IMG/VR virus record: IMGVR_UViG_3300038673_000493
Location: 26,580-90,579 of that record
Reading direction: 5' to 3' (one strand)
Source: a virus
Lineage: Duplodnaviria > Caudoviricetes
Length of the DNA stretch: 64,000 nucleotides
Shown: positions 1 to 64,000 of the stretch, piece by piece
Position numbering within the stretch: the first letter of the stretch is position 1
Layout: each line of letters starts with the position of its first letter
The notes under the pieces: model-generated
Seen by the model: only the letters and a program-made list of their open reading frames with translations
Databases searched by the model: none
Told to the model about the DNA's origin: nothing
Program-made: the position numbers and the translations under genes

Positions 1-99
1 ATTGATCTTTCCATCGAAGATGATTTATCCGATGAAGAAAAAGCAAATCGCATTCAAGAAATCATCGAAGAAATTGAAGGATATGGAATTGGATTATGA
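1..99 (+). CDS. 3' end of an acidic protein, partial, cut by the window edge
   Basis: Frame 1 reads IDLSIEDDLSDEEKANRIQEIIEEIEGYGIGL*; the stop overlaps the next ATG (ATGA). Confidence 0.6.
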   Translation: MDLSIEDDLSDEEKANRIQEIIEEIEGYGIGL

Positions 100-386
100 A
101 AATTGGAGTGGATATTGACGGAACTCTTACCACAAGTAGTGTAGGATGGGATTACGAAAATCGAATCCCTAATCATGAAATGATTGCTTGGGTAAATAAA
201 CATTTTGAAAAAGGAGATTTCATTGAATTGTTTACTTCACGATTGCCATGTGATCGTGCAGTTACAAAAAAGTGGTTAAAGAAACATGGAATCAAATATA
301 ATAATCTTATTTTAGGGAAACCAAAATATGATCTTTATGTAGGGGATGAAGTAAAAAGACCTGAGGAGGTATTATTATGCAAATAA
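96..386 (+). CDS. HAD-superfamily phosphatase (small, phage type)
   Basis: N-terminal hhhDxDGT motif (IGVDIDGTL), FTSR motif II, KP-x-YDLYVGD motifs III/IV. Confidence 0.8.
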   Translation: MKIGVDIDGTLTTSSVGWDYENRIPNHEMIAWVNKHFEKGDFIELFTSRLPCDRAVTKKWLKKHGIKYNNLILGKPKYDLYVGDEVKRPEEVLLCK

Positions 387-700
387 AAGAATGTAAAACA
401 AATTGTTTATTTTATGAAATGGGTGAATATTGTGCATCTCCTATAGCAGATAGAGATGATGTTATTGGAACAGAAATGTTCTGTAGCCAATACATCCCAA
501 TTAATGAATTTAAAAAAGAAATACCGCATATTAAATATATCATTGCATTGGATGAATCGGACAAAGGACAGTTACTGGAAAAAATTCCTGAATTAAAAGG
601 AAAAGTAATTACCTTAAAAGAAAAAAAGAAATTAAAAATTCGTTTAAAAGATAAGGGAGTTTTCCCTATGTATGAAGGAAATGAATTTTATGGTTTATAA
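377..700 (+). CDS. hypothetical protein, Cys-rich N-terminus
   Basis: 107-aa ORF packed in the operon. Confidence 0.6.
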   Translation: MQIKECKTNCLFYEMGEYCASPIADRDDVIGTEMFCSQYIPINEFKKEIPHIKYIIALDESDKGQLLEKIPELKGKVITLKEKKKLKIRLKDKGVFPMYEGNEFYGL

Positions 701-714
701 AGGAAAAATTTAAA

Positions 715-1572
715 ATGACAACTAAACTTTTTCTTGATTCAGGAGCATATTCCGCATATCAGAATAAAACAATTGTTGATATTTATGAATACATGGATTT
801 TATCAAGAAGCATGAAAAAGAAATAACTACTTATGCAAATCTTGATTCTATAGGTTCCGCAGAAGAAACTTGGAAGAATCAGAGAATAATGGAACAACAC
901 GGATTCAATCCCATTCCTGTTTATCATTTAGATGAGGATAATAAATATCTTGATATGTGTTTGAAATATCCTTATTTTGCTGTCGGAGGATTAGCTTCTG
1001 CAAAGGGCAAATCGTTAAAACCTTTTCTGAAAAAAGTATTTGTAAAAGTATGTCCTGAAAGTAATAATTATTATCCCATCTGTAAAGTTCATGGTTTTGG
1101 AATAGCTACTCCTGAAATCATTACTTTTTTTCCCTGGTACAGTATTGATACTACTTCTTGGGTTCAATACGGACGATACGGAATTATACTTGTTCCCAGA
1201 GTAGAGTTTGGAAATATAACATACAAAAAACCACCTATGTCAGTAGCAATTTCTTCAAAATCAAAAGCTATTGGTGACATAAAACATTTTAGACATTGCC
1301 GTGAAAAAGATGAAGTAATGGAATATTGTAGGATTAAAAATTTTCCTATTGGCAAAACTTTGACAAAGAAAGTTAATCCTGGTTATGAATTAAAAGAAAA
1401 TGAATCTTGGATTGATAGAAAAACAAAAGATAAAGTACAAGTGATTATTGAAAGAGGATTGTGTTGTGATGGGGAAATGCGGGATGCTTTGAATTTACAG
1501 TATTTTTTGGATCTTGAAAAACATATTCCTAAATATCCTTGGCAATATAAACATATTCCTAGAGTTGACTGA
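715..1572 (+). CDS. dpdA: TGT-fold, DpdA-like guanine transglycosylase (candidate 7-deazaguanine DNA modification)
   Basis: LFLDSGAYS, YANLD, VHGFG and SIDTTSW motifs typical of phage TGT/DpdA-like proteins. Confidence 0.7.
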   Translation: MTTKLFLDSGAYSAYQNKTIVDIYEYMDFIKKHEKEITTYANLDSIGSAEETWKNQRIMEQHGFNPIPVYHLDEDNKYLDMCLKYPYFAVGGLASAKGKSLKPFLKKVFVKVCPESNNYYPICKVHGFGIATPEIITFFPWYSIDTTSWVQYGRYGIILVPRVEFGNITYKKPPMSVAISSKSKAIGDIKHFRHCREKDEVMEYCRIKNFPIGKTLTKKVNPGYELKENESWIDRKTKDKVQVIIERGLCCDGEMRDALNLQYFLDLEKHIPKYPWQYKHIPRVD

Positions 1573-1590
1573 AAATTTTCAAAAAAATTC

Positions 1591-1606
1591 TGCTATAATT
1601 AAAATA
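1591..1606 (+). promoter_or_regulatory. extended -10 promoter element TGCTATAAT
   Basis: TG-n-TATAAT; identical 16-mer TGCTATAATTAAAATA at 8091-8106; followed by an AAGGAG RBS. Confidence 0.6.
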
Positions 1607-1633
1607 GAAAATAAAAATAAAGGAGAAACCAAA

Positions 1634-2062
1634 ATGCATAAACAAGAAAAATTGTTAAATGCAATTATAAAATCTATCAAACATTGGGAAAAAGATATTC
1701 TTGAAAAGTTAAAAGATGGAGATCGAGCATTCTTAAATTCTTCAGGAATACTTTTTTGGGAAGTTGATGAAACAGAAATTCCTTGTTATGAAAAAAATTG
1801 TCCTTTATGTTTGCATCGTGATAAATATTCAATTTCAGATACCTGTCATGAATGTCCATTATTTGAATGCACCAAAATAGATTGCAATGAATCAGGAAGT
1901 TCTTGGAGTAATTGGTTAACACATCCAAGTGAAAAAACAGCTAATGCGATGATCAGAGATTTAAAGAAAACTTTATTATGGTATTTGCAAGAATTGAAAA
2001 TAAGTGGTGAAATTTATGAGAAAAGAATTTCAGATATTAGGAGTAAATACGGGAAGGATTAA
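1634..2062 (+). CDS. Cys-rich hypothetical protein
   Basis: AAGGAG RBS before ATG 1634; CPLC and CHECPL motifs. Confidence 0.7.
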   Translation: MHKQEKLLNAIIKSIKHWEKDILEKLKDGDRAFLNSSGILFWEVDETEIPCYEKNCPLCLHRDKYSISDTCHECPLFECTKIDCNESGSSWSNWLTHPSEKTANAMIRDLKKTLLWYLQELKISGEIYEKRISDIRSKYGKD

Positions 2063-2078
2063 TTTAAAGGAAAGTAAT

Positions 2079-2204
2079 ATGAGACATGATGACTCGGATC
2101 AAAATGCAGAATATGCCAGATTGAAAAATCTGGAATCGTATGAAATCGAACGGAAAGAAAAAGAAGCCAAACAAAAAGAAAAAGAATCGGAAGATAACGA
2201 TTGA
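2079..2204 (+). CDS. small charged hypothetical protein (41 aa)
   Basis: ATG after AAGGAAAG; fills the intergenic gap. Confidence 0.45.
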   Translation: MRHDDSDQNAEYARLKNLESYEIERKEKEAKQKEKESEDND

Positions 2205-2246
2205 AAATTTCACGTTGATATGCTAACTATAGTTAGTGAGGTGATT

Positions 2247-3194
2247 ATGCAGCCAGAGATGGAATTTGATAAAAAAAATGGCAGTAAACTAACCATTGAA
2301 AATCAAGATGTATATTTTTACACATCAGAAAATATGCCTTTTATAAAAGATGGTTCTGTTAATTTATTTATAACAAGTCCGCCATATTGGAACTTGAAGA
2401 ATTATGGAGGAACACCTAATCAAATTGGGAGAGAACCTTATGAAACTTATTTAGAACGCTTAAATAAAGTATGGCGTGAATGTTTCAGGGTTGCTAAAGA
2501 TAATAGCGTTCTTATCATAAATATTAATTCAAGAAGAGTAGACAAACGGTTTTATCCTATAGCCCTTGATATATACAAAGAAATGAAATTGTGGAAATTA
2601 TGGGATGTGCTAATTTGGTATATTCCGAATGCATTACCACAATGTAAACACTACATGAATAGATTATTTGATAATAAATTTGAGTATCTTTTAATATTTA
2701 CCAAAGGTGATCCAGAAAAACATACTTTTCATAAGCCACGGGTTCCTCAAAAATATGCCACAGCCGATCCACGGCAACATAAAAAAAACAACGCCGGTCG
2801 ATGCATAGGAAACGTATTTAGGATAGCTGCATATAGACCTCCAAATGTCAAACAATTAAGTTATCATGTGGCTGCGTATCCTGAAGAATTAGTTGCTTTT
2901 ATGCTAGAGACGTATACTAACTCCAATGATATAGTTTTAGATCCCTTCCTTGGGAGCGGTACAACTTTAAAAGTCGCCAAGGCCATGAATCGAAAGGGAA
3001 TTGGCTTTGAGTTAAATGATAATTATAAGGAATTGATTGAGGAAAAAATTAAAGAATATTGGGAACCGCCCGACTGGAAGAAACTGGACATAATTCATTC
3101 ATCGACTATGAATACAGGTCTAAAGACCCCTCGAAAGATTCAATTCAAGAAAAATAATGATCTAGTGATAATAGATAACCAGAGTTTATTTTAG
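2247..3194 (+). CDS. DNA N4-cytosine/N6-adenine methyltransferase, beta class
   Basis: TSPPYW catalytic motif precedes VLDPFLGSGTT SAM motif; GAGGTG RBS before ATG 2247. Confidence 0.92.
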   Translation: MQPEMEFDKKNGSKLTIENQDVYFYTSENMPFIKDGSVNLFITSPPYWNLKNYGGTPNQIGREPYETYLERLNKVWRECFRVAKDNSVLIININSRRVDKRFYPIALDIYKEMKLWKLWDVLIWYIPNALPQCKHYMNRLFDNKFEYLLIFTKGDPEKHTFHKPRVPQKYATADPRQHKKNNAGRCIGNVFRIAAYRPPNVKQLSYHVAAYPEELVAFMLETYTNSNDIVLDPFLGSGTTLKVAKAMNRKGIGFELNDNYKELIEEKIKEYWEPPDWKKLDIIHSSTMNTGLKTPRKIQFKKNNDLVIIDNQSLF

Positions 3195-3297
3195 AAACAC
3201 TAAAACTTTACCAGCTTCAATGCCTGGTTTTAGATTTCTTTTAAAAATTATATTGTTTTTATATCTTGAAAGAAACGGTCAAAATTATTGAAAGTAG

Positions 3298-3513
3298 GTG
3301 ATTACAATCATTCTATACTTATCCGGTAATTTCCCTCAATTATCAAAGATTGAGAAAGAACAAAAGATGGCTGAAAACAATCAAAGAAAAGGAGCAGGAT
3401 ACCATCGTCTTATGACTTTCTATTATAAAAAAGATTGTCATACGATTCTGCAAGTGGCTAAAAATATCAAACCAAAAATAACTTTACATAGGAGAATCAA
3501 AGATGAGGATTGA
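3298..3513 (+). CDS. small protein resembling the N-terminal strands of TGT/DpdA-like proteins
   Basis: LYLSG...HRLMTFYY pattern; stop overlaps the clamp gene start. Confidence 0.5.
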   Translation: MITIILYLSGNFPQLSKIEKEQKMAENNQRKGAGYHRLMTFYYKKDCHTILQVAKNIKPKITLHRRIKDED

Positions 3514-4537
3514 TACCAGAGAATTGAGAAATATTTTGTCATTGTTAAGACCAGCTCTTAACAAAAGAGAGCTTGCCCAACAAACAAGTCATTTTATTTT
3601 CTTCAAGGATAAAATTGCTGTTTTCGATACAAAAATCTGCATAACACATCCGTTTGAAAGTGATTATGTATTTTCAATCAAAGGAGAAGAATTTCATCGT
3701 TTGATAAATGGAATTTCGGAAGATGAATTAACTTTAACTATCGATGATAAAAAAACAAAAGCAGAGATACGAACGGATTCAACTTCCTCAACAATGAAAT
3801 TGCTTGATGAAGATCAGGATAAGTATTCTGAAAAAATAAAAAGTCTTGAAAAGAAAATGGGGAAATGGAAAAAACTTCCCAAAGATTTTATTGAAGCTCT
3901 TTCATTATGCAGTTTCACCACATCAACTGATTTAACAGAAGGAGTAAGGACTTGTATTTGCTTCAAAGATAATTATGCTTATTCTTGTGATGGTCATAGA
4001 GTAAGCAGATATAAATTATCGGAGTCTGCGGAAGATGATATAAATGTACCAATCAGAGCCGCTTTAGAACTTATAAAATTTCCTGTAACTGAATATTGTT
4101 TTAGTGGAGAATGGCTTTGTTTCAGAACGGACGAAGATGTGACTTTTTCTTGTTTAGCAATCAATGGAGATTTTCCTTTTGAGAAGATTTCAAAGCCCTT
4201 CAAAGAATTAGAAGAATTATCCACAATTGAACTGCCTGAAGAATTGAAACAAACAATCGATGAAACATTAATGCTTGCTTCAGAAGATACGGCATTCGCT
4301 GGTAAAATAATCACCCTTCATCTTGAAAACAATGAGATACTAGTGACAGCATCTAATGATCTGGGAAACGTCAGCAAACGAGTTTCTTTTGATTATGAAG
4401 AAACACCAATTGATATTAAAATCAATTCTAGTTTCTTATACCAAATTTTAAACAAATCAACGGAAATGTATATCGGAGAAATGATATTTTTTGTAACTCC
4501 TAATTTTCAACACTTCATGGTTAAACGAATAGGATAA
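3503..4537 (+). CDS. dnaN: DNA polymerase sliding clamp (beta-clamp-like)
   Basis: 344 aa, YAYSCDGHRVS (cf. ATDGHRL) and GDFP motifs; adjacent to polymerase and clamp loader. Confidence 0.8.
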   Translation: MRIDTRELRNILSLLRPALNKRELAQQTSHFIFFKDKIAVFDTKICITHPFESDYVFSIKGEEFHRLINGISEDELTLTIDDKKTKAEIRTDSTSSTMKLLDEDQDKYSEKIKSLEKKMGKWKKLPKDFIEALSLCSFTTSTDLTEGVRTCICFKDNYAYSCDGHRVSRYKLSESAEDDINVPIRAALELIKFPVTEYCFSGEWLCFRTDEDVTFSCLAINGDFPFEKISKPFKELEELSTIELPEELKQTIDETLMLASEDTAFAGKIITLHLENNEILVTASNDLGNVSKRVSFDYEETPIDIKINSSFLYQILNKSTEMYIGEMIFFVTPNFQHFMVKRIG

Positions 4538-4540
4538 ATA

Positions 4541-7132
4541 ATGATTCCATCATTTTTTGATGATGATGATTTTATCACCACATCAACAAGCCATCTTTGT
4601 GCTGAATGCAAAAAAGATGTTCGTAGTCGATATAAAAAATTACCCGCAATAGGGGATGGTAAAGTAAGTACATTAATTGTAACGGATACTTTTTTAGACT
4701 TACCTGAATCGTCTAGTGGTAAACATATCGGAGACGGAGAAAAATGGTTTGAAAAGCAACTGAAGAAACGCAGACTTGATTTGTTTTCTGATTTTTGGAT
4801 TATCGGGACAACTCTTTGCAGATCAATTCATGATTACACCAAGCAAGATATAACATATTGTTTTCCAAACATTCTAAATTTTATCAGAGAGCATAAACCT
4901 AAGTTTGTTGTTCTATTAGGAGAAAAAGCAATCGAATCATGGTTTCAATCTCGCTTTTCAAATCTGTCAAGAGAAAGATGGAATAATGTATGCATACCTG
5001 ATTTTGAAAGAAAAGTATGGGTTATTCCTCTTTATCATCCTTCTTATGTTGTAAAAAACGAAAATAATTCCTTAATATCTTCTCAATATGAAAGAGGATT
5101 GGATTTTTTAAAAGAATGCATTATTTCAAAACATGATCTAAACACATTGAAAAGACCTAATTTCGATGATGTTATCGTAATGAAAGATTATGATCAGGTT
5201 TGTGAGGAACTTTCTTATGTAATTGAAAAACCACCTAAATGTATTTGCTTTGACTATGAAACAACTGGATTGAAACCTTACAGACAAGGACACAGAATTG
5301 CCTCTATTTCATATTGTTCCAGTTACTTTAAAGCATTTTCATTTCCTTATCAATATCCTTATTGGAAACCTTTTCAGCAAAAAAAGATCAAAGAAAAATG
5401 GAATCAAATTCTGCAAAATGATTCTTTGAAAATAGCTCATAACATAAAATTTGAAGATGTTTGGTCAAGAATCATTTTACAGACACAGCCGAATAATTGG
5501 CATTGGTGTACTATGGTCGGTGCCCATTCAATTGATAATCGTGCTAAATATTCAGGATTAAAATTTCAATCATTCTTGCATTGGGGATTGCCTAATTATG
5601 ACAAAGAAATAAAACCGTATTTAGAATCATTCGATGATACTGGATTCAATCGGGTAATGAAAGCTCCTCTAAACAAACTTCTTTTATATGGTGGAATCGA
5701 TTCTCTTATTACATTCTGGCTTTTCTTCCTTCAGAAAAAAGAAATGAATGATCACATCATGCAAGGATTTGATCTTTTTGTTGAGGGGACTTTAGCTCTA
5801 GCAGATGTTCAAATTCATGGTATAAACGCGGATACCGAATATTATCATAGAACACATACAGAATTGACAGAACGAATAAAAAAGACGGAGAAAGAGCTTT
5901 TACACTATGATGAATGTAAACAATTTGAAAAAGTTTATGGAAGATTGCCTAATTTAGGATCATCCAAAGATTTAGAAATGATGTTCTTTAAGGTTCTTAA
6001 ATTAGAACCAATAAAACTGACAAGTAGTGGCAAAACAAATGCTGTTGATGCCGATGTAATGAGTAAATTAAACACTCCTCTTGCAAAAGCTATTACCGAT
6101 CTATCACGAATTAAAAAAGTTGATGGCACTTACGTTGCTCAATTTATCAGAGAGATTGATGATGATAATCGTATTCATCCTTTCTATGATCTAACAACTG
6201 TTAAAACATATCGTGGAAGTTCTAGCGGTCCTAACTTTCAAAATATTCCTGTAAGAAATGAAGAGGCAAAAAAATATTCACGATCAGGCATTATTCCCTC
6301 ACCAGGATTTAAAATTCTTGACTTTGATTATGGAGCCATTGAAGTAAGAATGGGAGCTTGCTATACAAAAGATCCTGTATTGATTTCATATATCATGGAT
6401 CCATCAACCGATATGCATCGTGATACTGCAATTGATATTTTCTCATTGAAAAAAGCTCCCGCATCTTTTTGGAAAGACAAGAAAACAGGAAATAAATTAA
6501 GATTCTTCACAAAGAATGGATTTGTATTTCCCGAATGGTACGGATCATATTATAAAAATTGTGCTAAAAATATTTGGAGAGAATGTTCTGAAATACTGAC
6601 TCATGAAGGAATTACTGTCAGAGAGCATTTTAAACGAATTGGTAAAGCCACAGATAAAACGGTGCTTGATTATTTTATCAATCACGTTAAAAAAGTAGAA
6701 GATGCTTATTGGAAAAAATTCAAAGTATTCAAACAATGGCAAGATGCTCAATATAAATTTTATGAAGAAACTGGTTTAGTAAAACTGCTGTCTGGTTTTG
6801 AATGTAAAGGATATTTAGGCAGAAATGAAATCGTTAATTATGCTTTTCAAGGAACTGCATTTCATTGTCTGCTTTGGAGTTTGATTCAGATAAACGGAGA
6901 ATTTAAAGCAAGAGGGATGTTATCAAAAATTATCGGACAAATTCATGATTGTTGTGTAATTGATACTCATCCTAAAGAAGAAAAATTAGTTCGACAAATA
7001 GCCTCAGAGATTGCAACAAAACGTATTAAAGAACATTTTAAATGGATTATTGTTCCATTAATTATTGAATGGGAAAATACAGAAATAGATCAATGTTGGT
7101 ATTCTAAAATCGAAACGAGAGAAGAGGAGTAA
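4541..7132 (+). CDS. polA: family A DNA polymerase with N-terminal family-4 UDG-like domain and 3'-5' exonuclease
   Basis: UDG-like CxxC...CR...C and YHPSY; exo DYETTG, HNIKFE, YGGID; pol SSSGPNFQNIP, DYGAIEVR, K..F....YG, QIHD. Confidence 0.93.
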   Translation: MIPSFFDDDDFITTSTSHLCAECKKDVRSRYKKLPAIGDGKVSTLIVTDTFLDLPESSSGKHIGDGEKWFEKQLKKRRLDLFSDFWIIGTTLCRSIHDYTKQDITYCFPNILNFIREHKPKFVVLLGEKAIESWFQSRFSNLSRERWNNVCIPDFERKVWVIPLYHPSYVVKNENNSLISSQYERGLDFLKECIISKHDLNTLKRPNFDDVIVMKDYDQVCEELSYVIEKPPKCICFDYETTGLKPYRQGHRIASISYCSSYFKAFSFPYQYPYWKPFQQKKIKEKWNQILQNDSLKIAHNIKFEDVWSRIILQTQPNNWHWCTMVGAHSIDNRAKYSGLKFQSFLHWGLPNYDKEIKPYLESFDDTGFNRVMKAPLNKLLLYGGIDSLITFWLFFLQKKEMNDHIMQGFDLFVEGTLALADVQIHGINADTEYYHRTHTELTERIKKTEKELLHYDECKQFEKVYGRLPNLGSSKDLEMMFFKVLKLEPIKLTSSGKTNAVDADVMSKLNTPLAKAITDLSRIKKVDGTYVAQFIREIDDDNRIHPFYDLTTVKTYRGSSSGPNFQNIPVRNEEAKKYSRSGIIPSPGFKILDFDYGAIEVRMGACYTKDPVLISYIMDPSTDMHRDTAIDIFSLKKAPASFWKDKKTGNKLRFFTKNGFVFPEWYGSYYKNCAKNIWRECSEILTHEGITVREHFKRIGKATDKTVLDYFINHVKKVEDAYWKKFKVFKQWQDAQYKFYEETGLVKLLSGFECKGYLGRNEIVNYAFQGTAFHCLLWSLIQINGEFKARGMLSKIIGQIHDCCVIDTHPKEEKLVRQIASEIATKRIKEHFKWIIVPLIIEWENTEIDQCWYSKIETREEE

Positions 7133-7135
7133 ATC

Positions 7136-8068
7136 ATGGAATTGAATTTGAAACACCGTCCTAAAAAGATTAAAGACATTTTCGGAAATGAATCTGTAAA
7201 AGAAAGTATCACCAGTATTTTAAACAGAGATCAAGAAAACATTCCTCATGCTTTCTTATTTCACGGTCCTACTGGTACAGGGAAAACAACAATGGCAAGA
7301 ATACTTGCTAATGAGCTAGGATGCCCTGCTGATGAAATTATAGAATATAATACGGCTTCTATGAGAGGAATTGATACCATAAGAAACATTATAGAAGATT
7401 GTGTTTATGCACCTCTTGAGGGCTATTCAAAAGTATATATTCTTGATGAAGTTCACCGACAAACCAAAGATGCTCAAAATGCTTTATTGAAATTAGCAGA
7501 AGAACCACCTAAACAAGTTTACATTATCTTATGCACCACGGATCCTGAAAAATTAATACCTGCTCTTTTAGGAAGATGCACCACATATCAAATGAAACCT
7601 TTAAGACCCACAGAAATGACAAAATTGATTGATCATATTTTAGATGTAGAAGGTTTTGCTCCTACTGAATATCCATCAAGAATAAAAAAAGAAATTATCA
7701 GATTATCAGAATGCTTACCACGAAATGCATTAAAGCTTTTAGATGCTATTATTGATATGCAAGACGAGGATGCCATCATAGATGCTCTTTCTGCCGTATC
7801 TTTAGATACTGTAGAAGCAAAAGAACTATTCAATGCTCTTTTAAAAGGAGAATCATGGGATAATGTTCGTAAGATGGTGAAAACATTACTAGAAGCAAAC
7901 GAACCTGAACAAATAAGGTTAGGTCTTTTAGGGTATATGAGAAATGTTTTGCTTAACTCAAAATCAAATGACAGAGCTTCCTATATCATTGATACTTTTA
8001 GCGAAAATACTTATAACGCAGGAGCATCTTTATTGGTAAACATGTTTTATTCGGTTTGTAAAAAATAA
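7136..8068 (+). CDS. dnaX: clamp-loader AAA+ ATPase (DnaX gamma/tau-like)
   Basis: GPTGTGKTT Walker A, ILDEVH Walker B, AQNALLK, GRC arginine finger. Confidence 0.9.
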   Translation: MELNLKHRPKKIKDIFGNESVKESITSILNRDQENIPHAFLFHGPTGTGKTTMARILANELGCPADEIIEYNTASMRGIDTIRNIIEDCVYAPLEGYSKVYILDEVHRQTKDAQNALLKLAEEPPKQVYIILCTTDPEKLIPALLGRCTTYQMKPLRPTEMTKLIDHILDVEGFAPTEYPSRIKKEIIRLSECLPRNALKLLDAIIDMQDEDAIIDALSAVSLDTVEAKELFNALLKGESWDNVRKMVKTLLEANEPEQIRLGLLGYMRNVLLNSKSNDRASYIIDTFSENTYNAGASLLVNMFYSVCKK

Positions 8069-8090
8069 CCGTAAAAAATGAAGAAAGAAT

Positions 8091-8106
8091 TGCTATAATT
8101 AAAATA
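8091..8106 (+). promoter_or_regulatory. extended -10 promoter element TGCTATAAT
   Basis: Second copy of the 16-mer at 1591; followed by an AAAGGAG RBS. Confidence 0.6.
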
Positions 8107-8121
8107 AGAAAGGAGCTTGCT

Positions 8122-8628
8122 ATGTCATTAAAAGAGGATATGAAATTAGATGTGCAAAATCTTGACAGAGCCGCTTTAGATCAGCCTACCATTTATGCAG
8201 AATGGGGAGAAGCGTGGGCTAAAGCTGTTTTAGAACGAGATAAAATGATTGAAAAAATCACGGCAACAAAAGCAGAATTATTGAAATCTGTAAGAGAGGA
8301 TCCTGGAAAATACGGATGGAAAGAAGATAAAAAACCAGGAGAGAATTGGTTTGCTTCCATTGTTGAATTTCATCCAAGCATCATGAAACTGAAGGAAAAA
8401 CTTCCTGATTTGGAATACGAAGTAAATATGATGAGAGTGGCTAAAGATGATTGTGAACATCGATTGAAGGCATTGGGCATTCTCACCGAATTGTATAAAG
8501 GAAATTACTTTGCGGCTTCTTCAAAAGGAACTCCTTCTTATAGAAAAGCAGAAGATAATTTACAAGACAAGCAACGAGAAAAATTAAATAATAATCCAAG
8601 ACTTAAAAAATTAACAAAAAAGGAATAA
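8122..8628 (+). CDS. recombination mediator (UvsY-like), coiled coil
   Basis: Helical protein between clamp loader and SSB/RecA; size and position as in other phage recombination modules. Confidence 0.55.
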   Translation: MSLKEDMKLDVQNLDRAALDQPTIYAEWGEAWAKAVLERDKMIEKITATKAELLKSVREDPGKYGWKEDKKPGENWFASIVEFHPSIMKLKEKLPDLEYEVNMMRVAKDDCEHRLKALGILTELYKGNYFAASSKGTPSYRKAEDNLQDKQREKLNNNPRLKKLTKKE

Positions 8629-8632
8629 TACA

Positions 8633-8797
8633 ATGGATGTAGAAATACTAAATACTTTAACCAAAGCATTAATAGTTTTGGTTATTATTTTTGTGATAAC
8701 CCCATTGTATTTATATACTTTAGCAAGATTGATTGCCTTGGCTATTATGAGATCAATTGACCAAATAAAAAAAGAATGGAGGAAAGAAAGTTTATGA
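8633..8797 (+). CDS. small membrane protein (54 aa)
   Basis: MDVEILNTLTKALIVLVIIFVITPLYLYTLARLIALAIMRSIDQIKKEWRKESL*; AAGGA RBS; stop overlaps the SSB ATG. Confidence 0.65.
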   Translation: MDVEILNTLTKALIVLVIIFVITPLYLYTLARLIALAIMRSIDQIKKEWRKESL

Positions 8798-9849
8798 AAG
8801 CTAAAGATCGTAGAGAATTGTACAAAAAGGAAATGGGGCAACGGCATAAAGAAAATTATGCTAATGTGGATGACAGTGGACGATTTCGTGATTTTTTTGA
8901 GCCTACTAAAAAGTCAAGTGTTTCTTTTTGGAAATGCAAAGAAGATGATCATGAAATTTACATTGTTCCTTACATTGTCGGGGAACAGCATCCTAAACTG
9001 AAAGAAGGCAAAGTTGATTTTCTTTTAGATGTATTTGTTCACACAAAAGTCGGAATCAATGAGGATAGCTTTGTATGTCTTAACAGAACGTATCGGGAAA
9101 AATGTCCTATTTGTGAACATCAAGCCGCTTTGAAAGAAAGTGGAGAAGCTGATGATGATGAAATCAAAGCATTGAATCCTACACGCCGAAACATCTTTAA
9201 TATTGTTTGTCTTGATTCTTCAAAAGATCAGGAGAAAGGTGTTCAAGTTTGGAATGTTTCTCAATGGCTGTTCACAAAACCTCTTGAAGAACTCGCACAT
9301 AAGAAAAGAGGTGGTGGGGAAATTGCTTATGCTGATATTGACGAAGGAAAAGTCATTTCTTTCAGAAAGAAAGGTTCAGGAATGACAAACACAGAATATA
9401 CGGCATTTGAATTTAAAGATCGTGATGAAATTCCTGATGAAATTTTGGATGCTGCTGTATGTCTTGATGAACTGATTCATAAACCAACTTACGAAGAAGT
9501 TTCTGAAGCCTTCTTTCAGTTGAAAAAAGAATCAGCACCTGATGAGCCTGATGAGCCTGATGAGCCAGAAGAACCAGAAGAAAAACCTAAACCCAAAGCA
9601 GTACCAAAACCTCTTGCAAAGAAAGCTCTTGTGAAAAAAGCACCAGAGCCCGAAGAGCCTGAAGAATCAGATGTTCCCGATTCTTCTGATTTAGAATGTC
9701 CTGGTGGAGCTGATTTCGGCAAAGATTATAACGAGTATGAAGAATGCCGTACTTGTGAAGTCCGAGAAGAATGTGCCGAAGAAAAAGAAAAACTTCAAAA
9801 ATCTGCTCCTGCTCCTGCTAAAAAACCCTTAACAAGAAGGAGCAGTTAA
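8794..9849 (+). CDS. single-stranded DNA-binding protein (gp32-like) with acidic/Pro-rich linker and C-terminal Cys cluster
   Basis: CPICE zinc site, GVQVW, acidic tail; upstream of RecA; GGAGG RBS before ATG 8794. Confidence 0.75.
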   Translation: MKAKDRRELYKKEMGQRHKENYANVDDSGRFRDFFEPTKKSSVSFWKCKEDDHEIYIVPYIVGEQHPKLKEGKVDFLLDVFVHTKVGINEDSFVCLNRTYREKCPICEHQAALKESGEADDDEIKALNPTRRNIFNIVCLDSSKDQEKGVQVWNVSQWLFTKPLEELAHKKRGGGEIAYADIDEGKVISFRKKGSGMTNTEYTAFEFKDRDEIPDEILDAAVCLDELIHKPTYEEVSEAFFQLKKESAPDEPDEPDEPEEPEEKPKPKAVPKPLAKKALVKKAPEPEEPEESDVPDSSDLECPGGADFGKDYNEYEECRTCEVREECAEEKEKLQKSAPAPAKKPLTRRSS

Positions 9850-9853
9850 TTCA

Positions 9854-10924
9854 ATGCAAAAGATCATTAAGAAAAAATCACAGGAAGTCAAAGAAGCGGT
9901 GGATGCCCCTGTAAATGATGATCTTGCTTTTGTAACAAGGAAAGTTAGTGTGGAGAAAGTGCTGTCAACTGGCTCCACACTACTTGACCTTGCTATATCA
10001 GGAAAGAGAATACGAGGGGGAGGTATTCCAGGAGGTATTGTTGTTGAAATATATGGACCTTCTGGTTCAGGAAAGTCAGCAGTTCTTTCGGAGATTGTTG
10101 CTTCATGTCAGAGTAAAGGTGGGGATGCTGATATTAAAGATCCTGAAGCTCGTTTAGATCGTGAATATGTAAAAATTTATGGAGTGCATATTCAAGATTG
10201 TTCTTATTCTCAACCTGATACTGTAGAAGAAATCTTTTCAGCTATTCCCACTTGGAAACCTAATCCTACTGTAAAAGGGGCAATCAATGTTTTAGCAAAT
10301 GATTCTTTAGCCGCTCTTTCTTCCGAATTAGAAATGGGACCTAAAGGAGATAAAATGGGTCAAAGGAGAGCTAAATTATTTTCTGAAGGATTTAGAAAAA
10401 CTTGCAGGATCATTGCTCAAAACAATTGGTTGATGATTTGTACAAATCAAGTGAGACAAGGAGATTATGGAGAAACAACTCCTGGTGGACTTGCTCTTGC
10501 TTTTTATTCTTCTTTGAGAATACGAATCAAACAGGATGATAACATCATCAAAGAAATAGAATTATCTAAAGAATCTGATGGAAAGAAAGAAAAGAAAACC
10601 AATAAAATGAAAAAGATTATTGGTATTGAAAGCACCTGTTTTGTCAAAAAATCATCTATTGATGATCCGTACAGAGAAGTTCCTATTTACATTATATTCG
10701 GATATGGAATTGATGATATTCGAGGGAACCTTCAGTATATAAAAGACATGACAAACAGTACAGTCTATGAATGTCCTGACGGCAAAACGTATCAGTCCTT
10801 GAATGCCGCCATAGGACATGTTGAAAAAAGTGATTTAGTTGATCAATTAAAAGAACAAACAATTGATCTATGGGAATCCATTGAAGCAAAATTTAATTTA
10901 AATAGACCGATGAAAAGGAGATAA
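9854..10924 (+). CDS. recA: RecA/UvsX-like recombinase
   Basis: LSTGS..LD, VEIYGPSGSGKS, DPEARLD, DSLAAL, TNQVR, TPGG.AL.FYSS. Confidence 0.93.
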   Translation: MQKIIKKKSQEVKEAVDAPVNDDLAFVTRKVSVEKVLSTGSTLLDLAISGKRIRGGGIPGGIVVEIYGPSGSGKSAVLSEIVASCQSKGGDADIKDPEARLDREYVKIYGVHIQDCSYSQPDTVEEIFSAIPTWKPNPTVKGAINVLANDSLAALSSELEMGPKGDKMGQRRAKLFSEGFRKTCRIIAQNNWLMICTNQVRQGDYGETTPGGLALAFYSSLRIRIKQDDNIIKEIELSKESDGKKEKKTNKMKKIIGIESTCFVKKSSIDDPYREVPIYIIFGYGIDDIRGNLQYIKDMTNSTVYECPDGKTYQSLNAAIGHVEKSDLVDQLKEQTIDLWESIEAKFNLNRPMKRR

Positions 10925-10925
10925 T

Positions 10926-11222
10926 ATGAACGAGATTTTGATGGTTTTCGTTGCTAACGTAGGATTGATGATAGGGAAACCCGTATTAGATAATTCTGCA
11001 CTGGTAGTATTGGTAGATCCGAGAATCTTAATAGTAAATCAAAAAGAAAATAAATATAAATTAATTCCCCTTATCGGAAATCCTGAAGAATTTATTATTG
11101 GTAATTCTTCTTATTCTTATTATACGGTAAAAGACCAAAAGATTATCAATAAGTATATTGAAAGTACATCAAATATAACTGTTGCCACAACGGTTCCTTC
11201 AGACCCTGCTTTAGTCAAATAA
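10926..11222 (+). CDS. hypothetical protein
   Basis: 98-aa ORF tightly packed in the operon. Confidence 0.6.
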   Translation: MNEILMVFVANVGLMIGKPVLDNSALVVLVDPRILIVNQKENKYKLIPLIGNPEEFIIGNSSYSYYTVKDQKIINKYIESTSNITVATTVPSDPALVK

Positions 11223-11232
11223 GGAGAATTTA

Positions 11233-12090
11233 ATGATTCTGTTAGTGGATTCTAATTCCATTTGTCATCAAGCAAAACATTCGATGGGGAATCTTACTTG
11301 GGAAGAAAAAGAAGTTGGTATTATTTTCGGATTTCTACGCCAACTTCTTTCTCTTGCTAAAACATTTGAAACAAATAAATTTGTTTTTGTTTGGGATTCC
11401 CGAATATCATTAAGAACAAAAATGTTTCCTGATTATAAGAAATCCAGAAAACGAGAAAAAACACCAGAAGAAAAAAGATTTGATGATGTTTCGTATGCTC
11501 AATTTGACATTATCAGAACAGAAGTTCTTCCTGAAATTGGTTTTATAAATAATTTCATGAAAGACGGTTTTGAAGCCGATGATCTGATTGCTCAAATAAC
11601 AAAGACATATCATGATCAAAAAATAGTCATTATTTCTACGGACGAAGATTTGTACCAGCTTTTATCTGAAAATGTGAGCATGTATTCAATTAAAAAGAAA
11701 CAACTCTACACAGAGCATAATTTGTGGAAAGATCATCGAATTATTCCTAAAGAATGGGGAGAAGTGAAAGCAATTGCCGGATGCACTACAGATTGCATTC
11801 CTGGAATAGAGCATGTTGGAGAAGTAACTGCTTGTAAATATATCACAAAAAAATTACCGGTTTCTCAAAAAACATATAAGGCAATAAAAGATGGCAAATC
11901 AATTATTGAAAGAAACAGAGAATTGGTAATTTTGCCCTTGAAAGGCACCCCTGAAATAACCATTCTTCCTAAAGAAGAATTAAGCTTAAAAGGACTTATT
12001 ACTGTATCACAAAGATATGGTTTCAATTCTTTTATGAGCAAAGAGATTATTGCTAAATGGAAAGAATATGTTTTTAAAGGAAATTCATAA
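11233..12090 (+). CDS. 5'-3' exonuclease / flap endonuclease
   Basis: LLVDSN, FVWDS, GFEADDLI, STDEDLYQL, G..TDCIPG acidic motifs. Confidence 0.9.
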   Translation: MILLVDSNSICHQAKHSMGNLTWEEKEVGIIFGFLRQLLSLAKTFETNKFVFVWDSRISLRTKMFPDYKKSRKREKTPEEKRFDDVSYAQFDIIRTEVLPEIGFINNFMKDGFEADDLIAQITKTYHDQKIVIISTDEDLYQLLSENVSMYSIKKKQLYTEHNLWKDHRIIPKEWGEVKAIAGCTTDCIPGIEHVGEVTACKYITKKLPVSQKTYKAIKDGKSIIERNRELVILPLKGTPEITILPKEELSLKGLITVSQRYGFNSFMSKEIIAKWKEYVFKGNS

Positions 12091-12692
12091 TGGGAGCTAA
12101 ATCTAAAGGTGGAAATTTTGAAAGAGAAGTAGCAGTTGCTTTAAGTCTTTGGTGGTCAAAAAATAGTCGTGATGATATTTTTTGGAGAACTCACGGATCT
12201 GGTGGGCGTTCTACAGTCAGAGGAAAACAAAACAAAAGAACTGAAGGACAATACGGAGATATATCTGCTACAGATGTTTCAGGCAAACCTTTAATTGAAC
12301 ATTGGTGTATTGAATGCAAAACGGGATATTCTTCTTCCAAAAAAAGTGAAGTCTTGACAAAAGATGGGAAAAAGAAATCTGTTAAACAAATCACCAATTG
12401 GTGTGTGTTAGACGCAATTGACAGCAAGCAAAATGTTTCGGTTATCGAAGCATTATGGAAACAAGCTCATGATCAAGCCATTGAAGCAGAAAATCAGCCT
12501 ATTTTAATTTTTAGAAGGCCTCGAATGTCTCCTTGTATTGCTTTTAATTTAAGATACTTTAATCATCTATCTAAAATTTTTGATATACCTAACAAACATT
12601 GGATTGCTTTGCGGGGGAATAGTTCAATTGTCATTATGTCTTTAAATGATTTTTTTGAATGGATTCCTGACATAAGAAAATCATTTAAATAA
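12090..12692 (+). CDS. Holliday junction resolvase (Hjc-type PD-(D/E)xK)
   Basis: KGGNFEREVA, GDI, IECKTGY. Confidence 0.8.
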   Translation: MGAKSKGGNFEREVAVALSLWWSKNSRDDIFWRTHGSGGRSTVRGKQNKRTEGQYGDISATDVSGKPLIEHWCIECKTGYSSSKKSEVLTKDGKKKSVKQITNWCVLDAIDSKQNVSVIEALWKQAHDQAIEAENQPILIFRRPRMSPCIAFNLRYFNHLSKIFDIPNKHWIALRGNSSIVIMSLNDFFEWIPDIRKSFK

Positions 12693-12707
12693 TTTAGGAG
12701 AAAATCT

Positions 12708-12908
12708 ATGACAGAAAAAAAAGCACTTTCAAAAGAGCATGATCGTTTTTTATTTTGGCTTGAAGGATGCAAATCACCATTTGCAATTGATATTCGTCTT
12801 TGTTGGGATAATGGTAATTCTTATACTGGAGAAATGGGCGTCAACCTACGAAATAAAAAACGAGAATTTGAACGATTAAATAATGCTTTTAAAGGAAAAA
12901 AATCATGA
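12708..12908 (+). CDS. hypothetical protein
   Basis: AGGAG RBS, 66 aa. Confidence 0.55.
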   Translation: MTEKKALSKEHDRFLFWLEGCKSPFAIDIRLCWDNGNSYTGEMGVNLRNKKREFERLNNAFKGKKS

Positions 12909-13111
12909 CAGCAATACCTTACGATAAAGCAAAATATTGTCCAGAATGTAATGTTATTTATGATAATGGATACAATTGTCCTATTTGTTGTAATAAAAAT
13001 GGAATATCTTTAAATGCCATTCGTAATATCATTACGAAAAAGTTAGGTGATTTGGAAGAAAGACGTGGAGAAATTCGTTCAAGTAATTATAATCAAGTTC
13101 TTTTATTTTAA
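12905..13111 (+). CDS. small zinc-ribbon protein
   Basis: CPEC...CPIC. Confidence 0.6.
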   Translation: MTAIPYDKAKYCPECNVIYDNGYNCPICCNKNGISLNAIRNIITKKLGDLEERRGEIRSSNYNQVLLF

Positions 13112-13215
13112 AAAATGGAGAAGTATAGGTCGATAGCTGAAGATAGGAAAGTCGTTTCATCATGTAGTATGATTCCCGGTATGTATGATTATACTTCTCT
13201 TTTTAAGGAGCTAAA

Positions 13216-13395
13216 ATGAAATACAGAGTAGAAATATTTCAAGATAATAATTGGGTGAAATGGAGTACCCATAAGAATGAAGAAAATGCTTTATTCAATG
13301 CAGAAGTAATTCATAAAAGTAGGAAATGTGATACAAGGGTTATATTTGATGGAAAAATAATCAAATCATTTTATGCCAGCAAACTTATTATTTAA
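13216..13395 (+). CDS. hypothetical protein (59 aa)
   Basis: AAGGAG RBS; MKYRVEIFQDNNWVKWSTHK...KLII*. Confidence 0.6.
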   Translation: MKYRVEIFQDNNWVKWSTHKNEENALFNAEVIHKSRKCDTRVIFDGKIIKSFYASKLII

Positions 13396-13406
13396 AAGGA
13401 AATAAA

Positions 13407-14501
13407 ATGATCAAATCAATCATACTTGAAAATTTTCAAAGCCATACTTTTTCGGAATTAGAATTTCATGAAGGAGTCAATGTAATCACCGGTCCTTCTG
13501 ATTGTGGAAAATCTGCAATAATCAGAGCATTTTATTGGGTATTCAATAACAGACCTTCTGGGGAAAGTTTCAAAAATTGGAAATCTAAAAAATCAGATCA
13601 AACAGCCGTTGAAATAACAACCGATGAAAACAAAATAACTATTACCAGAAATAATGGTAAAACAGCATATATCATAAATGAAGGAAAACCACTAGAAGCA
13701 ATGAAAATGGATGTTCCTTCTGAAGTGACAAAAGCAATTGATATAGCCGAGTATAATCTTCAAACACAATTTGATACTTACTTCTTGCTTCAATCAACTT
13801 CCGGAGAAATTGCTAGAAAATTAAACGAATATGCAAACATTGAAATTATCGATATCCTTTTCCAAAACATCGATGCTGAAGTAAGAAAAACAAATGAATT
13901 GATTTCCCATTACAAATCAAACAAAAATCAGATTGAAAGTTCTTTGGAAGAATACAAAAATCTTGATGATATTAAAAACATCATCGATAATATATCTAAA
14001 AACTATGAAAAATCTGTGGTAATTGAGTCTTCCCGCAACTTTTTACAAAAAAGCGTAGAATCTCTTGAATCTATTGAATTAGAACGGTCTGAACTAAATT
14101 CCATTATAGAAGTAGAACAAAGGGTGAATCCATTAATTGATTCTATAGAAGAAATGAAAATCATTAATGGTAAAATAAAAACTTTATCTTCAATAATTCA
14201 ATCATTGGAGGACATAGAAACAGAAGTAAATTCCAATCAAGACCTTCTTGATTTAGAAAAACGAGTGGAATCAATTTTTGAAATGATTAAAAATTGTGAT
14301 AATATTTACAATACAATGGATGAATTATCCAAAATGATTTCTTCTTTAAATAATATTGAAACACATTTTGATGTGGAAAAACTGAAAAAAGAAAAAGCAG
14401 TCAATGAATATCTTGACTATTTATCCAAAGAAAAGAAATGCCCAACTTGTTCATCCACATTAAATAAAAACATATTGAACAATATAAAGGAGAATTTATG
14501 A
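13407..14501 (+). CDS. sbcC: SbcC/Rad50-like ATPase, N-terminal half
   Basis: LENFQSH, GPSDCGKS Walker A, Q-loop, coiled coil ending at CPTC zinc hook; no signature or Walker B. Confidence 0.88.
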   Translation: MIKSIILENFQSHTFSELEFHEGVNVITGPSDCGKSAIIRAFYWVFNNRPSGESFKNWKSKKSDQTAVEITTDENKITITRNNGKTAYIINEGKPLEAMKMDVPSEVTKAIDIAEYNLQTQFDTYFLLQSTSGEIARKLNEYANIEIIDILFQNIDAEVRKTNELISHYKSNKNQIESSLEEYKNLDDIKNIIDNISKNYEKSVVIESSRNFLQKSVESLESIELERSELNSIIEVEQRVNPLIDSIEEMKIINGKIKTLSSIIQSLEDIETEVNSNQDLLDLEKRVESIFEMIKNCDNIYNTMDELSKMISSLNNIETHFDVEKLKKEKAVNEYLDYLSKEKKCPTCSSTLNKNILNNIKENL

Positions 14502-14695
14502 CAGACACTGGATATGAAGATATTGAAATTCCTTTTGGAATGCATAAAGGAAAATTGCTTGCGGATATTCCAAATAGCTATCTTGCTTGGCTCCTTGATC
14601 AAGAATTTGTGGAAGTTCGTCATCATAGACTTTACACAATGGCAAAATTAGAACAACAATATCGAATTGCCAATAATATTTACATTGAGGATTAA
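14498..14695 (+). CDS. small IPFGxHKG-motif protein (ExoX C-terminal / DUF3820-like)
   Basis: IPFGMHKGKLLADIPNSYLAWL. Confidence 0.7.
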   Translation: MTDTGYEDIEIPFGMHKGKLLADIPNSYLAWLLDQEFVEVRHHRLYTMAKLEQQYRIANNIYIED

Positions 14696-14697
14696 TC

Positions 14698-15591
14698 ATG
14701 AAATTACTTTTGACTGGAGATTGGCACTATACAAACAAGACACCGGCATCAAGAATTGATGATTACCAACAAGCTCTTGAAGATAAAATAAAATTTATCT
14801 TTAGTGTGGCTTTAAAAGAAAAAGTGGACAGAATCATTCAACCAGGAGATTTCACAGATACTCCTTTTCTTGATTACAACAATTATATCCGTTTGCTCAA
14901 TTTAATATCAGATGGTGATATTCCTATTTATACTATATTTGGTCAGCATGATTTAAAATACAGAAATAAAGGCAATACTCCTCTTGATGCTTTGCATCAT
15001 TCACTTGATGGTTTTTATGTCGATTTTGAATATGCTTCATTTGATGAATTGGATATGTACGGTGTTTCTTATGGAGAAGAAATTCCAAAAATAAAACACC
15101 CAAACAAATTTAACATCCTTGTCATACATAAAATGCTTCTTCATAAAAAAGAAGAAGAATGGCAAGAAGATTATGATCTAGGAATAGATTTTCTGAATAA
15201 ACATAAATTTAATTTGATTGTCAGTGGAGACAATCATCAATCATTTTTTGTGGAAAAGAATAAACGCATTCTGATCAATTGTGGAAGTTTGATGAGATCC
15301 ACAATTGAACAAATTGATCATCATCCTTGTTTTTATATTTTTGATACAGAAACAAGAAAATATTGGCAACACATGATTCCTATTAAATCTTGGAAAAAAT
15401 GTTTTGATTTGGAAAAGAAAGTCAAAGAGGAAGAAGCCGATGAAAAAATGAAAGCATTTGTTTCTGGATTAAAAACACATAAATCATTGGGATTAAACTT
15501 CGTGGACAATTTAATGACATACATGCAAAAAAATAATGTGGATATGGAAATACAATTGATCATAAAAAATAATATGGGAGTAAAAGAATGA
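14698..15591 (+). CDS. sbcD: SbcD/Mre11-like metallophosphoesterase nuclease
   Basis: GDWH, PGDF, FGQHD, SGDNH, NCGS motifs. Confidence 0.9.
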   Translation: MKLLLTGDWHYTNKTPASRIDDYQQALEDKIKFIFSVALKEKVDRIIQPGDFTDTPFLDYNNYIRLLNLISDGDIPIYTIFGQHDLKYRNKGNTPLDALHHSLDGFYVDFEYASFDELDMYGVSYGEEIPKIKHPNKFNILVIHKMLLHKKEEEWQEDYDLGIDFLNKHKFNLIVSGDNHQSFFVEKNKRILINCGSLMRSTIEQIDHHPCFYIFDTETRKYWQHMIPIKSWKKCFDLEKKVKEEEADEKMKAFVSGLKTHKSLGLNFVDNLMTYMQKNNVDMEIQLIIKNNMGVKE

Positions 15592-15827
15592 AAGACATTC
15601 AATCAGAATTATCCAGATTAAAAGAAATAATTGACAATGCTAAAAACAATATGGCAACTCTTTCTGGTCGAAAAATGGAATTACTGAAACAACTGAAAAA
15701 AGATTTTAAAGTTTCTTCTGTAGAAGAAGGCAAAAAAGAAATTCAAAAATTGGATAAACAATTGAATGAAGTAAACCAAGCAATAGAAAAAGAATATCAA
15801 AAATTAAAAGAGGAGTATGATTGGTGA
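15588..15827 (+). CDS. coiled-coil protein, possibly the middle segment of split SbcC
   Basis: 79 aa with continuous heptad pattern, coupled to both neighbours. Confidence 0.6.
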   Translation: MKDIQSELSRLKEIIDNAKNNMATLSGRKMELLKQLKKDFKVSSVEEGKKEIQKLDKQLNEVNQAIEKEYQKLKEEYDW

Positions 15828-16438
15828 TTAATAAAACTGATATTCAAAATCTTAAAAGCAGATTGGAACAATCTCTCGGCAAAAGAGAAATGTTACAATC
15901 ACAATTAAAAAACGTCAATGATTCATTGGCATCCGCAGAATCCCACAATCAAAACTGTAAGCTTGCTAGAATCATCGTACAAACAGTGGCAGAAGAAACA
16001 CAAAAGAAAATTGAATATCAAATCAGTAATGTGGTATCTCTTGCTCTTGTATCTGTTTTTCCTGATCCTTATGAATGCAAATTGCAATTTGTCAAAAGAC
16101 GGAACAAAATGGAAGCAGATATTTTGTTTCTCAAAAATGGAAATGAAGGAAAACCAATTGAAATAGCAGGTGGTGGAACTTTGGATGTAGCCTCATTTGC
16201 ATTAAAGACAGCTATATGGGCAATCAAGCCGACAAACAATGTCATGATTCTTGATGAACCTTTTCATTTTCTATCCAGAGATTTGCAAAGCAAATGTTCT
16301 CAAATGATCAAAATGATACAAAAAGAAACCAATATTCAATTCATCATTGTCAGTCATATTCCTGAAATAACGGAATCTGCCGATAGAATTTTTAATGTAG
16401 AAAATATAAATGGAATTTCCAAAGTAAAACAAATTTAG
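15821..16438 (+). CDS. sbcC: SbcC/Rad50-like ATPase, C-terminal half
   Basis: AGGG signature-like, ILDEPF Walker B, VSH H-loop. Confidence 0.88.
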   Translation: MVINKTDIQNLKSRLEQSLGKREMLQSQLKNVNDSLASAESHNQNCKLARIIVQTVAEETQKKIEYQISNVVSLALVSVFPDPYECKLQFVKRRNKMEADILFLKNGNEGKPIEIAGGGTLDVASFALKTAIWAIKPTNNVMILDEPFHFLSRDLQSKCSQMIKMIQKETNIQFIIVSHIPEITESADRIFNVENINGISKVKQI

Positions 16439-16456
16439 AGAAAGGAGGAAATCAAG

Positions 16457-16624
16457 ATGGCCAATAACACAAAGATTGACATTAACAAATTCAAGGATGT
16501 TACATTCGGAGAAGTATTCAAAAAGAAGTACCCGAAATTGATCGTGCCTATGATGGGATTAACTGGTCCTATTTGGGATTTGATCAAAGAAAAAGATGCT
16601 AAAATTTCAGGAACCAAAAAGTAA
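16457..16624 (+). CDS. small basic protein (55 aa), possibly SWIB-like
   Basis: Strong AAGGAGG RBS; MANNTKIDINKFKDVTFGEVFKKKYPKLIVPMMGLTGPIWDLIKEKDAKISGTKK*. Confidence 0.7.
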   Translation: MANNTKIDINKFKDVTFGEVFKKKYPKLIVPMMGLTGPIWDLIKEKDAKISGTKK

Positions 16625-16648
16625 GTATCGTGATGTATCATAATAAAC

Positions 16649-16682
16649 AAAGACGGATCATTTCAACGATCCGTCTTTTTTA
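16649..16682. terminator. bidirectional intrinsic terminator between convergent replication and late operons
   Basis: 11-bp stem AAAGACGGATC/GATCCGTCTTT, 8-nt loop, T-run on the right. Confidence 0.85.
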
Positions 16683-16919
16683 TTTAGCTTCCCAACATTT
16701 AATCGTTTCTTCTAACTTCAACGAATAATCAATGATGGTCAAATTCATCTGAAGCAGTTCTTGAATGGTCCAAATATCTTTTTGCTCAATTACAGGACGA
16801 ACTGGAGCAGTGCAATATTTTTCCATTGGTGGAACAATTACTGCCGGTTTAGTTGTCCCGCAACCTGCCACCAGTATTAAAATACTCAACAATATTATTG
16901 ACAGTTTTGGCATCTCCAT
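16680..16919 (-). CDS. o-spanin (Rz1-like lipoprotein)
   Basis: Signal peptide with LVAG-C lipobox, Pro-rich; overlaps the 3' end of the i-spanin. Confidence 0.85.
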   Translation of the reverse strand: MEMPKLSIILLSILILVAGCGTTKPAVIVPPMEKYCTAPVRPVIEQKDIWTIQELLQMNLTIIDYSLKLEETIKCWEAK

Positions 16920-17241
16920 TCTCCAATTTGCAAGTTGATTTTATATATTTTATTTTCACACTTTCTTTAGCCGTTTGATTGGTAATAGCTTGATGACTTT
17001 CTGCTAATTTTTGCCATTTCACAACTTGATTGGCATATTGATCAATCAAATCAGCGTAAGCTTTTTGACTTACTTTGTATCTTTCGATTTCTGCGGTTTG
17101 CTCGGCGAGCTTTCCTGTTTTGATGGCTAAAGAACCTCGTTGATACAAGACGATTGTTCCAAAAGTCAGTACAATCAAAACTAGTGCTACAATTAACAGA
17201 TTTTTTGGATTCTTCAAAAACGTAAGGATTACAGTCATCAT
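16849..17241 (-). CDS. i-spanin (Rz-like)
   Basis: N-terminal TM followed by coiled coil. Confidence 0.8.
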   Translation of the reverse strand: MMTVILTFLKNPKNLLIVALVLIVLTFGTIVLYQRGSLAIKTGKLAEQTAEIERYKVSQKAYADLIDQYANQVVKWQKLAESHQAITNQTAKESVKIKYIKSTCKLENGDAKTVNNIVEYFNTGGRLRDN

Positions 17242-17465
17242 ACATTCTTTACCCTCGCAAGTTGATCACGTTTACCTTTAAATTTCAATACAACGAACTT
17301 TTGACCACATCCCCGACATTCATAGCATTCATTCGATAACAATTTTTCAGGCAACAGATATATCAGATCATTCCCACATTTATCACAGATATAATGCGGA
17401 CTTCTCCGATCGCCTACTCTACGATCTTTTTGCCTGCGTTCAATTTGTTCTCGTTCTTCACTCAT
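17238..17465 (-). CDS. small zinc-ribbon protein with Arg-rich ERR/DRR N-terminus
   Basis: ERRQKDRRVGDRR; CDKC...CRGC. Confidence 0.65.
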   Translation of the reverse strand: MSEEREQIERRQKDRRVGDRRSPHYICDKCGNDLIYLLPEKLLSNECYECRGCGQKFVVLKFKGKRDQLARVKNV

Positions 17466-17677
17466 TGTTTGCCTTCTTGAACTTTTTTATAACTCCAAAT
17501 GCCCATGCTCATTGTGAAGAACCCTGTTATCAGAAGGGCCAATTTTTCCAGATTTGCCGCCACTGATGGTACGAATGCTCCTACGATGATTAGCCCTAAA
17601 ATAGCTATGGTAATCATCAGGTTTACAAAACTTCCCCGAACCGATTTTTCCTCGGCGTTCCATAATAAGTTTTTCAT
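17462..17677 (-). CDS. holin candidate (2 TM)
   Basis: Two hydrophobic helices and basic C-terminus, within the lysis cassette. Confidence 0.65.
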   Translation of the reverse strand: MKNLLWNAEEKSVRGSFVNLMITIAILGLIIVGAFVPSVAANLEKLALLITGFFTMSMGIWSYKKVQEGKQ

Positions 17678-17783
17678 TTTTTTTATCCCCCTGTGCTATC
17701 ATTTGTAAAAAACCTAAAGCAAACATTCCAAAAAATGTTCCGATGATAAATCCTATAAGTAATCCGTAATACTTGTCCATCAC
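17487..17783 (-). CDS. small membrane protein; 3' part overlaps the holin, true end uncertain
   Basis: GAGG RBS; N-terminal TM YGLLIGFIIGTFFGMFALGFL. Confidence 0.45.
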   Translation of the reverse strand: MMDKYYGLLIGFIIGTFFGMFALGFLQMIAQGDKKNEKLIMERRGKIGSGKFCKPDDYHSYFRANHRRSIRTISGGKSGKIGPSDNRVLHNEHGHLEL

Positions 17784-17817
17784 TTCCTCTTTTAAAATCG
17801 GGCAGGGGCTCCTATCT

Positions 17818-18009
17818 TCAGATCCGTCCAGCAGTCTGCCAACATTTGTACGAGCCCTCCAATTCTTCCCCCTGCCCTTTTAACCGAATTGTATCTCTTT
17901 TAACTTTTCTTCTCTTTTTCGCTTTTGCAGAATGGAAACCACACGCACAGGTCTTCCATTTATTTCTGTTTTCAGGATCTTTACAGTCTGACATGCAAAT
18001 TCTTTTCAT
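17818..18009 (-). CDS. small basic Cys-containing protein
   Basis: ATGA-coupled to the endolysin. Confidence 0.5.
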   Translation of the reverse strand: MKRICMSDCKDPENRNKWKTCACGFHSAKAKKRRKVKRDTIRLKGQGEELEGSYKCWQTAGRI

Positions 18010-18476
18010 TTCCCTACCTCGAAATGCATCCAGTCATAGTTTTTCAGCCGACCAAGACTTAACCATCCATGATCTTCAAAGATGTCGATCATATCTTTGT
18101 ATTCTTTCCTCGCAAACCTTGCGGTCTTTTTCGTTTCGTTCATCTGGTTACGTTGCGGATCAAGGTCAATAGCCGTCCCCCAAGCATGGCGTGACCATGA
18201 ACTGCCTCCACGAATAGCTCGATAGTTGAAGCACCCGCCGAACAGGTCAATGCCCAATGCCTTAATTTTATCCAGTCCGTAGGCATCAAGGATGCTGAAG
18301 AAAATATCTTCCACGTTTGCCACTTCCAATTTATGGCATCTAATCCTCTTAACGGTCACGGAAGTGTCCCATGCGATGACCAAGGGAAAGGGTACATTCG
18401 CATAAGCCAGATAAGTCCCTGCTTGGTTTGGCTTGCCATACTTCTCAACCATTTCCTGTATGCTATATTGTTTCAT
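18006..18476 (-). CDS. endolysin, peptidase M15 family
   Basis: FNYR, SRHAWGTAID, DWMHFE zinc-peptidase motifs. Confidence 0.9.
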   Translation of the reverse strand: MKQYSIQEMVEKYGKPNQAGTYLAYANVPFPLVIAWDTSVTVKRIRCHKLEVANVEDIFFSILDAYGLDKIKALGIDLFGGCFNYRAIRGGSSWSRHAWGTAIDLDPQRNQMNETKKTARFARKEYKDMIDIFEDHGWLSLGRLKNYDWMHFEVGK

Positions 18477-18479
18477 CTT

Positions 18480-21203
18480 TCATTTCCTTCTCAAAATAAT
18501 TTGGTAATCTTGATATATGATTTCATAATTACCAGTTTCTAATGCGTAAGGAATAACTTTCTTTGCTTTACCTTCATAATTCGGACCAACAATATCGTCA
18601 AACATTATAACCGAATTTGCAATTAAATTCTTCTCGGCTAATTTAAAAGCCTCTAAATGAAAGTTCGCTGAATTGTCCTTGCCATGTCCTTCTTTATCAT
18701 CATAGTCAAGAGCATCAATGTAAATTCCATGAATAGTCTTATCATAATCTTTTAAAAATTGCAACCCGTCTTGACAAAGCAATTCAATATTTGAAGTCAG
18801 CAGATTTTGGGAAGCTAAATTTTCTTTACAGTTTTTAATGCTTTCTTCGGAAATATCAACTGCGGTCAATTGTCCTGCATAATTTTTAACATACCACGCA
18901 AAAACAGAAGTTGAATTACCATCACCAGGTAAATCTGGATCTCCGGGTAATCTTCTCACAGTTCCTATTTCTATAAGATTCGGAATTATATCACCATTAA
19001 AATTATCATAAATACTTTGCAGATACTTTTTAAAAGTCGTTTGCCGTCGTGAATTTCGTAAAATCGGGGCAGTTGTGAAGTCGAGTATGTTTTTCTCTTT
19101 TACAAGCGGTAGCCGCTGATATACCATGTCTGCCGTGATGTTTTTAGTACAAGCAAAGTCTTTATTGTGAAAACAGCCCTCATCCCATGATCTATTCGGA
19201 ATAAAAATGTCATTCAAACATCCGGTGCAATCACCCTCTCCTTCTATTCTAACATTGTCAGATTGAAATTCAACGAACGGTTCAGAGAATCCTGAAATCA
19301 TAACAACTTGTTTTCCTAATGCCCAAGCAAGCCAAGCTAAACCAGAAGCAAGACCGATAAAGAACTCACATCCTAAAAGATTCCCCATCGTAATATCAAT
19401 ATGATTGTTTGTGGCATCAATCACATTTTTCAATTGTGTTTTCTCTTTGCTGATTGCCACTACATTATAACCGTCAGCATTAAGCCTATCAACAAGTTCT
19501 TGCCAAGCTCCAGGGTTATTCCAAAATTTACATTTTGCTGTAGAAAATTCTGAAATGCAAACGTATCGTTTTGGACGTTTGATCTTTGCAATATAGACAT
19601 TGCTGGTATCCACTTTTGGTTTAATCTCTTTGTATTCAAGTCCCAAAATATCACTTGCTATCCGTTGCAAAGGAACAGTTCTCCAATCTCTTGGGTGTCT
19701 GTATTGACGATCTGCATGGTAAACACCAATGCTGTAATGAGCATAAAGTCCTTTTATTACTGAACCAGGTTTCACAAATTCAATTTCAGGATATGCTTTC
19801 TTCAGCAAATAATTATGGTAAGTACACACAATCATCTTGCAATCATGCTTTTTCCTAAATTCTTCACAATAAGGAATCCAACAAATAGTGTCTCCTAATG
19901 ATTTAGAATCAAACGATATGAACACTCGTTTTCCTTTAGCATCATATTTATGTTGGAAAATAATTTCATTTCCTTTTCTGACTGTAATTTCCCAATTCGC
20001 AAAATACTTTGCATTAGCTCTTGCCCATCCGTCTTTCTTTATGAAGATGAAAAAATCTTCTTTAGCTTCATCCAGATTAACAAAAGAGATTTTATATTCT
20101 CCTTCTTTAATGCCGTGAGTTTCTAAAAAAGGACCTTGAATAAAATTACAATCAAATGTTACTGGATATTTTTCTTTCTTTTTAGGAGCTAATTCTTCAA
20201 GCACTTTGAGGGCAATTTTAGCGGCATTCCCCCAAGACCACTTTTCAGCAAATCCTTTTGCCTCATTTCTGAATCTAATACGAAGATCCTCACAAGCATA
20301 ATAAGAATGTTTTAATGCCCGTTCTAAATCATCAAAATCAGGTTCTGCCCAAGTACCAGGACAATCAGGCATATTATAAACATTAACTGGTTTCTTATGC
20401 TCTTTGATTCTGACTTGCAAATCTTCATGAGTATGAAAATCAAGTTGGGCTCCATACTGAGAACAAATTGAAGGAATACCACAAGCTATTGCTTCCATCA
20501 AAGGAAGATTCCAACCTTCTGCCCTTGCACAAGATACAAAAGTATGTACTTTATTTCGGAGAAATTCAACTTGATCTTCTCTGGATAAAAAAGGCATCGG
20601 CAATAAACGAGGATCAATAAATCCATAACGGGTAAATCGTTCTTGTGTGCTGGTCATTTCATCAACAGGAAAAGGATTATCAACTGATAAGTAAAGACGA
20701 ACATTTGGAAATGTTTCTCTGGGGAAAGTTTTCAACCATGTTTCAATAACTTCTTTTGTTGCTTTGCGATCTTCCCATCTTCCAACATAATAAAAATTAC
20801 AATTGCCTTTTTTAGTATATTCAGTTGATGGATAAAAGATGCTTGAATCAACTCCTTCAGGAATTACTTTAACTCTATCAGCAGGGAAACCTTGAACAAT
20901 GGCACAACCTGCTTGCCACTTAGAAGGAACCCATAATTGATCGAATGTTAAAAGCTGTTTGAAGAAATCATCGGGGTATCTTGTTGATTCCCACACATTG
21001 AAGGCTATTTTTGTACCAGAATAATTTTGATAAAAAACAGAATCTCCTACTGTACCTAAAACAATCGTGCATTTATTGGCACTTTCGTTTTCTGTTGGAA
21101 CTAGCTTTTTTAATTCATTCCAAAAGAATTTGGCATGTTGTCCATACCCTGTAATTTCCGATCCTCTAAAAACAAAATTTACTTTTCCAAACATGGATTG
21201 CAC
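18480..21203 (-). CDS. three-domain fusion: GT4 glycosyltransferase + AAH/TibC-like O-heptosyltransferase + class I SAM methyltransferase
   Basis: WES..P and EGWNLPLMEA (GT4); SKSLGDTICWIPY, EFFIGLASGLAWLAWA, CxxC..C..C (heptosyltransferase); IEIGT, IYIDA (MTase). Confidence 0.85.
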   Translation of the reverse strand: MQSMFGKVNFVFRGSEITGYGQHAKFFWNELKKLVPTENESANKCTIVLGTVGDSVFYQNYSGTKIAFNVWESTRYPDDFFKQLLTFDQLWVPSKWQAGCAIVQGFPADRVKVIPEGVDSSIFYPSTEYTKKGNCNFYYVGRWEDRKATKEVIETWLKTFPRETFPNVRLYLSVDNPFPVDEMTSTQERFTRYGFIDPRLLPMPFLSREDQVEFLRNKVHTFVSCARAEGWNLPLMEAIACGIPSICSQYGAQLDFHTHEDLQVRIKEHKKPVNVYNMPDCPGTWAEPDFDDLERALKHSYYACEDLRIRFRNEAKGFAEKWSWGNAAKIALKVLEELAPKKKEKYPVTFDCNFIQGPFLETHGIKEGEYKISFVNLDEAKEDFFIFIKKDGWARANAKYFANWEITVRKGNEIIFQHKYDAKGKRVFISFDSKSLGDTICWIPYCEEFRKKHDCKMIVCTYHNYLLKKAYPEIEFVKPGSVIKGLYAHYSIGVYHADRQYRHPRDWRTVPLQRIASDILGLEYKEIKPKVDTSNVYIAKIKRPKRYVCISEFSTAKCKFWNNPGAWQELVDRLNADGYNVVAISKEKTQLKNVIDATNNHIDITMGNLLGCEFFIGLASGLAWLAWALGKQVVMISGFSEPFVEFQSDNVRIEGEGDCTGCLNDIFIPNRSWDEGCFHNKDFACTKNITADMVYQRLPLVKEKNILDFTTAPILRNSRRQTTFKKYLQSIYDNFNGDIIPNLIEIGTVRRLPGDPDLPGDGNSTSVFAWYVKNYAGQLTAVDISEESIKNCKENLASQNLLTSNIELLCQDGLQFLKDYDKTIHGIYIDALDYDDKEGHGKDNSANFHLEAFKLAEKNLIANSVIMFDDIVGPNYEGKAKKVIPYALETGNYEIIYQDYQIILRRK

Positions 21204-21218
21204 CTCTCTTGTTTATTT

Positions 21219-21227
21219 ATGATAGCA
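21219..21227 (-). promoter_or_regulatory. possible extended -10 element TGCTATCAT upstream of the GT fusion and lysis genes
   Basis: One mismatch to the TGCTATAAT element at 1591/8091; GAGAGG RBS downstream. Confidence 0.35.
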
Positions 21228-21268
21228 TACACTTTTTTATAAAATCTGCAATATTTTATTTAATTCAT

Positions 21269-21862
21269 TTATCCTTTTGTCAAACTAATAATTGCAATCA
21301 CAATTCCTGATACACCGAAAATAATTCCTATTGCCGCGGTCACATAAGACCACATAGCTGTTTTTCCTTCTTGCTGTCCAGTATCGGTATCCCTTGAACG
21401 CCTCAACCTTCGTACTTCTGCAAGCAATTCAACCATCATAGGATCGGCTACAGCTTGTTTCCCTGATCCAACATAAGAAGATTTTTCTAAAGCGGCTACT
21501 CTTTCAATCAACTGTTCTGTGGATTGTGATATTTGAGTGGCAAGAACGTCAGCCTGCCTAGAAGCTCTTTCAGAAGCAATAGCAACAGCTCCTACATCCA
21601 CTGCACGAATCGCATCAATCCTTTTACTTTCTGCAACAGCAAGTTTTTCTTGATATTCAGCCCGCAATTTCATAATCTCAGAAATATGACGAAGCTCGGA
21701 AACTTGCAAGTCCTCAAGACGTTTTGTATCACTTTTTCGGAGATCATCCAACCGATTAACAGCATTAATGACAAGTTGAATTACATTTGCCGTTGGATCA
21801 ATAACTGGACCACCACTTGAATCAACTCCAAGTCCTGTAGGTCTTTTATCTATATCGTCCAT
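21269..21862 (-). CDS. coiled-coil protein with C-terminal TM
   Basis: AAGGAG RBS before ATG 21862; hydrophobic C-terminus. Confidence 0.7.
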   Translation of the reverse strand: MDDIDKRPTGLGVDSSGGPVIDPTANVIQLVINAVNRLDDLRKSDTKRLEDLQVSELRHISEIMKLRAEYQEKLAVAESKRIDAIRAVDVGAVAIASERASRQADVLATQISQSTEQLIERVAALEKSSYVGSGKQAVADPMMVELLAEVRRLRRSRDTDTGQQEGKTAMWSYVTAAIGIIFGVSGIVIAIISLTKG

Positions 21863-21872
21863 GTTATCTCCT

Positions 21873-22397
21873 TTATTTGTCAGGATCATCACAATGATCA
21901 GATGATCTTCTACCAGAATTTCGTTGCTTACAAATTTCTTTTTGAGTTTTAAGACACCCCTCAAGTTTAACAATCATCAATTCGTTTTTTGCTGTTCTTC
22001 CGTTAGCTATTTCCATATGAGTATTTACAGCATCTAATCGCTTAATAATCTCCATACTACTTTCTTTGTATTCTAAACGATTTTTATGGATAGCATCCTG
22101 CAATTCTTTTGTCATTCTCATATTAAGCTTTTCAAGAGTGCTGGCTGTCTGCTTAGTAATTTCTGCAAGGTCACGGGCAGTTTCTTTCCTCAAACTTTCA
22201 ACCTCTTCAGCGGCTTCTTTTCTTGTCTTTTCTATACCCTCAGCGGCTTTATTTTTTGCTTCCTCAACTCCCTCAGCATTAAGGCGTCCTCTAGTTTCAA
22301 GACGATCAAAATATTTCTTAGCAAAGAAACCGGTTATAACAACTAAACCCCCATTCAATCCGAAACTTATTAAAATTGCAGGCACATTAAATTCCAT
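21873..22397 (-). CDS. N-terminal TM + coiled-coil protein
   Basis: Hydrophobic N-terminus, long charged helix. Confidence 0.7.
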   Translation of the reverse strand: MEFNVPAILISFGLNGGLVVITGFFAKKYFDRLETRGRLNAEGVEEAKNKAAEGIEKTRKEAAEEVESLRKETARDLAEITKQTASTLEKLNMRMTKELQDAIHKNRLEYKESSMEIIKRLDAVNTHMEIANGRTAKNELMIVKLEGCLKTQKEICKQRNSGRRSSDHCDDPDK

Positions 22398-22584
22398 TTG
22401 CTTTCATTGCTCCTTCTCCAAGAGAATGAACAACACTAAACCTGTCAGGAAAATATGTCCCATTTCCAGGATTAACAAGAGATGTTGTTCCTCTTTGCCA
22501 TATATCCATTCCCCCATTGATAATAATATTACGATTCATTGAAGGAGTAATACTAACTGGTGATTCTAATTTTCCTGTTTTCAT
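22387..22584 (-). pseudogene. truncated tail-fibre carbohydrate-binding domain fragment
   Basis: NRNIIINGGMDIWQRG...YFPDRF motif, ending after 65 aa. Confidence 0.55.
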
Positions 22585-22596
22585 AATTTAATCCTT

Positions 22597-23247
22597 TTAT
22601 TTCCACGAACCGCCTACTTTAATTTTATTTGCTGATACGCTTTTCCAAACACCACCAACTTTAATTTGTGTGCTTGATATTGCTCTCCAAACACCGTTTA
22701 CTTTTATCATCTTTGCATTGCCGCCACCTTCTCCATGCTCTACCTCAATCCACATTTGATAATATGTCGGACTAGCATAATTATTTTTATCTGTACGGTC
22801 ACCAGTTATGTGTATTCTTGCGACTAAAGCATCAATATCTGACCATGTCCACGCACTAGAATTTGAAGGATTTAATGCAAAGGTTCTACTATATATTGCT
22901 GTGGTTGTAGTTAATTGTTCTGAATTGACTCCACCGTAATATTGAGTTGACCCAATTTTAAGGGAAAGTTCTATTGTGGCATTTTGTGTGCCGGACATAA
23001 CTTTTTTCGCATATACTTTTAAAACAACACTACTAATATCATCATCTTCGGTAGTATGATTTGCAAATCCATACTCCTCAAAAGCATCTCCTCCAGACAT
23101 GGAACAATTAATTTCAAGATAATCACTTTCATTTAAAGTTGCTTCATCAATATTTGTATATTTGTTGCCAGCGGAAACAGAAGGAGTACCTGTAATTGCT
23201 GCATTATTTGTAACGTCAGAGGTTGGTCTTGTGGTAAAAGTTGACAT
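22597..23247 (-). CDS. virion/fibre-associated protein with C-terminal KVxGVW repeats
   Basis: Beta-rich body; KVNGVW / KVGGVW / KVGGSW. Confidence 0.65.
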   Translation of the reverse strand: MSTFTTRPTSDVTNNAAITGTPSVSAGNKYTNIDEATLNESDYLEINCSMSGGDAFEEYGFANHTTEDDDISSVVLKVYAKKVMSGTQNATIELSLKIGSTQYYGGVNSEQLTTTTAIYSRTFALNPSNSSAWTWSDIDALVARIHITGDRTDKNNYASPTYYQMWIEVEHGEGGGNAKMIKVNGVWRAISSTQIKVGGVWKSVSANKIKVGGSWK

Positions 23248-23859
23248 TTACATTCCCCAAAAAACATCGAATGGAGGTGTTTTAAAATTCTTTACGTCAT
23301 TATAAAACCCACGACCTTTAGGACAATAGGACAAAGATAAAAGGATACCGTCAACAATTTCAGTTTCTCCTTTGAGATATCTATCATAGGATGCTAAATA
23401 AATTATATCTGTTGGTTTTTGAGGTCGATCATCTATCCAACAATTAAAGCCAAGTGTTTTCATGCACTCTCGTTCTTCCATTTTTAAATCCCCACACCAA
23501 TCACAACTGCCAGCAATGGGATAATATTCTTTAAAAGCAGCAAAATTTAATAAGGCATTAAAATCAACGAAAGCCTGATACGTTTCAAATCCTTGTTGTC
23601 TTAAAATTTCGTACATTTCCAAAGTGTATTTAGTTCTTTCTTCTTCCAAAACAGTTTTAATATCTACCGTGGACTTAACTGCACTATCAGCAGAAATAGT
23701 GGTAGCAACTCCAATCTTTGTTTCAATAATAGCTTTTGCTTCAGTAACAGATTTGGCAGTTGCTAAAGACTCTATTCGTGCTTTATTAAAAGCACGATGC
23801 TTGTCTATTACCGCCCGACAAAGTAAAAGCCGATCAATGTCTTTTTGCTCGATTGCCAT
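23248..23859 (-). CDS. hypothetical protein
   Basis: 203 aa; GAGG RBS. Confidence 0.65.
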   Translation of the reverse strand: MAIEQKDIDRLLLCRAVIDKHRAFNKARIESLATAKSVTEAKAIIETKIGVATTISADSAVKSTVDIKTVLEEERTKYTLEMYEILRQQGFETYQAFVDFNALLNFAAFKEYYPIAGSCDWCGDLKMEERECMKTLGFNCWIDDRPQKPTDIIYLASYDRYLKGETEIVDGILLSLSYCPKGRGFYNDVKNFKTPPFDVFWGM

Positions 23860-23869
23860 GATGTACCTC

Positions 23870-25213
23870 TTATGTATATTGGAAATACAATGATCCGTCA
23901 GGAATGCCGCTTGTTCCTATAGTACCAGCAGTTCCATAGTACACATTGACAGCACGACCTGATGTTCCATCTGAATAAGCTCCTGTTATCTGTACTGATT
24001 CAAATACACCACTTGTACTCATAGTGCCTGATGTTCCAGATGTTCCAGAAGTGCCTTCACCTGATGTTCCAGATGTTCCATTTCCTGAAGTACCACTTGT
24101 GCCTGATGTTCCACTTGTGCCATCAGCACCATCTTCTCCTGAAGTACCGCTTGTGCCATCATCACCACTTGTTCCTGATGTTCCGTTTACTCCTGATGTT
24201 CCACTTGTACCATCAGCACCATCTTCTCCTGATGTGCCACTTGTTCCAGATGTTCCATTTCCAGAAGTACCTGATGTGCCGCTTGTACCGTCAGCTCCAT
24301 CTATTCCAGATGTGCCACTTGTGCCATCAGCACCATCTTCTCCTGACGTACCTGATGTTCCATTTACTCCTGATGTTCCTGAAGAACCATCAACTCCTGA
24401 AGTACCGCTTGTGCCGCCTGTCCCGGATGTACCACTTGTTCCGTCGGCACCATCTTCTCCAGAAGTGCCTGAAGTGCCATCAGCCCCATCTTCTCCTGAA
24501 GTACCGGAAGTGCCATTTTCTCCTGATGTACCACTCGTACCATCGGTTCCATCAACACCGCTTGTTCCTGATGTTCCTTCTCCTGATGTACCAGAAGTGC
24601 CTGATGTTCCATTTCCAGAAGTACCTGATGTGCCGCTTGTACCGTCAGCTCCATCTATTCCAGATGTGCCACTTGTGCCTTCACCAGATGTTCCTGATGT
24701 GCCACTTGTGCCACCAGTTCCGGATGCCCCACTTGTTCCAGAAGTGCCTGCAACTCCTGAAGTTCCACTTGTGCCTGCAACTCCTGAAGTTCCAGAAGTC
24801 CCATCTTCTCCGGAAGTGCCGCTTGTACCTGATGTTCCTTCTCCTGATGTACCAGAAGTGCCTGATGTTCCATCTCCAGAAGTACCACTTGTGCCATCAG
24901 CACCATCTACTCCAGAAGTACCTGATGTTCCATCTACTCCAGATGTTCCTGATGTACCAGATGTTCCTTCACCAGATGTTCCTGATGTACCTGATGTTCC
25001 AGAAGTTCCATCTCCAGATGTTCCACTTGTACCATCTTCTCCAGAAGTACCTGATGTTCCATCTACTCCAGAAGTACCTGATGTGCCACTTGTGCCATCA
25101 TCTCCAGGTATTCCTTGAGGACCTTCTTCCATTTGAACAATAATGATAGGATCAGGCTCACTCTCAATAATAATTATGTTATCTTCACCCTCAATAAATA
25201 TTTCATCACTCAT
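23870..25213 (-). CDS. Gly-Thr-Ser repeat, collagen-like fibre protein
   Basis: GPQGIPG then about 365 aa of Gly-X-Y (mostly GTS); C-terminal PDGSLYFQY motif. Confidence 0.85.
   Translation of the reverse strand: MSDEIFIEGEDNIIIIESEPDPIIIVQMEEGPQGIPGDDGTSGTSGTSGVDGTSGTSGEDGTSGTSGDGTSGTSGTSGTSGEGTSGTSGTSGVDGTSGTSGVDGADGTSGTSGDGTSGTSGTSGEGTSGTSGTSGEDGTSGTSGVAGTSGTSGVAGTSGTSGASGTGGTSGTSGTSGEGTSGTSGIDGADGTSGTSGTSGNGTSGTSGTSGEGTSGTSGVDGTDGTSGTSGENGTSGTSGEDGADGTSGTSGEDGADGTSGTSGTGGTSGTSGVDGSSGTSGVNGTSGTSGEDGADGTSGTSGIDGADGTSGTSGTSGNGTSGTSGTSGEDGADGTSGTSGVNGTSGTSGDDGTSGTSGEDGADGTSGTSGTSGTSGNGTSGTSGEGTSGTSGTSGTMSTSGVFESVQITGAYSDGTSGRAVNVYYGTAGTIGTSGIPDGSLYFQYT
24031..25100 (-). repeat. degenerate 9-bp (GGN ACN TCN/AGT) tandem coding repeat
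   Basis: Visible periodicity with synonymous variation. Confidence 0.9.
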
Positions 25214-25637
25214 TTCTGGTCACCGCCGGAGTTATTGTAGCAACACCATATTGTTTCAGAACGGCTTCTCCTGAGGGATTGTACAAGAATAAATCGTAAG
25301 CTCCTACGATTTCCTTGTGAGCATTACACAAACCTGCTGTATCGTTATCTCGTAAATAAATACGCCATTTTCCAATATCATCAACATCATATTCATCATC
25401 GTATTCATCATTATAAAAATAAATACCCGTATCACCGTCAGGTGTCCACGCTTCTCTCTTATGAGGAACTTCTAACAATACTGTATCATTTTTTATTTTG
25501 GATCTGATTTGCATGTTTGCGGTATATCCTGTAAGATTAACAGGAATGGCAGGATCTCCAGTTTTCCATTGAAAACTTTTATCAAATGTACCGCCTTCAA
25601 TAATTGTAATATCCACGTTAGCCGCAATACATTTCAT
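25206..25637 (-). CDS. fibre anchor / baseplate-upper-like virion protein
   Basis: ITIIEGGTF...W...VNLTGYTANMQIR motif, common upstream of collagen-like fibres. Confidence 0.6.
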   Translation of the reverse strand: MKCIAANVDITIIEGGTFDKSFQWKTGDPAIPVNLTGYTANMQIRSKIKNDTVLLEVPHKREAWTPDGDTGIYFYNDEYDDEYDVDDIGKWRIYLRDNDTAGLCNAHKEIVGAYDLFLYNPSGEAVLKQYGVATITPAVTRNE

Positions 25638-25712
25638 TGTAATTCTCCTTACTTATTTATTTCATTCTAATAAAAAAAGTTCCAAAAAGCAAGTTCTAAT
25701 TATATTTATCTT

Positions 25713-25770
25713 ATGGATAATGCCACTCTCCCTGTGTTTCCATCTTTGCTTGACTTAATGCTTTTTTCAT
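25713..25770 (-). pseudogene. decayed fourth copy of the RBP N-terminal segment
   Basis: Near-identical to 26548-26618 apart from an internal deletion of about 13 nt. Confidence 0.8.
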
Positions 25771-25778
25771 AAAATATT

Positions 25779-26672
25779 TTACCAAGTATAATCTTTATCT
25801 GTGGTTGTTATAAGAACTTTATCTAACCAAATAAAATTATTAGATCGACAGACCCATTCTATGCCATTTAATCCTTCAAAAGCATTATCTGATAAAGCTA
25901 TTCCAGAACCCACTACATCATCATCTATTGTTATTAAAATTTCTCTTCCAGAACCAAAAACTGTTATTTTAAATTCATGCCAAACATCATAAGATATGGT
26001 GGTGACAGTATCAGAATTAACTAAAATACTTTCATTACCATTTACATACAAAACTAATTTTAAAACACCTAAAGAATAATAATAATAACAATTAATACGC
26101 GGGTAAAAACCATTAGTGTACAAAGGCTCAAAATACCAAAGAGCAGATCCACTAGGAATTAAAAATCTAATGGAATAAATAAAATTATTAGGAAATAAAA
26201 AATCCCAATAATTTACATAACTATTATCAGAAAATCGGAGACTTGCAGAACCGCTATAATATTGTGCTGTATCAATTTCAACATTTTCTAGATTATCTGG
26301 AATAAGCCCTTGTGCTTCTTCAATCCAAGTAGTTGCCCCATCCATACCATCAAAATTACATTTAAATATTTCTCTTACCACAGGTGCAGGTTTAACCGAA
26401 CTCATTCCACTACTATTTTTAGGATTAGCTTCCACTTTATTCATAATAACATAAGTTCCAGATACTTTTCCAATTAAAACAATCATTCCTACTCGCAAAT
26501 CATTCAGATCATATAGATAGGTGCCTGTCGAAATTAGGCCATTTTTCATGGCTAATGTCACTCTCCCTTTATTTCTGTCTATAGCTAGTATCTTCGCTTG
26601 ACTTAATGCTTTTTTCACGGCATTCTCTTTAAAAATTCTATTTACCATATATGTTTTAAAACCAATATTCAT
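25779..26672 (-). CDS. receptor-binding protein paralog 3 (conserved N-domain + ConA-like beta-sandwich); likely start GTG 26618
   Basis: KGRVTL..KNGLIS.GTYL.D.NDLRVGM N-domain shared with paralogs 1 and 2. Confidence 0.65.
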   Translation of the reverse strand: MNIGFKTYMVNRIFKENAVKKALSQAKILAIDRNKGRVTLAMKNGLISTGTYLYDLNDLRVGMIVLIGKVSGTYVIMNKVEANPKNSSGMSSVKPAPVVREIFKCNFDGMDGATTWIEEAQGLIPDNLENVEIDTAQYYSGSASLRFSDNSYVNYWDFLFPNNFIYSIRFLIPSGSALWYFEPLYTNGFYPRINCYYYYSLGVLKLVLYVNGNESILVNSDTVTTISYDVWHEFKITVFGSGREILITIDDDVVGSGIALSDNAFEGLNGIEWVCRSNNFIWLDKVLITTTDKDYTW

Positions 26673-27624
26673 CAGTTTGAGAATTTAATCCAAAAATTTC
26701 AAAATTACTTCTGCCCCCACCACCTAAAAAATCTTTATATACATTTGATAAACATACGGATATTCCATTACCGACAACTTTATTTAAAACTTTTCTATAT
26801 CCTAAATACACAATTAAATGAAATCCATATCCCACACTAGGAAATATCTTAGTATAACCAGGAATTCCATAATCAGGAATTTCCCAAGAATCTATAAGAT
26901 TGTTTTTATATTTCCAATTCCATTCATTATTTGTTATATTTAATTGTATAATTTTTGTAAGAAAATTTTCAAATGAATAAATATCTGAATTATAATATTC
27001 ATCATTAGTAACATCCGATCGTAACACGGTTAATGCATTATATAGAGATAAAATCTCATTATATCTAAAAGATATTTCAAATGTTATTTCAGAATCTATG
27101 GAGTAGGAAGGAAAAACAGAACTAAACATATAGAAAAAACCATCCCCCCAATTATAACAAATCGGAGAAGAAGCCCCTACCAAACAACTATCTGCAATGA
27201 GAAGGGAAGAATAACCATCTAATTCTGGATATATTCTACTTCTTTCTTCCCAAACACCTCCAACTTTTTCTCGATAATGATATGTATTTGTCCAAATACT
27301 AGTATTAATAATAGATTGATCAAAATGATCATTTATCACAACCACATCATCAATGATTAATTTGATATAATCAATACCGCTATTTGAAATTAATGGAAGA
27401 ATTGAACTTAACCCCGATCCATTTTTAGGACTAGCGGCAACTTTATCTAAAATAACTTTAGTACCATCTAAATCTCCAATAAGAACTGTCATTCCTTCTC
27501 TCAAATCATTTATGTCATGCAGATATGTACCAACAGAAACTAACCCGTTTTTGGTAAACAAAGTTACTCTGCCTTTGTTTTTGTCTATTGATACCACTCT
27601 TGCTTGATCAAAGCTTTTTATCAT
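26656..27624 (-). CDS. receptor-binding protein paralog 2
   Basis: Same N-domain; divergent aromatic, beta-rich C-terminus. Confidence 0.65.
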   Translation of the reverse strand: MIKSFDQARVVSIDKNKGRVTLFTKNGLVSVGTYLHDINDLREGMTVLIGDLDGTKVILDKVAASPKNGSGLSSILPLISNSGIDYIKLIIDDVVVINDHFDQSIINTSIWTNTYHYREKVGGVWEERSRIYPELDGYSSLLIADSCLVGASSPICYNWGDGFFYMFSSVFPSYSIDSEITFEISFRYNEILSLYNALTVLRSDVTNDEYYNSDIYSFENFLTKIIQLNITNNEWNWKYKNNLIDSWEIPDYGIPGYTKIFPSVGYGFHLIVYLGYRKVLNKVVGNGISVCLSNVYKDFLGGGGRSNFEIFGLNSQTDEYWF

Positions 27625-28556
27625 ATAGGATACCAACTTTCTACATTACAAAGAGCCGTTCCAAAAATAATGGTACCTAAAGAAGGATCCTTTTGATAAG
27701 AGAGTAAAAGCTCCATAAGATAAAGAGGAGTACCATCTTCAAAAAAACCATCAACCTTAATAAATACTAATACTATAAAAAATTTATAACCGGGGGGGAT
27801 TAAAGATAATAAAAAAGATTGCTTGAATTGCCATTCGGTCATATTACCATATTTATAATATAAAGAAAAAAGAGAAGATTCTTTAATTAATTTAAAATCT
27901 ACTTTTCCAGTAAATACTCCATTATGAATAATTATATTTGCACCTGATGGAGGTAGGGCTGCTACTATTACGCTAGTAGGAATAGAAGAAAAAAGCATTT
28001 CTGTTTGCATGGATATTTCAAAAACAAATTGTTCCAAATCATTAGATAAAGGAAACCCAATTGAATAATTGGCAAAAATGCCATTAATATTTGGACCAAA
28101 TCCTAAATAACTATTATTGACAACAGGCAATCTTTGCCATACCATATAGGAGTCCTCAGAAGGGTATTTAGAAAACCAATCTTTCCAAATATCTGCATTT
28201 AATACAGAACCTTCAAAATGTTCATTTAAAACATCCACTCCATTTAAAGTTAATTTTACATAATCAAATCCATATATATTGTCACCAACAAATTTAGCCA
28301 AACTCATGCCAACACTATTTTTAGGATTAGCTGAAACTTTCTCCAAAATAAAATAAGAATCATTCACCATACCAACAAGAACTGTCATACCAACCCTAAG
28401 ATCATTAATATCGTGCAGATATGTTGCCGTAGAAATCAAACCGTTTTTCATTGCCAAAGATACTCTGCCTTTAACTTTATCTATGGCAGTAATCCTTGCT
28501 TGATTTAAATCATCTATTTCTTTTTCCTTACCAAAAACAAAAGATACATTTTTCAT
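27621..28556 (-). CDS. receptor-binding protein paralog 1
   Basis: Same N-domain; divergent C-terminus. Confidence 0.65.
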   Translation of the reverse strand: MKNVSFVFGKEKEIDDLNQARITAIDKVKGRVSLAMKNGLISTATYLHDINDLRVGMTVLVGMVNDSYFILEKVSANPKNSVGMSLAKFVGDNIYGFDYVKLTLNGVDVLNEHFEGSVLNADIWKDWFSKYPSEDSYMVWQRLPVVNNSYLGFGPNINGIFANYSIGFPLSNDLEQFVFEISMQTEMLFSSIPTSVIVAALPPSGANIIIHNGVFTGKVDFKLIKESSLFSLYYKYGNMTEWQFKQSFLLSLIPPGYKFFIVLVFIKVDGFFEDGTPLYLMELLLSYQKDPSLGTIIFGTALCNVESWYPI

Positions 28557-29446
28557 CTAAAAAGCTCCACATAATTGGCAACATTTATTGTGGTCACTAA
28601 AGAAGTTTCCCCACCATCACTAACTTCTCCAGCAATTGTTTGAGATAATACTTGACTTTTCTCTGCCGTTTTATTTCTTCTGGTGCTTGTCAGATCAACA
28701 TTATCCCCACATTCTAATGTAGGTAAATGTGTGCCAAGAACAATTTCTCTGCCTTTGATGGCATAAGTATGCAGATTTAATTCGGCTTGCCCTCTTGATA
28801 TAGTAATGTTTGAATTATTATAAATGGCATGTCTAATTTCTGACAAGTCAGTTAATGGTTTTACTTTGAATTTTCTGGTTCCGGTTGGTAATGCCGAAAG
28901 AGACAAATGATAAACAAGATCGGTATAATAATAATCCATAACTGTTTCTGGAGAAACATAAGTCAAAATCACCAATAAATCGGCATCTGCTATTCCAGTA
29001 GCTACAGGATTAGTTCCATTAGTAACATCTGCAAGAGTATCATATAAAGTCACTACACCAGCTGAAGTAACAGAAACATACCATATTTGATTGGGTTTAA
29101 CATTCCAATTTTGTAAAGCAATGTCATCATAAACCGGAGATAATTCCGAACATACACAATACAATTTTTGAAAAATATAAGATACAAAATTTTGAGGTTG
29201 TTTAATGACACTAAAAATAAAAGGAACATCCGAATAATCTGCCCCTATGCTCGCTTCAAACAACAAACCAAAATTTTGATAATTATAATAACCTGCTTTG
29301 AAAAATTCAAATTCTACGGCAATATTTTCATATTGCAATCCTTGATATTCAAATGAAATTCCCAAATCATCAAAAGTCCATTTGGAAAAAGCAAATAGAA
29401 CACCTATGCCATCATACTCATCGTACTCATCGTATTCATCAGGCAT
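28553..29446 (-). CDS. tail tip protein
   Basis: Position in the tail operon; beta-rich. Confidence 0.55.
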   Translation of the reverse strand: MPDEYDEYDEYDGIGVLFAFSKWTFDDLGISFEYQGLQYENIAVEFEFFKAGYYNYQNFGLLFEASIGADYSDVPFIFSVIKQPQNFVSYIFQKLYCVCSELSPVYDDIALQNWNVKPNQIWYVSVTSAGVVTLYDTLADVTNGTNPVATGIADADLLVILTYVSPETVMDYYYTDLVYHLSLSALPTGTRKFKVKPLTDLSEIRHAIYNNSNITISRGQAELNLHTYAIKGREIVLGTHLPTLECGDNVDLTSTRRNKTAEKSQVLSQTIAGEVSDGGETSLVTTINVANYVELFR

Positions 29447-29461
29447 TTATATTCTCCTTTA

Positions 29462-29884
29462 TTATCTTCTGATAATATCTATAAAAGGATTGCCATCAAG
29501 AATGCCTGGTTTCCAACCTACTGTGGCTGTTCCATTATATTCTTGACCATCAATGGCATTTATTCTGGCAATGCTGTCTTTCAAAACATATCCAACAATT
29601 TGATTTGTAACGGGAAGTTTCCCGAGAAACCAAAGACCTTGAATCTTTGTTTTACCACCTAGAATATTTCTGCTGGCTTCAACAAAAAAATTATATTCTT
29701 TCATACCAGCAAGGACTAATTCATAATTATCTTCTCTGCCTGTTTTCGGATCTGTTCCTTTGAAAGAAAAATTCAATCTTTCAATTGCTGTAGGCTGACA
29801 ACTTCCCCAACCCGGATTTCCTGATCTTACATCATTCAATTCATGAGTAAGACCACCGATTAATGTTAATTTGATTTTCCACAC
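29462..29884 (-). CDS. hypothetical tail-region protein
   Basis: AAGGAAGG RBS, GTG start. Confidence 0.6.
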   Translation of the reverse strand: MWKIKLTLIGGLTHELNDVRSGNPGWGSCQPTAIERLNFSFKGTDPKTGREDNYELVLAGMKEYNFFVEASRNILGGKTKIQGLWFLGKLPVTNQIVGYVLKDSIARINAIDGQEYNGTATVGWKPGILDGNPFIDIIRR

Positions 29885-29898
29885 TTTGCACCTTCCTT

Positions 29899-30546
29899 TT
29901 AATTGTAAGTAAAATGGATTGAAAAAACTAAATCATTGTTGTACCATTCTGCCGCTGCCCAAGCAGCCATCGCACTTGTTAATATATGTTTCATGTTCCA
30001 ATATAAATATTTAGCTCCGGTCAATACACCAGTATCTAAAGCTATTCTTGAATCTGTTCCTGCTAAAGGAGTCCCGCTCCAAGTAGCACTACCAGGAGTG
30101 GCATTTGTAGTGGCAATTGCTCTGAAAAGACTATTTGCAGGAGTACCATCACCTAACGGCAAACTTTCCCAAGTTGCATGAGAATCATCATCATACATTT
30201 CAAGATAAGGAATTGAAGCAGTAGCTCCGCTAAACCAAGCACAGCAAACATATCGTTTATCCCCACCATATACAGCTAGACTGGTTCCTGCCATAACTAC
30301 TTGTCGATATGTTCCTGCACTATTATCAGCTAAAAATAATGCAGGTGCTTCTGAAGTGCCTGCTTCCGGAATAATAACAGGATAACCTACTCCAGAAAGA
30401 AGATCACCATCTTGTTGTTGCAAATCTCTCCATACTAAATAATCTCCTGCTCCTAACAGAAGAAAATTAGAATCTCCTGCAGGATTTGAACACTCCACAT
30501 CATTCGGTGAAATGTTCACTAAAATATTTACTGATGGTCTTGACAT
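29899..30546 (-). CDS. virion structural protein
   Basis: AAGGAG RBS; Ala/Gly/Thr-rich, beta-type. Confidence 0.6.
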   Translation of the reverse strand: MSRPSVNILVNISPNDVECSNPAGDSNFLLLGAGDYLVWRDLQQQDGDLLSGVGYPVIIPEAGTSEAPALFLADNSAGTYRQVVMAGTSLAVYGGDKRYVCCAWFSGATASIPYLEMYDDDSHATWESLPLGDGTPANSLFRAIATTNATPGSATWSGTPLAGTDSRIALDTGVLTGAKYLYWNMKHILTSAMAAWAAAEWYNNDLVFSIHFTYN

Positions 30547-30560
30547 AATTTACTCCTTTC

Positions 30561-33326
30561 CTAAATACCGTCTGTGCGGGTTAAAGATACTTGTTTAGTA
30601 GCCGTTACTCCTTTAGGACCTGTGAGAGTTACCGTAAAATTTTGACCTTTAATTTGCCATATAGTAACTTCTATATTATTTCCTTTTACAACAATATTAG
30701 TTCCATCTGTGGACATATCAGAAGCAACATAAGAATCATCGGAAGTTTTATGTAAAGTCCAAGAACCAAATTTTTGAGTACACAAAGGCAACCCTGCACC
30801 ACCACTACCACCACCAATTGTAGTTTGAGATGCTGTTGTTCTACAACCGTAAGAACTTGCTTGCACAATAATAGAAGAAGGTCCTTTCACATAATAAGTT
30901 TCTGAAGTTTCTCCTGTTACCGTTGTTGGTTCATCCACTGTTTCTTCTTTGGCTTCATTAATTGTGGCAGAAAGAACTTGAGACAATCCTTCTTCTGTAT
31001 TAACCGGAGAAGAAACAGTTATTCGCACATCTCCTGCTGTAACTGCCGTAAAGTAATTTACAACAGAACCTGCTCTTTGATAGGTAATTACTAAAGGAGT
31101 TCCTGTAGCAATTATTGTATTTAAATTAATGGTTTTGTTTAAAAAAGAAGAATATAAATTTCCAGATACATGAGTAATTACACCATCAGAATCTTCCGTA
31201 TAAGTATAAACACCTGTTACACTAGAAATAGCCGAATTAGTAATGCATTGAGTAACTCCTGCTATTACATTGACAGCTTCAGCTTTTTCATCGGTAACTG
31301 TAACCGATCCGGTATTCAAAACATTTGAAGCTAAAGTTCCTAATCCGGTATATTCATACATATAAATTTTACCAGATACAGCCTCATCCCCATTTTCTAA
31401 ATAAGCTGTTATTTTTGCTATCTCTCCTATTTCTAAAGTTGAAGGATCTATTTCAGCCGACAATGTGCTTGGACATTTGCAATAATTATTTACATAAATT
31501 TGTTTGGAATCTTCTTTACCTGACAAAGATGCTATGATACTGACTTCTCCTGCATACTCTAAAGTTCCTGGAGTATATTTTACTACATTATGAACCATTC
31601 CAGAAACTACATAAGAAACAACCACCATTTGATCACAATAATTAAAATTACTTTCTGTCAAATAAACTTTTTTTCCATCTAAAATATAAGCACCATTAGC
31701 CACAAAATTATTTGCTCTGCTTGTATCTGCATAAGCCCAGATACCAATAATAGTAGCGGCTTCAAATTTAGTGGAAAGAGCTACAAGACTATCGGCTCTA
31801 ACAATTTCTTTAGAAATGGTAATTTCTGAACTGTTTTGAATAAGAGAATATACATAGGACAAAGTTGTTGGGCTGGCAGGGTCAAAAGACCATTCGACAA
31901 CTTGATCATTTAAAGGAACTCCTTCTCCATTTTTAACTTGTGCCCACACATCCACATAACCCACTTGCAAAGTGCTTATGCCAATACATTCAGATCCCAA
32001 TTCAACGGAGATAGAATTTTGAGAAACAGATTCAACTGGAATAATTTTTATTCTATTTCCAAATTCAGGCCATTCTGGTTCTTCATTGATTTCTTGAATA
32101 ATCAAATCAGTCAGATCATAGTCCGACGTTGTTGGCGCTCTTACTAATCGTTTAATACAGATATTTCCTGCTCTATCTGTGGTAACAAATCCCTCTTCCC
32201 CAACAATCAATTCAACTAATTCTTGCAATACTTCAATTGGATATTGATCATCTGCCTCAAAATTATCTGCATAAATGGTAAAGTCAGCTATATCACATTT
32301 AGTTGAATCCCAAACCAAACCAACTGATTCAATAATCTCCTTACAAATCGCATAAAATGTGGTATCTTCATCCCACAACTTTGTAACCTTTTGAGCAAAA
32401 GGTTCTGCTAGTATAGCCGTCGATTGTCTGCCCCAAACTCCTGTCATTGTTTCATGAATGCCTACTTTAAAAGTAGGACGTTCAATAAAGTAAAGTCCTT
32501 GACTTATCCAAACAGTTGTTCCTTCAATTATATCTGTCGTGGACATATACACTTTATCTATCCAAGAATCAGCTCCAACATTTCCTTCGGAACCCCAATA
32601 TATACCTTCAAGATCATTAAAAGGATAATCTATGGAAGCAGTAGCAGAACCGACTTCAATGTCATTTATTTCTATTGAAATATCTCTACCAGAAACAGTG
32701 ATTTTAAGTTCATGCCAAACATCAGGAGCTGGCGGACTTAATTCTTCATCAATTAAGGTATTTCCTAATCTATCTTGTGCATACACATACAAAATATTAT
32801 TCGATATATAAATATCTATACTTGAAGCGGCTCCCCCGATATACACTTCAAAATATGTTACTCCTGTTGTATATCTAAATCCTTGAGAAAAAACAAAATT
32901 AACAGGGGAAGTGCCCAACTCATAATCTAATTCAGCCCACTCATCTGCGGTTCCTACTAATTTTAAACTAGATGTTCCATCATCATATTCATCCGTATCA
33001 AGTTCTACATGTTCCACATAAGTAGGCTGAAGATCAAAAATTTCTTCCTCCCATCCCGACGTTGCTCCATCAACACCCTCAAAATTAAGAACAAACAAAT
33101 TACCTGTAAGAACAGGAGTTTCTATGGAAGTAAATACTTCAATTCTTGCTGTTTCAGGAATTATAGAAAAATCCAAAGTATCATAAAAATCTTCATCTAA
33201 AAGATCAAAAGACAATTCCCGACAAAAAGCATCTAAAGAAGATTCAATGGAGAAAGACTTTATTTTGTTTGTAATATCGGTTATACCATCTAATATAAAC
33301 TTAAAAGCATATTTAGACATTTTCAT
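30561..33326 (-). CDS. tail hub/Tal-like protein with inserted lectin-like domain and C-terminal Ig-like repeats
   Basis: Follows TMP and Dit-like gene; FVTTDRAGNICI...NRIKI hub pattern. Confidence 0.7.
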   Translation of the reverse strand: MKMSKYAFKFILDGITDITNKIKSFSIESSLDAFCRELSFDLLDEDFYDTLDFSIIPETARIEVFTSIETPVLTGNLFVLNFEGVDGATSGWEEEIFDLQPTYVEHVELDTDEYDDGTSSLKLVGTADEWAELDYELGTSPVNFVFSQGFRYTTGVTYFEVYIGGAASSIDIYISNNILYVYAQDRLGNTLIDEELSPPAPDVWHELKITVSGRDISIEINDIEVGSATASIDYPFNDLEGIYWGSEGNVGADSWIDKVYMSTTDIIEGTTVWISQGLYFIERPTFKVGIHETMTGVWGRQSTAILAEPFAQKVTKLWDEDTTFYAICKEIIESVGLVWDSTKCDIADFTIYADNFEADDQYPIEVLQELVELIVGEEGFVTTDRAGNICIKRLVRAPTTSDYDLTDLIIQEINEEPEWPEFGNRIKIIPVESVSQNSISVELGSECIGISTLQVGYVDVWAQVKNGEGVPLNDQVVEWSFDPASPTTLSYVYSLIQNSSEITISKEIVRADSLVALSTKFEAATIIGIWAYADTSRANNFVANGAYILDGKKVYLTESNFNYCDQMVVVSYVVSGMVHNVVKYTPGTLEYAGEVSIIASLSGKEDSKQIYVNNYCKCPSTLSAEIDPSTLEIGEIAKITAYLENGDEAVSGKIYMYEYTGLGTLASNVLNTGSVTVTDEKAEAVNVIAGVTQCITNSAISSVTGVYTYTEDSDGVITHVSGNLYSSFLNKTINLNTIIATGTPLVITYQRAGSVVNYFTAVTAGDVRITVSSPVNTEEGLSQVLSATINEAKEETVDEPTTVTGETSETYYVKGPSSIIVQASSYGCRTTASQTTIGGGSGGAGLPLCTQKFGSWTLHKTSDDSYVASDMSTDGTNIVVKGNNIEVTIWQIKGQNFTVTLTGPKGVTATKQVSLTRTDGI

Positions 33327-33765
33327 GATCCTTTACAACAAGACTTATTTCATAATCATATCTTGCTACATTGAAAAACGAGGAAACAAGATTTCTCTTG
33401 TAAACGAACCCTAAAGGTCTTGCGAACTGCACTTTCCAACAGTCATATCCATCGGTAAAATAGTATTCCCCGCTAGATATTGCTTCAAGTGCTACGATTG
33501 CATCAACTGTAGCTTTTGAAATGGCAGCCTCATCTGAAAACGTTATTCGTTGATCCATAATTTGAGAACCAAAATCTTGAATAACAACTCCTCCCAAAGT
33601 AGGAATAACAGAACCTCTCATTACAGATCCTGCAAAATGATCATAATCTCCAGTCACCACTGGATCTTTATCAAAGACAACCAAAGAAGCAAGAGGAGTT
33701 ACACCAGTTACCGGATCTAACATCGGGCCTAATTCTGTGGAAAAAATAGCAAATTTGCCAGCCAT
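33313..33765 (-). CDS. distal tail (Dit-like) protein
   Basis: Directly after the TMP; 150 aa. Confidence 0.5.
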   Translation of the reverse strand: MAGKFAIFSTELGPMLDPVTGVTPLASLVVFDKDPVVTGDYDHFAGSVMRGSVIPTLGGVVIQDFGSQIMDQRITFSDEAAISKATVDAIVALEAISSGEYYFTDGYDCWKVQFARPLGFVYKRNLVSSFFNVARYDYEISLVVKDHENV

Positions 33766-33774
33766 AACATTTCC

Positions 33775-36700
33775 TTATTTTTTACTTAATCTCATTTTAG
33801 ATAATTCTTTTTCAAGTCTCTTTATCTGGGTTCTCATGGTATTAGGATTACCAACTACTTTCAAAGGTATTGAAGAATTTCCCACTGCTAAATTCAAAGT
33901 GAATGTTCCTTGATCAACTGATCTTACTAAACCACCTGAAGCAAAAGCAGGAACTGCGGCAAGATTAAATTTAGGTGCCGTAAAACTTTTCAAACTATTT
34001 ACTGCTCTGAAAAAACCTTCTCCTAATGTTTGTACAACACCTTTTCTAATTACAAATTCTCCTGGAGTCAATAAAGCAGGAACAGTATCTCCGTCACCAG
34101 TACCAGGTATAAGTCCACCTTCTGCTTCTTGAACAGGAGCCGCTCCTCCTCCACTATCACTTCCCCCACTACTGCCACTTCCCCCACTACTTTCACTACT
34201 ACCAACTTTTACAGTTTTAATGGTAATTGTATAAGTAGCCCCTTTACTTAATTCAGAAGTAAGAGCGGCAAATTTACTTTGCACATTAGCAATTATTGTA
34301 TTGATAAATGCTTGCCCACTTCCATCATTACCAAGTATCTGAATCAAGAAATTTGATACGGAAGCTGTAAGACTCAAACTCCAATTATGAAGATTGTTTT
34401 TAAGAGAATTAATTACTGTCAACAATGGAGAAAAAGTAACACCATCTTCTGTGCCTATAAATTTAACAACAAATTGACCAAAATTCTCTGTAGTTAGAGA
34501 AGATTTTAATTCGGCAATCTTTGCCTTAACTTTAGTAATTGTATTATCTAATGTATCTTTAGGGGAAGCTTCTGCCATAAATTTAAGAACAAGTTCAGCT
34601 CCTTCTTTTGCCGAGTTTTTAACTTCAGTTATTTTATCCAAAGCGGCAACTGTATCAATATTCATTTTAATTTCTTTTGTCAATGCCGTTTGGAGTTTAT
34701 CAATTTCTGCTTTATAATTCGCCAAATTATTTTTAGCTTTTTCTAAATCTTCTTGTTGTTTGGATGCTGTGGTTGCAGACAAATCAATTTGTTTTTTAGC
34801 CGCTGCTTCCATAGCACCTTCATACTCATCAATTAATCCTAATCTCAATTTTTGAGTATCTTTAGCACTTTCACTTTCTACACCAAAAACATCTGTAGTT
34901 TTTACGGTCAATGAATCAATCATGTCACCGGCTTTTGAAAAATAATCTTTAGCCGCATCAATATTTCCTGCATATAACTGTTTATAACCAGCAGCCATTA
35001 ATTCTTGCTGATATTTTGTATCAGCCGCCATTTGTTCATCACTGGTCATTGTCAATTTATTGGCAGCCAATTTTTTATTGGCCGTATCAAGATAAACTTT
35101 TTCTAATTCTTTTTGTGTGGACTTTATCTTTTCTTTATGAGATTTAATGGAAGATTCTAATTTAGACATGGCGGCTATTTCTTTTGAAGCCATGCTTTCA
35201 TAAGCCTTTAATTGATCCTCATAAAGAGAAATTATTTCTTCGGATCTCATTTTTTCATTTTCTAAATATTCGGCTTTTCTTCCATCAGATTCTTCCAAAT
35301 ACAAAGATTCTTTATCAATTAAATCCTTTCGTTTCTGGAAACCTTTATCAATGATAGACATTTCTGTATCAAAATTTTCATTAATCAAGTCTATCTTTTT
35401 CTTTGCATATTCTTCCTTAATATTATATTCCGCTTGCTCTGCATTTTCTGTGGTTTCTTCTCGTTCTCTGGCATTGGCTATTGCTTCCGCTTCTTCCAAT
35501 TCCAAATAAGAAAGCCTCATATCCAATGCTTTTTTCTGAATCTTTAATTGATTTTCAGTTTCTTTCTTTAATGCGGCTGTTTCTTTTTCATATATTTTTT
35601 CTCTCTTGCCTATCAATTCTGCTATTTTTGCATTTTGAGCGGCAAGCCCAACTCGTTCTTTTTCTTCAAAAGTTTGCTTACTTGCTTCAGTGGCTTTTTC
35701 ATAATTCTTTTCGGCTTCTAATCTGGCCCGCAAACCAGCTTGAAAAATTTTCAATAAAGCCGCTTGTTTTTCCGGAGAAGATTGAGCATCATAATATTTT
35801 TCCCAATTTTCCCCCATAGTATCCAATAAAGTTGCTTCTTGTTTAACTAAATCTTTATCATTAGCCACCAAAGCTTCTTTTCGATAATTAGCCATGGTCA
35901 CTTCTGCTTGTATTATTTTCTTAAATTTTTCGGATGCCGTCAATCCAGCTATAACTCGCTGCTGTTCCGATTTTTCCAAAGTTGCTATGGAAGAAGCCAC
36001 TTCTTTGGCCGATTCCCATAATTCTCTATTTGATTCAGATATTTTTTTATTCAATCCCAACATTTCTCTGGCTGGAGTCATCCTTGCTTCAAGAGCCGCT
36101 TTTTCATTAAATAAAGCCACAACTTCTTCGGCTTTGGCGGCAGCCGTTTCTCTGCTTTTTTGAGCCTGCTCATCCAATAATTGAGCTTGTTTTTCATATT
36201 GATTGCTATTTTCTATCATAGCATCAGTAAGTTCAGGAAACTGTTCTCCTATTTTATCCATTATGGCAAGATAACTTTGAGTAACATCTTTTCCTTCAGC
36301 CTGTTGTTTTGCTAAATCTCTCAATTTTTCAGCAAGACTTGTGGCAGAAGTTGCTGCATTAGAATTTGTAATAACTTGTTTTTGAAGGGCTCCGCTGGCA
36401 CCGTCCATACTTTGTTTCCAATTAACAAGTCCTACTATCAATGCACCAACAGCCGTAGCAAAAAGTCCAATCGGATGGGCTCGCACAAGAGTGAATAAAC
36501 CCATCAAACCCCCTCTTAATGCAGTCATCGCCGTAGTAGCAGCCCCTGTTGCCGCAGAATAAGCTATTATAGCCGCTTTTCCTAATTGAATGGCTTTTGT
36601 AAAAGTGCTCCACAAAGCAACTAATTTTAAATAATTGGCAATTTTACCCAAAACAACTGCTAAAAGACCAAGAGCCGCAACTGTGGCAGTTACAGTCACG

Positions 36701-38919
36701 GTTGTTTTTATCAAAGCATTATTTAATCCAGCATCTATAAGATCAATCACTTTTGTTAATACGGTAATAAGACCTTTAAAAACTTCGGTTAAACCTCCTT
36801 CTGAAAAAGAAATAATCATAGCTTTAAATCTATTGGACAATATGGACATTTTACCGCTAATTGTATCCAATTGAGTTGCCGCCATTGCTTGAGCTACGCC
36901 ATATTTTTTAGTATCTTCGGTCAATATCGCAACGTATTCATGCATTGTGGATAATACCAATGCAGTATTGTTGGCACGAACATTAAAAAATTGAGTAGCT
37001 TTTGTAAGGTCTCCTCCAATAACAGTATTTAAATTTTTAAGAACAACGGCTAATCCATTACCATTAGTAGCTAGATTTTGAAATTTAACATTAAAATCAT
37101 TGGCGGATAAACCAGCTTGATTAATAGCCGCTCTCAATTTTGCATTTTGATTTTCTAATCCAATAAATACTTGTCTTAAACTAGTACCTATTGTTGACAT
37201 TTTAATACCAGCATTTGACAAAGCCATTACCGCTCCTAATGCTTGATTCAAACTAACACCAGCAGCTTCAGCAGAAGGACCAATATAGTTAAAAACTGTT
37301 CTCATGCCTTCCAAATTGGTTTTAGATCCATTTGCTGCTACTGCTAATGAATCCATAATATAAGATGCTTCGGAAGCATCCAATCGAAAAGCACGAATAA
37401 CAGTGGTCAACAAATCTGCGGCAGTAGTTAATGGTTCTAATGTACCTTGAGCACCAAGAGCCGCTGCCTTAATTACATCTAAAGATTCTGCGGCAGAAAA
37501 ACCTGCCTGAGCAATATAAACGGCACCTTTCGATATTTCACTTGCTGAATATTTAGTGGTTTTAGATATATTTAAAATTTCTTCTCCTAACAACGCTATT
37601 TCTGCTTCAGTACCTCCTGAAATAGCTTGTAAGTTTTTCAATGCTTGATTAAAATCAGATATAGAAGCAATGGCTTCTGTAATAGCCGTTGTTATGCTAC
37701 TAATTATAATGGCTGCTGGAATCCATGTTGCCATACTAACAAGAGCCCTACCTAAATCAAAAAAGTATCCTGTAGTATTTTTAATGGTAGCCGCCATTCC
37801 TGTAAATCTGCTATGCAAACCTGCAAGGAACTGTCCAAATTTTCCTACTTCAGGACCAGTTGCCTTTACTGTTTTTAAATATTCGGCTAATTGAGTATTA
37901 GCTTCTTTGTGGGTAATTAATCCTTGAGAAAGATATCCATTTAATTTAGAAACTTGAGTGGCCGCCGCTTTAGAACTTTCTGCCGCTTTTGTGGATGCAC
38001 TTGTCCATTTATCCAATTGTTTAGTATATTCTGCAAAATCTTTATTTATTTGAGACAATTGGGCATCGTACAACCTAAAACCACCTGTGGCAGTTTTCGT
38101 TTTTTCAATGACTTCGGAAGCTTTTTGAGCATACGTTGTATTTGAATTAAGCAGTTTTTGATATTTTGTGGCAAGTATTTCTGTTTCTTTATTCAATCCT
38201 TCATAAGATTTAGTAGCACTTAATAAAACAGTATTTGTTTTATAAAATTCTCCTTTCATAAAAGCAGTGGATGCGGCAATTCTGTCCACTCCTTTTGAAA
38301 ATGCATTTATTTCTTTAGTAGAAGCCCCCATTGACTTCATACTATCCGCTGTTTTCAAAATGCTTTTTTCCACATCATATAAATTTTTTGTCATTTGTTT
38401 AAAGCTGACCACATTATTATCAGAAGATTTTGTCATACTGACAATGGCGGCTTTTGCTTCAGAAGAAGCTCCACTAAATTTCTTTAATGTGCTTACTACA
38501 GCTTTAAACATTTCTTGGGATTGTAAAGTACGATAAATGGTTGATCTTTGAGAAGCTCCTAAACCCTCCATTTGTTTAGTAGCTTCTTTATAAGATATTC
38601 CTAAAGCTTCATTAGCAATTTTTACTTTTTTAGAAGCCCCAGCTAAAGCTTCAGTTGATTTTGTTGCGGCTGCCGATGATTTAGCAACACTTGCCGCATT
38701 AGCATCCATTGCTTTTGCTGATTGATTTATTGATTCAGCAATTTTTTGTTGGGATTTGATTTGTTCATTAGCCGCTTTAGTAAAAGAAGAAGTTACTTTA
38801 TCCATACCAGTGACAAGAGACTGCAATTTTGTTTCCAACTGATTCAATGCAGCCAAAGCACTTTCCACAGCGGCGGTTACAACAACTCCTAACCCTAAAC
38901 TACTGGTATCATCTGCCAT
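33775..38919 (-). CDS. tape measure protein (TP901-like core)
   Basis: 1714 aa, helical Ala/Lys-rich; TKYSASEISKG...AGFSA core; C-terminal AEGGLIPG.GDGDTVPALLTPGEFV. Confidence 0.93.
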   Translation of the reverse strand: MADDTSSLGLGVVVTAAVESALAALNQLETKLQSLVTGMDKVTSSFTKAANEQIKSQQKIAESINQSAKAMDANAASVAKSSAAATKSTEALAGASKKVKIANEALGISYKEATKQMEGLGASQRSTIYRTLQSQEMFKAVVSTLKKFSGASSEAKAAIVSMTKSSDNNVVSFKQMTKNLYDVEKSILKTADSMKSMGASTKEINAFSKGVDRIAASTAFMKGEFYKTNTVLLSATKSYEGLNKETEILATKYQKLLNSNTTYAQKASEVIEKTKTATGGFRLYDAQLSQINKDFAEYTKQLDKWTSASTKAAESSKAAATQVSKLNGYLSQGLITHKEANTQLAEYLKTVKATGPEVGKFGQFLAGLHSRFTGMAATIKNTTGYFFDLGRALVSMATWIPAAIIISSITTAITEAIASISDFNQALKNLQAISGGTEAEIALLGEEILNISKTTKYSASEISKGAVYIAQAGFSAAESLDVIKAAALGAQGTLEPLTTAADLLTTVIRAFRLDASEASYIMDSLAVAANGSKTNLEGMRTVFNYIGPSAEAAGVSLNQALGAVMALSNAGIKMSTIGTSLRQVFIGLENQNAKLRAAINQAGLSANDFNVKFQNLATNGNGLAVVLKNLNTVIGGDLTKATQFFNVRANNTALVLSTMHEYVAILTEDTKKYGVAQAMAATQLDTISGKMSILSNRFKAMIISFSEGGLTEVFKGLITVLTKVIDLIDAGLNNALIKTTVTVTATVAALGLLAVVLGKIANYLKLVALWSTFTKAIQLGKAAIIAYSAATGAATTAMTALRGGLMGLFTLVRAHPIGLFATAVGALIVGLVNWKQSMDGASGALQKQVITNSNAATSATSLAEKLRDLAKQQAEGKDVTQSYLAIMDKIGEQFPELTDAMIENSNQYEKQAQLLDEQAQKSRETAAAKAEEVVALFNEKAALEARMTPAREMLGLNKKISESNRELWESAKEVASSIATLEKSEQQRVIAGLTASEKFKKIIQAEVTMANYRKEALVANDKDLVKQEATLLDTMGENWEKYYDAQSSPEKQAALLKIFQAGLRARLEAEKNYEKATEASKQTFEEKERVGLAAQNAKIAELIGKREKIYEKETAALKKETENQLKIQKKALDMRLSYLELEEAEAIANAREREETTENAEQAEYNIKEEYAKKKIDLINENFDTEMSIIDKGFQKRKDLIDKESLYLEESDGRKAEYLENEKMRSEEIISLYEDQLKAYESMASKEIAAMSKLESSIKSHKEKIKSTQKELEKVYLDTANKKLAANKLTMTSDEQMAADTKYQQELMAAGYKQLYAGNIDAAKDYFSKAGDMIDSLTVKTTDVFGVESESAKDTQKLRLGLIDEYEGAMEAAAKKQIDLSATTASKQQEDLEKAKNNLANYKAEIDKLQTALTKEIKMNIDTVAALDKITEVKNSAKEGAELVLKFMAEASPKDTLDNTITKVKAKIAELKSSLTTENFGQFVVKFIGTEDGVTFSPLLTVINSLKNNLHNWSLSLTASVSNFLIQILGNDGSGQAFINTIIANVQSKFAALTSELSKGATYTITIKTVKVGSSESSGGSGSSGGSDSGGGAAPVQEAEGGLIPGTGDGDTVPALLTPGEFVIRKGVVQTLGEGFFRAVNSLKSFTAPKFNLAAVPAFASGGLVRSVDQGTFTLNLAVGNSSIPLKVVGNPNTMRTQIKRLEKELSKMRLSKK

Positions 38920-38920
38920 T

Positions 38921-39298
38921 TTATTTCACCTGTGCCCACTTCATAAATTTAGCTTTCATTTTATCTGAAAGCTCTTTTTTGGATTTCTCATCCATTTTAG
39001 CATAATCTTGAGGATCACCAAATAATAAATTATCCTTTCTTTTCACATCCGTGATTTTTTTATCTTCTAAATCTTTTGGGTCTGCTCCATGCAATATTGC
39101 TGAAAACTTCATTTCTCGGATCTTTTCATCCATAGCATATTGATGAAGCACCATCAATTGAGAAAGAGTTATTCCTCCGCTTTTATAACTCCTTCGGTAG
39201 ATATCCTCGAGCCTGTACTGAGGGTAGAATCGGAGGAATCCGGAGACAAGTTCGGGGAATTGAATATACTCTTGCCCTTCTCGAACAGGCTCTTGCCT
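38921..39298 (-). CDS. tail assembly chaperone T segment, reached by -1 frameshift
   Basis: -1 frame open from the A7 run: ...FLRFYPQYRLEDIYRRSYKSGGITLSQLMVLHQY... Confidence 0.75.
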   Translation of the reverse strand, partial: RQEPVREGQEYIQFPELVSGFLRFYPQYRLEDIYRRSYKSGGITLSQLMVLHQYAMDEKIREMKFSAILHGADPKDLEDKKITDVKRKDNLLFGDPQDYAKMDEKSKKELSDKMKAKFMKWAQVK

Positions 39299-39648
39299 TT
39301 TTTTATGGCAGGCTCAAAGTTGACTGACCAAACAACTTCAATTACATCCATCAATTGAGTATTGGTCATATTGTTGACAATATCCTCACATTCTTCATCA
39401 GAAGCATCCGCAACTAAGGATAAAATTTTAGTAATGTTATCTTCTAAAATTTTAACAGCCGCAGTAACAAGAGCAAAATCATTATTTGCTCCTTTTGCTT
39501 GAGCTTCTCCGAGTTTTTTAATTAATTCGGTAATAAGATCGGTTACCTTAAACTGATCACCGATAGAAAGAGGATAAATAGTGATGGTTTTAAGATTGCG
39601 TTTTCCGTAAGTGATTTCCTTAATATCAGGATTCAGATCGTCCGTCAT
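39169..39648 (-). CDS. tail assembly chaperone G
   Basis: Between tail tube and TMP; AGGAG RBS. Confidence 0.8.
   Translation of the reverse strand: MTDDLNPDIKEITYGKRNLKTITIYPLSIGDQFKVTDLITELIKKLGEAQAKGANNDFALVTAAVKILEDNITKILSLVADASDEECEDIVNNMTNTQLMDVIEVVWSVNFEPAIKKGKSLFEKGKSIFNSPNLSPDSSDSTLSTGSRISTEGVIKAEE
39298..39304 (-). promoter_or_regulatory. -1 frameshift slippery site A AAA AAA
   Basis: ATA AAA AAA GGC in the G frame; the -1 frame has TGA three codons upstream. Confidence 0.65.
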
Positions 39649-39671
39649 AATAATTCTCCTTTAAAGAAGAT

Positions 39672-39699
39672 TCTCCCCGTGAAATGAATCACGGGGAGA
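39672..39699 (-). terminator. intrinsic terminator after the tail tube gene
   Basis: 11-bp stem TCTCCCCGTGA/TCACGGGGAGA, 6-nt loop. Confidence 0.75.
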
Positions 39700-39728
39700 G
39701 TGAATAAATTTTAAACTACTTTTGGATA

Positions 39729-40331
39729 TTATACCATGTCATCCCCTGTTAAAAACACAATGGTTCCTAACGGCATATTATCCCATGCTGCATTACCGCC
39801 GGATACTCCTGAATCACCACGTTTTGCCTCAAACGTAATAGGAATAACGGCTGCATCTTCTGCCTTCAAATCAATTTCCATTGAACTTACAACATTTGCT
39901 CTGGGGAAAATGATTACCATCTGGGACTGATTGTCGGGGAATGTATAAACAGCTTCCATTCTCACATAATCAGGAGCAACCAAACCACCAAGAGCAATAC
40001 TTACATCGTATTCATCCAAATCAGCAGGATCAATACCACGTGCTAATGACAGATTGGCTACAGAAATTTCCTTAAACCCGCATTCAAGAGAACATGCTTC
40101 ACGAATCGGCAATGTATAATCTTCAAGAAGCGGGAATCCTGATTCAAGTTTCCAATAATCAGTCTTTCCTGTAAATTTGGTATTGGCTAAAGCACCGATA
40201 GAAGCGGCGGCCAGTAGTTTCGGAGTAGCAAATGAAATATTTGCTGCTGCCGCACCTACTCTGATCTGGGCCAGCCCAAGAGCAACCGCTTGCGGATTTT
40301 TAGTCAAGGGACCTGTTCTTGTTAATGCCAT
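39729..40331 (-). CDS. major tail (tube) protein
   Basis: 200 aa, strong AGGAGG RBS, tube-like beta pattern, followed by a terminator; no sheath gene. Confidence 0.8.
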   Translation of the reverse strand: MALTRTGPLTKNPQAVALGLAQIRVGAAAANISFATPKLLAAASIGALANTKFTGKTDYWKLESGFPLLEDYTLPIREACSLECGFKEISVANLSLARGIDPADLDEYDVSIALGGLVAPDYVRMEAVYTFPDNQSQMVIIFPRANVVSSMEIDLKAEDAAVIPITFEAKRGDSGVSGGNAAWDNMPLGTIVFLTGDDMV

Positions 40332-40349
40332 AAAAATAACCTCCTTAAT

Positions 40350-40631
40350 TTAATTTTTCTTTTTTTCACAGTCTGAAGCTTCAAGATTTTCACTTGATTG
40401 AAATACATTTGGTAAATATGTTAATACCTGCCAATGACCACAAGACCTCCTGAGACACTTAATTTTCAAATTGCCTTGTATATATAAATCAACTGGGGCA
40501 GTTGAATTATTTTCTCCTGATTTTCCAAACACAAAATGAAAAATCCCATTTGCTTTTCTTTCGATGAGTTTTTTACCGCACTTTTCACATACCACAAATG
40601 ATGTTTGTTTCTTTACAATGCTAATCCCCAT
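40350..40631 (-). CDS. zinc-ribbon protein (Com-like)
   Basis: CEKCGKKL...CLRRSCGH. Confidence 0.65.
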   Translation of the reverse strand: MGISIVKKQTSFVVCEKCGKKLIERKANGIFHFVFGKSGENNSTAPVDLYIQGNLKIKCLRRSCGHWQVLTYLPNVFQSSENLEASDCEKKKN

Positions 40632-41080
40632 CTCAACCTCACCGAATATATTTTCACCTTTATTTCATCTCTTGGTAATTGAAAAGGCACATTATCTCCA
40701 ATTTCTTGAACAACCATTGCCCCTAATAACTCCCAAGGGGTTTCTTCTGTATTGTAAAGAGGGATTCTTCTCATCCCATCTGTTTTTGATGAATCAACAA
40801 GCAAATTGAACAATACATCTGTCATCAAAGATAGCTGGATTCCTTCGGAATCCTGTCGTGACAAGCAAAATATTTCAAAAGTATAGTCAGCTAAAGCATT
40901 TCTCCCAAATTGGCCAAAAGAAATGTTATACCATTGTTTAACCACATTCGATCCTACTTTCCGAATATTAGGTTCTTTCAATGATATATCGAAAGTAATA
41001 TTTTCTCCTAAAGCATCAATAAAATACTTTTTTAAAGAAGATTTTACATTTTTCTCTTTGGCTAAAATATTCATTTCCAA
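40613..41080 (-). CDS. tail terminator/completion protein
   Basis: Synteny just before the tube gene. Confidence 0.55.
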   Translation of the reverse strand: MEMNILAKEKNVKSSLKKYFIDALGENITFDISLKEPNIRKVGSNVVKQWYNISFGQFGRNALADYTFEIFCLSRQDSEGIQLSLMTDVLFNLLVDSSKTDGMRRIPLYNTEETPWELLGAMVVQEIGDNVPFQLPRDEIKVKIYSVRLRWGLAL

Positions 41081-41532
41081 TCCTGTTTCATTTTTTTGAA
41101 TCTGCTAACTACATAAGCATTCCATGTAGGCATATAATCTTCTACCGTATTATGAAACAATGGTCTCTTTTCTTCAAGAATAGGACCATATTCAGCGGGA
41201 TTGTCATCTCCAGGAACTCTGTCAATGCCTACCCAATATTTTCCTTTACCGATTTGTCTAAAATTAATCTGCTTCATTAACAAACCGGTATATATCCAGT
41301 ATTCTCCAGGATGTTTATTCACAACTGCTTTATGAGCGGCCCATTTTTTATTATGTTCTTCTCCAAAATCACCAAATACTTGGGTGACAATATTTTCTCT
41401 TAATTTATTAACCAGTTCTTCTGCCGCTTCCCTTGTCAATAAAGGAAAATTAGCATTCAGTTCCGTTTTAAGTTTACCGATAGCTGTTAAAATAATGCCC
41501 ATATCATTTTTGGCAAAACTAATGCTAATCAT
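41071..41532 (-). CDS. neck/tail completion protein (HK97 gp10-like)
   Basis: YGPILEEKRPLF motif; synteny. Confidence 0.55.
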   Translation of the reverse strand: MISISFAKNDMGIILTAIGKLKTELNANFPLLTREAAEELVNKLRENIVTQVFGDFGEEHNKKWAAHKAVVNKHPGEYWIYTGLLMKQINFRQIGKGKYWVGIDRVPGDDNPAEYGPILEEKRPLFHNTVEDYMPTWNAYVVSRFKKMKQDWK

Positions 41533-42193
41533 CATAAACCTCATCATCAAAAATAACATCATGCATCGGTCTGTTATCTTCAACCAAAGTAGCTACAACT
41601 GCTCCTGGAAAATTATAAGCTTCAATTGCTTCTACTTTATAATATTCAGTATCAGAAATAACCACTCTATCTAATGGTTCCAGATTATATCTTTTTGGAA
41701 GATATAAGTCAATTCTCCAAATTTGAGTTTGTCCAACAATAACTAATTCATCTAATTGAGACCCAAAAATACGATCTGTAATAAGACCATATACGGGAGT
41801 ATCGACAAGAACGCTCCAACCAGAAATCATATCATAAGATTGAACATCCCGAATTTCTGCGGGTCTTAAAATTCTAGCGGTCAATGGAAGATTGCATAGA
41901 TAAATAACACCATTGACTTCTACAGGCTCATCTTCAAATAATTCAGAAGTCAAGTTCATTACCATATGGTAACGACCTGTTTTGGGCATGTAAACAACGT
42001 CACCGACAACTAAAGAAGTATTATAAGGAAAAGTACAATCAAGATGATGCTCACGAATAAATGGTTTTGTACCTTGAGCATTTATTTCATAAAGGATTCT
42101 CTCTGAAACCTGGGGAGTGCGATTAACAATAACAATCTCGGTTCCAAGTTCGGCATAGACCTCTTCAATATCCGGACCAAGACCTGACAACAT
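41525..42193 (-). CDS. head closure (stopper) protein
   Basis: Synteny; C-terminal DRVVI..TEYYKVEAIE. Confidence 0.55.
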   Translation of the reverse strand: MLSGLGPDIEEVYAELGTEIVIVNRTPQVSERILYEINAQGTKPFIREHHLDCTFPYNTSLVVGDVVYMPKTGRYHMVMNLTSELFEDEPVEVNGVIYLCNLPLTARILRPAEIRDVQSYDMISGWSVLVDTPVYGLITDRIFGSQLDELVIVGQTQIWRIDLYLPKRYNLEPLDRVVISDTEYYKVEAIEAYNFPGAVVATLVEDNRPMHDVIFDDEVYDD

Positions 42194-42196
42194 TTT

Positions 42197-42661
42197 TTAT
42201 TCCTCAAGTGGTGCAAAATTAACCAATCTATCCACATTGTAAGTAACATCATTTCCTATGGAATCATAAGCAAATCCCGCATCAATTTTTGTTCCAAACA
42301 TTTTATAAGAGTCAACTCCAGCAAACAAAGCGGTATCAGTAGTCAACGCTTCTGTAAACTCTTTATCCATTTCATCAATGAGACTTTTAAAATGATCAAA
42401 ACGATGCTGAAGATTAATTTGCTTATATTTGAATTTATAGGCTGAAGCTAAAAGCAATAAATAAATTGCATGTCTTGTGGCTCGTTTAATGGCCCAAGAG
42501 ACTTTAGTTGGGATGGTCAAAGGATATGACCACCCCAACTCTGAAATAGCCTGATCACAAACAAGTTCATAACCATCAGCAGTAATCAAACTGGACAATG
42601 AACTTAATTGAATTTTCAAATAATCTGTTAAATCATCTGCATCATTTAAATCCATGTCCAT
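42197..42661 (-). CDS. head-tail adaptor
   Basis: Helical, 154 aa; synteny. Confidence 0.55.
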   Translation of the reverse strand: MDMDLNDADDLTDYLKIQLSSLSSLITADGYELVCDQAISELGWSYPLTIPTKVSWAIKRATRHAIYLLLLASAYKFKYKQINLQHRFDHFKSLIDEMDKEFTEALTTDTALFAGVDSYKMFGTKIDAGFAYDSIGNDVTYNVDRLVNFAPLEE

Positions 42662-42669
42662 TTACCTCT

Positions 42670-43008
42670 TTAACGAACTTTTTTCTTCATTTTGATCTTC
42701 GATGGTTTACGAACTGCCTTTGGTTCCGCTGGTTCTGCTACTGACGGTTCCGCTGGTTTTTCTGAAGATTCTTCTTTTACCTCTTCAGGGGCTTTTTCTT
42801 TAGGTTCCTCAACTACAGGAGTTTCAATTACCGGAGTTTCAATTACTGGTTCAGCCCTTTCGGGGGCTGGCCGTTGATCAATGATCTTGGCCATTCCCCG
42901 ACGGACTCTTTTCATGATAAATTCCGGAATAGGGTCAGTGAAAATTGTACCCGCCGAAATTATCTTACCGCTTGCTACTTTTAAATTAACAAGTAATTCA
43001 ACTTTCAT
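42670..43008 (-). CDS. small head-associated protein with Pro/Glu/Lys-rich tail
   Basis: Directly after the MCP; globular 43-aa N-domain plus low-complexity tail. Confidence 0.7.
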   Translation of the reverse strand: MKVELLVNLKVASGKIISAGTIFTDPIPEFIMKRVRRGMAKIIDQRPAPERAEPVIETPVIETPVVEEPKEKAPEEVKEESSEKPAEPSVAEPAEPKAVRKPSKIKMKKKVR

Positions 43009-43033
43009 GATTGAACAGCCTCCCGGTTATTGA

Positions 43034-44266
43034 TTAATACTCATCAAGATCAAAAGCAGTAATCTTGTAAGTGGTGTCCGGATAATAAAGAACCGGCAAA
43101 CCTTTATCCTGAACACGCAACCAAATTCCTTCAGGATCCCATTCATCTTTGGTATCTGCATAGAATCCCCAACGACGGCTATTGCCATAAGGAGCTTCCA
43201 TAAACTCGGCAATCTTTGTCCCATTCTGGGTATCTGCAAACATCAAGAACTCGTTATCCTGGATGAACTTTTTCCGCATGATGACTTTATCCCTGCCGCC
43301 AACAAAAGTAGCAGTAGGAGCCTGGCCAACTGTGATGGTGCCATTGACTTTATCAACAGCAGTAATCACTTCATCTTCGTAAGTATTGTATTCAACCATA
43401 TTTACGAAACGAGCTTTACCACCAACTTCAAAGTCAGATACATCATCCAGATAAATCGTGGTGCCGGAAGCTGTAGTTGTGGTCAACCATGCCTGAACTT
43501 CGTAAAGTTCATCGTACAGCATGAGAGTACCAACACCCAACAGAGTTCCGATAACCATTGCCGGATTGGTAAACAAATCACCATTACCGAAATCGCTTTT
43601 CTTCAAAAGCGCCTGAATATTCGTATCGAACAGCAGGACTTTCAGCATCTGGGAATTGCAGATAGCGTAATTCGGTTTTACCATCGCATCATCGGCCAAT
43701 GTCTGTTTGGCATCAAAAATGTCTTCCACAGCATTTCGAGAAGCACCATCTTTCCAATTACGAGCATCTTCCAACGTAATCAAATGACTGGTCGGAATGC
43801 CATAACTGACGGAGAATTTAAGACCACCAGCAATCTGATAAGTCAAAGTTCCGTCAATCAACATTTTTGCAGTCATCCACTCACGCCGACGGTCGCAACG
43901 ATACCTGAGTTTCTGGGCACCGCGTGAAAGCTGGCGTTCGGCTTTATTATAAGTAGCCATAGTGCCGGGTTCCCGCAAGTTGTTCAAAAACTCCTCGTCA
44001 AAATACATTTTTTCTTTCCAGAAAGCGGCCTTTGCGGAAGCTCCACCGAGTCCATCAATACCAATTGCAGGAGCAACGGAGCCCGGAGCCACAAACGGTG
44101 TCATGCCTCCCGAACCATATTCAATTTCCCATTCAATCGTATCCGAATCATACTGGGCTGTCGGAAACAGATTTGAGAAGAAATTGCTGGGAGGCCGCAC
44201 AAAAGCAGAGATCAGCTTATTCAATACAATAAGCTGAAGTGCCGGTATTCCTTGAGATCCTTTCAT
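43034..44266 (-). CDS. major capsid protein (lambda gpE-like) with insertion domain
   Basis: GMTPFVAPG, RRREWM.AKML, final LPVLYYPD; strong GGGGAGG RBS. Confidence 0.88.
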   Translation of the reverse strand: MKGSQGIPALQLIVLNKLISAFVRPPSNFFSNLFPTAQYDSDTIEWEIEYGSGGMTPFVAPGSVAPAIGIDGLGGASAKAAFWKEKMYFDEEFLNNLREPGTMATYNKAERQLSRGAQKLRYRCDRRREWMTAKMLIDGTLTYQIAGGLKFSVSYGIPTSHLITLEDARNWKDGASRNAVEDIFDAKQTLADDAMVKPNYAICNSQMLKVLLFDTNIQALLKKSDFGNGDLFTNPAMVIGTLLGVGTLMLYDELYEVQAWLTTTTASGTTIYLDDVSDFEVGGKARFVNMVEYNTYEDEVITAVDKVNGTITVGQAPTATFVGGRDKVIMRKKFIQDNEFLMFADTQNGTKIAEFMEAPYGNSRRWGFYADTKDEWDPEGIWLRVQDKGLPVLYYPDTTYKITAFDLDEY

Positions 44267-44279
44267 AGTTAACCTCCCC

Positions 44280-44987
44280 TTATTTCATAATGAAGAAACG
44301 CCCATCTACAGCTCCCAGTGAAGCAATTGCTTCTGCCGTGAGATTGTACATGGAGTTCTTGTAAAGAACACAGTTTGAGACCACTACCGAAGTAAGGGCT
44401 CCTAACGCTTCTGTTCCAACACCTGTATCCACGTCTTTATCCAAAACGTAAGCGGCAGTGGTGTATTCTCCAGAAGCACCTGCTTTCACATGAACATACG
44501 ATTTTTTAGCAACCGTAAAATTAGTATGTGAAAATGCTGTAGTCGTAATATCGGCATAGATTGTGGAAGTGGTTCGATCAATTGCTGTAATAGCGGCGGC
44601 GGCAACAGGACCTTCATCACTATCATTATCCAAAACAAGATCATCACCAACTTCAAACATGTAAGAATCTTCAATGGACACATAAACATGACCAGAAGCA
44701 CAATCTTTTACGATTGCAGCAACGCCGATTGCCGAAACTTCCCCTAAAACCACTGCGGTGCTAATCGGAACATAAGGAACAAGTTTTCCTTTTCCTCCTG
44801 CATCCGACAAATTAACGGCCATCACAGTTCCTGCTTTCAGATAACCATAACCCGCCTGAACGGTCTTATCAATGATCAAAGCAATGTCTCTTACCGAATG
44901 AAACAATGCTTTGATGCCAGCCCCTTCAGGGTAACGATTCATCTGAGGAACGGAACTACGAATACCTGTCATACTGGGTGTATTCAT
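44280..44987 (-). CDS. head decoration protein (gpD-like) with insertion domain
   Basis: YLKAGTVMA...GKLVPY and YVLDKDVD motifs; between scaffold and MCP. Confidence 0.7.
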   Translation of the reverse strand: MNTPSMTGIRSSVPQMNRYPEGAGIKALFHSVRDIALIIDKTVQAGYGYLKAGTVMAVNLSDAGGKGKLVPYVPISTAVVLGEVSAIGVAAIVKDCASGHVYVSIEDSYMFEVGDDLVLDNDSDEGPVAAAAITAIDRTTSTIYADITTTAFSHTNFTVAKKSYVHVKAGASGEYTTAAYVLDKDVDTGVGTEALGALTSVVVSNCVLYKNSMYNLTAEAIASLGAVDGRFFIMK

Positions 44988-45038
44988 ATTTTCTCCTCCT
45001 TAATTAAATTAATATCTTTCACTTAAAACAATCAAATT

Positions 45039-46337
45039 TTAATGTTTAACTTCCTGTCCCACATGCTTCAGCATACGGGTAACAATCGAATCCGCGTTAT
45101 CCTGCGGGGCAGCCTTTGTGAAAGACATTCCCAGAATGGACGGCTCTGAAGTTCCTTCAGTGGTAATCCAATCTTTCAATTCGGTTTCAACGGCTTCCGA
45201 AAAAGCAACTGCATCCAGTTTCTCATCCTTCACAAAAGATTCATGACTGATCTGTTTGCGAATTTTGGGACGGAGTCGCTCCGGGATTTCATGTTTTACC
45301 ATGATTTCCGCAAAGACGGTTTCCGCAGAGGTTTTGATTCCTTCCTCTTTCTGGATCGCCATGACTTTCTCTACTTTCAGCAAACGAGATTCCGTTTCTG
45401 CATTAAGAGAAGTCAAAGTTTGCTTTTCCGCTGTCAATGCCGTGATTTTACTTTCCAGATCAGTTCTGACGGCGGCAAAAGCTGTTTCAGCTTCCGCTTT
45501 GCCTTCAGCAATAACCTGAGAATACAAATCCGGATGTGCGGCTTTAAATTCATCTAACGTCATACTGTTTTCCTCCTTATTTAATGTAAACGACCCTTGT
45601 ATTTCAACTTCCACTTCTTCATTTTCGGACATTGCTACCGATTTCGTGTTCGAGTCTGCCCCAAATGTCGTGACCGAACACTCCTTTAATACTGACTTTC
45701 GCCAGACTGTGCCAGGACCTGTCATCGTGAAGCCATTTACTTCACAAGTTTCTCCTTCTTCTAATTTTAATATTTGAGTTGGACGTGCTTGAATGGATGC
45801 TTGATAAGGAAAACCTTCTTTTGACAATCTGATAAATTCTCGGGCAATGTCTGTGTCCACAAACGATGAATCAAGTGGAACAACTTCGTGATTATCATTC
45901 ACACCAAATTTTCCAAAACCAATTTTTTCGGAAGTATTATGATCATGCAAGATGGGTATGTTATTTTCTGAAAGAATCATGCCGGCAGTATCGATTGCTA
46001 AATCTCCCCAATACCAATGATCTTTGATAATCTTACCAGAATAAGCAACCATGTTTAATTTGCTTTTTGAACCTTCTCCGGAATCTTCAGCTTTTGCCAA
46101 AGAATTTACTTCACTGAAACATAAAGCGGCTTTACTTATTTTTTTGGTTTCTTTCATGACTGCCTCCGAAAACTTGCTGTTTGCTATTCTTATAGCTTTT
46201 GGGGCACAAGTTTTATCCGTTCCCCCTTTTGCTAAACAAGCTTTATAAGTGCTGTTTGCTACAGATACCCATTTTGCTTTTTGAGCAGGTGTCAAACCCT
46301 TTTTATGACTGTCCACATCCGACACGGTCCACGGCAT
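45039..46337 (-). CDS. prohead protease/scaffold fusion with N-terminal ChaB-like helical domain
   Basis: GGGGAGG RBS before ATG 46337; VAYSG, PILHDHN, PYQASI, LKECSV..FGAD; coiled C-terminus. Confidence 0.82.
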   Translation of the reverse strand: MPWTVSDVDSHKKGLTPAQKAKWVSVANSTYKACLAKGGTDKTCAPKAIRIANSKFSEAVMKETKKISKAALCFSEVNSLAKAEDSGEGSKSKLNMVAYSGKIIKDHWYWGDLAIDTAGMILSENNIPILHDHNTSEKIGFGKFGVNDNHEVVPLDSSFVDTDIAREFIRLSKEGFPYQASIQARPTQILKLEEGETCEVNGFTMTGPGTVWRKSVLKECSVTTFGADSNTKSVAMSENEEVEVEIQGSFTLNKEENSMTLDEFKAAHPDLYSQVIAEGKAEAETAFAAVRTDLESKITALTAEKQTLTSLNAETESRLLKVEKVMAIQKEEGIKTSAETVFAEIMVKHEIPERLRPKIRKQISHESFVKDEKLDAVAFSEAVETELKDWITTEGTSEPSILGMSFTKAAPQDNADSIVTRMLKHVGQEVKH

Positions 46338-46417
46338 TTGACACCTCCCCAAAAAGTAATCACCAACAAACAACAACCAAAGAAGTAACTATCCAATAAC
46401 AAAAAGTGAAAGGATTG

Positions 46418-49400
46418 TCAAGAAAAAAAGTCCAAATAGTATTTTACATCATTTTTCAATATGGATTTTAGTAATTCTGAATTTTCATCTTTTTTATATT
46501 TTTTATTTTCTACATTATGATGCGTTGTCAATCCTTTTCTACCAGAAAGCCCTTTCATACCAACAGTTATGTATTTTTCACAATTAACAACTAAACGACT
46601 TCCTTTTACAGATATATTTCTGTCAATAAATTCTGCTCCTCTTTTCTTCGTTGCTCTTTTTATCAAGCTTTCTGGCGGATTGTCTATAATTGTATTTTTG
46701 GATAAAATTCTTCCACTTGCTGTTTTTAAATCAACCATCAATTTAACAGATTGTTCCTTTCTAACATACTCTAAAGAATCTTTCCAAAGAAAAACATCTA
46801 TCAAACCTTTTCCACATAATTCAAATTCTTTGGGAGCATTTTCACAAATTTTTTTCAAAATAGGAATCATGTTTTTTCTAAAAGCAGTTTGGGCAAACGC
46901 AGGTTGTTTAACTACCTTCTTTTCCATATAAGATTGAATTGCCGGATAATAGAATAAAAGATTTCCTAAACCAACCAAATCAGCTTCATTAAGTAATTTA
47001 TCCATATAATCAATATATGTTGGATGATACCAATCATCATCTTCCATAATAATTATTTTATCATATTTAACTGCATCTAAAGCAAGTGGAAGATTCAAAC
47101 ATAATGTGTGAGTATAATCTTTATCGGTCGGTTCCCTACGAATATAAATAAATTTCCCATTACTGCTGATAGGTACTTTTCCATCATCAACAACAATCCA
47201 TTGTTGAGGTTTGTAAACTTGATTATCCATCCATTTTTGCAATAGAGCAAATGCTTCTGGACGATCTCCTGTACAAGTGATTACTGTAACGCCTTCTTTA
47301 ATTCTGTCATTACTCATGATAAAACCACCACCATGTCGAATATATCCTTCAGTATCATGTATGCAAGTATACTCATTGATATAAAAACTTTTAAGATTAT
47401 TCTTCTGAATATATTCAGCACTTCGTTTCCATAAATCAGCATCAGCAGGAATCGCAATTCCCGTTTCTTCAAAAACATCTCTTGGAAAAATTGGAATAGT
47501 GGACACATTATAACAAACTGAAGATTTGATTACTCCGCATGGTAAAGGCAAAAAATTAACTAATCGATCTCTGCTATTTATATTTTTTGGAAAAAACACA
47601 CCATTGCCCACACTTGTTTTTGTACATATCCAATCAACTTTGTTAGTACGAATAATTCCATTTAAAATAGCCAAATGATTAGGTGCCCAATAATCATCAT
47701 GATCCAATAAACAAACGTATTGCAAATTTTCACTTATAGCTTTTTGTATTCCATAATTTGTAGCATTTACTCCTCCAGAACACCATAAAGCTTCTTTATT
47801 ATTGGCATATTTTTCTCTTTCCACTGCATTAGAAAGATTTTCAAAATACATCAATTCCCCTGGAAAACTTTTTGCAATACTTTCAAATTCCCCATTGTTT
47901 TCATATTTATCTCCAATCAAATATACTTTAAAATCAGTATGCGTTTGATGCAATAAGGAAGTCAAAGCCCTTCTCAAATAAGCAGGGGTTTTTCCATCAC
48001 TTCTTTGAAAAGTAGGAATGATAATTGCAAAAGTGCATTTATAATCCACATATTTTTTTATCAACTTTGCATATTCAATCATATTTCTCTGCAAATAAAG
48101 TTCGTACATTCTTCGATACATTCTTTTAACCACTAACTTCTTTGCAACGACATTCATTCCAGACCACACACCACCACTATGCACTCTGTAAATAGAAGGT
48201 TTTATTCCTTGAATAAAACCACATTTCCCTTTTGTTCCCATATACGAATTAAGCAAAAAATCACCGCTAAAATCAATAAAATCTTGTTTCGTTTTTTCTC
48301 CATAAATATTTCTAAACATTTTTGTTCCTGTAGCTATTCCACCAGGAGCTTTAATCAATGATTTTTGATCAAAATCTTTACTTCCTTCTCCATAACCATA
48401 TGAAGCAAAAACTCCGTTACAAAGTGTTTGGCAATGATGATAACACATAATAAAATCTGGATTCTTTTCTAAAAAATCAACTTGTTTTTGTAATTTATCA
48501 GGATCTGTCCAATAATCATCTCCCTCACACAAAGCAATATATTTACCTTTAGCAATCGGTAAAATACTTCTCGCTAAAGGATCATATCCAAATAAAAATC
48601 CATTTTTCATACCTTGTTCATATTGATTCTTCTCTTGAATGATTAATCTGATTATATCAGGGTATTTTTCTGCATAATTCTTGATAATATCAATTGTGCC
48701 ATCATTTGAAGCATCATCATGAATGATAATCTCAAAAGGAAAATTTGTTTTCTGTATAAGAAAACTTTCAATTGCTTCTGCAATATACTTAACATGATTA
48801 TAAGTAACACAGGCAATGGTTACAATGGGATTTTCTTTTTCCGGAAAAATTACATATTTGCATCGTTCATTTGAAGACCAAGGTTTTACCATTTTAAGTC
48901 TTTCTTTAGTATATGGATGATTCAAATCTTGATAATAATCCCAAGTAAGATGTTTCGCCTTATTTACTTTTGTTCTACCAGATCGTTTTCCAATACTTTT
49001 AGCAAAAAGATGAATATTCCAATCTGTAAAATCAATCCCTTTTATTTTATATGGTTTATCAATCAAAAATTTAATATACTGTTGGTAATCTTGTGAACGA
49101 AAAGTCATTAATTGGCATCCTGTTTGCCCTTCTAAATAAAAACCTCTATCAAATACTCTGTCAGGAATCCAACTAATTGCCTCAGGAAAAGTCTTAATAG
49201 GAAGATTGTCCATGTAAAGACCTGTTCCAATAACAAATAAATTATGATCATGATCAAGAGCATATTTGCATTCTTTTAACCAATCTTTGTCAGGAACAAC
49301 ATCTCCGTCAGTATATACCACATATTTATAATCTTTAAATCTTACATTACCTTCAATTGAAAATATTTTAGGAGCATTATTAGCAATATTTCTTTCAAAT

Positions 49401-49582
49401 AAAGCATATTTCTTGACTTTGCCTTTTATCACATAATCTTTGATTCTATCAGAAACATCCACATCCGATTTATTTTCTACAATATAAAAATCACAATTTG
49501 GAGTATTAATAATCGATTCCAAACATTGAAAAAAATGATCTGTATTTTTATACAATAGAATTATTACAGCCGTGTCATTCAT
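46418..49582 (-). CDS. four-domain GT-A (GT2-like) glycosyltransferase
   Basis: Four modules with YTDGD, HDDAS...EGDDYW, LDHDDYW and VDDG...MEDDDWY motifs. Confidence 0.9.
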   Translation of the reverse strand: MNDTAVIILLYKNTDHFFQCLESIINTPNCDFYIVENKSDVDVSDRIKDYVIKGKVKKYALFERNIANNAPKIFSIEGNVRFKDYKYVVYTDGDVVPDKDWLKECKYALDHDHNLFVIGTGLYMDNLPIKTFPEAISWIPDRVFDRGFYLEGQTGCQLMTFRSQDYQQYIKFLIDKPYKIKGIDFTDWNIHLFAKSIGKRSGRTKVNKAKHLTWDYYQDLNHPYTKERLKMVKPWSSNERCKYVIFPEKENPIVTIACVTYNHVKYIAEAIESFLIQKTNFPFEIIIHDDASNDGTIDIIKNYAEKYPDIIRLIIQEKNQYEQGMKNGFLFGYDPLARSILPIAKGKYIALCEGDDYWTDPDKLQKQVDFLEKNPDFIMCYHHCQTLCNGVFASYGYGEGSKDFDQKSLIKAPGGIATGTKMFRNIYGEKTKQDFIDFSGDFLLNSYMGTKGKCGFIQGIKPSIYRVHSGGVWSGMNVVAKKLVVKRMYRRMYELYLQRNMIEYAKLIKKYVDYKCTFAIIIPTFQRSDGKTPAYLRRALTSLLHQTHTDFKVYLIGDKYENNGEFESIAKSFPGELMYFENLSNAVEREKYANNKEALWCSGGVNATNYGIQKAISENLQYVCLLDHDDYWAPNHLAILNGIIRTNKVDWICTKTSVGNGVFFPKNINSRDRLVNFLPLPCGVIKSSVCYNVSTIPIFPRDVFEETGIAIPADADLWKRSAEYIQKNNLKSFYINEYTCIHDTEGYIRHGGGFIMSNDRIKEGVTVITCTGDRPEAFALLQKWMDNQVYKPQQWIVVDDGKVPISSNGKFIYIRREPTDKDYTHTLCLNLPLALDAVKYDKIIIMEDDDWYHPTYIDYMDKLLNEADLVGLGNLLFYYPAIQSYMEKKVVKQPAFAQTAFRKNMIPILKKICENAPKEFELCGKGLIDVFLWKDSLEYVRKEQSVKLMVDLKTASGRILSKNTIIDNPPESLIKRATKKRGAEFIDRNISVKGSRLVVNCEKYITVGMKGLSGRKGLTTHHNVENKKYKKDENSELLKSILKNDVKYYLDFFS

Positions 49583-50040
49583 ATCTGCCCCTCTTTCAAT
49601 ATTCGCTTCATCTCCCAAATTCGATAATTATTGGCAATGCATTTTCTCACAAAAAAATCATGTAAAGGTTGTAAAATAAAAAGGTAACCATCAATCATAA
49701 TATTATAATTAGGATTGTTCTTGACAAAACGATCAAAGAATTTATTCATAAATTCTTCGGGGCAATTATCATTTATGTAATGAGCATAAACACCTGCATC
49801 AAGATATTCTATATTTGTTTGAATATATTTTTCCAAAATATCTATTGTATGCCCGACAGCAAAACTAGCTGTATCTGCACTTAAATAATAAATATTATCG
49901 TTTACCAATAATTGACATAATTGAGATTTACCCACATTAGAAATGCCGGAAACAATGATGATTGTTTTTTGCCAATGCCCTACTAAATGTCTAGGACCTG
50001 GTATATCATTTTTGTATGAGTCTATAGAAGTAACGGGCAT
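49579..50040 (-). CDS. P-loop kinase-like protein
   Basis: IIIVSGISNVGKS Walker A; IMIDG. Confidence 0.65.
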   Translation of the reverse strand: MPVTSIDSYKNDIPGPRHLVGHWQKTIIIVSGISNVGKSQLCQLLVNDNIYYLSADTASFAVGHTIDILEKYIQTNIEYLDAGVYAHYINDNCPEEFMNKFFDRFVKNNPNYNIMIDGYLFILQPLHDFFVRKCIANNYRIWEMKRILKEGQI

Positions 50041-50659
50041 ATACAGAACCTCCTTGAACAGCAGAAGGATACCTTTCTAAAATATCAAATTTACCAGCAA
50101 TATATTCTTTTACTTTCAAATTATTTGGGTAATCAAGTTTCAACTTTGCTGGATCATATGGACGAGGATCATGATTGACTTCAGGAACATCATTCTTTGT
50201 ATATTCTTCCACTTCAAGCAAAAGAATACCACCTTCATTCAACAAAGAATGACATTTATCAATCAATTCTTGTTGTTGATTGACCATATAATGAAATGTC
50301 GAAATACAAAGAATGAGATCAAATTTCTTATCAAAAGAATGGGTAAAAAAATCACCGCAGATAAATTTTACTTTATCCGATTTAAAATGATGCTCATTCA
50401 ATAGATCGGCAATACCAATCCAAACATCTCCTAAATCAATTCCGAGCAAAGAGTTAGGTTTCTTTTCAAGCAGTATTCTGTATAAGAAATATCCAGCATT
50501 GCATCCAACATCTAAAATATCAGTTCCTTCTAACTGCATATCTCCTATTTTTGATAACTTATATTTTTCACCACTTCTGCTTCCACTAGGACCGCTTCCT
50601 AAAAAATCAAAAGACTGATAACCCGATTTCTCCAATATTTTACTCACTTCCATAATCAT
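50006..50659 (-). CDS. class I SAM-dependent methyltransferase
   Basis: ILDVGCNAGYF, LGID, FDLILCISTFHY. Confidence 0.88.
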   Translation of the reverse strand: MIMEVSKILEKSGYQSFDFLGSGPSGSRSGEKYKLSKIGDMQLEGTDILDVGCNAGYFLYRILLEKKPNSLLGIDLGDVWIGIADLLNEHHFKSDKVKFICGDFFTHSFDKKFDLILCISTFHYMVNQQQELIDKCHSLLNEGGILLLEVEEYTKNDVPEVNHDPRPYDPAKLKLDYPNNLKVKEYIAGKFDILERYPSAVQGGSVYARYFYRLIQK

Positions 50660-51294
50660 GCCCCTTTCGTATATATTTCAAATTTACTCAAATCAGGATA
50701 GGGTAATTCCAAATCCTCATTATGAATAGGTTTTCCTGCAAAATCATAAAACTGATTCATCAAAAGCAATCCTCTTGCCGCAAGTTCTGGCATCATATAA
50801 AAATTCCAACCAAGCATATCTAAATTATCTGTGTGATAAGAACATTCTCTTCGGCCACTAAATCTAGCTCGTTTAAGCCATAAATAAGCTTGGTAATCGT
50901 CGGTTAAGATAGCTCCTCCTTTAGATAATTTAAAATGCTTGTAAGGCCCTGTAAATGAAATACACATAAGGGAGCCGTCAATATACATGTCATAAGTAAA
51001 TCTCAAAGCAGAATCAATGGTTTTTGTGCCTTCTAATAAATAAGCTCCTTTTAAAGTAGTCCCTTCTACTGATTTGAATTTTACTTTGCCACCAGCATGA
51101 ATAATAGCACAAGGAACAGAAGGATACGTTCTGCAAGGAATTGTCACTTCTTTGCCTTTGATGTTTTCATACATCAAACAAAGAAATAAGGCATTGCTTT
51201 GATTGTCCACAGTAATCACATAAGGAGCCCTTGTGTAATCAGCAAGGGCTTTCTCAAATTCTTCGGTAACTCTATACACCGATTCAGCACACAT
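50656..51294 (-). CDS. short DegT/DnrJ/EryC1/StrS-family PLP aminotransferase
   Basis: SVPCAIIHAG, IDSA, SFTGPYKHF..GGAILTDD, LGWNFYM. Confidence 0.82.
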   Translation of the reverse strand: MCAESVYRVTEEFEKALADYTRAPYVITVDNQSNALFLCLMYENIKGKEVTIPCRTYPSVPCAIIHAGGKVKFKSVEGTTLKGAYLLEGTKTIDSALRFTYDMYIDGSLMCISFTGPYKHFKLSKGGAILTDDYQAYLWLKRARFSGRRECSYHTDNLDMLGWNFYMMPELAARGLLLMNQFYDFAGKPIHNEDLELPYPDLSKFEIYTKGA

Positions 51295-51372
51295 GATAAA
51301 AACCCTCCCTTCTACGATTCGCTATTTGGCCACATCCACACTCACAATGTTTAATGAGTTTTATTCCTTCAC

Positions 51373-51969
51373 TCATTTTATCCTCCTTGCCGGTGTGCCT
51401 ACATAAGTACCGGCTTCTGTTAGATTGCTAACCACTCCTGCATTAAGCCCAACAATGACACCATCTGCAACTGTTATCTTTTCTTTTGTGCTGGCATTTG
51501 TTCCAAAATAAACATAATCACCGATAGTATTATTGCCCATTATCTTCACATCCGGAGCAGATGTAAAATAATCACCAATAACAACATCATGACCAATAAG
51601 TGTAGCCAAATTAAAATGACAATGTTTTCCAATCTTGATATTACAAGTGAACAGACAATTAGCACAAACAATACTGCCTTCACCAATTTCAATACTCCCT
51701 TTATTTAGAAGTAATGCAAACGGATCAATGATGCTAAAATATTTGGTTTCTTTAGGCAATCGGGAAACCATACTTGCTCTTGCAAGAGGGTTCCCGATAG
51801 TGATGAACAATTCATATTCTTCAGGATCAAACTTGGATAATGGTAATGTATTTTCTTCTTCTATATAATAAGCATCATCCACAAAACAAAGCATTGCATT
51901 TCTTCGCAACGATGCTTTTACTTCACTGGCAAACCCACCATTTCCTACCAACGCTTTTTTCATTTTCAT
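51373..51969 (-). CDS. PglD/NeuD-like sugar acetyltransferase
   Basis: LVGNGGFA Rossmann start, hexapeptide repeats, IGHD, YVGTPAR. Confidence 0.88.
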   Translation of the reverse strand: MKMKKALVGNGGFASEVKASLRRNAMLCFVDDAYYIEEENTLPLSKFDPEEYELFITIGNPLARASMVSRLPKETKYFSIIDPFALLLNKGSIEIGEGSIVCANCLFTCNIKIGKHCHFNLATLIGHDVVIGDYFTSAPDVKIMGNNTIGDYVYFGTNASTKEKITVADGVIVGLNAGVVSNLTEAGTYVGTPARRIK

Positions 51970-51990
51970 GATTGCACTCCTTTTATTTTT

Positions 51991-53709
51991 TTATTTTTTG
52001 ACAATGGGTTTAGCAACTACTTTCTCCTTTACGGGCGTTTGTTCTTTCTCTGATTTACCATCTTTTACCGGTACTTCTTCTTTTATAGGTTTTCCATTCT
52101 TATCGACTTTTCCTTTTTTAGCTAATCTTTTATTTCCTGGTTCCAACTGCTCAAGACCTGAATCAACAGGGGGAGCTAATTCTGGATATTTCTTTACTTC
52201 TGTTTCTCTCAATAATCGCAATCTTCGATAATTGCCAAATCCAAGTTTCTTTGCAATTTCAATATTTGGAATACCAAGAGTATCATAAACAGAACCGTGT
52301 TTAACACCCAAGAATGCTCTTGCTCTTGCTTCAGCATCAATAACTTCAGAAACAGGAAATGATATATCAATAAGTTCTTCTGGTTTCTTTTTGACTTTCT
52401 TGAAAATAGGTTCTTGATCATCATTGTAATCAACGGCTTCTTTTACTGAAAATTCCTCAGGAAATTTTCCCATCTTCGACTTCAAAAAGAATACCGCTCT
52501 ATAGAAATCATATCTTAAAAAACGTTCAAAATAAGCAATTTCATCGGATGTTCTATCTGACATTGGACCACGAGATGCTTTAACAGAAGCAAATGTGCCT
52601 TTAGATTGCCCCGTTGCTACATCTTCTGGTTCATTCAAACCACTAGTGACCATATGTAAAATATCAGTATCACCTTCACTTATAGCAGGGAGTTTCGGAT
52701 TGTGTGCTGTCAATGTCATACCAGGGGGAAGAATCAATGTGGAACCAGGAGTTTTCTTTGCCATAATTCCTGTTTTTCTTCGTTCTTCATCTGTCAAAGA
52801 CAACCAAGTTCTGAATGCTTTAGGATCTTCCATCGTGACTACCCACAAATAAGCACCAGCTGATTTCTTATGATCGATTTCATATTTTTTCAATGTCTCA
52901 TAATGATTTAACCATTCTAAAATCGTTCTTAAATAAGAAATGTTTCTCCGAGTAATAAATGATCTGTCCCAAGCAACAATAAATCGTTTATATTTTCCTA
53001 ATCTATTGTATTTAGAACCACCTTCAGAATCTTTCAAAAGAGCTTTGTTAAAACCAGATACTTTTTCAGCTTCTTTAATCAAATCAGGATAATATGCTAT
53101 GTAAATGGAAGGCACTAACATAGCTCCTCTTTGATTTGCATTATTCTGGGAATCTGGGGGAGTTACATAATAAAACAAAGGCAAAGTTGCTTTAAAAGGA
53201 TGATAGAGAATACCATCTTCACCACCACCTGCAATATTTGAAGGGTCAATAAAATCAACTTCCACAAAAGAATCTGGGTGAACTGTCAAACAAAGAAATA
53301 ATTCTCCTTCAATGATTGCTCTACCTACATATTTTGACCAAAAAGAGTATAAACGATTTCTTGGATCTAATTCAGTCTCTTTTACCGCATCTTGAATTTC
53401 TTGATTCTCTGAAGTGACTTCAAAACCGAGTCCTGTCAATCGACCCACTTGCCCTCTAACAGCAGTTCCTACATGAGGATTTGTATTAAATTTATTCCAA
53501 CAAGTCTGCTGTAATGTCTCTCTATCTCCCAAATTTTGAATAACATTGGTCACCGGAAACCCATCTGCATCTTTCGTAATATTGTCAGCATCTGGAGTTA
53601 CTTGTCCTTCTTGCCATGGCATACTCATTTGCAAGTGCATAAGATCATCATCCGTTAATTTTGATAATGCTAAAGCGGCCCCGCTAAGATCATCTTTTTG
53701 TTTTTTCAT
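51991..53709 (-). CDS. portal protein
   Basis: About 570 aa after the terminase; GRAIIEGELF, GTFASVKASRGP; AGGAGG RBS. Confidence 0.82.
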   Translation of the reverse strand: MKKQKDDLSGAALALSKLTDDDLMHLQMSMPWQEGQVTPDADNITKDADGFPVTNVIQNLGDRETLQQTCWNKFNTNPHVGTAVRGQVGRLTGLGFEVTSENQEIQDAVKETELDPRNRLYSFWSKYVGRAIIEGELFLCLTVHPDSFVEVDFIDPSNIAGGGEDGILYHPFKATLPLFYYVTPPDSQNNANQRGAMLVPSIYIAYYPDLIKEAEKVSGFNKALLKDSEGGSKYNRLGKYKRFIVAWDRSFITRRNISYLRTILEWLNHYETLKKYEIDHKKSAGAYLWVVTMEDPKAFRTWLSLTDEERRKTGIMAKKTPGSTLILPPGMTLTAHNPKLPAISEGDTDILHMVTSGLNEPEDVATGQSKGTFASVKASRGPMSDRTSDEIAYFERFLRYDFYRAVFFLKSKMGKFPEEFSVKEAVDYNDDQEPIFKKVKKKPEELIDISFPVSEVIDAEARARAFLGVKHGSVYDTLGIPNIEIAKKLGFGNYRRLRLLRETEVKKYPELAPPVDSGLEQLEPGNKRLAKKGKVDKNGKPIKEEVPVKDGKSEKEQTPVKEKVVAKPIVKK

Positions 53710-54206
53710 AAACACATCCTCCTACTTTTCTTAGGAAAATTCAATCTAGCAAATTCTCCAAATAATTCTTCAGCTTTTTTATCCCAACATCTTGCCGCTT
53801 CCTCTTCACAAACAAAATAACCTAAATAATAAACCTTACTTTTGTATTGAATTTGAACTCTCCAATTTCTTTTACCATTCCATAATACTCCTCTATATTT
53901 AGAAGTTTTTTTATTTGTTTGTTGGATTTTTTGATTTAATACATTTTGCAATCTGGTACAATTTCTTAGATTGTGTTTTTGATTATTAAGACCATCTCCA
54001 TCTATATGATCTACTTCTAATTCTTTTGGAGCATTCATAATTAAACGGTGCATACGAATACCAGGATGTGTAATAGCATAAAAAGTACCTTCATTACCAT
54101 CTTTTCTTTTTTTCGTTACTGCACACCACTTATATTGATTAAGATATTCAAAATCTTCATCATCAACTAAAGCAAATTTACCTTGAGTTAAAGGAATTTG
54201 TTTCAT
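53706..54206 (-). mobile_element. free-standing HNH-AP2 homing endonuclease
   Basis: MHRLIM, VDHIDGDGLNNQKHNLR, C-terminal AP2 (SKYRGV...YLGYF...AA..WD). Confidence 0.9.
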
Positions 54207-54259
54207 GTAATAAGCCCTTTTAATGCAGAAACAGCATCTTTCATGGTATTTTTGCTCAT
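54203..54259 (-). CDS. 18-aa mini-ORF coupled to the HNH gene
   Basis: AAGGAG RBS; MSKNTMKDAVSALKGLIT*; stop overlaps the HNH ATG. Confidence 0.5.
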   Translation of the reverse strand: MSKNTMKDAVSALKGLIT

Positions 54260-54334
54260 ATTTACTCCTTTTTTGAACAAAATTTACTAATTTTAGGGAG
54301 ATATTACAGGAAAAATGGGCAAAAGTAAAGAAAA

Positions 54335-56320
54335 TTATGTGTAACTGGCTAGATTTTTCTCTAAAATCATGGTTCCAAAGTAAGATTTCTTATGTCTTTC
54401 TTTAAAATCCGTAACATTTAGCTCTCTTCCACCATAAATACACCATGCAACCGCAAACATACTATCATCTTGAATACCATGTTTTTCAGTTTTTTCAGGA
54501 GAACCAAACCATCTTTTATCAGAATCATGGAAAAAGACACTAGCCTCTTCTCTAAACAAATCAAGTTCTTTAGTTCCAGCAACTCCTAAAGGGGGACACT
54601 TGAAACGACCATCAGAAGCTAAAATATACAATTCGCTGAATGCTCCACGTTGTTTTTCATACACAGGAAAAACTGTTTCAAAGGGAATATCATTTTCTTC
54701 ACACCAAGGAACTAAATCCCAGATACCCCACCGCTCTCCACATAGCTTATCAATGCCACCAAACTCTCTATGACATTCAAGAATGATTTCTTTTAATGTT
54801 TCCAAACTATGATCTTCCACATTAACAAAATCTAACATGAAATAAATATAGTTCGGAACAGTATTCCCTTCAGAAAGCATAAATGGACGAGAAGCACTTC
54901 CAGGCAATCCTTTTGCAATGCAGGTGAAGATTGTTCTGGCACCACGATTTGTTGCTTTTAAAGGATCTGCTCTATCGATGGCTCCTAGAACAGCCCAATT
55001 TGTATCAAACAGTTTCCCGAGCTTTTCAAGAGTCTCTAAATTAGTTCTTTTAGGTAATCCATTAGAATCTCGCAAAGAATAATAATTTTCCAAAGGCATT
55101 AATCTATCATTAATATCCCTAATTGTTGCTCTGTCTTTCTCAAGCAACGAATCCATGACACCAAATTTTACAAAGGATTTTATTCCTTCTTCAGCTTTCA
55201 TCTTGATTTCCAAAGCATCCATCAACACACTATTATTTCCTAAAGCTCTGTCAATTCCGATATAACTCATTGCTTCGAGCATTTCTGAAGTAAAAATCCT
55301 TTGAGATGAAGAACTCCACACATTCAAGAAGTATCGTTCAAAATCACCTAATGGAAATTTAGCACGATAATCATTTAATTGTGCTTGAGACATGTTGGGA
55401 TTCCAATAATCTTCGGCATTCCCTTCTTTGCTGAATCGATAATCAAAATAAATCGTTTTGCTTGTTCTGTCCATATAACTTTCAAACAGCTTATAAAGAA
55501 TATGAGACTTTGCAGAAACGGTGGAGTCAATAACGCCTATAGCATTCGGAATATTACGAATAGAACCATCAAGCTGAACAAAGAATTTCGGATTCTTCAT
55601 GTCAAAGATTTCTGAAAACGTATATCCGGTAATATTTGAAACAATACCACTAAATGATGAAATTGCACGAATGACAGAAACATCGTTTCCTCTGTCATCG
55701 GTGATTCTGATCTTCTTTTCCAATATATTTTTCTTGCCAACAGATGCTAAAAGATTCGGGCTGTTCAGAATAATATCCCGCATAATATCAAAATGAACAA
55801 AAGTTACTTGGTCTTTAGAATTAGCGCCAAGAACGATTTGCTGGCGAGACCAGTTAAAGAATTTCCACAATTGAATCAAGCAGACAAACAAAGACTTGCC
55901 TTCACCACGCGGCCAACACAAAACAACCAACCGATAAAGAAATTTGCCATCAACCATTCTTAATCCGTTTCTAGCAACTTCTTTTTGTTGTTCCCACAGA
56001 TATTTATAAGATCGTCCTGTTTCTGGATTAATTGTGTCAGGCAATTCTCCGATAGAACACCAAACAGCCATCGTAGAACCGAAAGGATAAATCGGAATAA
56101 AGACATTATCCTCGCACCATTTGATAAATCCCTCAGGTCCATCTGTATAAGATTCAGGTTCATAGATTTGATAAGGCGGCAATGAATCAGGATCCACTGC
56201 TTGAACAAGATTTTCTTTGAATAAGTCTTGGATTGTTTTCTTTTCTTCGGCTTTCTGTTTCGCTTTCAACTTTCGTTTCAGGATTTGCTTGGCTTTCTTG
56301 ATGATCGGTTTCGGTTTCAT
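54335..56320 (-). CDS. terL: terminase large subunit
   Basis: WPRGEGKS Walker A, FSEIFD Walker B, AIDRAD and QDDSMFA nuclease acids. Confidence 0.88.
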   Translation of the reverse strand: MKPKPIIKKAKQILKRKLKAKQKAEEKKTIQDLFKENLVQAVDPDSLPPYQIYEPESYTDGPEGFIKWCEDNVFIPIYPFGSTMAVWCSIGELPDTINPETGRSYKYLWEQQKEVARNGLRMVDGKFLYRLVVLCWPRGEGKSLFVCLIQLWKFFNWSRQQIVLGANSKDQVTFVHFDIMRDIILNSPNLLASVGKKNILEKKIRITDDRGNDVSVIRAISSFSGIVSNITGYTFSEIFDMKNPKFFVQLDGSIRNIPNAIGVIDSTVSAKSHILYKLFESYMDRTSKTIYFDYRFSKEGNAEDYWNPNMSQAQLNDYRAKFPLGDFERYFLNVWSSSSQRIFTSEMLEAMSYIGIDRALGNNSVLMDALEIKMKAEEGIKSFVKFGVMDSLLEKDRATIRDINDRLMPLENYYSLRDSNGLPKRTNLETLEKLGKLFDTNWAVLGAIDRADPLKATNRGARTIFTCIAKGLPGSASRPFMLSEGNTVPNYIYFMLDFVNVEDHSLETLKEIILECHREFGGIDKLCGERWGIWDLVPWCEENDIPFETVFPVYEKQRGAFSELYILASDGRFKCPPLGVAGTKELDLFREEASVFFHDSDKRWFGSPEKTEKHGIQDDSMFAVAWCIYGGRELNVTDFKERHKKSYFGTMILEKNLASYT

Positions 56321-56877
56321 CGAATCACTCCTTTACGGGATGTTCCCTCGGAACTAATCCGTTTGTAAAATTCAGGATCTCCTTTCTCAAAATCAGGAGC
56401 ATTTCCATTACCACTTTTCTTTTTTCCAGATAATTTCAGTTTTTCCCCAAATTCAAAGGATATTTCCAAGTTCTTCCACATCGAACCAATGGCTTTCATC
56501 GTTTCCCGTATCTCCCGATAAACAGGATGAATCCCAATATTCCCTTTTTCTGAAAAAACAATCGGAGTCCCCAAAGACAATTCTATGATCTGCAATCGAA
56601 TCAGATGAACATACAAAGGAACGATTTCCATTCCAATCTTAAAAAGCATCGTTTCATCTAAATAAGAATAAGTGTTCAAAATGGTATTGTACAATGTCTG
56701 GATATATTCCACTTGAACAGAACATTTTCCGTGGTGAACATACTTGCATTGATCAACAACAGGACATTCAAGATTCGTACATTCGCGGATTCCATCCCAA
56801 GCATACAAAGAAACTCCTTTTCGGACAATTCCCTTGTCTAATTCTAAATTCCCTATTTTTGTCTCGTCCAAGTTCAT
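56317..56877 (-). CDS. terminase small subunit candidate
   Basis: Immediately upstream of and coupled to terL; helical. Confidence 0.6.
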   Translation of the reverse strand: MNLDETKIGNLELDKGIVRKGVSLYAWDGIRECTNLECPVVDQCKYVHHGKCSVQVEYIQTLYNTILNTYSYLDETMLFKIGMEIVPLYVHLIRLQIIELSLGTPIVFSEKGNIGIHPVYREIRETMKAIGSMWKNLEISFEFGEKLKLSGKKKSGNGNAPDFEKGDPEFYKRISSEGTSRKGVIR

Positions 56878-57126
56878 AAAAGCTCCTTATCAACAAATTG
56901 AATTTCCCGTATTATATAACAGAAGCACTAGAAAGAGTCAAGTAACACAAAGAAAAAGCGGAGTCCAGCAAATGCCAGAGAAAAACGATATGTCTAAACG
57001 ATCAAACAAAGCTTGTTAATAATAATGTATCATTCTTTTAACAGAATTCAGCAAATGAACATTGTTTAAAATATCGATAACAAGTCAATTCTGACGGTTT
57101 GTCTAAACAGTAAGGGTAAACGAATA

Positions 57127-57225
57127 AGTAGAATTGGTTCTTCAGGTTTTCAAAAAATTGGGAAAAAATTTATGGGAGTAGAATAGGTTCTGTAGGTTTT
57201 CAAAAATTGGGAAAAAATTTATGGT
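57127..57225. repeat. two tandem ~50-bp direct repeats
   Basis: AGTAGAAT.GGTTCT..AGGTTTTCAAAAA(A)TTGGGAAAAAATTTATGG at 57127 and 57177. Confidence 0.9.
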
Positions 57226-57247
57226 GAGGACCCTGCCGACTGCATAT

Positions 57248-57283
57248 AAAAAATACGTCAAGATAGAACTTGACGTACTTTTT
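57248..57283. terminator. intrinsic terminator of the GG/CC-free gene
   Basis: TACGTCAAG/CTTGACGTA stem, 6-nt loop, A6 on the left and T-run on the right. Confidence 0.8.
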
Positions 57284-57291
57284 ATTTGTGT

Positions 57292-57621
57292 TTACTGATT
57301 CAAGAGCATATTGCGTGATATAACTCTTGATTTCTCGTCATGATTAATATGACGTTTAATTCGCTTGTATGCACTAGTTACATCATTGCATAGCTTCATT
57401 GCAACAAGCTTATCAGCTATATCATTGACTTTGTACTTTAAGCGTATACATGCATCGATGCAGCTTGCTTGTGTATGTACATTGTTGAATACTGATTCAT
57501 TGAGCTTTGTCAATTTTACATTGTCTTTACAGTCTGTAATGATGCGTTTACGAATTACGTTTACATTGATGCGTTTCACTTCAATCTTCGCTTCTTTTTT
57601 GTTTTCGTTGTTAGTAGTCAT
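57292..57621 (-). CDS. basic helical (HTH-like) early protein lacking Gly, Pro and Trp
   Basis: 109 aa with its own promoter and terminator; similar to the C-terminal domain of 61258..61890. Confidence 0.75.
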   Translation of the reverse strand: MTTNNENKKEAKIEVKRINVNVIRKRIITDCKDNVKLTKLNESVFNNVHTQASCIDACIRLKYKVNDIADKLVAMKLCNDVTSAYKRIKRHINHDEKSRVISRNMLLNQ

Positions 57622-57696
57622 TGTTTTTCTCTTTTCTCTTTTTATAGTCTTTAGTGACTTGCTTAATTGTTAGTTAGTTAGTTTACTTAATTAACG

Positions 57697-57732
57697 ATGC
57701 AAGCTTAACTAAAAGAACAAAGAAGCTTGCAT
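57697..57732 (-). other. inverted repeat in the 5' UTR
   Basis: ATGCAAGCTT - 16 nt - AAGCTTGCAT. Confidence 0.6.
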
Positions 57733-57804
57733 ATACGCTTAACAGAATCATTGTTTTTGTCATTATCTTTGTTTCACTTTCATTTTTATTTTAACTTCGA
57801 TTAA

Positions 57805-57833
57805 AATCTAGCAAATCTTTTATACTTTGTCAA
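57805..57833 (-). promoter_or_regulatory. strong sigma70 promoter (leftward)
   Basis: TTGACA-17 nt-TAGATT with TGn extension and an upstream A-tract UP-like element. Confidence 0.85.
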
Positions 57834-58426
57834 GTGTTTTTTTATATTTTTTTTATATTTTTTATCACTTTTAATTATTTAATATTATTAATGTTTTTAC
57901 CTAACTATTGATTATTACTGTCTTTTTGTCTTTTAAGCAAGAGACAGCGCCGACGGCTGGATTGTTATCGCCATTACCTGGTAATGGTTCCATTCCGCCT
58001 ACCTAATATTTTCCGAAGGCACCTTCGACAATTCCGCTGACTTCTATACATCACTACTGTATATGATGCTTTATTTCGCGGTAGAATGTGGTATCCCATA
58101 ATCTTTGTTCATAAACAATAAATCATATTAATTGATCTTAAATAATGGCAAACGGCGTTTAAACAAGAAATCCTGGTTTTAAAAATAAAATAGGAAAATT
58201 GAATCGGAAAAGGGTTTCCTTCGGAAGGAAAGTTTTATTTAGAAAAAAGTTTCCTTTTCCAGGAACTTTATTGCCAGGAAAGAAAGTAATTTGAGTCCGT
58301 CCCGAGGATCGGAAATAAAGCCGAACCCAAAGCGGATAGAAAAGCCGGTCCAACGGATGGATTCAATATAGATAGAACCGCGGATTGGTTATTCGGAAAG
58401 GGCGGATCCGGGTGGAGAGGCGGTAC

Positions 58427-58484
58427 CTTTTCCCTTTCTTTCCTCTCCTATTTTCCTTTTCCCTTTCTTTCCTCTCCTATTTTC
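58427..58484. repeat. 29-bp pyrimidine-rich tandem duplication
   Basis: CTTTTCCCTTTCTTTCCTCTCCTATTTTC x2. Confidence 0.85.
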
Positions 58485-59026
58485 CTTTCCCGTTTCCTTT
58501 TAAATCACCATTTCCGCTTATACAAGAATTTCCTTTTTATAAACCCAACCAACCTACCATTCCTACCTACCTACCTTCCTTTTAAAAACATTTAAACAAT
58601 CAATTCCTTTTTAACAAGACTTTTATCTTTGATTCCTTTTTAAACAAAACTTCTTTTTTCTTTTGAAACCGATTCCTTTTATTAACTCCTTTTTATACAA
58701 TCATTCTTACATTGTTTATAGTTTTTACTTCCTTCCTTTTTCTTCTTTTATTATTGGTTTTATTATTGTTTTTGTTTCCTTTAATGGTTTTAATTTGTTT
58801 TCCTTTTATCTTCGATTTTTTGTTTCCATTGTCGATTGATTTATCCTTGGATATTATTTACCTTTGTCTTTAATTATTTGGATATTATTTATTTTCTTTT
58901 TGGATTATTTTTCGTCAGAAATTTGTGAGAAATCCTTGTGGGAAATTCTTATTTTCGGAAATTCTTTTCCTCGAACCGTTGTGGAACTGTTTATTTTGCT
59001 TCAAAAACATTTTTTTGTCTTTTTTC

Positions 59027-59055
59027 TTGACAAAACTATATGGTTTCTTTATACT
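59027..59055 (+). promoter_or_regulatory. strong sigma70 promoter (rightward, early operon)
   Basis: TTGACA-17 nt-TATACT with T-tract upstream. Confidence 0.88.
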
Positions 59056-59061
59056 TTGCTT

Positions 59062-59623
59062 GACAATTGAATAGTAGTTGATAGCTGACGAGATTACAAC
59101 ATAGTCAGAGAGATTGAACCAGAAAGCATTGCTTTCGCATCGAAGTATGATGTTAACCGCACTTTCACATAACGATTCTTTAATGATGCGAATCATGATC
59201 GAATCCGCTAGAAAAAAATGCTGTTGACCACAAGACTACAGAGCGTGGTTTAAAAACGATTAGATCAGCGAACAGTTATTTTTGACGAAAAAAGCGAAAG
59301 TCCTAGTGAACTTCTCTTGAGCTGACTGGTTAGACAATATGCTATCTGGGAACAATCACTTTGCAGACATGATGAAAAGACTCGTTTCGGGTATAGTCAG
59401 AAAATATTTGATTATTATGTCATGAGCAAACATATTTGGGTAAGAACGTCACGAAAATCTGTTCGGCAAAATCAGTAGACGGATCGCACTAGGCACTCTC
59501 TTTCTTTTCTCCTTCAGATCGTTGTCCGTGCATTATTGACAATGATCTGTTTGACGGGCAAGAAGAAATTCTTGCCCGTCTTGTTTGAATGCTCAAACAG
59601 AAATGGTTGAGCATTGAAACAAG
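59062..59623 (+). ncRNA. candidate large structured RNA / long leader
   Basis: No + strand ORF of 60 aa or more for about 590 nt after the promoter; strong hairpins at 59515-59549, 59553-59580 (GAAA loop) and 59580-59623. Confidence 0.5.
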
Positions 59624-59649
59624 TCTAACTTGAAAGGAGAAAGAAAGAT

Positions 59650-60147
59650 ATGGAGCAAGCTAAAGACAAAAAAGCTTATTACGGTTACATCTTGATGGAG
59701 CGATTTGGCAGTCAACGAGTACGTCATTTCCGAAAATCAACTGCACGTCGGTTAAGCGTAGCTGAAGCTCGAATCCACGATTTGATAAGAAATGGTCGTT
59801 GGACAAACGAAAGAATCTTTGAAATCTGGGATGGAATCAATCCAAAATTGATTATCACATGCAGAAAAAACGAAAATGGAAATATCGTGATTACCAAAAA
59901 AGACTACTTTAAAGAGTATGTTGGTTTCATTGAGACACGAAAAGGAAAAATTTTCGTGAATGATGTAGTTGGTCGTGACAGAGACTATTTTTTGGCAACA
60001 AAGAATAGACGAAATATCACGATCGGAGCAAGAGCGGGTGATTTGACTTCTTTTGTCAAAAAAGAAGCAATGGACAAAGTTCTTTGTCAAAAAGTATCTG
60101 CTCGGGGTTACAAAGTATCAGAAAAAGTCACAAAACGGGAGTTCTGA
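59650..60147 (+). CDS. early hypothetical protein
   Basis: AAAGGAGAAAG RBS. Confidence 0.75.
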   Translation: MEQAKDKKAYYGYILMERFGSQRVRHFRKSTARRLSVAEARIHDLIRNGRWTNERIFEIWDGINPKLIITCRKNENGNIVITKKDYFKEYVGFIETRKGKIFVNDVVGRDRDYFLATKNRRNITIGARAGDLTSFVKKEAMDKVLCQKVSARGYKVSEKVTKREF

Positions 60148-60153
60148 AAAGAA

Positions 60154-60221
60154 TGCAGAGAGACAACGATGGTCAAAGATCATCGTTGGTAATGCACAGT
60201 TTCGGTCTCAAGTCCGAAATA
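60154..60221 (+). ncRNA. twister ribozyme 1 (permuted, P5-type); predicted cut 60190/60191
   Basis: GCA-GA-GAG, P1 hairpin, U|AA-UGC-AC, P4 UUUCGG/CCGAAA with loop UCUCAAGU. Confidence 0.85.
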
Positions 60222-60243
60222 CTAACTTAAAAGGAGAAAGAAA

Positions 60244-60615
60244 ATGAAAGAGAAAAAGAATCCTCGGGAAGAAATCGTTGTGGTCTTTTCTGATGAAATG
60301 CCGGATGAGGACATTCAATTATTGGCAGAAGATGTTGAAGAAACGAGCTTCATGATTTTGGAAGTTTTCGACAACGGAAACAAAGTGATTGCTGATATTC
60401 CTTCAGAAATCCCCGATCCAGACTTCAAAGGAACTCTTGAAGAATATTGGATGGATGTTCTGAATGAAACAAAATGTCCATGCTGTCATCCGATTGAAGA
60501 ATCACAAATTGCTGTTTGGGCAGTTTATCGTTTGAAAGATTTCATCAAAAAGGATAAGAAATTGAATCCCAAGATAGGCGGAGCTTACAGAGACATTTGG
60601 GAAAAGTATCTGTAG
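60244..60615 (+). CDS. early acidic hypothetical protein
   Basis: Conserved RBS; CPCCH. Confidence 0.75.
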   Translation: MKEKKNPREEIVVVFSDEMPDEDIQLLAEDVEETSFMILEVFDNGNKVIADIPSEIPDPDFKGTLEEYWMDVLNETKCPCCHPIEESQIAVWAVYRLKDFIKKDKKLNPKIGGAYRDIWEKYL

Positions 60616-60618
60616 CAT

Positions 60619-60684
60619 TGCAGAGAGGACGGAGTCAGAAATGACTTCGTTTAATGCACACTTCTGGTCTCAAGTCCAGAAAAT
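60619..60684 (+). ncRNA. twister ribozyme 2; predicted cut 60652/60653
   Basis: T2 GAG/CUC; P4 UUCUGG/CCAGAA. Confidence 0.85.
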
Positions 60685-60710
60685 AGAGAGAGAAAGAAAG
60701 GAGTAGGAAA

Positions 60711-60884
60711 ATGATTTCGGAAAAGTTTTTGCTGAAATGCTATGCGGAAACGGGGAATCGTAAATTCTTGCAGAGAGCCAAAGCAATTGCAAAATCAGAA
60801 AGGTATGCAAAAGACAAACGATTCCGAGAAATTGAAACAACAAATCGTGATGTATTCCCTTCCCTAGCTGAATGTCAAAGATAG
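60711..60884 (+). CDS. early small protein (57 aa)
   Basis: AAGGAG RBS; fills the space between ribozymes 2 and 3. Confidence 0.65.
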   Translation: MISEKFLLKCYAETGNRKFLQRAKAIAKSERYAKDKRFREIETTNRDVFPSLAECQR

Positions 60885-60886
60885 CT

Positions 60887-60953
60887 TGCAGAGGGCATGA
60901 AGTCATAAATGGCTTCATGTAATGCACAATCTCCGTCCCAAGTCGGAGAAATA
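60887..60953 (+). ncRNA. twister ribozyme 3; predicted cut 60920/60921
   Basis: T2 GGG/CCC; P4 UCUCCG/CGGAGA. Confidence 0.85.
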
Positions 60954-60978
60954 AAAATTGAAAAGGAGAAAAAAAGAA

Positions 60979-61161
60979 ATGGGAGAAAACAATTACAGCG
61001 TGGAAGTAAAAGGTAAGGAAATGATCATTCGGATAGACCTGTCACAAAATTTGGGCAGAAGTCAGTCAGGAAAAAACATTCTTGTTGCTTCTTCCAAGGG
61101 CAATCAGTTCATTGAAAAAGCCGGAGTAACACTCGGTCTCAATGTTTACAAGAAAGCCTAA
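60979..61161 (+). CDS. early small beta-rich protein (60 aa)
   Basis: IDLSQNLGRSQSGKNILVASSKGN...LGLNVY. Confidence 0.75.
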   Translation: MGENNYSVEVKGKEMIIRIDLSQNLGRSQSGKNILVASSKGNQFIEKAGVTLGLNVYKKA

Positions 61162-61163
61162 AT

Positions 61164-61230
61164 TGCAGAAGGGTCGGAGTCAGAAATGGCTCCGATTAAT
61201 GCGCCTATCAGGTCCTAAGCCCTGATAAAA
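61164..61230 (+). ncRNA. twister ribozyme 4; predicted cut 61197/61198
   Basis: Both pseudoknots covary: T2 AGG/CCU, T1 GC/GC; loop UCCUAAGC. Confidence 0.88.
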
Positions 61231-61257
61231 TCAAACGCATTAAAAGGAGAAAGAAAG

Positions 61258-61890
61258 ATGAAAAAGAATGAGAAAAACCTGGCAAAGACGACAAAGAAGG
61301 CTGATGCAAAAGCGGATGCAAAAGCGAAAATCACCTTGACGCCGAAAGCAAATGTGGCACCGGTAGCAGAGTCAAAAGGACCAGACCGTCCTGAAATGCC
61401 TGCTAATTTCTGTCTCACGAAAAAAGAGTGGGATTCGGATGCTACAGGTTTCGATGCCACAAGCAATCAGTGCAAAGCTTGCGGGAAAGATTTTCCTGAT
61501 ACTTGCAAAGTTTGCAAAACCCGTGCAGAGTTTCTGGCTTCTAAAGCGAAGGAAGCAAAAGTCAGAAAAGCTGGTGGTCTCCGCAAGACAAGTTCTACTT
61601 CCGGTATTCCCCCGCAGACAAAGATCATTGATGACGGTCTGCTGGCAAAACTGCCGAAGTCAGAAATTGTCACGAATCTAGCAATGGCTCACTATGGTGG
61701 CAATGGAGAAGCAAATATTGCTCTTGCAACAAAACGGTTTGATCGGCATCTGAAGTCGATCAAAGACGGTTCTTATGTCAGAGCGGCAACGGTCGTCAAT
61801 TGCATTGCTTATCTGTCGGCAAAAGCTGTTAAAGCAGAGCAGGCACCGGCAAAAGCATCGGCAAAGGTTACTTCTTCTAAAAAGAAGTAG
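61258..61890 (+). CDS. early basic protein: Cys cluster + HTH-like domain, Lys/Ala-rich ends
   Basis: C..CKAC..CKVC; QTKIID...EI...L...ATKRFDRHL. Confidence 0.8.
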   Translation: MKKNEKNLAKTTKKADAKADAKAKITLTPKANVAPVAESKGPDRPEMPANFCLTKKEWDSDATGFDATSNQCKACGKDFPDTCKVCKTRAEFLASKAKEAKVRKAGGLRKTSSTSGIPPQTKIIDDGLLAKLPKSEIVTNLAMAHYGGNGEANIALATKRFDRHLKSIKDGSYVRAATVVNCIAYLSAKAVKAEQAPAKASAKVTSSKKK

Positions 61891-61902
61891 CGAATGATTC
61901 AT

Positions 61903-61976
61903 TGCAGAGGGACAAGGGGTCAGAAATTCTTCTGGCTCCTTGGTAATGCACAATTTCAGTCCCAAGTCTGAAAATA
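61903..61976 (+). ncRNA. twister ribozyme 5; predicted cut 61944/61945
   Basis: 12-bp P1 with wobbles; P4 UUUCAG/CUGAAA. Confidence 0.85.
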
Positions 61977-61999
61977 AACGAGAAAAGGAGAAGGGAGTT

Positions 62000-62110
62000 A
62001 TGAAAAGGAAAGACATAAGAATCATAAGAAAAGCAATTGAATGGGCTTTGAGAGCATTAGTTATTGGCATTCTTGTGGGAATCGTTTATATGATTGTAAC
62101 AATCCCGTAA
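62000..62110 (+). CDS. early small membrane protein (36 aa)
   Basis: MKRKDIRIIRKAIEWALRALVIGILVGIVYMIVTIP*. Confidence 0.65.
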   Translation: MKRKDIRIIRKAIEWALRALVIGILVGIVYMIVTIP

Positions 62111-62111
62111 T

Positions 62112-62173
62112 TGCAGAGGGAGCGGAGTCAAAAACTCCGCTTAATGCACAATCACCGTCCCAAGTCGGTGAAG
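62112..62173 (+). ncRNA. twister ribozyme 6; predicted cut 62142/62143
   Basis: P1 GCGGAGU/ACUCCGC; P4 UCACCG/CGGUGA. Confidence 0.85.
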
Positions 62174-62190
62174 AAAGGAGAAAGAAAGAA

Positions 62191-62496
62191 ATGAACTACC
62201 AAGAAGTGAGGAAAAAAGCGAAAGAGTTCAAAGAAGTATCCAAAGAATTGGATGATCGTTTAATAAAAATTGCCAATATGACATGGCAAACAATTGCTGG
62301 AGATGTTTTTGATTGTATCGGCAAAGATACAATGAAAAGATCCGAAGTTATTGAATGCGTAGGGGATGCGGACTACATGTTCACACATGGAAACGATCCT
62401 GAAGCTTATGCTTATTTTCTTTACCTGTTCCATAACAATGAAAAACATCTTCAGAAAGTTATGAAACAGGCTTTTCCGTATGCAAAATATTGTTAG
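62191..62496 (+). CDS. early hypothetical protein (101 aa)
   Basis: Conserved RBS before ATG 62191. Confidence 0.75.
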   Translation: MNYQEVRKKAKEFKEVSKELDDRLIKIANMTWQTIAGDVFDCIGKDTMKRSEVIECVGDADYMFTHGNDPEAYAYFLYLFHNNEKHLQKVMKQAFPYAKYC

Positions 62497-62557
62497 CAGA
62501 GGGGGCGGAGCTTCTGCTCCGTCTAATGCACACTTGCCGTCCCAAGTCGGCAAAATA
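62496..62557 (+). ncRNA. twister ribozyme 7; predicted cut 62524/62525
   Basis: P1 GGCGGAGC/GCUCCGUC; P4 UUGCCG/CGGCAA; starts at the G of the UAG stop. Confidence 0.85.
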
Positions 62558-62582
62558 GAGAGAGAAAGAAAGGAGAAAGAAA

Positions 62583-62759
62583 ATGCCAACAGAACAATTA
62601 TTGCTGCCGAAAGAAGATCCTAAAGAAGTCTTTTTTTACAAACATGGAGATATTGCTGTTATGAATCCAGCAACTCCGGGAGTTCCTGTTCGAGCTTTCT
62701 TCATTACAAGAAATGATCTAAATGGGTTATGGGGCATATTTATTGGACAAACAAGATAG
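62583..62759 (+). CDS. early small protein (58 aa)
   Basis: Conserved RBS; MPTEQLLLPKEDPKEVFFYKHG...GQTR*. Confidence 0.65.
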   Translation: MPTEQLLLPKEDPKEVFFYKHGDIAVMNPATPGVPVRAFFITRNDLNGLWGIFIGQTR

Positions 62760-62821
62760 CAGAGGGGACGGAGCTAAAAACTCCGTCTAATGCACAATCA
62801 CCGTCCCAAGTCGGTGAAATA
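62759..62821 (+). ncRNA. twister ribozyme 8; predicted cut 62788/62789
   Basis: P1 GACGGAG/CUCCGUC; P4 UCACCG/CGGUGA. Confidence 0.85.
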
Positions 62822-62844
62822 AAAGAGAAAAGGAGAAAAAGAAA

Positions 62845-63159
62845 ATGAGCAAGCGACAGGAAGAAATTCAGGAAGCCCTTCGGTTAGAGGCAGAAAAAAA
62901 ATTGGCGATAGAGCTGGTTGAAAAACTGGCTAATTATGTGAACATAATGGGCAGAGATTATGCTCCATTTATCGAAAGACTTATTTACGGAACCCATCGA
63001 ACATTGCAACAATCTGTTTTTGGACTGTTTTTACAATGCATTAAAGGTTTTGCTGAATTACCAGAAAGATATACTGATCCTCGTAATGAAGCAACCGTTG
63101 AAGTTTGTAAGAAAATCATGGAAGCAGTGGAAGGCAGAACGAGACTTCCTTTGATTTAG
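62845..63159 (+). CDS. early hypothetical protein
   Basis: HRTLQQ...RNEA motifs; conserved RBS. Confidence 0.75.
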   Translation: MSKRQEEIQEALRLEAEKKLAIELVEKLANYVNIMGRDYAPFIERLIYGTHRTLQQSVFGLFLQCIKGFAELPERYTDPRNEATVEVCKKIMEAVEGRTRLPLI

Positions 63160-63174
63160 CGTTCAGAAAAATTT

Positions 63175-63236
63175 TGCAGAGAGGTCGGAGCAATAGCTCC
63201 GATTAATGCACAATCCCAGTCTCAAGTCTGGGAAAT
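63175..63236 (+). ncRNA. twister ribozyme 9; predicted cut 63204/63205
   Basis: T2 GAG/CUC; P1 UCGGAGC/GCUCCGA; P4 UCCCAG/CUGGGA. Confidence 0.85.
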
Positions 63237-63260
63237 AAAAAGAAAAGGAGAAAGAAAGAA

Positions 63261-63281
63261 ATGGAAGAGAAAATCATTTGA
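63261..63281 (+). pseudogene. interrupted early gene start (MEEKII*)
   Basis: Full conserved RBS, then a stop after 6 codons at the edge of the endonuclease cassette. Confidence 0.55.
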
Positions 63282-63306
63282 CAATTTATCCTAAATAAAA
63301 TATACT
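63278..63306 (+). promoter_or_regulatory. sigma70 promoter of the GIY-YIG cassette
   Basis: TTGACA-17 nt-TATACT, then AAGGAG RBS. Confidence 0.85.
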
Positions 63307-63326
63307 CCAAATAAAAAGGAGTATTT

Positions 63327-64000
63327 ATGAAAAAAGAATATTATGTTTACATTTACTTGGATACAAGTAAACCAGGTAAATATGTTTATGGAGAATACAA
63401 ATTTTTACATGAGCCTATTTATGTGGGAAAAGGTAAACGCAAAAGAGCCTATTATTATGAAAAAAGAAACAAATACCTTAAAAATAAAATAAAAAAAATA
63501 GGAAAACCCATTATTTTAATAATAACAAAGGATTTGGAAGAATCAAAAGCATTTGAATTAGAAAAATTTTTAATTGCTTTAATAGGTAGAAAAGATTTAG
63601 GAAAAGGACCATTATGTAATTTTACGGATGGTGGAGAAGGACCGAGTGGAAACATTCGATCCAAAGAAACAAGAAAGAAAATGTCCATTGCTAAAAAAGG
63701 AAGAATTGTTTCCGAAGAAACAAGAAAAAAATTATCCGATATTAATAAAGGCAAAGTAATGCCTGAATCGGTTAAAGAAAAAATAAAAAATACTTTAATG
63801 GGAACACACAGATCGGAAAAAACAAAATTGAAAATTTCTTTAGGTCATAGAACTTCAATGCTTGATAAATCTAAATCACAAACAACCCGAGATAAAATGA
63901 GAAAAGCAAATTTAGGTAAAACATTATCACAAACAACCCGAGATAAAATGAGAAAAGCAAATTTAGGTAAAACATTATCACAAACAACCCGAGATAAAAT
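63327..64000 (+). mobile_element. GIY-YIG homing endonuclease with NUMOD3 repeats (partial, runs off the window)
   Basis: YVYIYLD...PIYVGKG...E...NFTDGGEG, then (R/V)SxETRKK(M/L)S repeats. Confidence 0.88.
63876..64000 (+). repeat. exact 51-bp tandem repeat (17-aa NUMOD3 unit), about 2.5 copies
   Basis: Units start at 63876, 63927 and 63978. Confidence 0.9.

What the first reader, a model, noticed from the sequence alone, without database searches (positions are those of the whole stretch)
57237..57900. A complete transcription unit with zero GG or CC dinucleotides over 664 bp
Seen: between CC at 57236-37 and CC at 57900-01 there is no GG or CC (my hand estimate is roughly 20-25 expected from base composition), although both are common elsewhere in the window. 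The island covers the promoter, the UTR, a 109-aa ORF with no Gly, Pro or Trp, and a terminator whose stem avoids GG/CC. Its RBS reads AAGAGAAAAGAGAAAAACAATG, a GG-less version of the AAGAGAAAAGGAGAAA leader of other early genes. Inference: this lies just upstream of terS, so it may be the genome end injected first. Hypothesis (a): virion DNA is modified at GG, for example by the DpdA-like enzyme, and the first host-transcribed gene must be modification-free. Hypothesis (b): it is a PAM/recognition-site-free zone (NGG for type II, CC for type I-F) encoding an anti-defence protein.
Basis: partly seen in the sequence, partly recalled or inferred. Interest (0 to 1): 0.9.

Follow-up and report, generated by a model that had tools for sequence, protein, structure and literature searches.

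The report
GG/CC-free early regulator cassette in phage
An uncultured 90-kb phage and its whole clade keep one small promoter-to-terminator gene unit free of the DNA steps GG and CC, so its protein has no glycine, proline or tryptophan. Something in the infected cell must therefore read that two-letter step, and the leading suspect is the phage's own guanine-modifying enzyme.

Summary
Window 57238-57899 has no GG or CC, where about 27 are expected. The gap is 664 bp; the next longest in the 90.6-kb genome is 121 bp.

It is selected, not chance. Seven complete or near-complete relatives each carry exactly one such island (0.66-1.4 kb, 46-97 GG/CC expected). About 20 shorter contigs carry one too, always 1-3.5 kb upstream of terL. 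No other dinucleotide behaves this way.

The island is one sigma70-type unit: promoter, 5' UTR with a split Shine-Dalgarno (AAG-N-GAG), a 109-aa basic helical HTH-like protein under purifying selection (dN/dS 0.09), and a GG-free terminator. About 48 of 59 family representatives lack Gly, Pro and Trp completely.

All island phages encode DpdA and preQ0 synthesis. The N6/N4 methylase is found only in this genome. Six other DpdA phages and CAjan have no island, so DpdA alone does not bring an island.

Best reading (0.35): the cassette is a blind spot for a GG-directed 7-deazaguanine modification. The main rival (0.25) is a PAM- or site-free leading end.

No description was found in the papers searched. 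This scan has noted the same phenomenon on other DNA.

The parts
57238..57899 (.). GG/CC-free island (662 bp, 28.4% G+C)
   Evidence: 0 observed against 26.7 expected. It is the longest GG/CC gap in the genome by a factor of 5.5.
57805..57833 (-). sigma70-type promoter TTGACA-17-TAGATT with an extended -10 TG. An A/T-rich UP-like stretch (57834-57899) lies upstream.
   Evidence: 10 of 12 matches. Comparable promoters precede the ORF in several relatives, for example L020, L039 and L036. Activity was not tested.
57622..57798 (-). 5' UTR of about 175 nt, ending in the GG-less leader AAGAGAAAAGAGAAAAACA (57622-57640)
   Evidence: Most island genes of relatives use AAG-N-GAG (N = A, T or C) in place of AAGGAG. 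The transcription start is inferred from the -10 element.
57292..57621 (-). 109-aa basic (pI 9.8), all-helical, HTH-like protein with no Gly, Pro or Trp
   Evidence: dN/dS is 0.09 against L041. AF2 pLDDT is 86.7. The family has 59 representatives at 50% identity.
57246..57277 (-). Intrinsic terminator: 9-bp stem without GG/CC, 6-nt loop, T run
   Evidence: inverted repeat I1. The island ends 9 nt beyond the T run.
57127..57226 (-). Two tandem 50-bp repeats with the motif CCATAAATTTTTTCCCAATTTTT. They lie just outside the island, between it and terS, and could be a pac site or an operator.
   Evidence: the motif is unique in the window. The same motif follows the island in L041, L006 and L017. 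Function is inferred.
54335..56877 (-). terS (56877-56317) and terL (56320-54335), the head of the late/structural arm downstream of the island
   Evidence: (terL matches phrog_9 and phrog_2).
59027..59055 (+). Divergent early promoter TTGACA-17-TATACT. It heads the twister-punctuated early operon, which has normal GG/CC content.
715..1572 (+). DpdA-like DNA guanine transglycosylase, the candidate GG-reading enzyme. FolE, QueD, QueE and QueC lie just upstream, outside the window.
   Evidence: (phrog_887, 8e-43).

Best explanation
The island is a self-contained early gene cassette, run by host RNA polymerase, for a small HTH-type DNA-binding regulator. Selection keeps it free of GG on both strands so that it is invisible to a process that acts on double-stranded DNA at the GG/CC step.

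The most likely process is the clade's own DpdA-dependent exchange of guanine for a 7-deazaguanine base, if that DpdA lineage targets GG. On this reading the cassette stays ordinary, unmodified DNA while 20-45% of all other guanines are replaced. Its expression would then not depend on the modification state of the template. It could also not be nicked or blocked by host enzymes that attack deazaguanine DNA.

Shown here: the ban, its conservation and strength, the anatomy of the unit, and the co-occurrence with DpdA.

Inferred: that DpdA targets GG, that the cassette is expressed first, and what the protein regulates.
For: 1. The ban is strand-symmetric. It covers the promoter, UTR, coding sequence in all three frames and usually the terminator. 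It holds whichever strand the gene is on. This points to double-stranded DNA rather than to codons.

2. Each GG/CC must be costly.
- 17.8% of random substitutions would create one.
- None of the 112 differences between the window and L041 did, which has a probability of about 3e-10.
- The SD is split into AAG-N-GAG.
- About 48 of 59 family representatives have no G, P or W, while distant homologues elsewhere have normal amounts.

3. There is exactly one island per genome in seven complete or near-complete genomes of 34-44% G+C, with 46-97 GG/CC expected in the gap. No other dinucleotide class exceeds 17, apart from one CG-free stretch and one AA/TT gap in G013.

4. DpdA, FolE, QueD and QueE are present in all seven. 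QueC is detected in five. The N6/N4 methylase is present only in G000.

5. In the DpdA tree, the island phages sit on one side. The island-less DpdA phages sit on the other, together with CAjan, whose motif is GA/GGC. Support for the split is 86/91.

6. Phage DpdAs are known to have 2-3-nt motifs that are modified at about 97% of sites (PMC10484667).

7. Host glycosylases that destroy deazaguanine DNA exist (bioRxiv 10.1101/2025.10.29.685425).

8. In the island clade, 6-bp palindromes that contain GG/CC are less avoided than the others (median O/E 0.82 against 0.62, p = 0.02). The 15 most avoided palindromes all lack GG/CC. The island-less DpdA phages show no such difference.
Against: - The motif of this DpdA is unknown, and nothing here measures modification.
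- Six other phages of 69-100 kb with a related DpdA, and CAjan, have no dinucleotide-free island. DpdA therefore does not by itself call for a blind spot.
- Co-occurrence inside one clade may be plain co-inheritance.
- GGCC and CCGG are the most depleted 4-bp palindromes (O/E 0.41-0.75). That is unexpected if GG sites were protected.
- The early operon has an equally strong sigma70 promoter and normal GG content. Modified GG therefore cannot simply block host RNA polymerase.
- No accessory modification gene tracks the island.
- Earlier, unchecked notes of this scan report GG/CC-free cassettes in phage-plasmids and T4-like phages where no DpdA is mentioned.
Confidence: 0.35

Rival explanations
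1. The island is a target-free leading end, independent of modification. It is the first DNA to enter the cell. It carries no GG/CC so that host immunity that needs that step cannot bind, cut or take spacers from it before its product is made. Candidate systems are type I-F (CC PAM), type II-A (NGG PAM) and the many restriction enzymes with GG/CC in their sites. The logic is that of the T5 first-step-transfer region and the T7-like leading region.
For: - The island lies between a conserved tandem repeat next to terS (a possible pac or cos site) and the early promoter. That promoter points away from it, a T7-like geometry.
- T5 is cut by EcoRI and CRISPR only in its first-entering DNA (bioRxiv 10.1101/866236).
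- T7-like phages escape type I restriction when the motif is absent from the leading region (PMC12455610).
- The island is an old, exchanged allele between 99%-identical flanks, as is usual for anti-defence and immunity loci.
- Some longer islands add a small acidic ORF next to the HTH gene, an acr-aca-like layout (L035).
Against: - The genome ends are unknown: assemblies are circular and reads could not be examined.
- A cut anywhere else would still kill the phage unless DNA entry is stepwise.
- One PAM gives only one possible protospacer, so selection per site should be too weak for a perfect ban over 0.6-1.4 kb across a clade spanning 34-44% G+C.
- Restriction sites without GG/CC are frequent inside the island, for example AAGCTT, ATCGAT and GCATGC.
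- In this genome the cassette encodes only a basic HTH-like protein.
Confidence: 0.25
2. The island is a terminal segment that cannot be modified. It is, or lies in, a terminal repeat or a stretch synthesised at packaging. DpdA has no time to modify it, so the phage falls back on removing every site that would otherwise need protection.
For: - The edge is sharp: identity to L041 falls from 99% to 74-86% at about 57,940.
- A size of 0.6-1.4 kb is within the range of direct terminal repeats.
- The island is next to the packaging genes.
- The ban does not depend on gene orientation.
- GG/CC-containing 6-mers are not avoided elsewhere in the genome.
Against: - There is no evidence for terminal repeats. 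The 55-bp end overlap is an assembly overlap.
- The island is single-copy and internal in all long contigs.
- This reading also needs GG to be the DpdA motif.
Confidence: 0.1
3. The constraint is on the RNA. The mRNA, and an antisense transcript, must lack GG and CC to escape an RNA-level reader. Candidates are a GG-specific endoribonuclease (RegB-like), CsrA-type GGA binding, or pairing with the anti-SD sequence or the leader's anti-SD-like tract.
For: - In this genome the ban matches the transcription unit closely, from -67 of the promoter to 9 nt past the terminator.
- The SD itself is rewritten without GG.
- The phage makes heavy use of RNA devices, with nine twister ribozymes in the early operon.
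Against: - Both GG and CC are banned, which an RNA reader of one strand does not explain.
- The ban extends 67-290 nt upstream of the promoter in several relatives.
- In L014 the terminator stem contains GG.
- The ban is the same whichever strand is coding.
Confidence: 0.07
4. The island is due to chance, low G+C, or a recent insertion from a donor poor in GG/CC.
For: The island is A+T-rich (28% G+C), and a 6-bp word occurs near both edges.
Against: - 0 of 20,000 shuffles had fewer than 11 GG/CC.
- The island is conserved at the same locus in more than 20 diverged relatives, including genomes of 42-44% G+C.
- 112 substitutions created no GG/CC.
- The flanking word occurs 9 times in the window.
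Confidence: 0.01

Closest known systems
First-step-transfer (pre-early) region of phage T5/BF23
   Same: A short, first-expressed block with its own host-type promoters that is naturally free of a nuclease's sites. Sites or CRISPR targets are effective only if they lie in that block (bioRxiv 10.1101/866236). A repeat-rich non-coding stretch lies beside it, as here at 58,390-58,965.
   Different: T5 lacks particular 6-bp sites, not a dinucleotide, and its proteins have normal composition. Two-step DNA entry and fixed ends are demonstrated for T5 but unknown here. No A1/A2 homologues were found.
Motif-free leading region of T7-like phages (Autographiviridae; Murciavirus and type I restriction)
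   Same: What matters for escape is the absence of the defence motif from the early-injected region, not from the whole genome. Such regions are variable and carry anti-defence genes (PMC12455610).
   Different: The avoided word there is a long bipartite type I motif set by one host system. Here it is a 2-nt step kept out by a whole clade, at the cost of three amino acids and the canonical SD.
Motif-specific 7-deazaguanine modification by phage DpdA (iggy: GA; CAjan: GA and GGC)
   Same: The same enzyme family and preQ0 pathway are present. Known DpdAs read 2-3-nt motifs and modify nearly every site. A GG motif would replace 20-26% of G if one G of each GG step is exchanged. That is the range measured in known phages.
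   Different: No motif-free zone has been described for those phages, and CAjan has none. The motif of this clade's DpdA is unknown.
Anti-CRISPR operons with an HTH Aca autorepressor (from my own knowledge)
   Same: A strong early promoter, very small genes, an HTH protein in the unit and high allelic turnover.
   Different: In this genome the unit holds only the HTH-like gene. Known acr loci are not reported to lack PAM dinucleotides. No Acr or Aca family match was found.
Genome-wide restriction-site avoidance in phages
   Same: Selection removes short words that a nuclease reads. This clade does so strongly for AGATCT, GAGCTC, CTCGAG and GTCGAC.
   Different: That avoidance is genome-wide, statistical and concerns 4-6-bp palindromes. 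Here the ban is local, absolute and on a dinucleotide that is slightly over-represented in the rest of the genome (O/E 1.01-1.25).

Membership tests
Site-free first-entering DNA (T5 FST / T7 leading region) | The segment is physically the first DNA to enter the cell (fixed genome end nearby, stepwise entry) | not testable with these tools
Only the gene map fits.
Site-free first-entering DNA (T5 FST / T7 leading region) | The segment lacks the recognition word of a defined host defence that is present elsewhere in the genome | tested here: inconclusive
   GG/CC is absent from the island and normal elsewhere, but no defence that reads GG/CC has been identified and the host is unknown.
Site-free first-entering DNA (T5 FST / T7 leading region) | It encodes a pre-early function that protects or admits the rest of the genome | not tested
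   The product is a basic HTH-like protein of unknown role.
DpdA / 7-deazaguanine DNA modification system | A TGT-fold DpdA plus FolE, QueD, QueE and QueC encoded by the phage | tested here: met
   DpdA, FolE, QueD and QueE are in all seven island genomes; QueC is detected in five.
DpdA / 7-deazaguanine DNA modification system | Virion DNA carries a 7-deazaguanine base in a short motif, and that motif is GG | not testable with these tools
   This needs LC-MS and nanopore or SMRT data. The indirect palindrome statistics are mixed.
Helix-turn-helix transcription regulators | A recognisable HTH or winged-helix fold, or a family profile match | tested here: inconclusive
   There is no Pfam or PHROG hit. 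The AF2 model is confident (pLDDT 86.7), but the best matches are weak: winged-helix and DnaA domain IV at Z 4.2-4.7. HTH-like motifs are visible by eye in G010 and in the A5 alignment, with a Trans_reg_C hit at E = 0.06.
Anti-CRISPR (acr-aca) locus | A small acr gene or genes followed by an HTH aca gene under one strong early promoter | tested here: not met
   In this window the unit holds one gene only. A second small acidic ORF exists only in some relatives.

The most novel reading that the evidence does not exclude
This phage clade's DpdA targets the GG step. The phages have written one immediate-early regulator cassette entirely without GG/CC, down to the amino-acid alphabet and the ribosome-binding site, so that it stays canonical DNA inside a hypermodified genome. 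That would be a built-in, modification-free safe zone. It would also allow the target motif of a DNA-modifying enzyme to be read directly from genome sequence.
Probability: 0.35. Interest if true: 0.9.

Novelty: new variant of a known kind. Interest (0 to 1): 0.8.

Why it matters
A dinucleotide ban strong enough to remove three amino acids and the canonical ribosome-binding site from a conserved gene shows that a GG/CC-reading factor acts on phage DNA. No paper in the library searched describes one.

If the factor is the phage's own DpdA:
- The motif of a hypermodifying enzyme could be predicted from sequence alone.
- Phages would be shown to need an unmodified foothold, a weak point that host defences or phage engineering could exploit.

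If the factor is host immunity, the island marks the first-entering DNA and a new way of hiding it.

In either case the cassettes give a simple sequence signature for finding immediate-early regulators or anti-defence genes in uncultured phages. They also give natural examples of functional proteins built without Gly, Pro or Trp.

Tried and rejected
- **Cultured relatives.** No cultured phage resembles the region or TerL (blastn and tblastn against 50,697 phage records).
- **Family searches for ORF109.** Pfam, PHROGs and the ESM Atlas gave nothing. Foldseek against the PDB gave no match with E <= 0.001.
- **Genome ends.** I did not try another route.
- **Breaking the DpdA/island co-occurrence.**
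  - The seven family homologues with normal G/P/W content lie on contigs of 0.9-7 kb. Their alignment was too divergent for a locus scan.
  - G005, a relative with DpdA, lacks the region upstream of terS because the contig ends there.
- **DNA methylase as the GG/CC reader.** Rejected: it is absent from G001-G005, G010 and G013.
- **Accessory enzymes as a correlate.** The second radical SAM enzyme, HAD and HD are rejected. They are absent from island genomes G004, G010 and G013, and partly present in island-less G006.
- **Motif-free islands as a general DpdA trait.** Rejected for single dinucleotides in CAjan and six other DpdA phages. Scans for 3-mers and 4-mers only picked up compositional oddities.
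- **SSU5.** There is no strict GG/CC-free island in the first 100 kb, only a stretch with fewer GG/CC near 95.4-96.7 kb.
- **Codon or tRNA explanation** (anticodon nucleases for Gly, Pro or Trp). Rejected, because non-coding parts and out-of-frame GG/CC are equally absent.
- **The protein avoids its own binding site.** Rejected, because proteins of 16-89% identity, and a second apparently unrelated family, obey the same ban.
- **Zinc binding by the Cys/His motif.** Rejected, because the cysteines are not conserved.
- **Homology of the two island protein families.** Not shown (hhalign probability 1.5%).
- **Spacing of opposed GG/CC pairs.** Depletion at short distance also occurs in CAjan and is confounded by strand bias.
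- **Contexts of the few tolerated GG/CC in relatives.** No common pattern.
Full report
**Observation**

Window 57238-57899 contains no GG and no CC.
- From its own base composition (28.4% G+C), 26.7 are expected. In 20,000 shuffles the minimum was 11.
- The window is part of a single 90,579-bp contig with a 55-bp end overlap, which indicates a circular assembly.
- In that genome the 664-bp gap is 5.5 times the next longest GG/CC gap. No other strand-symmetric dinucleotide class shows anything similar.
- GC and CG steps are enriched (1.95x and 1.28x). G and C are therefore kept, but never doubled.

**Anatomy**

The island is one minus-strand transcription unit:
- an A/T-rich stretch upstream of the promoter;
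- a sigma70-type promoter, TTGACA-17-TAGATT, with an extended -10 TG (57833-57805);
- a UTR of about 175 nt that ends in AAGAGAAAAGAGAAAAACA followed by ATG;
- a 109-aa ORF (57621-57292);
- an intrinsic terminator whose 9-bp stem has no GG/CC (57277-57254, then a T run).

The island ends 9 nt past the T run and begins 67 nt upstream of the -35 element.

Downstream, in order, come:
- two tandem 50-bp repeats with a motif that is unique in the window;
- terS and terL, followed by the structural genes.

Upstream lie about 1.1 kb without ORFs. Then comes a divergent TTGACA-17-TATACT promoter for the early operon. Its genes are separated by nine twister-P5 ribozymes.

**Conservation**

- Scans of IMG/VR with the ORF, TerS and a TerL alignment gave about 50 related loci.
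- Nearly every locus with at least 2.4 kb upstream of terL and TerL identity of 54% or more has a GG/CC-free island, either whole or interrupted once or twice. L042 (59%) and the 58% relatives do not (see below). Examples:

| Locus | Island length (bp) |
|---|---|
| L036 | 1,146 |
| L055 | 1,114 |
| L039 | 1,056 |
| L020 | 1,024 |
| L037 | 1,017 |
| L027 | 798 |
| L033 | 781 |
| L041 | 709 |
| L054 | 688 |

- I read seven complete or near-complete genomes in full: G000-G004, G010 and G013 (34-44% G+C). Each has exactly one island. At genome-wide density, 46-97 GG/CC would be expected in the gap.
- In the first five genomes no other dinucleotide class exceeds 17.
- Relatives with TerL identity of 58% (L043, L044) show only a 264-bp repeat-rich intergenic gap.
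- Relatives with TerL near 50%, and L042 (59%), show none, or a similar short gap (265 bp in L051), within the 0.6-2.5 kb available upstream.

**Strength of selection**

- 17.8% of random substitutions in the island would create a GG or CC. The window and L041 differ at 112 island positions and none did, a probability of about 3e-10.
- Between these two phages the island is 74-86% identical, while the DNA directly upstream, beyond about 57,940, is 99% identical. Downstream, identity climbs back gradually, reaching 99% within terS.
- The ORF has dS 0.84 and dN/dS 0.09. It is therefore an old, exchanged allele of a protein under purifying selection.
- Ribosome-binding sites inside most islands read AAG-N-GAG, which is AAGGAG with a base put between the two Gs.
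- A profile search of 1.84 billion representative proteins found 59 family members. About 48 have no Gly, Pro or Trp, and several have a single one.
- A few distant homologues have normal amounts: P0043, P0050, P0060, P0062, P0065, P0066 and P0067. The fold therefore does not require the reduced alphabet.
- In a second subclade (L035-L039, L055, G010) the island holds a 143-180-aa ORF on the opposite strand. It also lacks G, P and W. Similarity to the first family is not significant.
- Some islands hold two or three small genes.

**The protein**

- It is basic (pI 9.8; 23 Lys+Arg against 12 Asp+Glu).
- AlphaFold2 with 13 homologues gives a confident seven-helix model (pLDDT 86.7).
- Structure searches give only weak matches (Z <= 4.7), mostly winged-helix and DnaA domain IV DNA-binding domains aligned to residues 40-109.
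- Relatives show HTH-like motifs, for example in G010.
- I read it as a small DNA-binding regulator, with moderate confidence. The cysteines are not conserved.

**What reads GG/CC?**

The ban has these properties:
- it is strand-symmetric;
- it includes non-coding DNA;
- it ignores reading frame and gene orientation.

These properties argue for a constraint on double-stranded DNA, not on codons or on a single RNA.

Two DNA-modifying enzymes are encoded in this genome.
- **The N6/N4 methylase.** Its best solved relatives include cytosine-N4 methyltransferases. It is absent from the other island genomes, so it is not the cause.
- **The DpdA transglycosylase.** DpdA, FolE, QueD and QueE are present in all seven island genomes; QueC is detected in five.

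Published work shows two relevant things:
- Phage DpdAs act on 2-3-nt motifs at about 97% of sites: GA in iggy, GA and GGC in CAjan (PMC10484667).
- Bacterial glycosylases degrade deazaguanine DNA.

A GG motif would replace 20-26% of guanines.

Indirect support:
- In the island clade, 6-bp palindromes with GG/CC are less avoided than the rest (median O/E 0.82 against 0.62, p = 0.02).
- The 15 most avoided palindromes all lack GG/CC. Over G000-G004, AGATCT occurs 8 times against 118 expected, and GAGCTC 2 against 50.
- Island-less DpdA phages show no such contrast.
- In a DpdA tree the island phages form one side. The island-less phages form the other, together with CAjan. Support is 86/91.

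**Limits of the DpdA reading**

- Six other phages of 69-100 kb with a related DpdA but an unrelated TerL, and CAjan, have no dinucleotide-free island.
- GGCC and CCGG are the most depleted 4-bp palindromes in the clade.
- The early operon has an equally good host-type promoter and normal GG content.
- No accessory modification gene tracks the island.
- Inside one clade, co-occurrence may simply be shared descent.
- The reading therefore stays an inference. I give it 0.35.

**Rivals**

- **Target-free leading end (0.25).** The gene map fits the logic of T5 and T7-like phages. There, only sites in the first-entering DNA matter. Here the island abuts a conserved repeat next to terS, and the early promoter points away from it. 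CRISPR systems with CC or NGG PAMs, or GG/CC-cutting restriction enzymes, could be the readers. Against this, the genome ends are unknown. Selection per PAM should also be weak. Restriction sites without GG/CC are common in the island, and the product looks like a regulator.
- **Unmodifiable terminal repeat (0.1).**
- **RNA-level reader (0.07).**
- **Chance or foreign insertion.** This is refuted.

**Literature and earlier notes**

- Searches of the paper library found no description of a dinucleotide-free transcription unit in a phage.
- Earlier notes of this scan, which are unchecked AI notes, report the same kind of GG/CC-free cassette in other genomes. These include relatives of this clade, phage-plasmids and T4-like phages, plus one unit that bans GA, GG, TC and CC.
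- I tested two of their leads. Other DpdA phages showed no island. SSU5 showed only a local dip in GG/CC.

**Verdict**

The finding is of high interest because a simple, absolute sequence rule points to a reader of GG/CC on phage DNA that nobody has described.

Noticed in passing
window 60154-63231 (+): Nine Rfam Twister-P5 ribozymes (44-54 bits; gathering threshold 37.6) sit between consecutive genes of the early operon.
   Followed up: partly
window 57901-58390: An ORF-free segment abutting the island is 99% identical to L041, while the island itself is only 74-86% identical. It has a sigma70-like promoter on the minus strand (58151-58122). Its 215-nt minus-strand RNA folds better than shuffles (z = -2.8). 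It may be a small RNA or a cis element.
   Followed up: partly
window 58390-58965: A variable, repeat-rich non-coding stretch (two exact 29-nt pyrimidine-rich repeats at 58426-58483, plus others) lies between the conserved segment and the early promoter. It resembles the repeat-rich injection-stop region of T5 in position only.
   Followed up: no
window 57127-57226: Two tandem 50-bp repeats carry the motif CCATAAATTTTTTCCCAATTTTT. The motif is unique in the window and conserved after the island in L041, L006 and L017. They may be a pac site or an operator.
   Followed up: partly
whole genomes G000-G004, G010, G013: Several 6-bp palindromes are almost eliminated: AGATCT 8 against 118 expected, GAGCTC 2 against 50, CTCGAG 1 against 18, GTCGAC 4 against 34 (counts over G000-G004). 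This implies strong restriction pressure that the DNA modification does not cover.
   Followed up: partly
window 4541-7132 (+): The family A DNA polymerase carries an N-terminal uracil-DNA-glycosylase-superfamily domain (Pfam UDG, 1.6e-8).
   Followed up: no
L009:3348-5060 and L008:15947-18697 (genome 21348-23060 and 15947-18697): There are inteins in QueE (radical SAM) and in the DnaB-like helicase, the latter with LAGLIDADG. An HNH/ROS-MucR-like N-terminal part is fused to QueD.
   Followed up: no
L004/L014 (L004:5233-5853, minus strand): In this relative a 206-aa metallophosphatase-like gene is inserted between the island and terS, so the island need not touch terS.
   Followed up: no
L087:3094-5385: A distant homologue of the island protein with normal Gly/Pro/Trp content (P0065, 75 aa) lies directly after a 610-aa GmrSD_N-domain gene and before a ROS/MucR-type gene.
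   Followed up: no
G013 (L192:13528-15622, i.e. genome 33528-35622): A 2,094-bp stretch without CG, followed by another of 798 bp, lies in a genome where CG occurs about every 45 bp. It is unrelated to the GG/CC island.
   Followed up: no
L025:1002-1005: In this relative the only GG in an 840-bp GG/CC-free region is the GGGG of the gene's own Shine-Dalgarno sequence.
   Followed up: no

What the first reader, a model, noticed from the sequence alone, without database searches (positions are those of the whole stretch)
59062..59649. About 590-nt ORF-free structured RNA at the head of the early operon
Seen: a consensus-like promoter (TTGACA-17-TATACT) is followed by about 590 nt with no + strand ORF of 60 aa or more before ATG 59650. 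It contains many short complementary segments (e.g. CTGAC/GTCAG) and three consecutive strong hairpins at the 3' end. The U-tract after the GAAA-capped 12-bp stem is sequestered by the next hairpin, so termination there could be conditional. Established: phages encode large ornate RNAs such as ROOL and GOLLD in this size range. Short segments (CAGAGCGTGG, AGTCCTAG, AGACTCG) remind me of ROOL, but that is recollection only.
Basis: partly seen in the sequence, partly recalled or inferred. Interest (0 to 1): 0.7.

Follow-up and report, generated by a model that had tools for sequence, protein, structure and literature searches.

The report
Structured anti-RBS leader RNA of phage
The roughly 590 non-coding letters in front of this phage's early genes make a conserved, elaborately folded RNA of no described family; it ends in an invariant 18-letter stretch that mirrors the ribosome-binding sites of the ribozyme-separated early genes, so it may control them.

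Summary
A near-consensus promoter (59027-59055) is followed by about 590 nt with no + strand ORF over 37 aa. Three strong hairpins (59515-59622) precede the first early gene (ATG 59650).

The region is a real, conserved, structured non-coding RNA. About 20 distinct homologues lie at the same place in related uncultivated ~90-kb phages. They share no ORF. Seven helices, some joining positions 180 nt apart, show compensatory changes: 85% of cells paired against 63% in shuffles, 0 of 500 shuffles as high.

It is not ROOL or GOLLD. No Rfam family matches the window leader or nine homologous leaders.

The most telling feature is an invariant 18-nt polypyrimidine block (59495-59512), followed by a hairpin and a terminator-like hairpin. 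It is complementary to the unusual all-purine RBS (AAAGGAGAAAGARAGA-AUG) of the early genes, which twister ribozymes separate. Leader, twisters and purine RBS occur together in this clade. The more distant relatives examined showed neither the leader nor twisters, and three of them (L038, L040, L076) have ordinary RBSs.

Best reading, which is inferred: an attenuator-type leader and anti-RBS riboregulator for the ribozyme-cut early operon. A boxA-like block suggests Nus-type antitermination as a rival. The scan noted an analogous anti-RBS leader on a hammerhead-cut phage operon in another genome.

The parts
59027..59055 (+). Early promoter, TTGACA-17-TATACT. The predicted start of the RNA is about 59062.
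   Evidence: 11 of 12 consensus positions. The promoter sits at the same place in all homologues.
59062..59649 (+). The whole non-coding leader RNA. The structured core runs to 59514, followed by a three-hairpin end and the RBS of the first gene.
59085..59108 (+). P1, the 5'-proximal hairpin (CUGAC/GUCAG). Relatives have a 7-bp hairpin of different sequence here, for example GAUCUGAG/UUAGAUC.
   Evidence: Sequence; alignments; helix 25-32/76-83.
59109..59121 (+). Conserved purine motif GAGAGAUUGAACC (family pattern RAGA-NN-UAACC). It could pair with the 5' half of the pyrimidine block.
   Evidence: Alignments; RNAalifold helix 84-89/672-677. There is no covariation to test, because the partner is invariant.
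59158..59173 (+). Conserved block B2, CGCACUUUCACAUAAC (family consensus RUGUUCUUUGACAUAG). It resembles boxA and lies between two variable hairpins.
   Evidence: Conservation. boxA consensus sequences come from PMC13753749. The pattern is not enriched in the window, so this is a lead only.
59221..59275 (+). Module of three elements. Outer helix Po (59221-25 with 59271-75). Inner hairpin Pi (59226-31 with 59245-50; conserved loop AAGACUACAGAGC). Block A (59251-59270, UAAAAACGAUUAGAUCAGCG), a nearly invariant 20-nt bulge.
   Evidence: helices 1 and 2: 5 of 5 and 5 of 6 pairs change on both sides; 0 of 5000 permutations reach the cognate value.
59302..59325 (+). 5' strands of the long arm: Ha CCUAGUG (59302-08), Hb UUCUCU (59312-17), Hc GCUGA (59321-25).
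   Evidence: helices 3-6.
59472..59493 (+). 3' strands of the long arm: Hc UCAGU (59472-76), Hb AGA-C-GGA (59477-83), the conserved GAUCGC internal loop, and Ha CACUAGG (59487-93).
   Evidence: Ha pairs seen in relatives: CCUUGAG/CUCGAGG, CUUUAGG/CCUAAAG, CCCGAAG/CUUCGGG, CCAGAU/AUCUGG.
59495..59512 (+). Invariant polypyrimidine block ACUCUCUUUCUUUUCUCC (the anti-RBS).
   Evidence: Identical in all homologues except the last letter in two of them. Complementary to early-gene RBSs.
59515..59549 (+). HP1, a 12-bp hairpin directly after the block. Its sequence differs between subgroups, while its loop is kept within subgroups.
59553..59590 (+). HP2, a GC-rich 12-bp hairpin with a GAAA loop plus the U-rich tract UUGUUUGAAU. 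It is a terminator-like attenuator.
   Evidence: An equivalent GC-rich hairpin, usually followed by a U-rich tract, is present in the 16 homologues folded.
59581..59622 (+). HP3, which pairs the U-tract with the A-rich segment before the RBS.
   Evidence: The same arrangement occurs in L139, L008, L010 and L005, with different sequences in the last three.
59632..59652 (+). All-purine RBS GAAAGGAGAAAGAAAGA plus the ATG of the first early gene. It is the predicted cis partner of the pyrimidine block.
   Evidence: MFE; duplex of -18 kcal/mol.

Best explanation
The region is the non-coding leader of the phage's early operon. It belongs to an RNA family that has not been described.

Architecture:
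- Host sigma-70-type RNA polymerase starts at about 59062 and first makes a structured core of about 455 nt.
- The core holds a 5' domain with a boxA-like block, a Po/Pi hairpin module with an invariant 20-nt bulge, and a long irregular arm closed by helix Ha.
- The core ends in an invariant, G-free, 18-nt pyrimidine block.
- Then follow hairpin HP1, the terminator-like hairpin HP2, hairpin HP3 and the first RBS.

Proposed working, which is inferred and not shown:
- Some transcripts stop at HP2. That would give a stable RNA of about 530 nt with the pyrimidine block exposed just before its 3' hairpins.
- The other transcripts read through into the operon that twister ribozymes cut.
- The block is an anti-RBS. 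In cis it can clamp onto the first RBS across HP1-HP3.
- Every ribozyme-liberated early mRNA carries the same all-purine RBS (GGAGRAAAGAGAG). The block can therefore also pair with those sites, in the uncut precursor or in trans.
- This would give one RNA control over translation of the whole early gene set. In function it would be an RNA counterpart of T4 RegA and RegB.

The role of the large folded core is unknown. It may gate exposure of the block or bind a factor.
For: Shown:
- The leader is conserved at the same position in about 20 distinct contigs.
- The promoter-to-block distance stays at 415-540 nt, and no reading frame is conserved. Similarity appears in several frames and on both strands.
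- Covariation is strong. On alignment A3, 34 pairs in 7 helices have 85.4% of cells paired against 62.7% in shuffles. Of these pairs, 28 change on both sides. The covariation score is 0.497 against 0.186 (0 of 500 shuffles as high). Slid controls give 33-47% paired.
- In a test of cognate against non-cognate strands for Ha, Pi and Po, 0 of 5000 permutations reached the cognate value.
- HP1 plus HP2 are present in 16 homologues with unrelated sequences, mean z = -7. HP2 meets the terminator scan.
- The block is invariant over 17-18 nt while the rest of the leader has diverged to about 50% identity.
- The first ~28 ORFs picked by my SD-based ORF picker in the + operon have 86% purines at -20..-1, against 67% for middle and 65% for late genes. 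Their mean duplex energy with the block is -14.3 kcal/mol, against -8.7 and -8.0. The same holds for 73 early RBSs of relatives.
- The longest exact match of early RBSs to the block averages 8.5 nt, against 7.3 after shuffling the flanks, with 0 of 300 shuffles as high.
- The MFE closes the block onto the first RBS in most of the homologues folded.
- Leader, twisters and purine RBS occur together in the window, L008, L016, L025 and L034. Eight more distant TerL relatives gave no leader hit and no twister hit; RBSs were checked in L038, L040 and L076 and are ordinary.
- In most relatives the first gene's own RBS matches the block less well (-9 to -12 kcal/mol) than the downstream early RBSs do (-18 to -22). 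In L008-type phages a different ORF comes first. The block therefore tracks the operon, not one gene.
Against: - There is no expression data. Neither a discrete 530-nt RNA, nor termination at HP2, nor any pairing has been shown.
- Much of the complementarity is compositional, pyrimidine run against purine run. The real block beats only about 92% of C/U-shuffled blocks (23 of 300 and 26 of 300 shuffles as good).
- Its 3' end, UUCUCCUU, would pair with any AAGGAGAA-type SD. Middle genes also exceed their shuffles.
- C-to-U changes in the block would be tolerated by G-U wobble, yet none occur. The constraint is therefore stronger than simple pairing and may lie elsewhere, for example in a protein, RNA polymerase or the ribosome.
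- A leader made from the same promoter as its targets would always be at least equimolar with them, so a simple 'late shut-off' needs an extra unmasking step.
- Predicted accessibility of the block in the terminated RNA is inconsistent between homologues.
- The co-occurrence of leader, twisters and purine RBS rests on a single clade.
Confidence: 0.45

Rival explanations
1. The leader is a processive-antitermination site of the nut, rrn or put type. The boxA-like block (59158-59173), and perhaps the pyrimidine block plus HP1 as a second boxA-boxB-like pair, would recruit host NusB/S10 and other Nus factors, or act on RNA polymerase directly. Polymerase would then read through HP2. It would also resist Rho on the long, partly untranslated, ribozyme-cut operon.
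For: - Block B2 is one of the few conserved single-stranded blocks. Its family consensus RUGUUCUUUGACAUAG resembles boxA.
- L266 has AUGUUCUUUGACA, against the B. subtilis consensus AUGAUCUUUGAAA (11 of 13 identical).
- The window has CGCACUUUCACA, against the E. coli consensus UGCUCUUUAACA (9 of 12). L009 has CGCUCUU (consensus sequences from PMC13753749).
- The layout of promoter, conserved RNA, terminator and genes matches lambda nutL-tL1 and HK022 putL (established knowledge).
- B2 and the pyrimidine block are each followed directly by a variable hairpin.
- Invariance would follow from binding conserved host machinery.
- A 590-nt untranslated leader and free 5' ends made by ribozymes are natural targets for Rho (inference).
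Against: - The boxA-like pattern is short and U-rich. With 3 mismatches it occurs 417 times in the window against 384 expected, so the window's own match carries no weight.
- No known antitermination RNA is anywhere near 450 nt.
- rrn-type complexes mainly counter Rho, not intrinsic terminators.
- No N-like protein can be made before HP2. The conserved first-gene family has no recognisable fold and is not always the first ORF.
- This reading does not explain why the block mirrors the early RBSs.
Confidence: 0.2
2. The RNA is a free-standing large 'ornate' phage RNA whose job is unrelated to control of the operon, in the manner of ROOL, GOLLD or phi29 pRNA. Possible jobs are a scaffold or multimeric particle, a decoy or sponge for a host factor or defence system, or an assembly cofactor. 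It would merely be placed first so that it is made immediately after infection.
For: - Its size (about 455-530 nt), several conserved loops and bulges (block A, the Pi loop, the GAAC/GAUNGC internal loop) and long-range covarying helices go beyond what a simple attenuator needs.
- A terminator-like hairpin follows the core.
- Being the first product of the early promoter fits an anti-defence role (inference).
Against: - No match to ROOL, GOLLD or any Rfam family.
- It is always fused to the operon, with no promoter after HP2. The early genes therefore depend on read-through of this RNA.
- Its co-occurrence with twisters and purine RBSs argues for a link with the operon.
Confidence: 0.2
3. The conservation is at DNA level (a replication origin, a packaging site or a protein-binding control region), or small peptides are encoded, and the RNA folds are incidental.
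For: - The 1.4 kb upstream (57622-59020) is ORF-poor and full of tandem repeats of iteron type.
- Polypurine-polypyrimidine tracts can be DNA signals.
- A 93-aa ORF lies on the minus strand at 58915-59196.
Against: - Compensatory double changes in 28 of 34 pairs, including pairs 180 nt apart, indicate selection on a single-stranded fold.
- The + strand folds better than the - strand.
- No frame is conserved across subgroups.
- The minus-strand ORF has no PHROG or Pfam hit.
Confidence: 0.05

Closest known systems
ROOL (Rfam RF03087) and GOLLD (RF01998), large ornate RNAs of phages and prophages
   Same: The size class of several hundred nucleotides, the phage setting, the lack of coding capacity, and many conserved helices and loops.
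   Different: There is no covariance-model match, even at permissive thresholds, in the window or in homologues. This RNA is a promoter-proximal 5' leader fused to an operon. It ends in an anti-RBS block plus a terminator. From my own knowledge, ROOL and GOLLD are free-standing genes, often beside tRNA genes.
Regulatory RNAs of Firmicutes with pyrimidine-rich anti-SD seeds (Staphylococcus aureus RNAIII, about 514 nt; RsaE/RoxS)
   Same: A long, multi-hairpin RNA whose C/U-rich single-stranded segments pair with Shine-Dalgarno regions of many mRNAs. A seed close to terminal hairpins is the best-conserved part.
   Different: This is a comparison from my own knowledge; no sequence or structure homology was tested or expected. 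Here the seed is one 18-nt linear block rather than loop motifs. The targets would be the phage's own, uniformly built early RBSs. The RNA is also the leader of the target operon.
Antitermination leaders: lambda nut (boxA-boxB), the rrn leader boxA with NusB-S10, HK022 put RNA
   Same: The position between an early promoter and the first terminator. A boxA-like conserved block followed by a variable hairpin.
   Different: This leader is five to ten times larger. The boxA match is statistically weak in the window. No N-type protein gene lies upstream of the terminator. Nothing in those systems resembles the anti-RBS block.
Phage T4 RegA (translational repressor) and RegB (nuclease cutting GGAG in early RBSs)
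   Same: The concept is one factor that recognises the ribosome-binding sites of many early mRNAs to shut the early class down (my own knowledge).
   Different: Those factors are proteins. Here the proposed factor is an RNA that pairs with the sites, and it is unproven.
Attenuator or riboswitch-type 5' leaders with anti-SD sequestration
   Same: A structured leader, a terminator hairpin, and an anti-SD that can occlude the first RBS.
   Different: A core of about 455 nt far exceeds known aptamers. No ligand class is suggested. The anti-SD matches the downstream genes' RBSs better than the first gene's RBS in most relatives.

Membership tests
ROOL RNA (RF03087) | A match to the family covariance model (sequence plus structure) at or near the gathering score | tested here: not met
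   No hit at the gathering score in the whole window. No hit at E up to 10 in 58300-60300. No hit at E up to 1 in nine loci holding homologous leaders.
GOLLD RNA (RF01998) | A match to the family covariance model | tested here: not met
   The same searches gave no hit.
Twister or other self-cleaving ribozymes | A match to the ribozyme covariance models inside the leader | tested here: not met
   Nine Twister-P5 hits lie downstream at 60154-63231. None lies in 59062-59649, even at E up to 10.
Structured non-coding RNA (generic) | Helices kept by compensatory changes across homologues, beyond controls | tested here: met
   85.4% of cells paired against 62.7% in shuffles, 28 of 34 pairs with double changes, 0 of 500 shuffles as high, slid controls 33-47%; 0 of 5000 permutations for Ha, Pi and Po.
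Structured non-coding RNA (generic) | No conserved reading frame | tested here: met
   similarities appear in several frames and on both strands for the same pairs of sequences, and no single frame is shared across subgroups; no + strand ORF over 37 aa.
Intrinsic terminator / attenuator | A GC-rich stem followed by a U-rich tract, conserved in position | tested here: met
   (59553-59580 plus UUGUUUGAAU); an equivalent hairpin in 16 homologues, most with a U-rich tail and several with a matching upstream A-tract. The efficiency of termination cannot be tested here.
boxA / nut-type antitermination site | The boxA consensus (E. coli UGCUCUUUAACA; B. subtilis AUGAUCUUUGAAA) | tested here: inconclusive
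   The window matches at 9 of 12 positions and L266 at 11 of 13. The block is conserved. Such patterns are no more frequent than chance in the window.
boxA / nut-type antitermination site | Binding of NusB-S10, and read-through of terminators that depends on the site | not testable with these tools
   This needs biochemistry or in vitro transcription.
Trans-acting anti-SD regulatory RNA (RNAIII / RoxS type) | A conserved single-stranded pyrimidine seed complementary to target RBSs | tested here: met
   The block is invariant. Its complementarity to early RBSs depends on letter order (0 of 300 shuffles as high) but is largely compositional (about the 92nd percentile).
Trans-acting anti-SD regulatory RNA (RNAIII / RoxS type) | A discrete stable transcript, and repression of targets in trans | not testable with these tools

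The most novel reading that the evidence does not exclude
This would be a new class of large phage RNA that acts as master regulator of a ribozyme-processed operon. Twister ribozymes cut the early transcript into stable single-gene mRNAs. All of these carry one 'address', the purine-only RBS. The folded leader RNA carries the matching 18-nt anti-address and switches the translation of the whole set. That would give bacterial and phage twister ribozymes a defined place in a gene-expression programme. An analogous anti-RBS leader, noted by this scan on a hammerhead-cut phage operon, would make it a general design.
Probability: 0.25. Interest if true: 0.9.

Novelty: new variant of a known kind. 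Interest (0 to 1): 0.72.

Why it matters
- The biological purpose of self-cleaving ribozymes in bacteria and phages is a long-standing open question.
- Here a ribozyme-punctuated early operon comes with two further conserved features: a uniform all-purine RBS on every liberated mRNA, and a large covarying leader RNA ending in the exact counterpart of that RBS.
- This yields a concrete, testable model. Test the leader RNA with and without block mutations against early-RBS reporters. Measure termination at HP2 with and without Nus factors.
- Independently of mechanism, it adds an undescribed RNA family of about 450-530 nt with strong covariation support to the short list of large structured phage RNAs.

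Tried and rejected
- **ROOL, GOLLD and other Rfam families:** no hit.
- **Similarity to deposited phage genomes:** blastn of 58900-59700 found none.
- **Small ORFs:** none is conserved.
- **Global MAFFT plus RNAalifold on the whole leader or the 5' domain:** this gave little or nothing, because large indels break the alignment. The 5' domain structure (P1-P4) therefore rests on inspection only.
- **Covariance model of the 3' domain:** not attempted. About 300 positions would exceed the stated calibration limit.
- **Cognate against non-cognate test on Hb-Hd:** not significant (1268 of 5000 permutations as good), because those strands are conserved in sequence.
- **Accessibility of the block in the terminated RNA:** inconsistent between homologues, so uninformative.
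- **Function of the first gene:** no Pfam or PHROG hit. The AlphaFold model has pLDDT 73. Foldseek found nothing at E up to 0.001. The best VIA-align Z is 6.4 and AcrIF9 scores 5.5, below what the tool's notes treat as meaningful.
- **Host assignment through genome contigs:** 40 exact matches to the block, none of them a leader homologue.
- **More homologues through the first-gene family in viral contigs:** only the same set was found.
- **boxA pattern enrichment in the window:** none.
- **DNA-level origin reading:** rejected because of the compensatory changes.

Full report
**Setting**

The window is bases 26580-90579 of a 90,579-bp IMG/VR virus record with terminal repeats. I found an exact 55-bp repeat at the ends.

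Structural genes, including the large terminase at 54335-56320, lie on the minus strand. A 2-kb ORF-poor divergent region follows. From ATG 59650 a long + strand operon runs over the end of the record into its start.

Rfam finds nine type-P5 twister ribozymes in the window, one in each intergenic gap from 60154 to 63231. Earlier notes of this scan count eleven more twisters and a hammerhead in the continuation of the operon. The finding under review is therefore the leader of a ribozyme-punctuated early operon.

**Observation**

- The promoter TTGACA-17-TATACT lies at 59027-59055.
- No + strand ORF longer than 37 aa lies before ATG 59650.
- The CTGAC/GTCAG pair is present.
- Three strong hairpins are present: HP1 (59515-59549), HP2 (59553-59580, GAAA loop, then UUGUUUGAAU; terminator-like) and HP3 (59581-59622). 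HP3 pairs that U-rich tract with AAACAA.

The 588 nt fold far better than shuffles, z = -6.5, and better than the opposite strand, z = -4.25.

**Homologues**

- blastn against deposited phages found nothing.
- Loci fetched through the terminase and the first early gene contain the same leader.
- Exact-pattern scans with two invariant blocks, and contigs encoding relatives of the first gene, raised the set to about 20 distinct sequences in about 14 clusters.

All of them have the same layout:
- the promoter;
- 415-540 nt without a conserved ORF;
- the block ACUCUCUUUCUUUUCUCC;
- a hairpin;
- a GC-rich hairpin, usually followed by a U-rich tract;
- the first ORF.

Stop-to-stop frames of the leaders resemble each other in several frames and on both strands at once. 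That is the signature of nucleotide-level conservation, not of coding conservation.

No leader homologue was found among representative bacterial and archaeal genomes, so the host is unknown. Strong GGAG-type RBSs and a TTGACA/TATAAT-type promoter suggest a Firmicute (inference).

**Structure**

RNAalifold on the better-aligned subgroup, and two-strand cofolds of all sequences, show a consistent architecture. In window coordinates:
- Outer helix Po: 59221-25 with 59271-75.
- Inner hairpin Pi: 59226-31 with 59245-50. Its loop AAGACUACAGAGC is conserved.
- Block A, UAAAAACGAUUAGAUCAGCG (59251-70): nearly invariant, forming a 20-nt bulge between Pi and Po.
- A long irregular arm:
  - Ha, CCUAGUG 59302-08 with CACUAGG 59487-93;
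  - Hb, 59312-17 with 59477-83;
  - Hc, 59321-25 with 59472-76;
  - a conserved internal loop (GAAC opposite GAUNGC).

Ha is replaced in relatives by CCUUGAG/CUCGAGG, CUUUAGG/CCUAAAG, CCUAGAG/CUCUAGG, CCCGAAG/CUUCGGG, CCGAAAG/CUUUCGG and CCAGAU/AUCUGG.

On MAFFT alignment A3 (11 sequences) the counting tool gives, for 34 pairs in seven helices:
- 85.4% of cells paired, against 62.7 +/- 1.8% in shuffles;
- 28 pairs with changes on both sides;
- a covariation score of 0.497 against 0.186, with 0 of 500 shuffles as high;
- 33-47% paired when the partners are slid by 1-3 columns.

MAFFT misregisters the window's Ha by one column, so this count is conservative.

An alignment-free check asks whether each sequence's own 3' strand pairs better with its 5' region than the strands of other clusters do. 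For Ha, Pi and Po, 0 of 5000 permutations reached the cognate value. The same test is not significant for Hb-Hd, whose strands are conserved in sequence.

The region after the block forms HP1 plus HP2 in all 16 homologues tested, with unrelated sequences and mean z = -7.

The 5' domain (P1, the GAGA..AACC motif, two variable hairpins, block B2) could not be aligned well enough for a statistical test.

**Not a known family**

No Rfam family matches the leader. That holds at the gathering score, at E up to 10, and in homologous leaders at the gathering score and at E up to 1. In all those loci the only hits are the downstream twisters. The ROOL recollection is not borne out.

**The pyrimidine block and the early RBS**

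The block (59495-59512) is identical in every homologue, apart from the last letter in two of them. The surrounding leader has drifted to about 50% identity. Its complement is AAGGAGAAAAGAAAGAGAG.

The first ~28 ORFs picked by my SD-based ORF picker in the operon are exactly the ribozyme-separated block (genome 86229 to 9332). They carry RBSs such as GAAAGGAGAAAGAGAGAUAUG.

| Gene class | Purines at -20..-1 | Mean duplex energy with the block |
|---|---|---|
| Early | 86% | -14.3 kcal/mol |
| Middle | 67% | -8.7 kcal/mol |
| Late | 65% | -8.0 kcal/mol |

The 73 early RBSs of twelve related loci behave the same way.

The match is partly compositional. The true block is better than about 92% of C/U-shuffled blocks. 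It is also order-specific: the longest exact match averages 8.5 nt against 7.3 after shuffling the RBS flanks, with 0 of 300 shuffles as high.

In the window the MFE pairs 59497-59514 with the first RBS (59632-59649), enclosing HP1-HP3. The same clamp is predicted in most of the homologues folded.

In most relatives, however, the first gene's RBS fits the block less well than the downstream RBSs do. In L008-type phages the conserved first-gene family is only the third ORF. The block is therefore tied to the operon, not to one gene.

**Phyletic pattern**

Clade members examined (window, L008, L016, L025, L034) have the leader, the twisters and the purine RBSs. Eight more distant terminase relatives gave no leader hit and no twister hit; the three whose RBSs were checked (L038, L040, L076) have a divergent early operon at the same place with ordinary RBSs such as AGGAGGUAAGAU. 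This is one clade, so it counts as one evolutionary event. The three features do travel together.

**Mechanism**

What is shown:
- a conserved, covarying, non-coding RNA;
- an invariant anti-RBS-like block;
- a conserved hairpin-terminator cluster;
- a uniform purine RBS on the ribozyme-cut genes.

What is inferred: that HP2 releases a stable RNA of about 530 nt and lets a fraction read through, and that the block pairs with the first RBS in cis and with the other early RBSs in the precursor or in trans, setting or shutting early translation.

The logic is attractive. Ribozyme cutting yields separate mRNAs capped by hairpins. These can no longer be controlled as one transcript, and a common RBS 'address' would let one RNA control them all. 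T4 RegA and RegB are protein precedents for targeting early RBSs (my own knowledge).

Weak points:
- The complementarity is partly compositional.
- The leader is made from the same promoter as its targets, which raises a stoichiometry problem.
- The block shows absolute invariance, with not even wobble-neutral C-to-U changes. This hints at an additional partner.

**Rival: antitermination**

Block B2 (59158-59173; family consensus RUGUUCUUUGACAUAG) resembles boxA. The consensus sequences are E. coli UGCUCUUUAACA and B. subtilis AUGAUCUUUGAAA (PMC13753749). B2 lies between two variable hairpins, and a terminator follows the leader, as in lambda nut or HK022 put. A long untranslated leader and ribozyme-made free 5' ends would invite Rho.

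The match is short, however. Such patterns are as common as chance in this AT-rich window. I keep this as a lead at about 0.2.

**Other rivals**

A free-standing 'ornate RNA' role (scaffold, decoy or anti-defence) also gets about 0.2. DNA-level or peptide readings get about 0.05.

The first-gene product gave no functional clue.

**Verdict**

- Observation: confirmed.
- Interpretation: partly supported. It is a structured RNA, but it is not ROOL.
- It is an undescribed large leader-RNA family. Its invariant anti-RBS block and its strict association with a twister-cut operon make it a promising handle on what such ribozymes are for.

Noticed in passing
window 60154-63231: Nine Twister-P5 ribozymes (RF02684, 44-54 bits) lie one per intergenic gap of the early operon. 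Relatives carry the same arrays (L258, L259, L269, L270 and others).
   Followed up: partly
window 57622-59020: About 1.4 kb with no convincing ORF lies between the divergent late and early promoters and is packed with tandem repeats. One example is a 29-nt unit repeated 2.4 times at 58426-58496 (CCTTTTCCCTTTCTTTCCTCTCCTATTTT), itself a pyrimidine tract like the leader block. Others are 58847-58910 and 58769-58827. There are also many GGAAA/TTTCC motifs. It may be an origin or a protein-binding control region. It is conserved only in the closest relative (92% identity in L004).
   Followed up: partly
genome G000 positions 86229 to 9332, against 9815 to 43100: The + strand genes fall into two RBS classes. 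About 28 early genes have purine-only RBSs (GGAGAAAGARAGA). The following middle genes have ordinary ones. The switch coincides with the end of the ribozyme array.
   Followed up: partly
window 59650-60147: The first early gene is a 165-aa orphan family (30 relatives in metagenomes, no Pfam or PHROG hit). The AlphaFold model has pLDDT 73 and is mostly beta. The best structural scores are weak: Z 6.4, and anti-CRISPR AcrIF9 at Z 5.5. In L008-type phages it is the third ORF after the leader.
   Followed up: partly
window 63327-63998: The ORF that runs off the window end looks like a homing endonuclease (phrog_314 at E 1e-19, NUMOD3 motif) inside the early operon.
   Followed up: no
L259 2420-2476 (same contig as L005): In this relative a 51-aa ORF and a twister lie between the leader's terminator and the first-gene homologue. 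The leader can therefore be separated from that gene by a ribozyme.
   Followed up: no
L038, L040, L076 (terminase identity 53-59%): More distant relatives have a divergent early operon at the same place. They lack the leader RNA, twister hits and purine-only RBSs.
   Followed up: partly
HP1 loops in homologues (e.g. L041 and L267: UGAAAUUG; L101, L186, L124, L268: UUGUUGUUUGG; window, L008, L010: GUGCAUU): Within subgroups the HP1 loop sequence is kept while its stem changes by compensatory substitutions. This suggests the loop is a recognition site for a protein or for another part of the RNA.
   Followed up: no

Follow-up and report, generated by a model that had tools for sequence, protein, structure and literature searches.

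Nine consecutive intergenic spaces in the early operon of an uncultivated tailed phage each hold a genuine twister-P5 ribozyme, an assignment confirmed at the level of sequence by family model, covariation, and gene mapping. We consider it probable (roughly 75%) that functional type-P5 twisters cut one long early transcript of this phage into standard-ended monocistronic mRNAs, with each gene and its twister forming a cassette. The genome is complete at 90.6 kb (a record of 90,579 bp with terminal repeats), and it was identified as that of a phage by its terminase, capsid, protease, and polymerase matches together with the terminal repeats. The window, meaning the whole stretch of DNA analyzed here, is the final 64 kb of that record. 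Twisters are a ribozyme class reportedly described by Roth et al. in 2014.

An array of twister-P5 elements

Searching the 64-kb window with Rfam cmscan at gathering thresholds returned nine matches in total, all to Twister-P5 (RF02684) and all on the + strand. Each was full-length (model positions 1 to 58 of 58) and scored between 44.5 and 54 bits, against a curated cut-off of 37.6 bits; when the models of the twister clan were compared, P5 scored best. The spaces between 60148 and 63260 hold one RF02684 copy each. The preliminary description had placed a twister of P5-type permutation in each of nine consecutive intergenic spaces, and both the family and the placement were borne out in 9 of 9 cases. 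Its count of nine ribozymes in the operon stands for the window, but the array is longer: 20 of 20 twisters in the whole genome match the model over its full length and score above the cut-off (39.6 to 58.3 bits), eleven of them beyond the window at record positions 917 to 6576. The array spans the record's ends and packs its 20 twisters into ~10.4 kb, every one on the coding strand, and the whole-genome Rfam search found none outside the array or on the opposite strand. Twisters occur only along the first ~10 kb, where the small early-type genes lie; the modules for replication and late functions have none. The features of the array within the window are as follows.

59027..59055, + strand: putative near-consensus sigma-70-type promoter, TTGACA-17-TATACT (11/12 matches in a consensus scan)
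59650..60147, + strand: array gene 1, 165 aa, without a Pfam family
60155..60220, + strand: twister copy 1 (Rfam match 60154-60217), 49.9 bits; predicted cut U60190/A60191
60244..60615, + strand: gene, 123 aa, without a family
60620..60681, + strand: twister copy 2 (Rfam match 60619-60679), 44.5 bits; predicted cut U60652/A60653
60711..60884, + strand: gene, 57 aa, without a family
60888..60949, + strand: twister copy 3 (Rfam match 60887-60947), 49.2 bits; predicted cut U60920/A60921
60979..61161, + strand: gene, 60 aa, without a family
61165..61227, + strand: twister copy 4 (Rfam match 61164-61224), 45.8 bits; predicted cut U61197/A61198
61258..61890, + strand: gene, 210 aa, without a family
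61904..61973, + strand: twister copy 5, with a long P1 (Rfam match 61903-61971), 51.2 bits; predicted cut U61944/A61945
62000..62110, + strand: small gene, 36 aa, C-terminal half hydrophobic; homologues in 2 related contigs
62113..62171, + strand: twister copy 6 (Rfam match 62112-62169), 50.6 bits; predicted cut U62142/A62143
62191..62496, + strand: gene, 101 aa, without a family; its TAG stop shares the first G of copy 7
62496..62553, + strand: twister copy 7 (Rfam match 62495-62551), 50.8 bits; predicted cut U62524/A62525
62583..62759, + strand: gene, 58 aa, without a family; its stop overlaps copy 8
62759..62817, + strand: twister copy 8 (Rfam match 62758-62815), 48.9 bits; predicted cut U62788/A62789
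62845..63159, + strand: gene, 104 aa, without a family
63176..63233, + strand: twister copy 9 (Rfam match 63175-63231), 54 bits; predicted cut U63204/A63205
63261..63281, + strand: six-codon stub ORF 3′ of the copy 9 leader and RBS, truncated by the downstream insertion
63278..64000, + strand: low-GC insertion with a homing-endonuclease gene, continuing past the window end
63278-63306, + strand: putative promoter of the insertion itself (consensus match)

The putative head promoter lies ~600 nt 5′ of the array's first gene. At the far end, the insertion (27.5% GC versus 40% in its flanks) breaks the array, which picks up again at record position 917. Its homing-endonuclease gene, starting at 63327, has a Pfam NUMOD3 match and an N-terminus that appears GIY-YIG-like by eye.

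As a separate observation, a putative type II hammerhead lies outside the window at record positions 6096 to 6154. Its core (CUGANGA...GAAA) was located by descriptor, with 0 matches in shuffled sequence, and it has a stem I of 8 bp, a stem III of 6 bp, and a possible pseudoknot between loop I and the 3′ flank. The candidate deviates in having an extra U after A9 and a stem II of only 3 bp, and the Rfam search at this site gave no match even at E values up to 10.

Ribozyme architecture and covariation

The elements follow one another in a fixed order: P2 3′ strand, GA, T1 strand, closed P1 hairpin, U/A site, P2 5′ strand, T2 dinucleotide, and P4 with its loop L4. In this parse the ends fall between P4 and the P2 3′ strand, with a loop capping P1, as in the P5 permutation. 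The architecture proposed at the outset (GCA-GA-RRG-P1 hairpin-U/AA-UGC-RC-P4, with an 8-nt loop UCYYAAGY, an A-rich spacer, and an RBS) proved right, and an independent parse gave U positions identical to those proposed for the U/A sites in 9 of 9 copies. Twenty alignment columns are invariant among the 20 copies, including GCAGA, UAAUGC, G-U-C at the P4/L4 junction, and the AAG and closing C of L4; these agree with the upper-case consensus positions of the RF02684 model. Read by position, the G of the GA is the putative counterpart of the catalytic G45/G48. P4 measures 6 to 7 bp and P1 7 to 13 bp, and the MFE fold of every copy consists of P2, P1, and P4, with z values from -3.7 to -5.9 (copy 1, -5.9).

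P1, P4, T1, and T2 covary, whereas P2 (GCA/UGC) is paired and constant. Across the 20 copies, pairing is present in 98.3% of cells, compared with ≤47% in slid-alignment controls, and compensatory changes are found in 15 of 21 pairs; for 131 distinct copies drawn from other viral contigs, the corresponding values are 99.3% and 18 of 21. The P1 and P4 stems are 97 to 100% paired, and 11 of their 12 pairs show compensatory changes. Both pseudoknots are 100% paired in the 20 copies, T1 (RRG/YYC) in three states and T2 as AU/CG in 19 copies and GC/CG in one. In the 131 copies from other contigs, which were collected with a search model that did not contain the pseudoknots, T1 is 99.5% and T2 100% paired. 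The covariation of the trinucleotide pairing had been recognized correctly (GAG/CUC in copies 1, 2, and 9; GGG/CCC in copies 3 and 5 to 8; AGG/CCU in copy 4), as had the change of the dinucleotide pairing from AC/GU to GC/GC in copy 4, but the names T1 and T2 had been interchanged. By the published nomenclature, T1 is the 3-bp pairing of L1 with L4 and T2 the 2-bp pairing of L2 with L4 (PMC5408937), and copy 4 is the variant with T1 AGG/CCU and T2 GC/GC.

Compared with Rfam RF02684, the present elements have the same element order, the invariant core, both pseudoknots, and full-length matches above the cut-off. They differ in P2, which has 3 Watson-Crick pairs rather than the 4 of the twister-P5 consensus, and in T2, where 19 of the 20 copies carry A-U/C-G in place of the consensus G-C/C-G. 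No consistent P5 stem was found on parsing the copies, the flanks giving at most 2 to 3 A-U pairs. We infer that this sub-type, with its 3-bp P2 and variant T2, is active.

Gene junctions and cassette exchange

In 19 of 20 copies the ribozyme begins within -1 to 7 nt of the preceding stop codon. Each is then followed by a ~26-nt purine-rich leader (89% purine versus 57% across the region), a Shine-Dalgarno site, and a start codon, with P4-to-start-codon distances clustering at 25 to 30 nt. In 16 other contigs (GC 34 to 68%), 102 of 110 twisters lie ≤20 nt 3′ of a stop codon (random positions, 13%), and an RBS with a start codon comes after 105 of the 110 (random positions, 20%); none of these 110 copies was found on the noncoding strand. 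By consensus scan, the array has just two near-consensus + strand promoters, at the operon head and in the endonuclease insertion, and no terminator-like sites were detected on the + strand within the array. This promoter distribution, the lack of + strand terminators, and the uniform strand and spacing fit the cutting of one early transcript at each junction. The gene and ribozyme map, in which several sense-orientation ribozymes flank single genes or short blocks, has the layout of a putative ribozyme-punctuated phage transcription unit.

The present analysis adds a point from genome comparison: gene-twister units behave as exchangeable cassettes, even across otherwise dissimilar phages. A relative with an identical capsid protein (G004) carries five additional gene-twister units, with indel boundaries in or at twisters. 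Relatives with 77 to 84% capsid identity have only 5/24 and 8/24 array genes in common, in shuffled order. An otherwise dissimilar phage contig with a different terminase type (L136) contains two G000 cassettes at 93 to 95% nucleotide identity but in swapped order, and the junction falls within a twister. Each of these three comparisons would also suit elements that persist mainly as DNA joints, in which ~30 nt of core and leader provide portable recombination homology and RNA cleavage is secondary. We regard that explanation as rather unlikely, since homology alone leaves unexplained both the compensatory changes in four helices and a catalytic core that is invariant across genomes of 34 to 68% GC; a function as DNA joint is, moreover, compatible with RNA processing.

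Proposed processing of the early transcript

In the proposed processing of the operon into monocistrons, host RNA polymerase would start near 59027 and read through ~24 small genes. As expected of its family, each ribozyme would fold on emergence and cut itself between the U and A of UAAUGC. Given the P5 permutation, the cut would divide the ribozyme into two halves. The upstream mRNA would end 30 to 40 nt 3′ of its stop codon in a P1 hairpin flush with the 2′,3′-cyclic phosphate, and the downstream mRNA would begin with a 5′-OH, 8 to 10 free nucleotides, and then the P4 hairpin, leading into the purine-rich, mostly unstructured leader with its AAGGAG Shine-Dalgarno site. The stability and translation of each mRNA would become independent of neighboring genes, as with synthetic ribozyme insulators, and at the DNA level the gene-twister cassette could be gained, lost, reordered, or swapped between phages. 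Folds predicted for the cut products have a mean dG of -14.7 kcal/mol for the 3′ tails (P1) and -8.0 kcal/mol for the 5′ ends (P4). Because P1 is not needed for twister catalysis (PMC5408937), the fact that it is uniformly strong points to a further role. Shine-Dalgarno exposure is predicted to be good in only ~2/3 of the leaders (unpaired probability, mean 0.68, minimum 0.24).

Since 5′-OH ends can trigger decay in RNase J hosts, cutting could change mRNA stability in the direction opposite to that proposed. In the account of glmS that PMC6765202 gives, a ribozyme-made 5′-OH leads to decay by RNase J1 (Collins 2007). By this precedent, the purpose of the cuts could be to make early mRNAs short-lived, with attack on the 5′-OH by an RNase J-type 5′-3′ exonuclease and quick shut-off of early expression once the operon is no longer transcribed; the restriction of the array to the ~10-kb small early-type gene region, outside the replication and late modules, would agree. 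We nevertheless judge this purpose improbable. Decay in the 5′-3′ direction needs just one cut per operon, and the predicted 5′ ends combine a hairpin with a strong Shine-Dalgarno site while the 3′ ends bear a strong flush hairpin. Terminal hairpins and strong Shine-Dalgarno sites stabilize bacterial mRNAs.

The 5′-OH and 2′,3′-cyclic phosphate ends would also be substrates for RtcB, which could circularize the excised monocistrons into exonuclease-resistant mRNAs. Such ends would be expected from the twister mechanism, complementary ribozyme halves would lie at both ends of each mRNA, P2 is identical in all copies, and the T1 types of neighbors are mostly compatible. Circularization nonetheless seems very doubtful: T1 does not match systematically between neighboring copies, no RtcB and no protein of the Pfam RNA_ligase family was found in the phage genome, and circular or spliced products were sought from clustered hammerheads and none were found (Perreault 2011, PMC3088659). 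A weak kinase-like match in the phage corresponds to a clamp loader.

A reading as inactive relics, or as structured repeats with no more than a likeness to twisters (terminators, RNase sites, or sites of protein binding), would accord with a P2 one pair short of consensus but is hardly credible given invariant catalytic-core positions, covariation of both pseudoknots, >100 copies well above the curated threshold, and a P1 without the trailing U-tract of an intrinsic terminator.

Relation to known systems and implications

The novelty that had been implied for a phage operon with a ribozyme at every junction is not supported, as Perreault et al. 2011 (PMC3088659) and PMC6765202 already describe this kind of arrangement. 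The array is a large, very regular instance of a layout documented in phages as early as 2011, and the kind of element is not new. In prophages, multiple hammerheads flank single genes, for which single-gene mRNA processing was proposed, and the clustered phage hammerheads all cleave in vitro (Perreault et al. 2011, PMC3088659). A 2019 review proposes the same processing role for twisters (PMC6765202), and bacterial twisters and hammerheads are reported to be enriched near one another and near phage genes (PMC10085705, PMC6765202). The array shares with the prophage hammerhead clusters (PMC3088659) its same-orientation ribozymes between phage genes and the proposed single-gene processing. However, the published examples consulted comprise two or three hammerheads, whereas the present phage has 20 ribozymes, all of a single twister type, at almost every junction, each fused to a standard module of purine-rich leader and Shine-Dalgarno site.

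Synthetic insulators such as RiboJ, which is engineered and hammerhead-derived, place a self-cleaving ribozyme and a hairpin 5′ of the RBS and so strip upstream RNA context, leaving expression to be set by the leader of the cistron alone. The present elements are natural, and a single cut would also create the upstream mRNA's 3′ terminus. The promoter-stem-loop joints found in T4-type hyperplastic regions and integron attC sites are short conserved intergenic elements that bound small genes shuffled among related genomes. The twisters likewise bound small variable genes, but they are catalytic RNA, no recombinase is implicated, and a recombination role is suggested here by breakpoints only.

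Recent papers (PMC10085705, 2023; PMC6765202, 2019) continue to describe the biological function of self-cleaving ribozymes in bacteria and phages as unknown. This genome is an unusually clean test case, with 20 near-standard units in one operon, predicted cut sites, and defined mRNA ends. Natural variants are present (three T1 states and one T2 variant), and a close relative differs by whole cassettes; together, the set of units and this relative make the processing and insulation hypothesis directly testable. The units also offer the designers of synthetic operons a natural set of intercistronic parts that differ from one another.

Tentatively, the twister and leader may combine two roles, at the RNA level cutting the operon to monocistrons and at the DNA level serving as a joint for swapping early-gene cassettes both within and among unrelated phages of one host community. 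If this were true, the arrays would amount to a market in small host-takeover or antidefense genes, resembling integrons but lacking a recombinase, in which an incoming gene would be expressed correctly because it brings its own processing site and RBS. Cassette exchange between dissimilar phages suggests why such arrays mark variable early regions.

A twister array spanning the ends of the phage record

G000, the phage under study, is a tailed double-stranded DNA phage encoding a large terminase, an HK97-type capsid protein, a prohead protease, a family A DNA polymerase, a sliding clamp, and a clamp loader. No close isolated relative was found (best identity, 28% for the capsid protein and 24% for the DNA polymerase), and no tRNAs were found in the window. 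Scanned with Rfam over its full length, the window gave exactly nine matches, all to Twister-P5 (RF02684), all on the + strand and each full-length on the model, scoring 44.5 to 54 bits against a curated cutoff of 37.6. They occupy nine consecutive intergenic spaces among the genes at 59650-63159, confirming the preliminary description of one twister-type ribozyme at every junction of this gene series. That description counted nine copies. The source IMG/VR virus record, of which the window is positions 26580-90579 (90,579 bp, with direct terminal repeats of 55 bp in the record and an estimated completeness of 100%), holds 20 matches above the cutoff, again on the + strand only, with 9 in the window and 11 between record positions 917 and 6576. 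Counted across the ends of the record, the 20 twisters form one array of about 10.4 kb. In a check for other ribozyme classes, an Rfam E-value scan of the whole array region returned the twisters plus two chance-level matches only. At the gathering threshold, 130 kb from 11 related loci yielded 97 Rfam matches, all 97 of them to Twister-P5.

Structure and covariation of the ribozymes

An independent parse of the sequence agreed with the architecture first described and returned an identical list of nine predicted U/A cleavage positions (U then A). The elements run in the order GCA, GA, RRG, a closed P1 hairpin, U/AA (the slash marking the predicted cut), UGC, RC, 1 to 2 spacer bases, and a P4 stem of 6 to 7 bp with the loop UCYYAAGY. 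In the alignment of all 20 copies, 20 columns are invariant, among them GCAGA, UAAUGC, the G-U-C of the P4/L4 junction, and AAG of L4 with the closing C. When each window copy was folded alone, P2, P1, and P4 were obtained, with z-scores of −3.7 to −5.9.

Across the 20 copies, standard pairs filled 98.3% of pair cells, and 15 of the 21 pairs had changes on both sides; when the 3′ partners were slid by 1 to 3 columns as a control, pairing was 23 to 47%. The 3-bp pairing between L1 and L4 had zero mismatches (GAG/CUC in 6 copies, GGG/CCC in 12, and AGG/CCU in 2), and the 2-bp pairing between L2 and L4 was AC/GU in 19 of 20 copies and GC/GC in the remaining one. The two covarying pseudoknots had been paired correctly in the preliminary description, but their labels were swapped: in the nomenclature of PMC5408937, T1 is the three-pair L1-L4 interaction and T2 the two-pair L2-L4 interaction. 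A search model built from the 20 copies, with the pseudoknots left out, gave 225 further matches in 81 stretches of IMG/VR contigs fetched by short pattern search. Among the 131 distinct sequences from the best 150 of these 225 matches, pairing reaches 99.3% of cells, and compensatory changes occur in 18 of the 21 pairs. The pseudoknots are 99.5% and 100% paired in the same set, which the search model could not have imposed because it was built without them.

Relative to the Rfam twister consensus, this subtype has three P2 pairs instead of four and an A-U instead of a G-C in T2, and it lacks a consistent P5 stem, the flanks showing no consistent pairing in the parse. A fourth P2 pair, between position 1 and the A of AC, was considered and rejected: A occupies position 1 in 65 of 150 aligned related copies, whereas the base it would have to pair with is A in 143 of 150 and covaries with L4 instead.

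Placement between genes and irregular junctions

In 19 of 20 copies, −1 to 7 nt separate the upstream stop codon from the ribozyme, and in four the upstream TAG overlaps the first G of the ribozyme. Start codons cluster 25 to 30 nt past the end of P4; purines make up 89% of the intervening spacer (9 C among 505 nt), which carries AAGGAG. This placement rule of stop, ribozyme, and ribosome binding site generalizes beyond G000: among 110 copies in 16 other loci of 34 to 68% GC, 102 lie within 20 nt past the stop of an open reading frame (ORF) of at least 40 codons (random positions, 13%), 105 have a ribosome binding site and start within 60 nt downstream (random positions, 20%), and none lies on the opposite strand.

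The array genes are small. Of the 19 genes scanned, 18 in the array plus one for an inserted homing endonuclease, 15 match no Pfam family; the other four gave a borderline DUF932 match (22.9 bits, where the cutoff is 23), a match as DUF2845/BamE-like, DUF7168, and, for the homing endonuclease, NUMOD3. Such small, mostly family-less genes would fit an early, variable host-takeover region. By consensus match, near-consensus promoters on the + strand were limited to 59027-59055 and 63278-63306, the latter being part of the low-GC homing-endonuclease insertion, and no + strand terminator-like site was found inside the array. A search for a T7-type RNA polymerase gave no match in the phage, although, run with no positive control, it is uninformative. 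The putative promoter at the head of the operon (59027-59055) is separated from the first gene by ∼590 nt (59056-59649) in which no + strand gene is convincing; toward the end of this stretch, at 59553-59580, a 12-bp hairpin capped by GAAA and followed by a U-rich tail resembles a terminator or attenuator. Neither the stretch nor the hairpin matched an Rfam family.

Two features follow twister 9:

From 63261: six-codon stub ORF (MEEKII, then stop), directly after twister 9 and its leader, read from the sequence.
Within 63261-64000 and on to record position ∼915, after the stub: homing-endonuclease insertion with NUMOD3, a consensus promoter, and 27.5% GC.

By its layout, a free-standing homing endonuclease appears to have entered the DUF7168 gene at its 5′ end, with the stub left behind. 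The gene after the insertion starts MDDKKEAII, and the N terminus of the endonuclease appears by eye to be GIY-YIG.

Only one long array junction, at record positions 6095-6187, has no twister. Positions 6096-6154 contain a type II hammerhead-like core (GAAA, a 6-bp stem III, GUC, an 8-bp stem I, and CUGAAGA), with a 3-bp stem II carrying an extra U and with UGGC in loop I opposite a downstream GCCA. This variant core was matched by a hand descriptor, which also identified two canonical type II hammerheads in L056 and L084 (other twister-bearing contigs) and none in shuffled sequence; the candidate junction had no Rfam support. Record positions 6188-6524 hold a 52-codon ORF followed by ∼180 nt with a second open frame that ends 3 nt before twister 20 and has no clear ribosome binding site; the two frames may represent a disrupted or frameshifted gene. 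The first gene past the last twister (record positions 6607-7401) has CxxxCxxC near its N terminus and is radical SAM-like by eye. From record position 6607 onward, + strand genes carry no ribozymes.

Proposed transcript processing, related arrays, and possible cassette exchange

For the ribozymes, the analysis establishes sequence, structure, covariation, and placement; we infer that the array is cotranscribed, that its RNA is cleaved in vivo, and that cleavage affects stability. As predicted from family membership, the cut between U and A would leave a 2′,3′-cyclic phosphate and a 5′-OH, and the P5 permutation would place it near the middle of the element. On the upstream side, the RNA would keep GCAGARRG and have its 3′ end flush with the P1 hairpin (mean predicted ΔG of these tails, −14.7 kcal/mol). 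The downstream RNA would start with 8 to 10 free nucleotides, the P4 hairpin (mean predicted ΔG of these 5′ ends, −8.0 kcal/mol), and then the purine leader. P1 is dispensable for twister catalysis (PMC5408937); since it is uniformly strong here yet unneeded for catalysis, a second role as a 3′-end cap is suggested. Each module would combine a 3′-end maker, a 5′-end maker, and a translation leader, and one transcript would give about 20 standard monocistrons. Instead of stabilizing the products, cleavage may do the opposite, with the 5′-OH triggering decay as in glmS; the outcome would depend on host RNases. Neither RtcB nor a Pfam RNA_ligase-family protein was found among the phage genes, so circularization would need host enzymes. 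A candidate RNA-repair gene with a weak AAA_33 match was rejected, the protein being a clamp-loader subunit.

Five other records carry 7 to 15 twisters each, and three of them share the G000 capsid protein at 77 to 100% identity. No homologue of that protein was detectable in a complete record that carries 15 copies; therefore, at least two lineages have such arrays. In G004, a relative with an identical capsid protein, the common array genes are 93 to 100% identical and five extra gene-plus-twister units are present. Where alignments of the two phages are interrupted, the breaks fall within or at twisters, and the two twisters bordering a G004 insertion both align to one and the same G000 twister. 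Relatives with 77 to 84% capsid identity have only 5 and 8 of 24 array genes in common, in a different order. L117 (CAZVYK010000196.1) and L136 (CAZVYK010000008.1), contigs of a metagenome-assembled genome labeled Caldisericales, contain G000 gene-plus-twister cassettes at 84 to 95% nucleotide identity in changed order. L136, the larger contig, encodes a Terminase_3 large subunit and an Sf6-type small subunit, has no further similarity to G000 across the 7.3 kb compared, and is otherwise a different phage. These comparisons suggest that the gene-plus-twister unit is exchanged between phages, including dissimilar ones. To see whether each downstream gene carries its P4 half along, and each upstream gene its P1 half, 15 pairs were compared; few were informative, and the result was mixed. 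The binning of the related contigs, the only hint of a host, weakly points to one possibly within Caldisericales.

The preliminary interpretation is supported apart from the pseudoknot labels and its claim of novelty for a ribozyme-punctuated phage operon: multiple hammerheads flanking individual prophage genes had already been described, with processing into single-gene mRNAs as their proposed role (Perreault et al. 2011, PMC3088659). A 2019 review (PMC6765202) repeats the idea of single-gene mRNA processing for twisters and calls the purpose unresolved, and, according to PMC10085705, the enrichment of bacterial twisters and hammerheads in each other's vicinity and around phage genes has no known reason. 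Among the papers searched in full text, none was found to describe arrays of such size. The G000 array is a large, very regular example of a known arrangement. Its worth is as a clean experimental system for the question of what such ribozymes do, together with the lead that it gives on cassette exchange.
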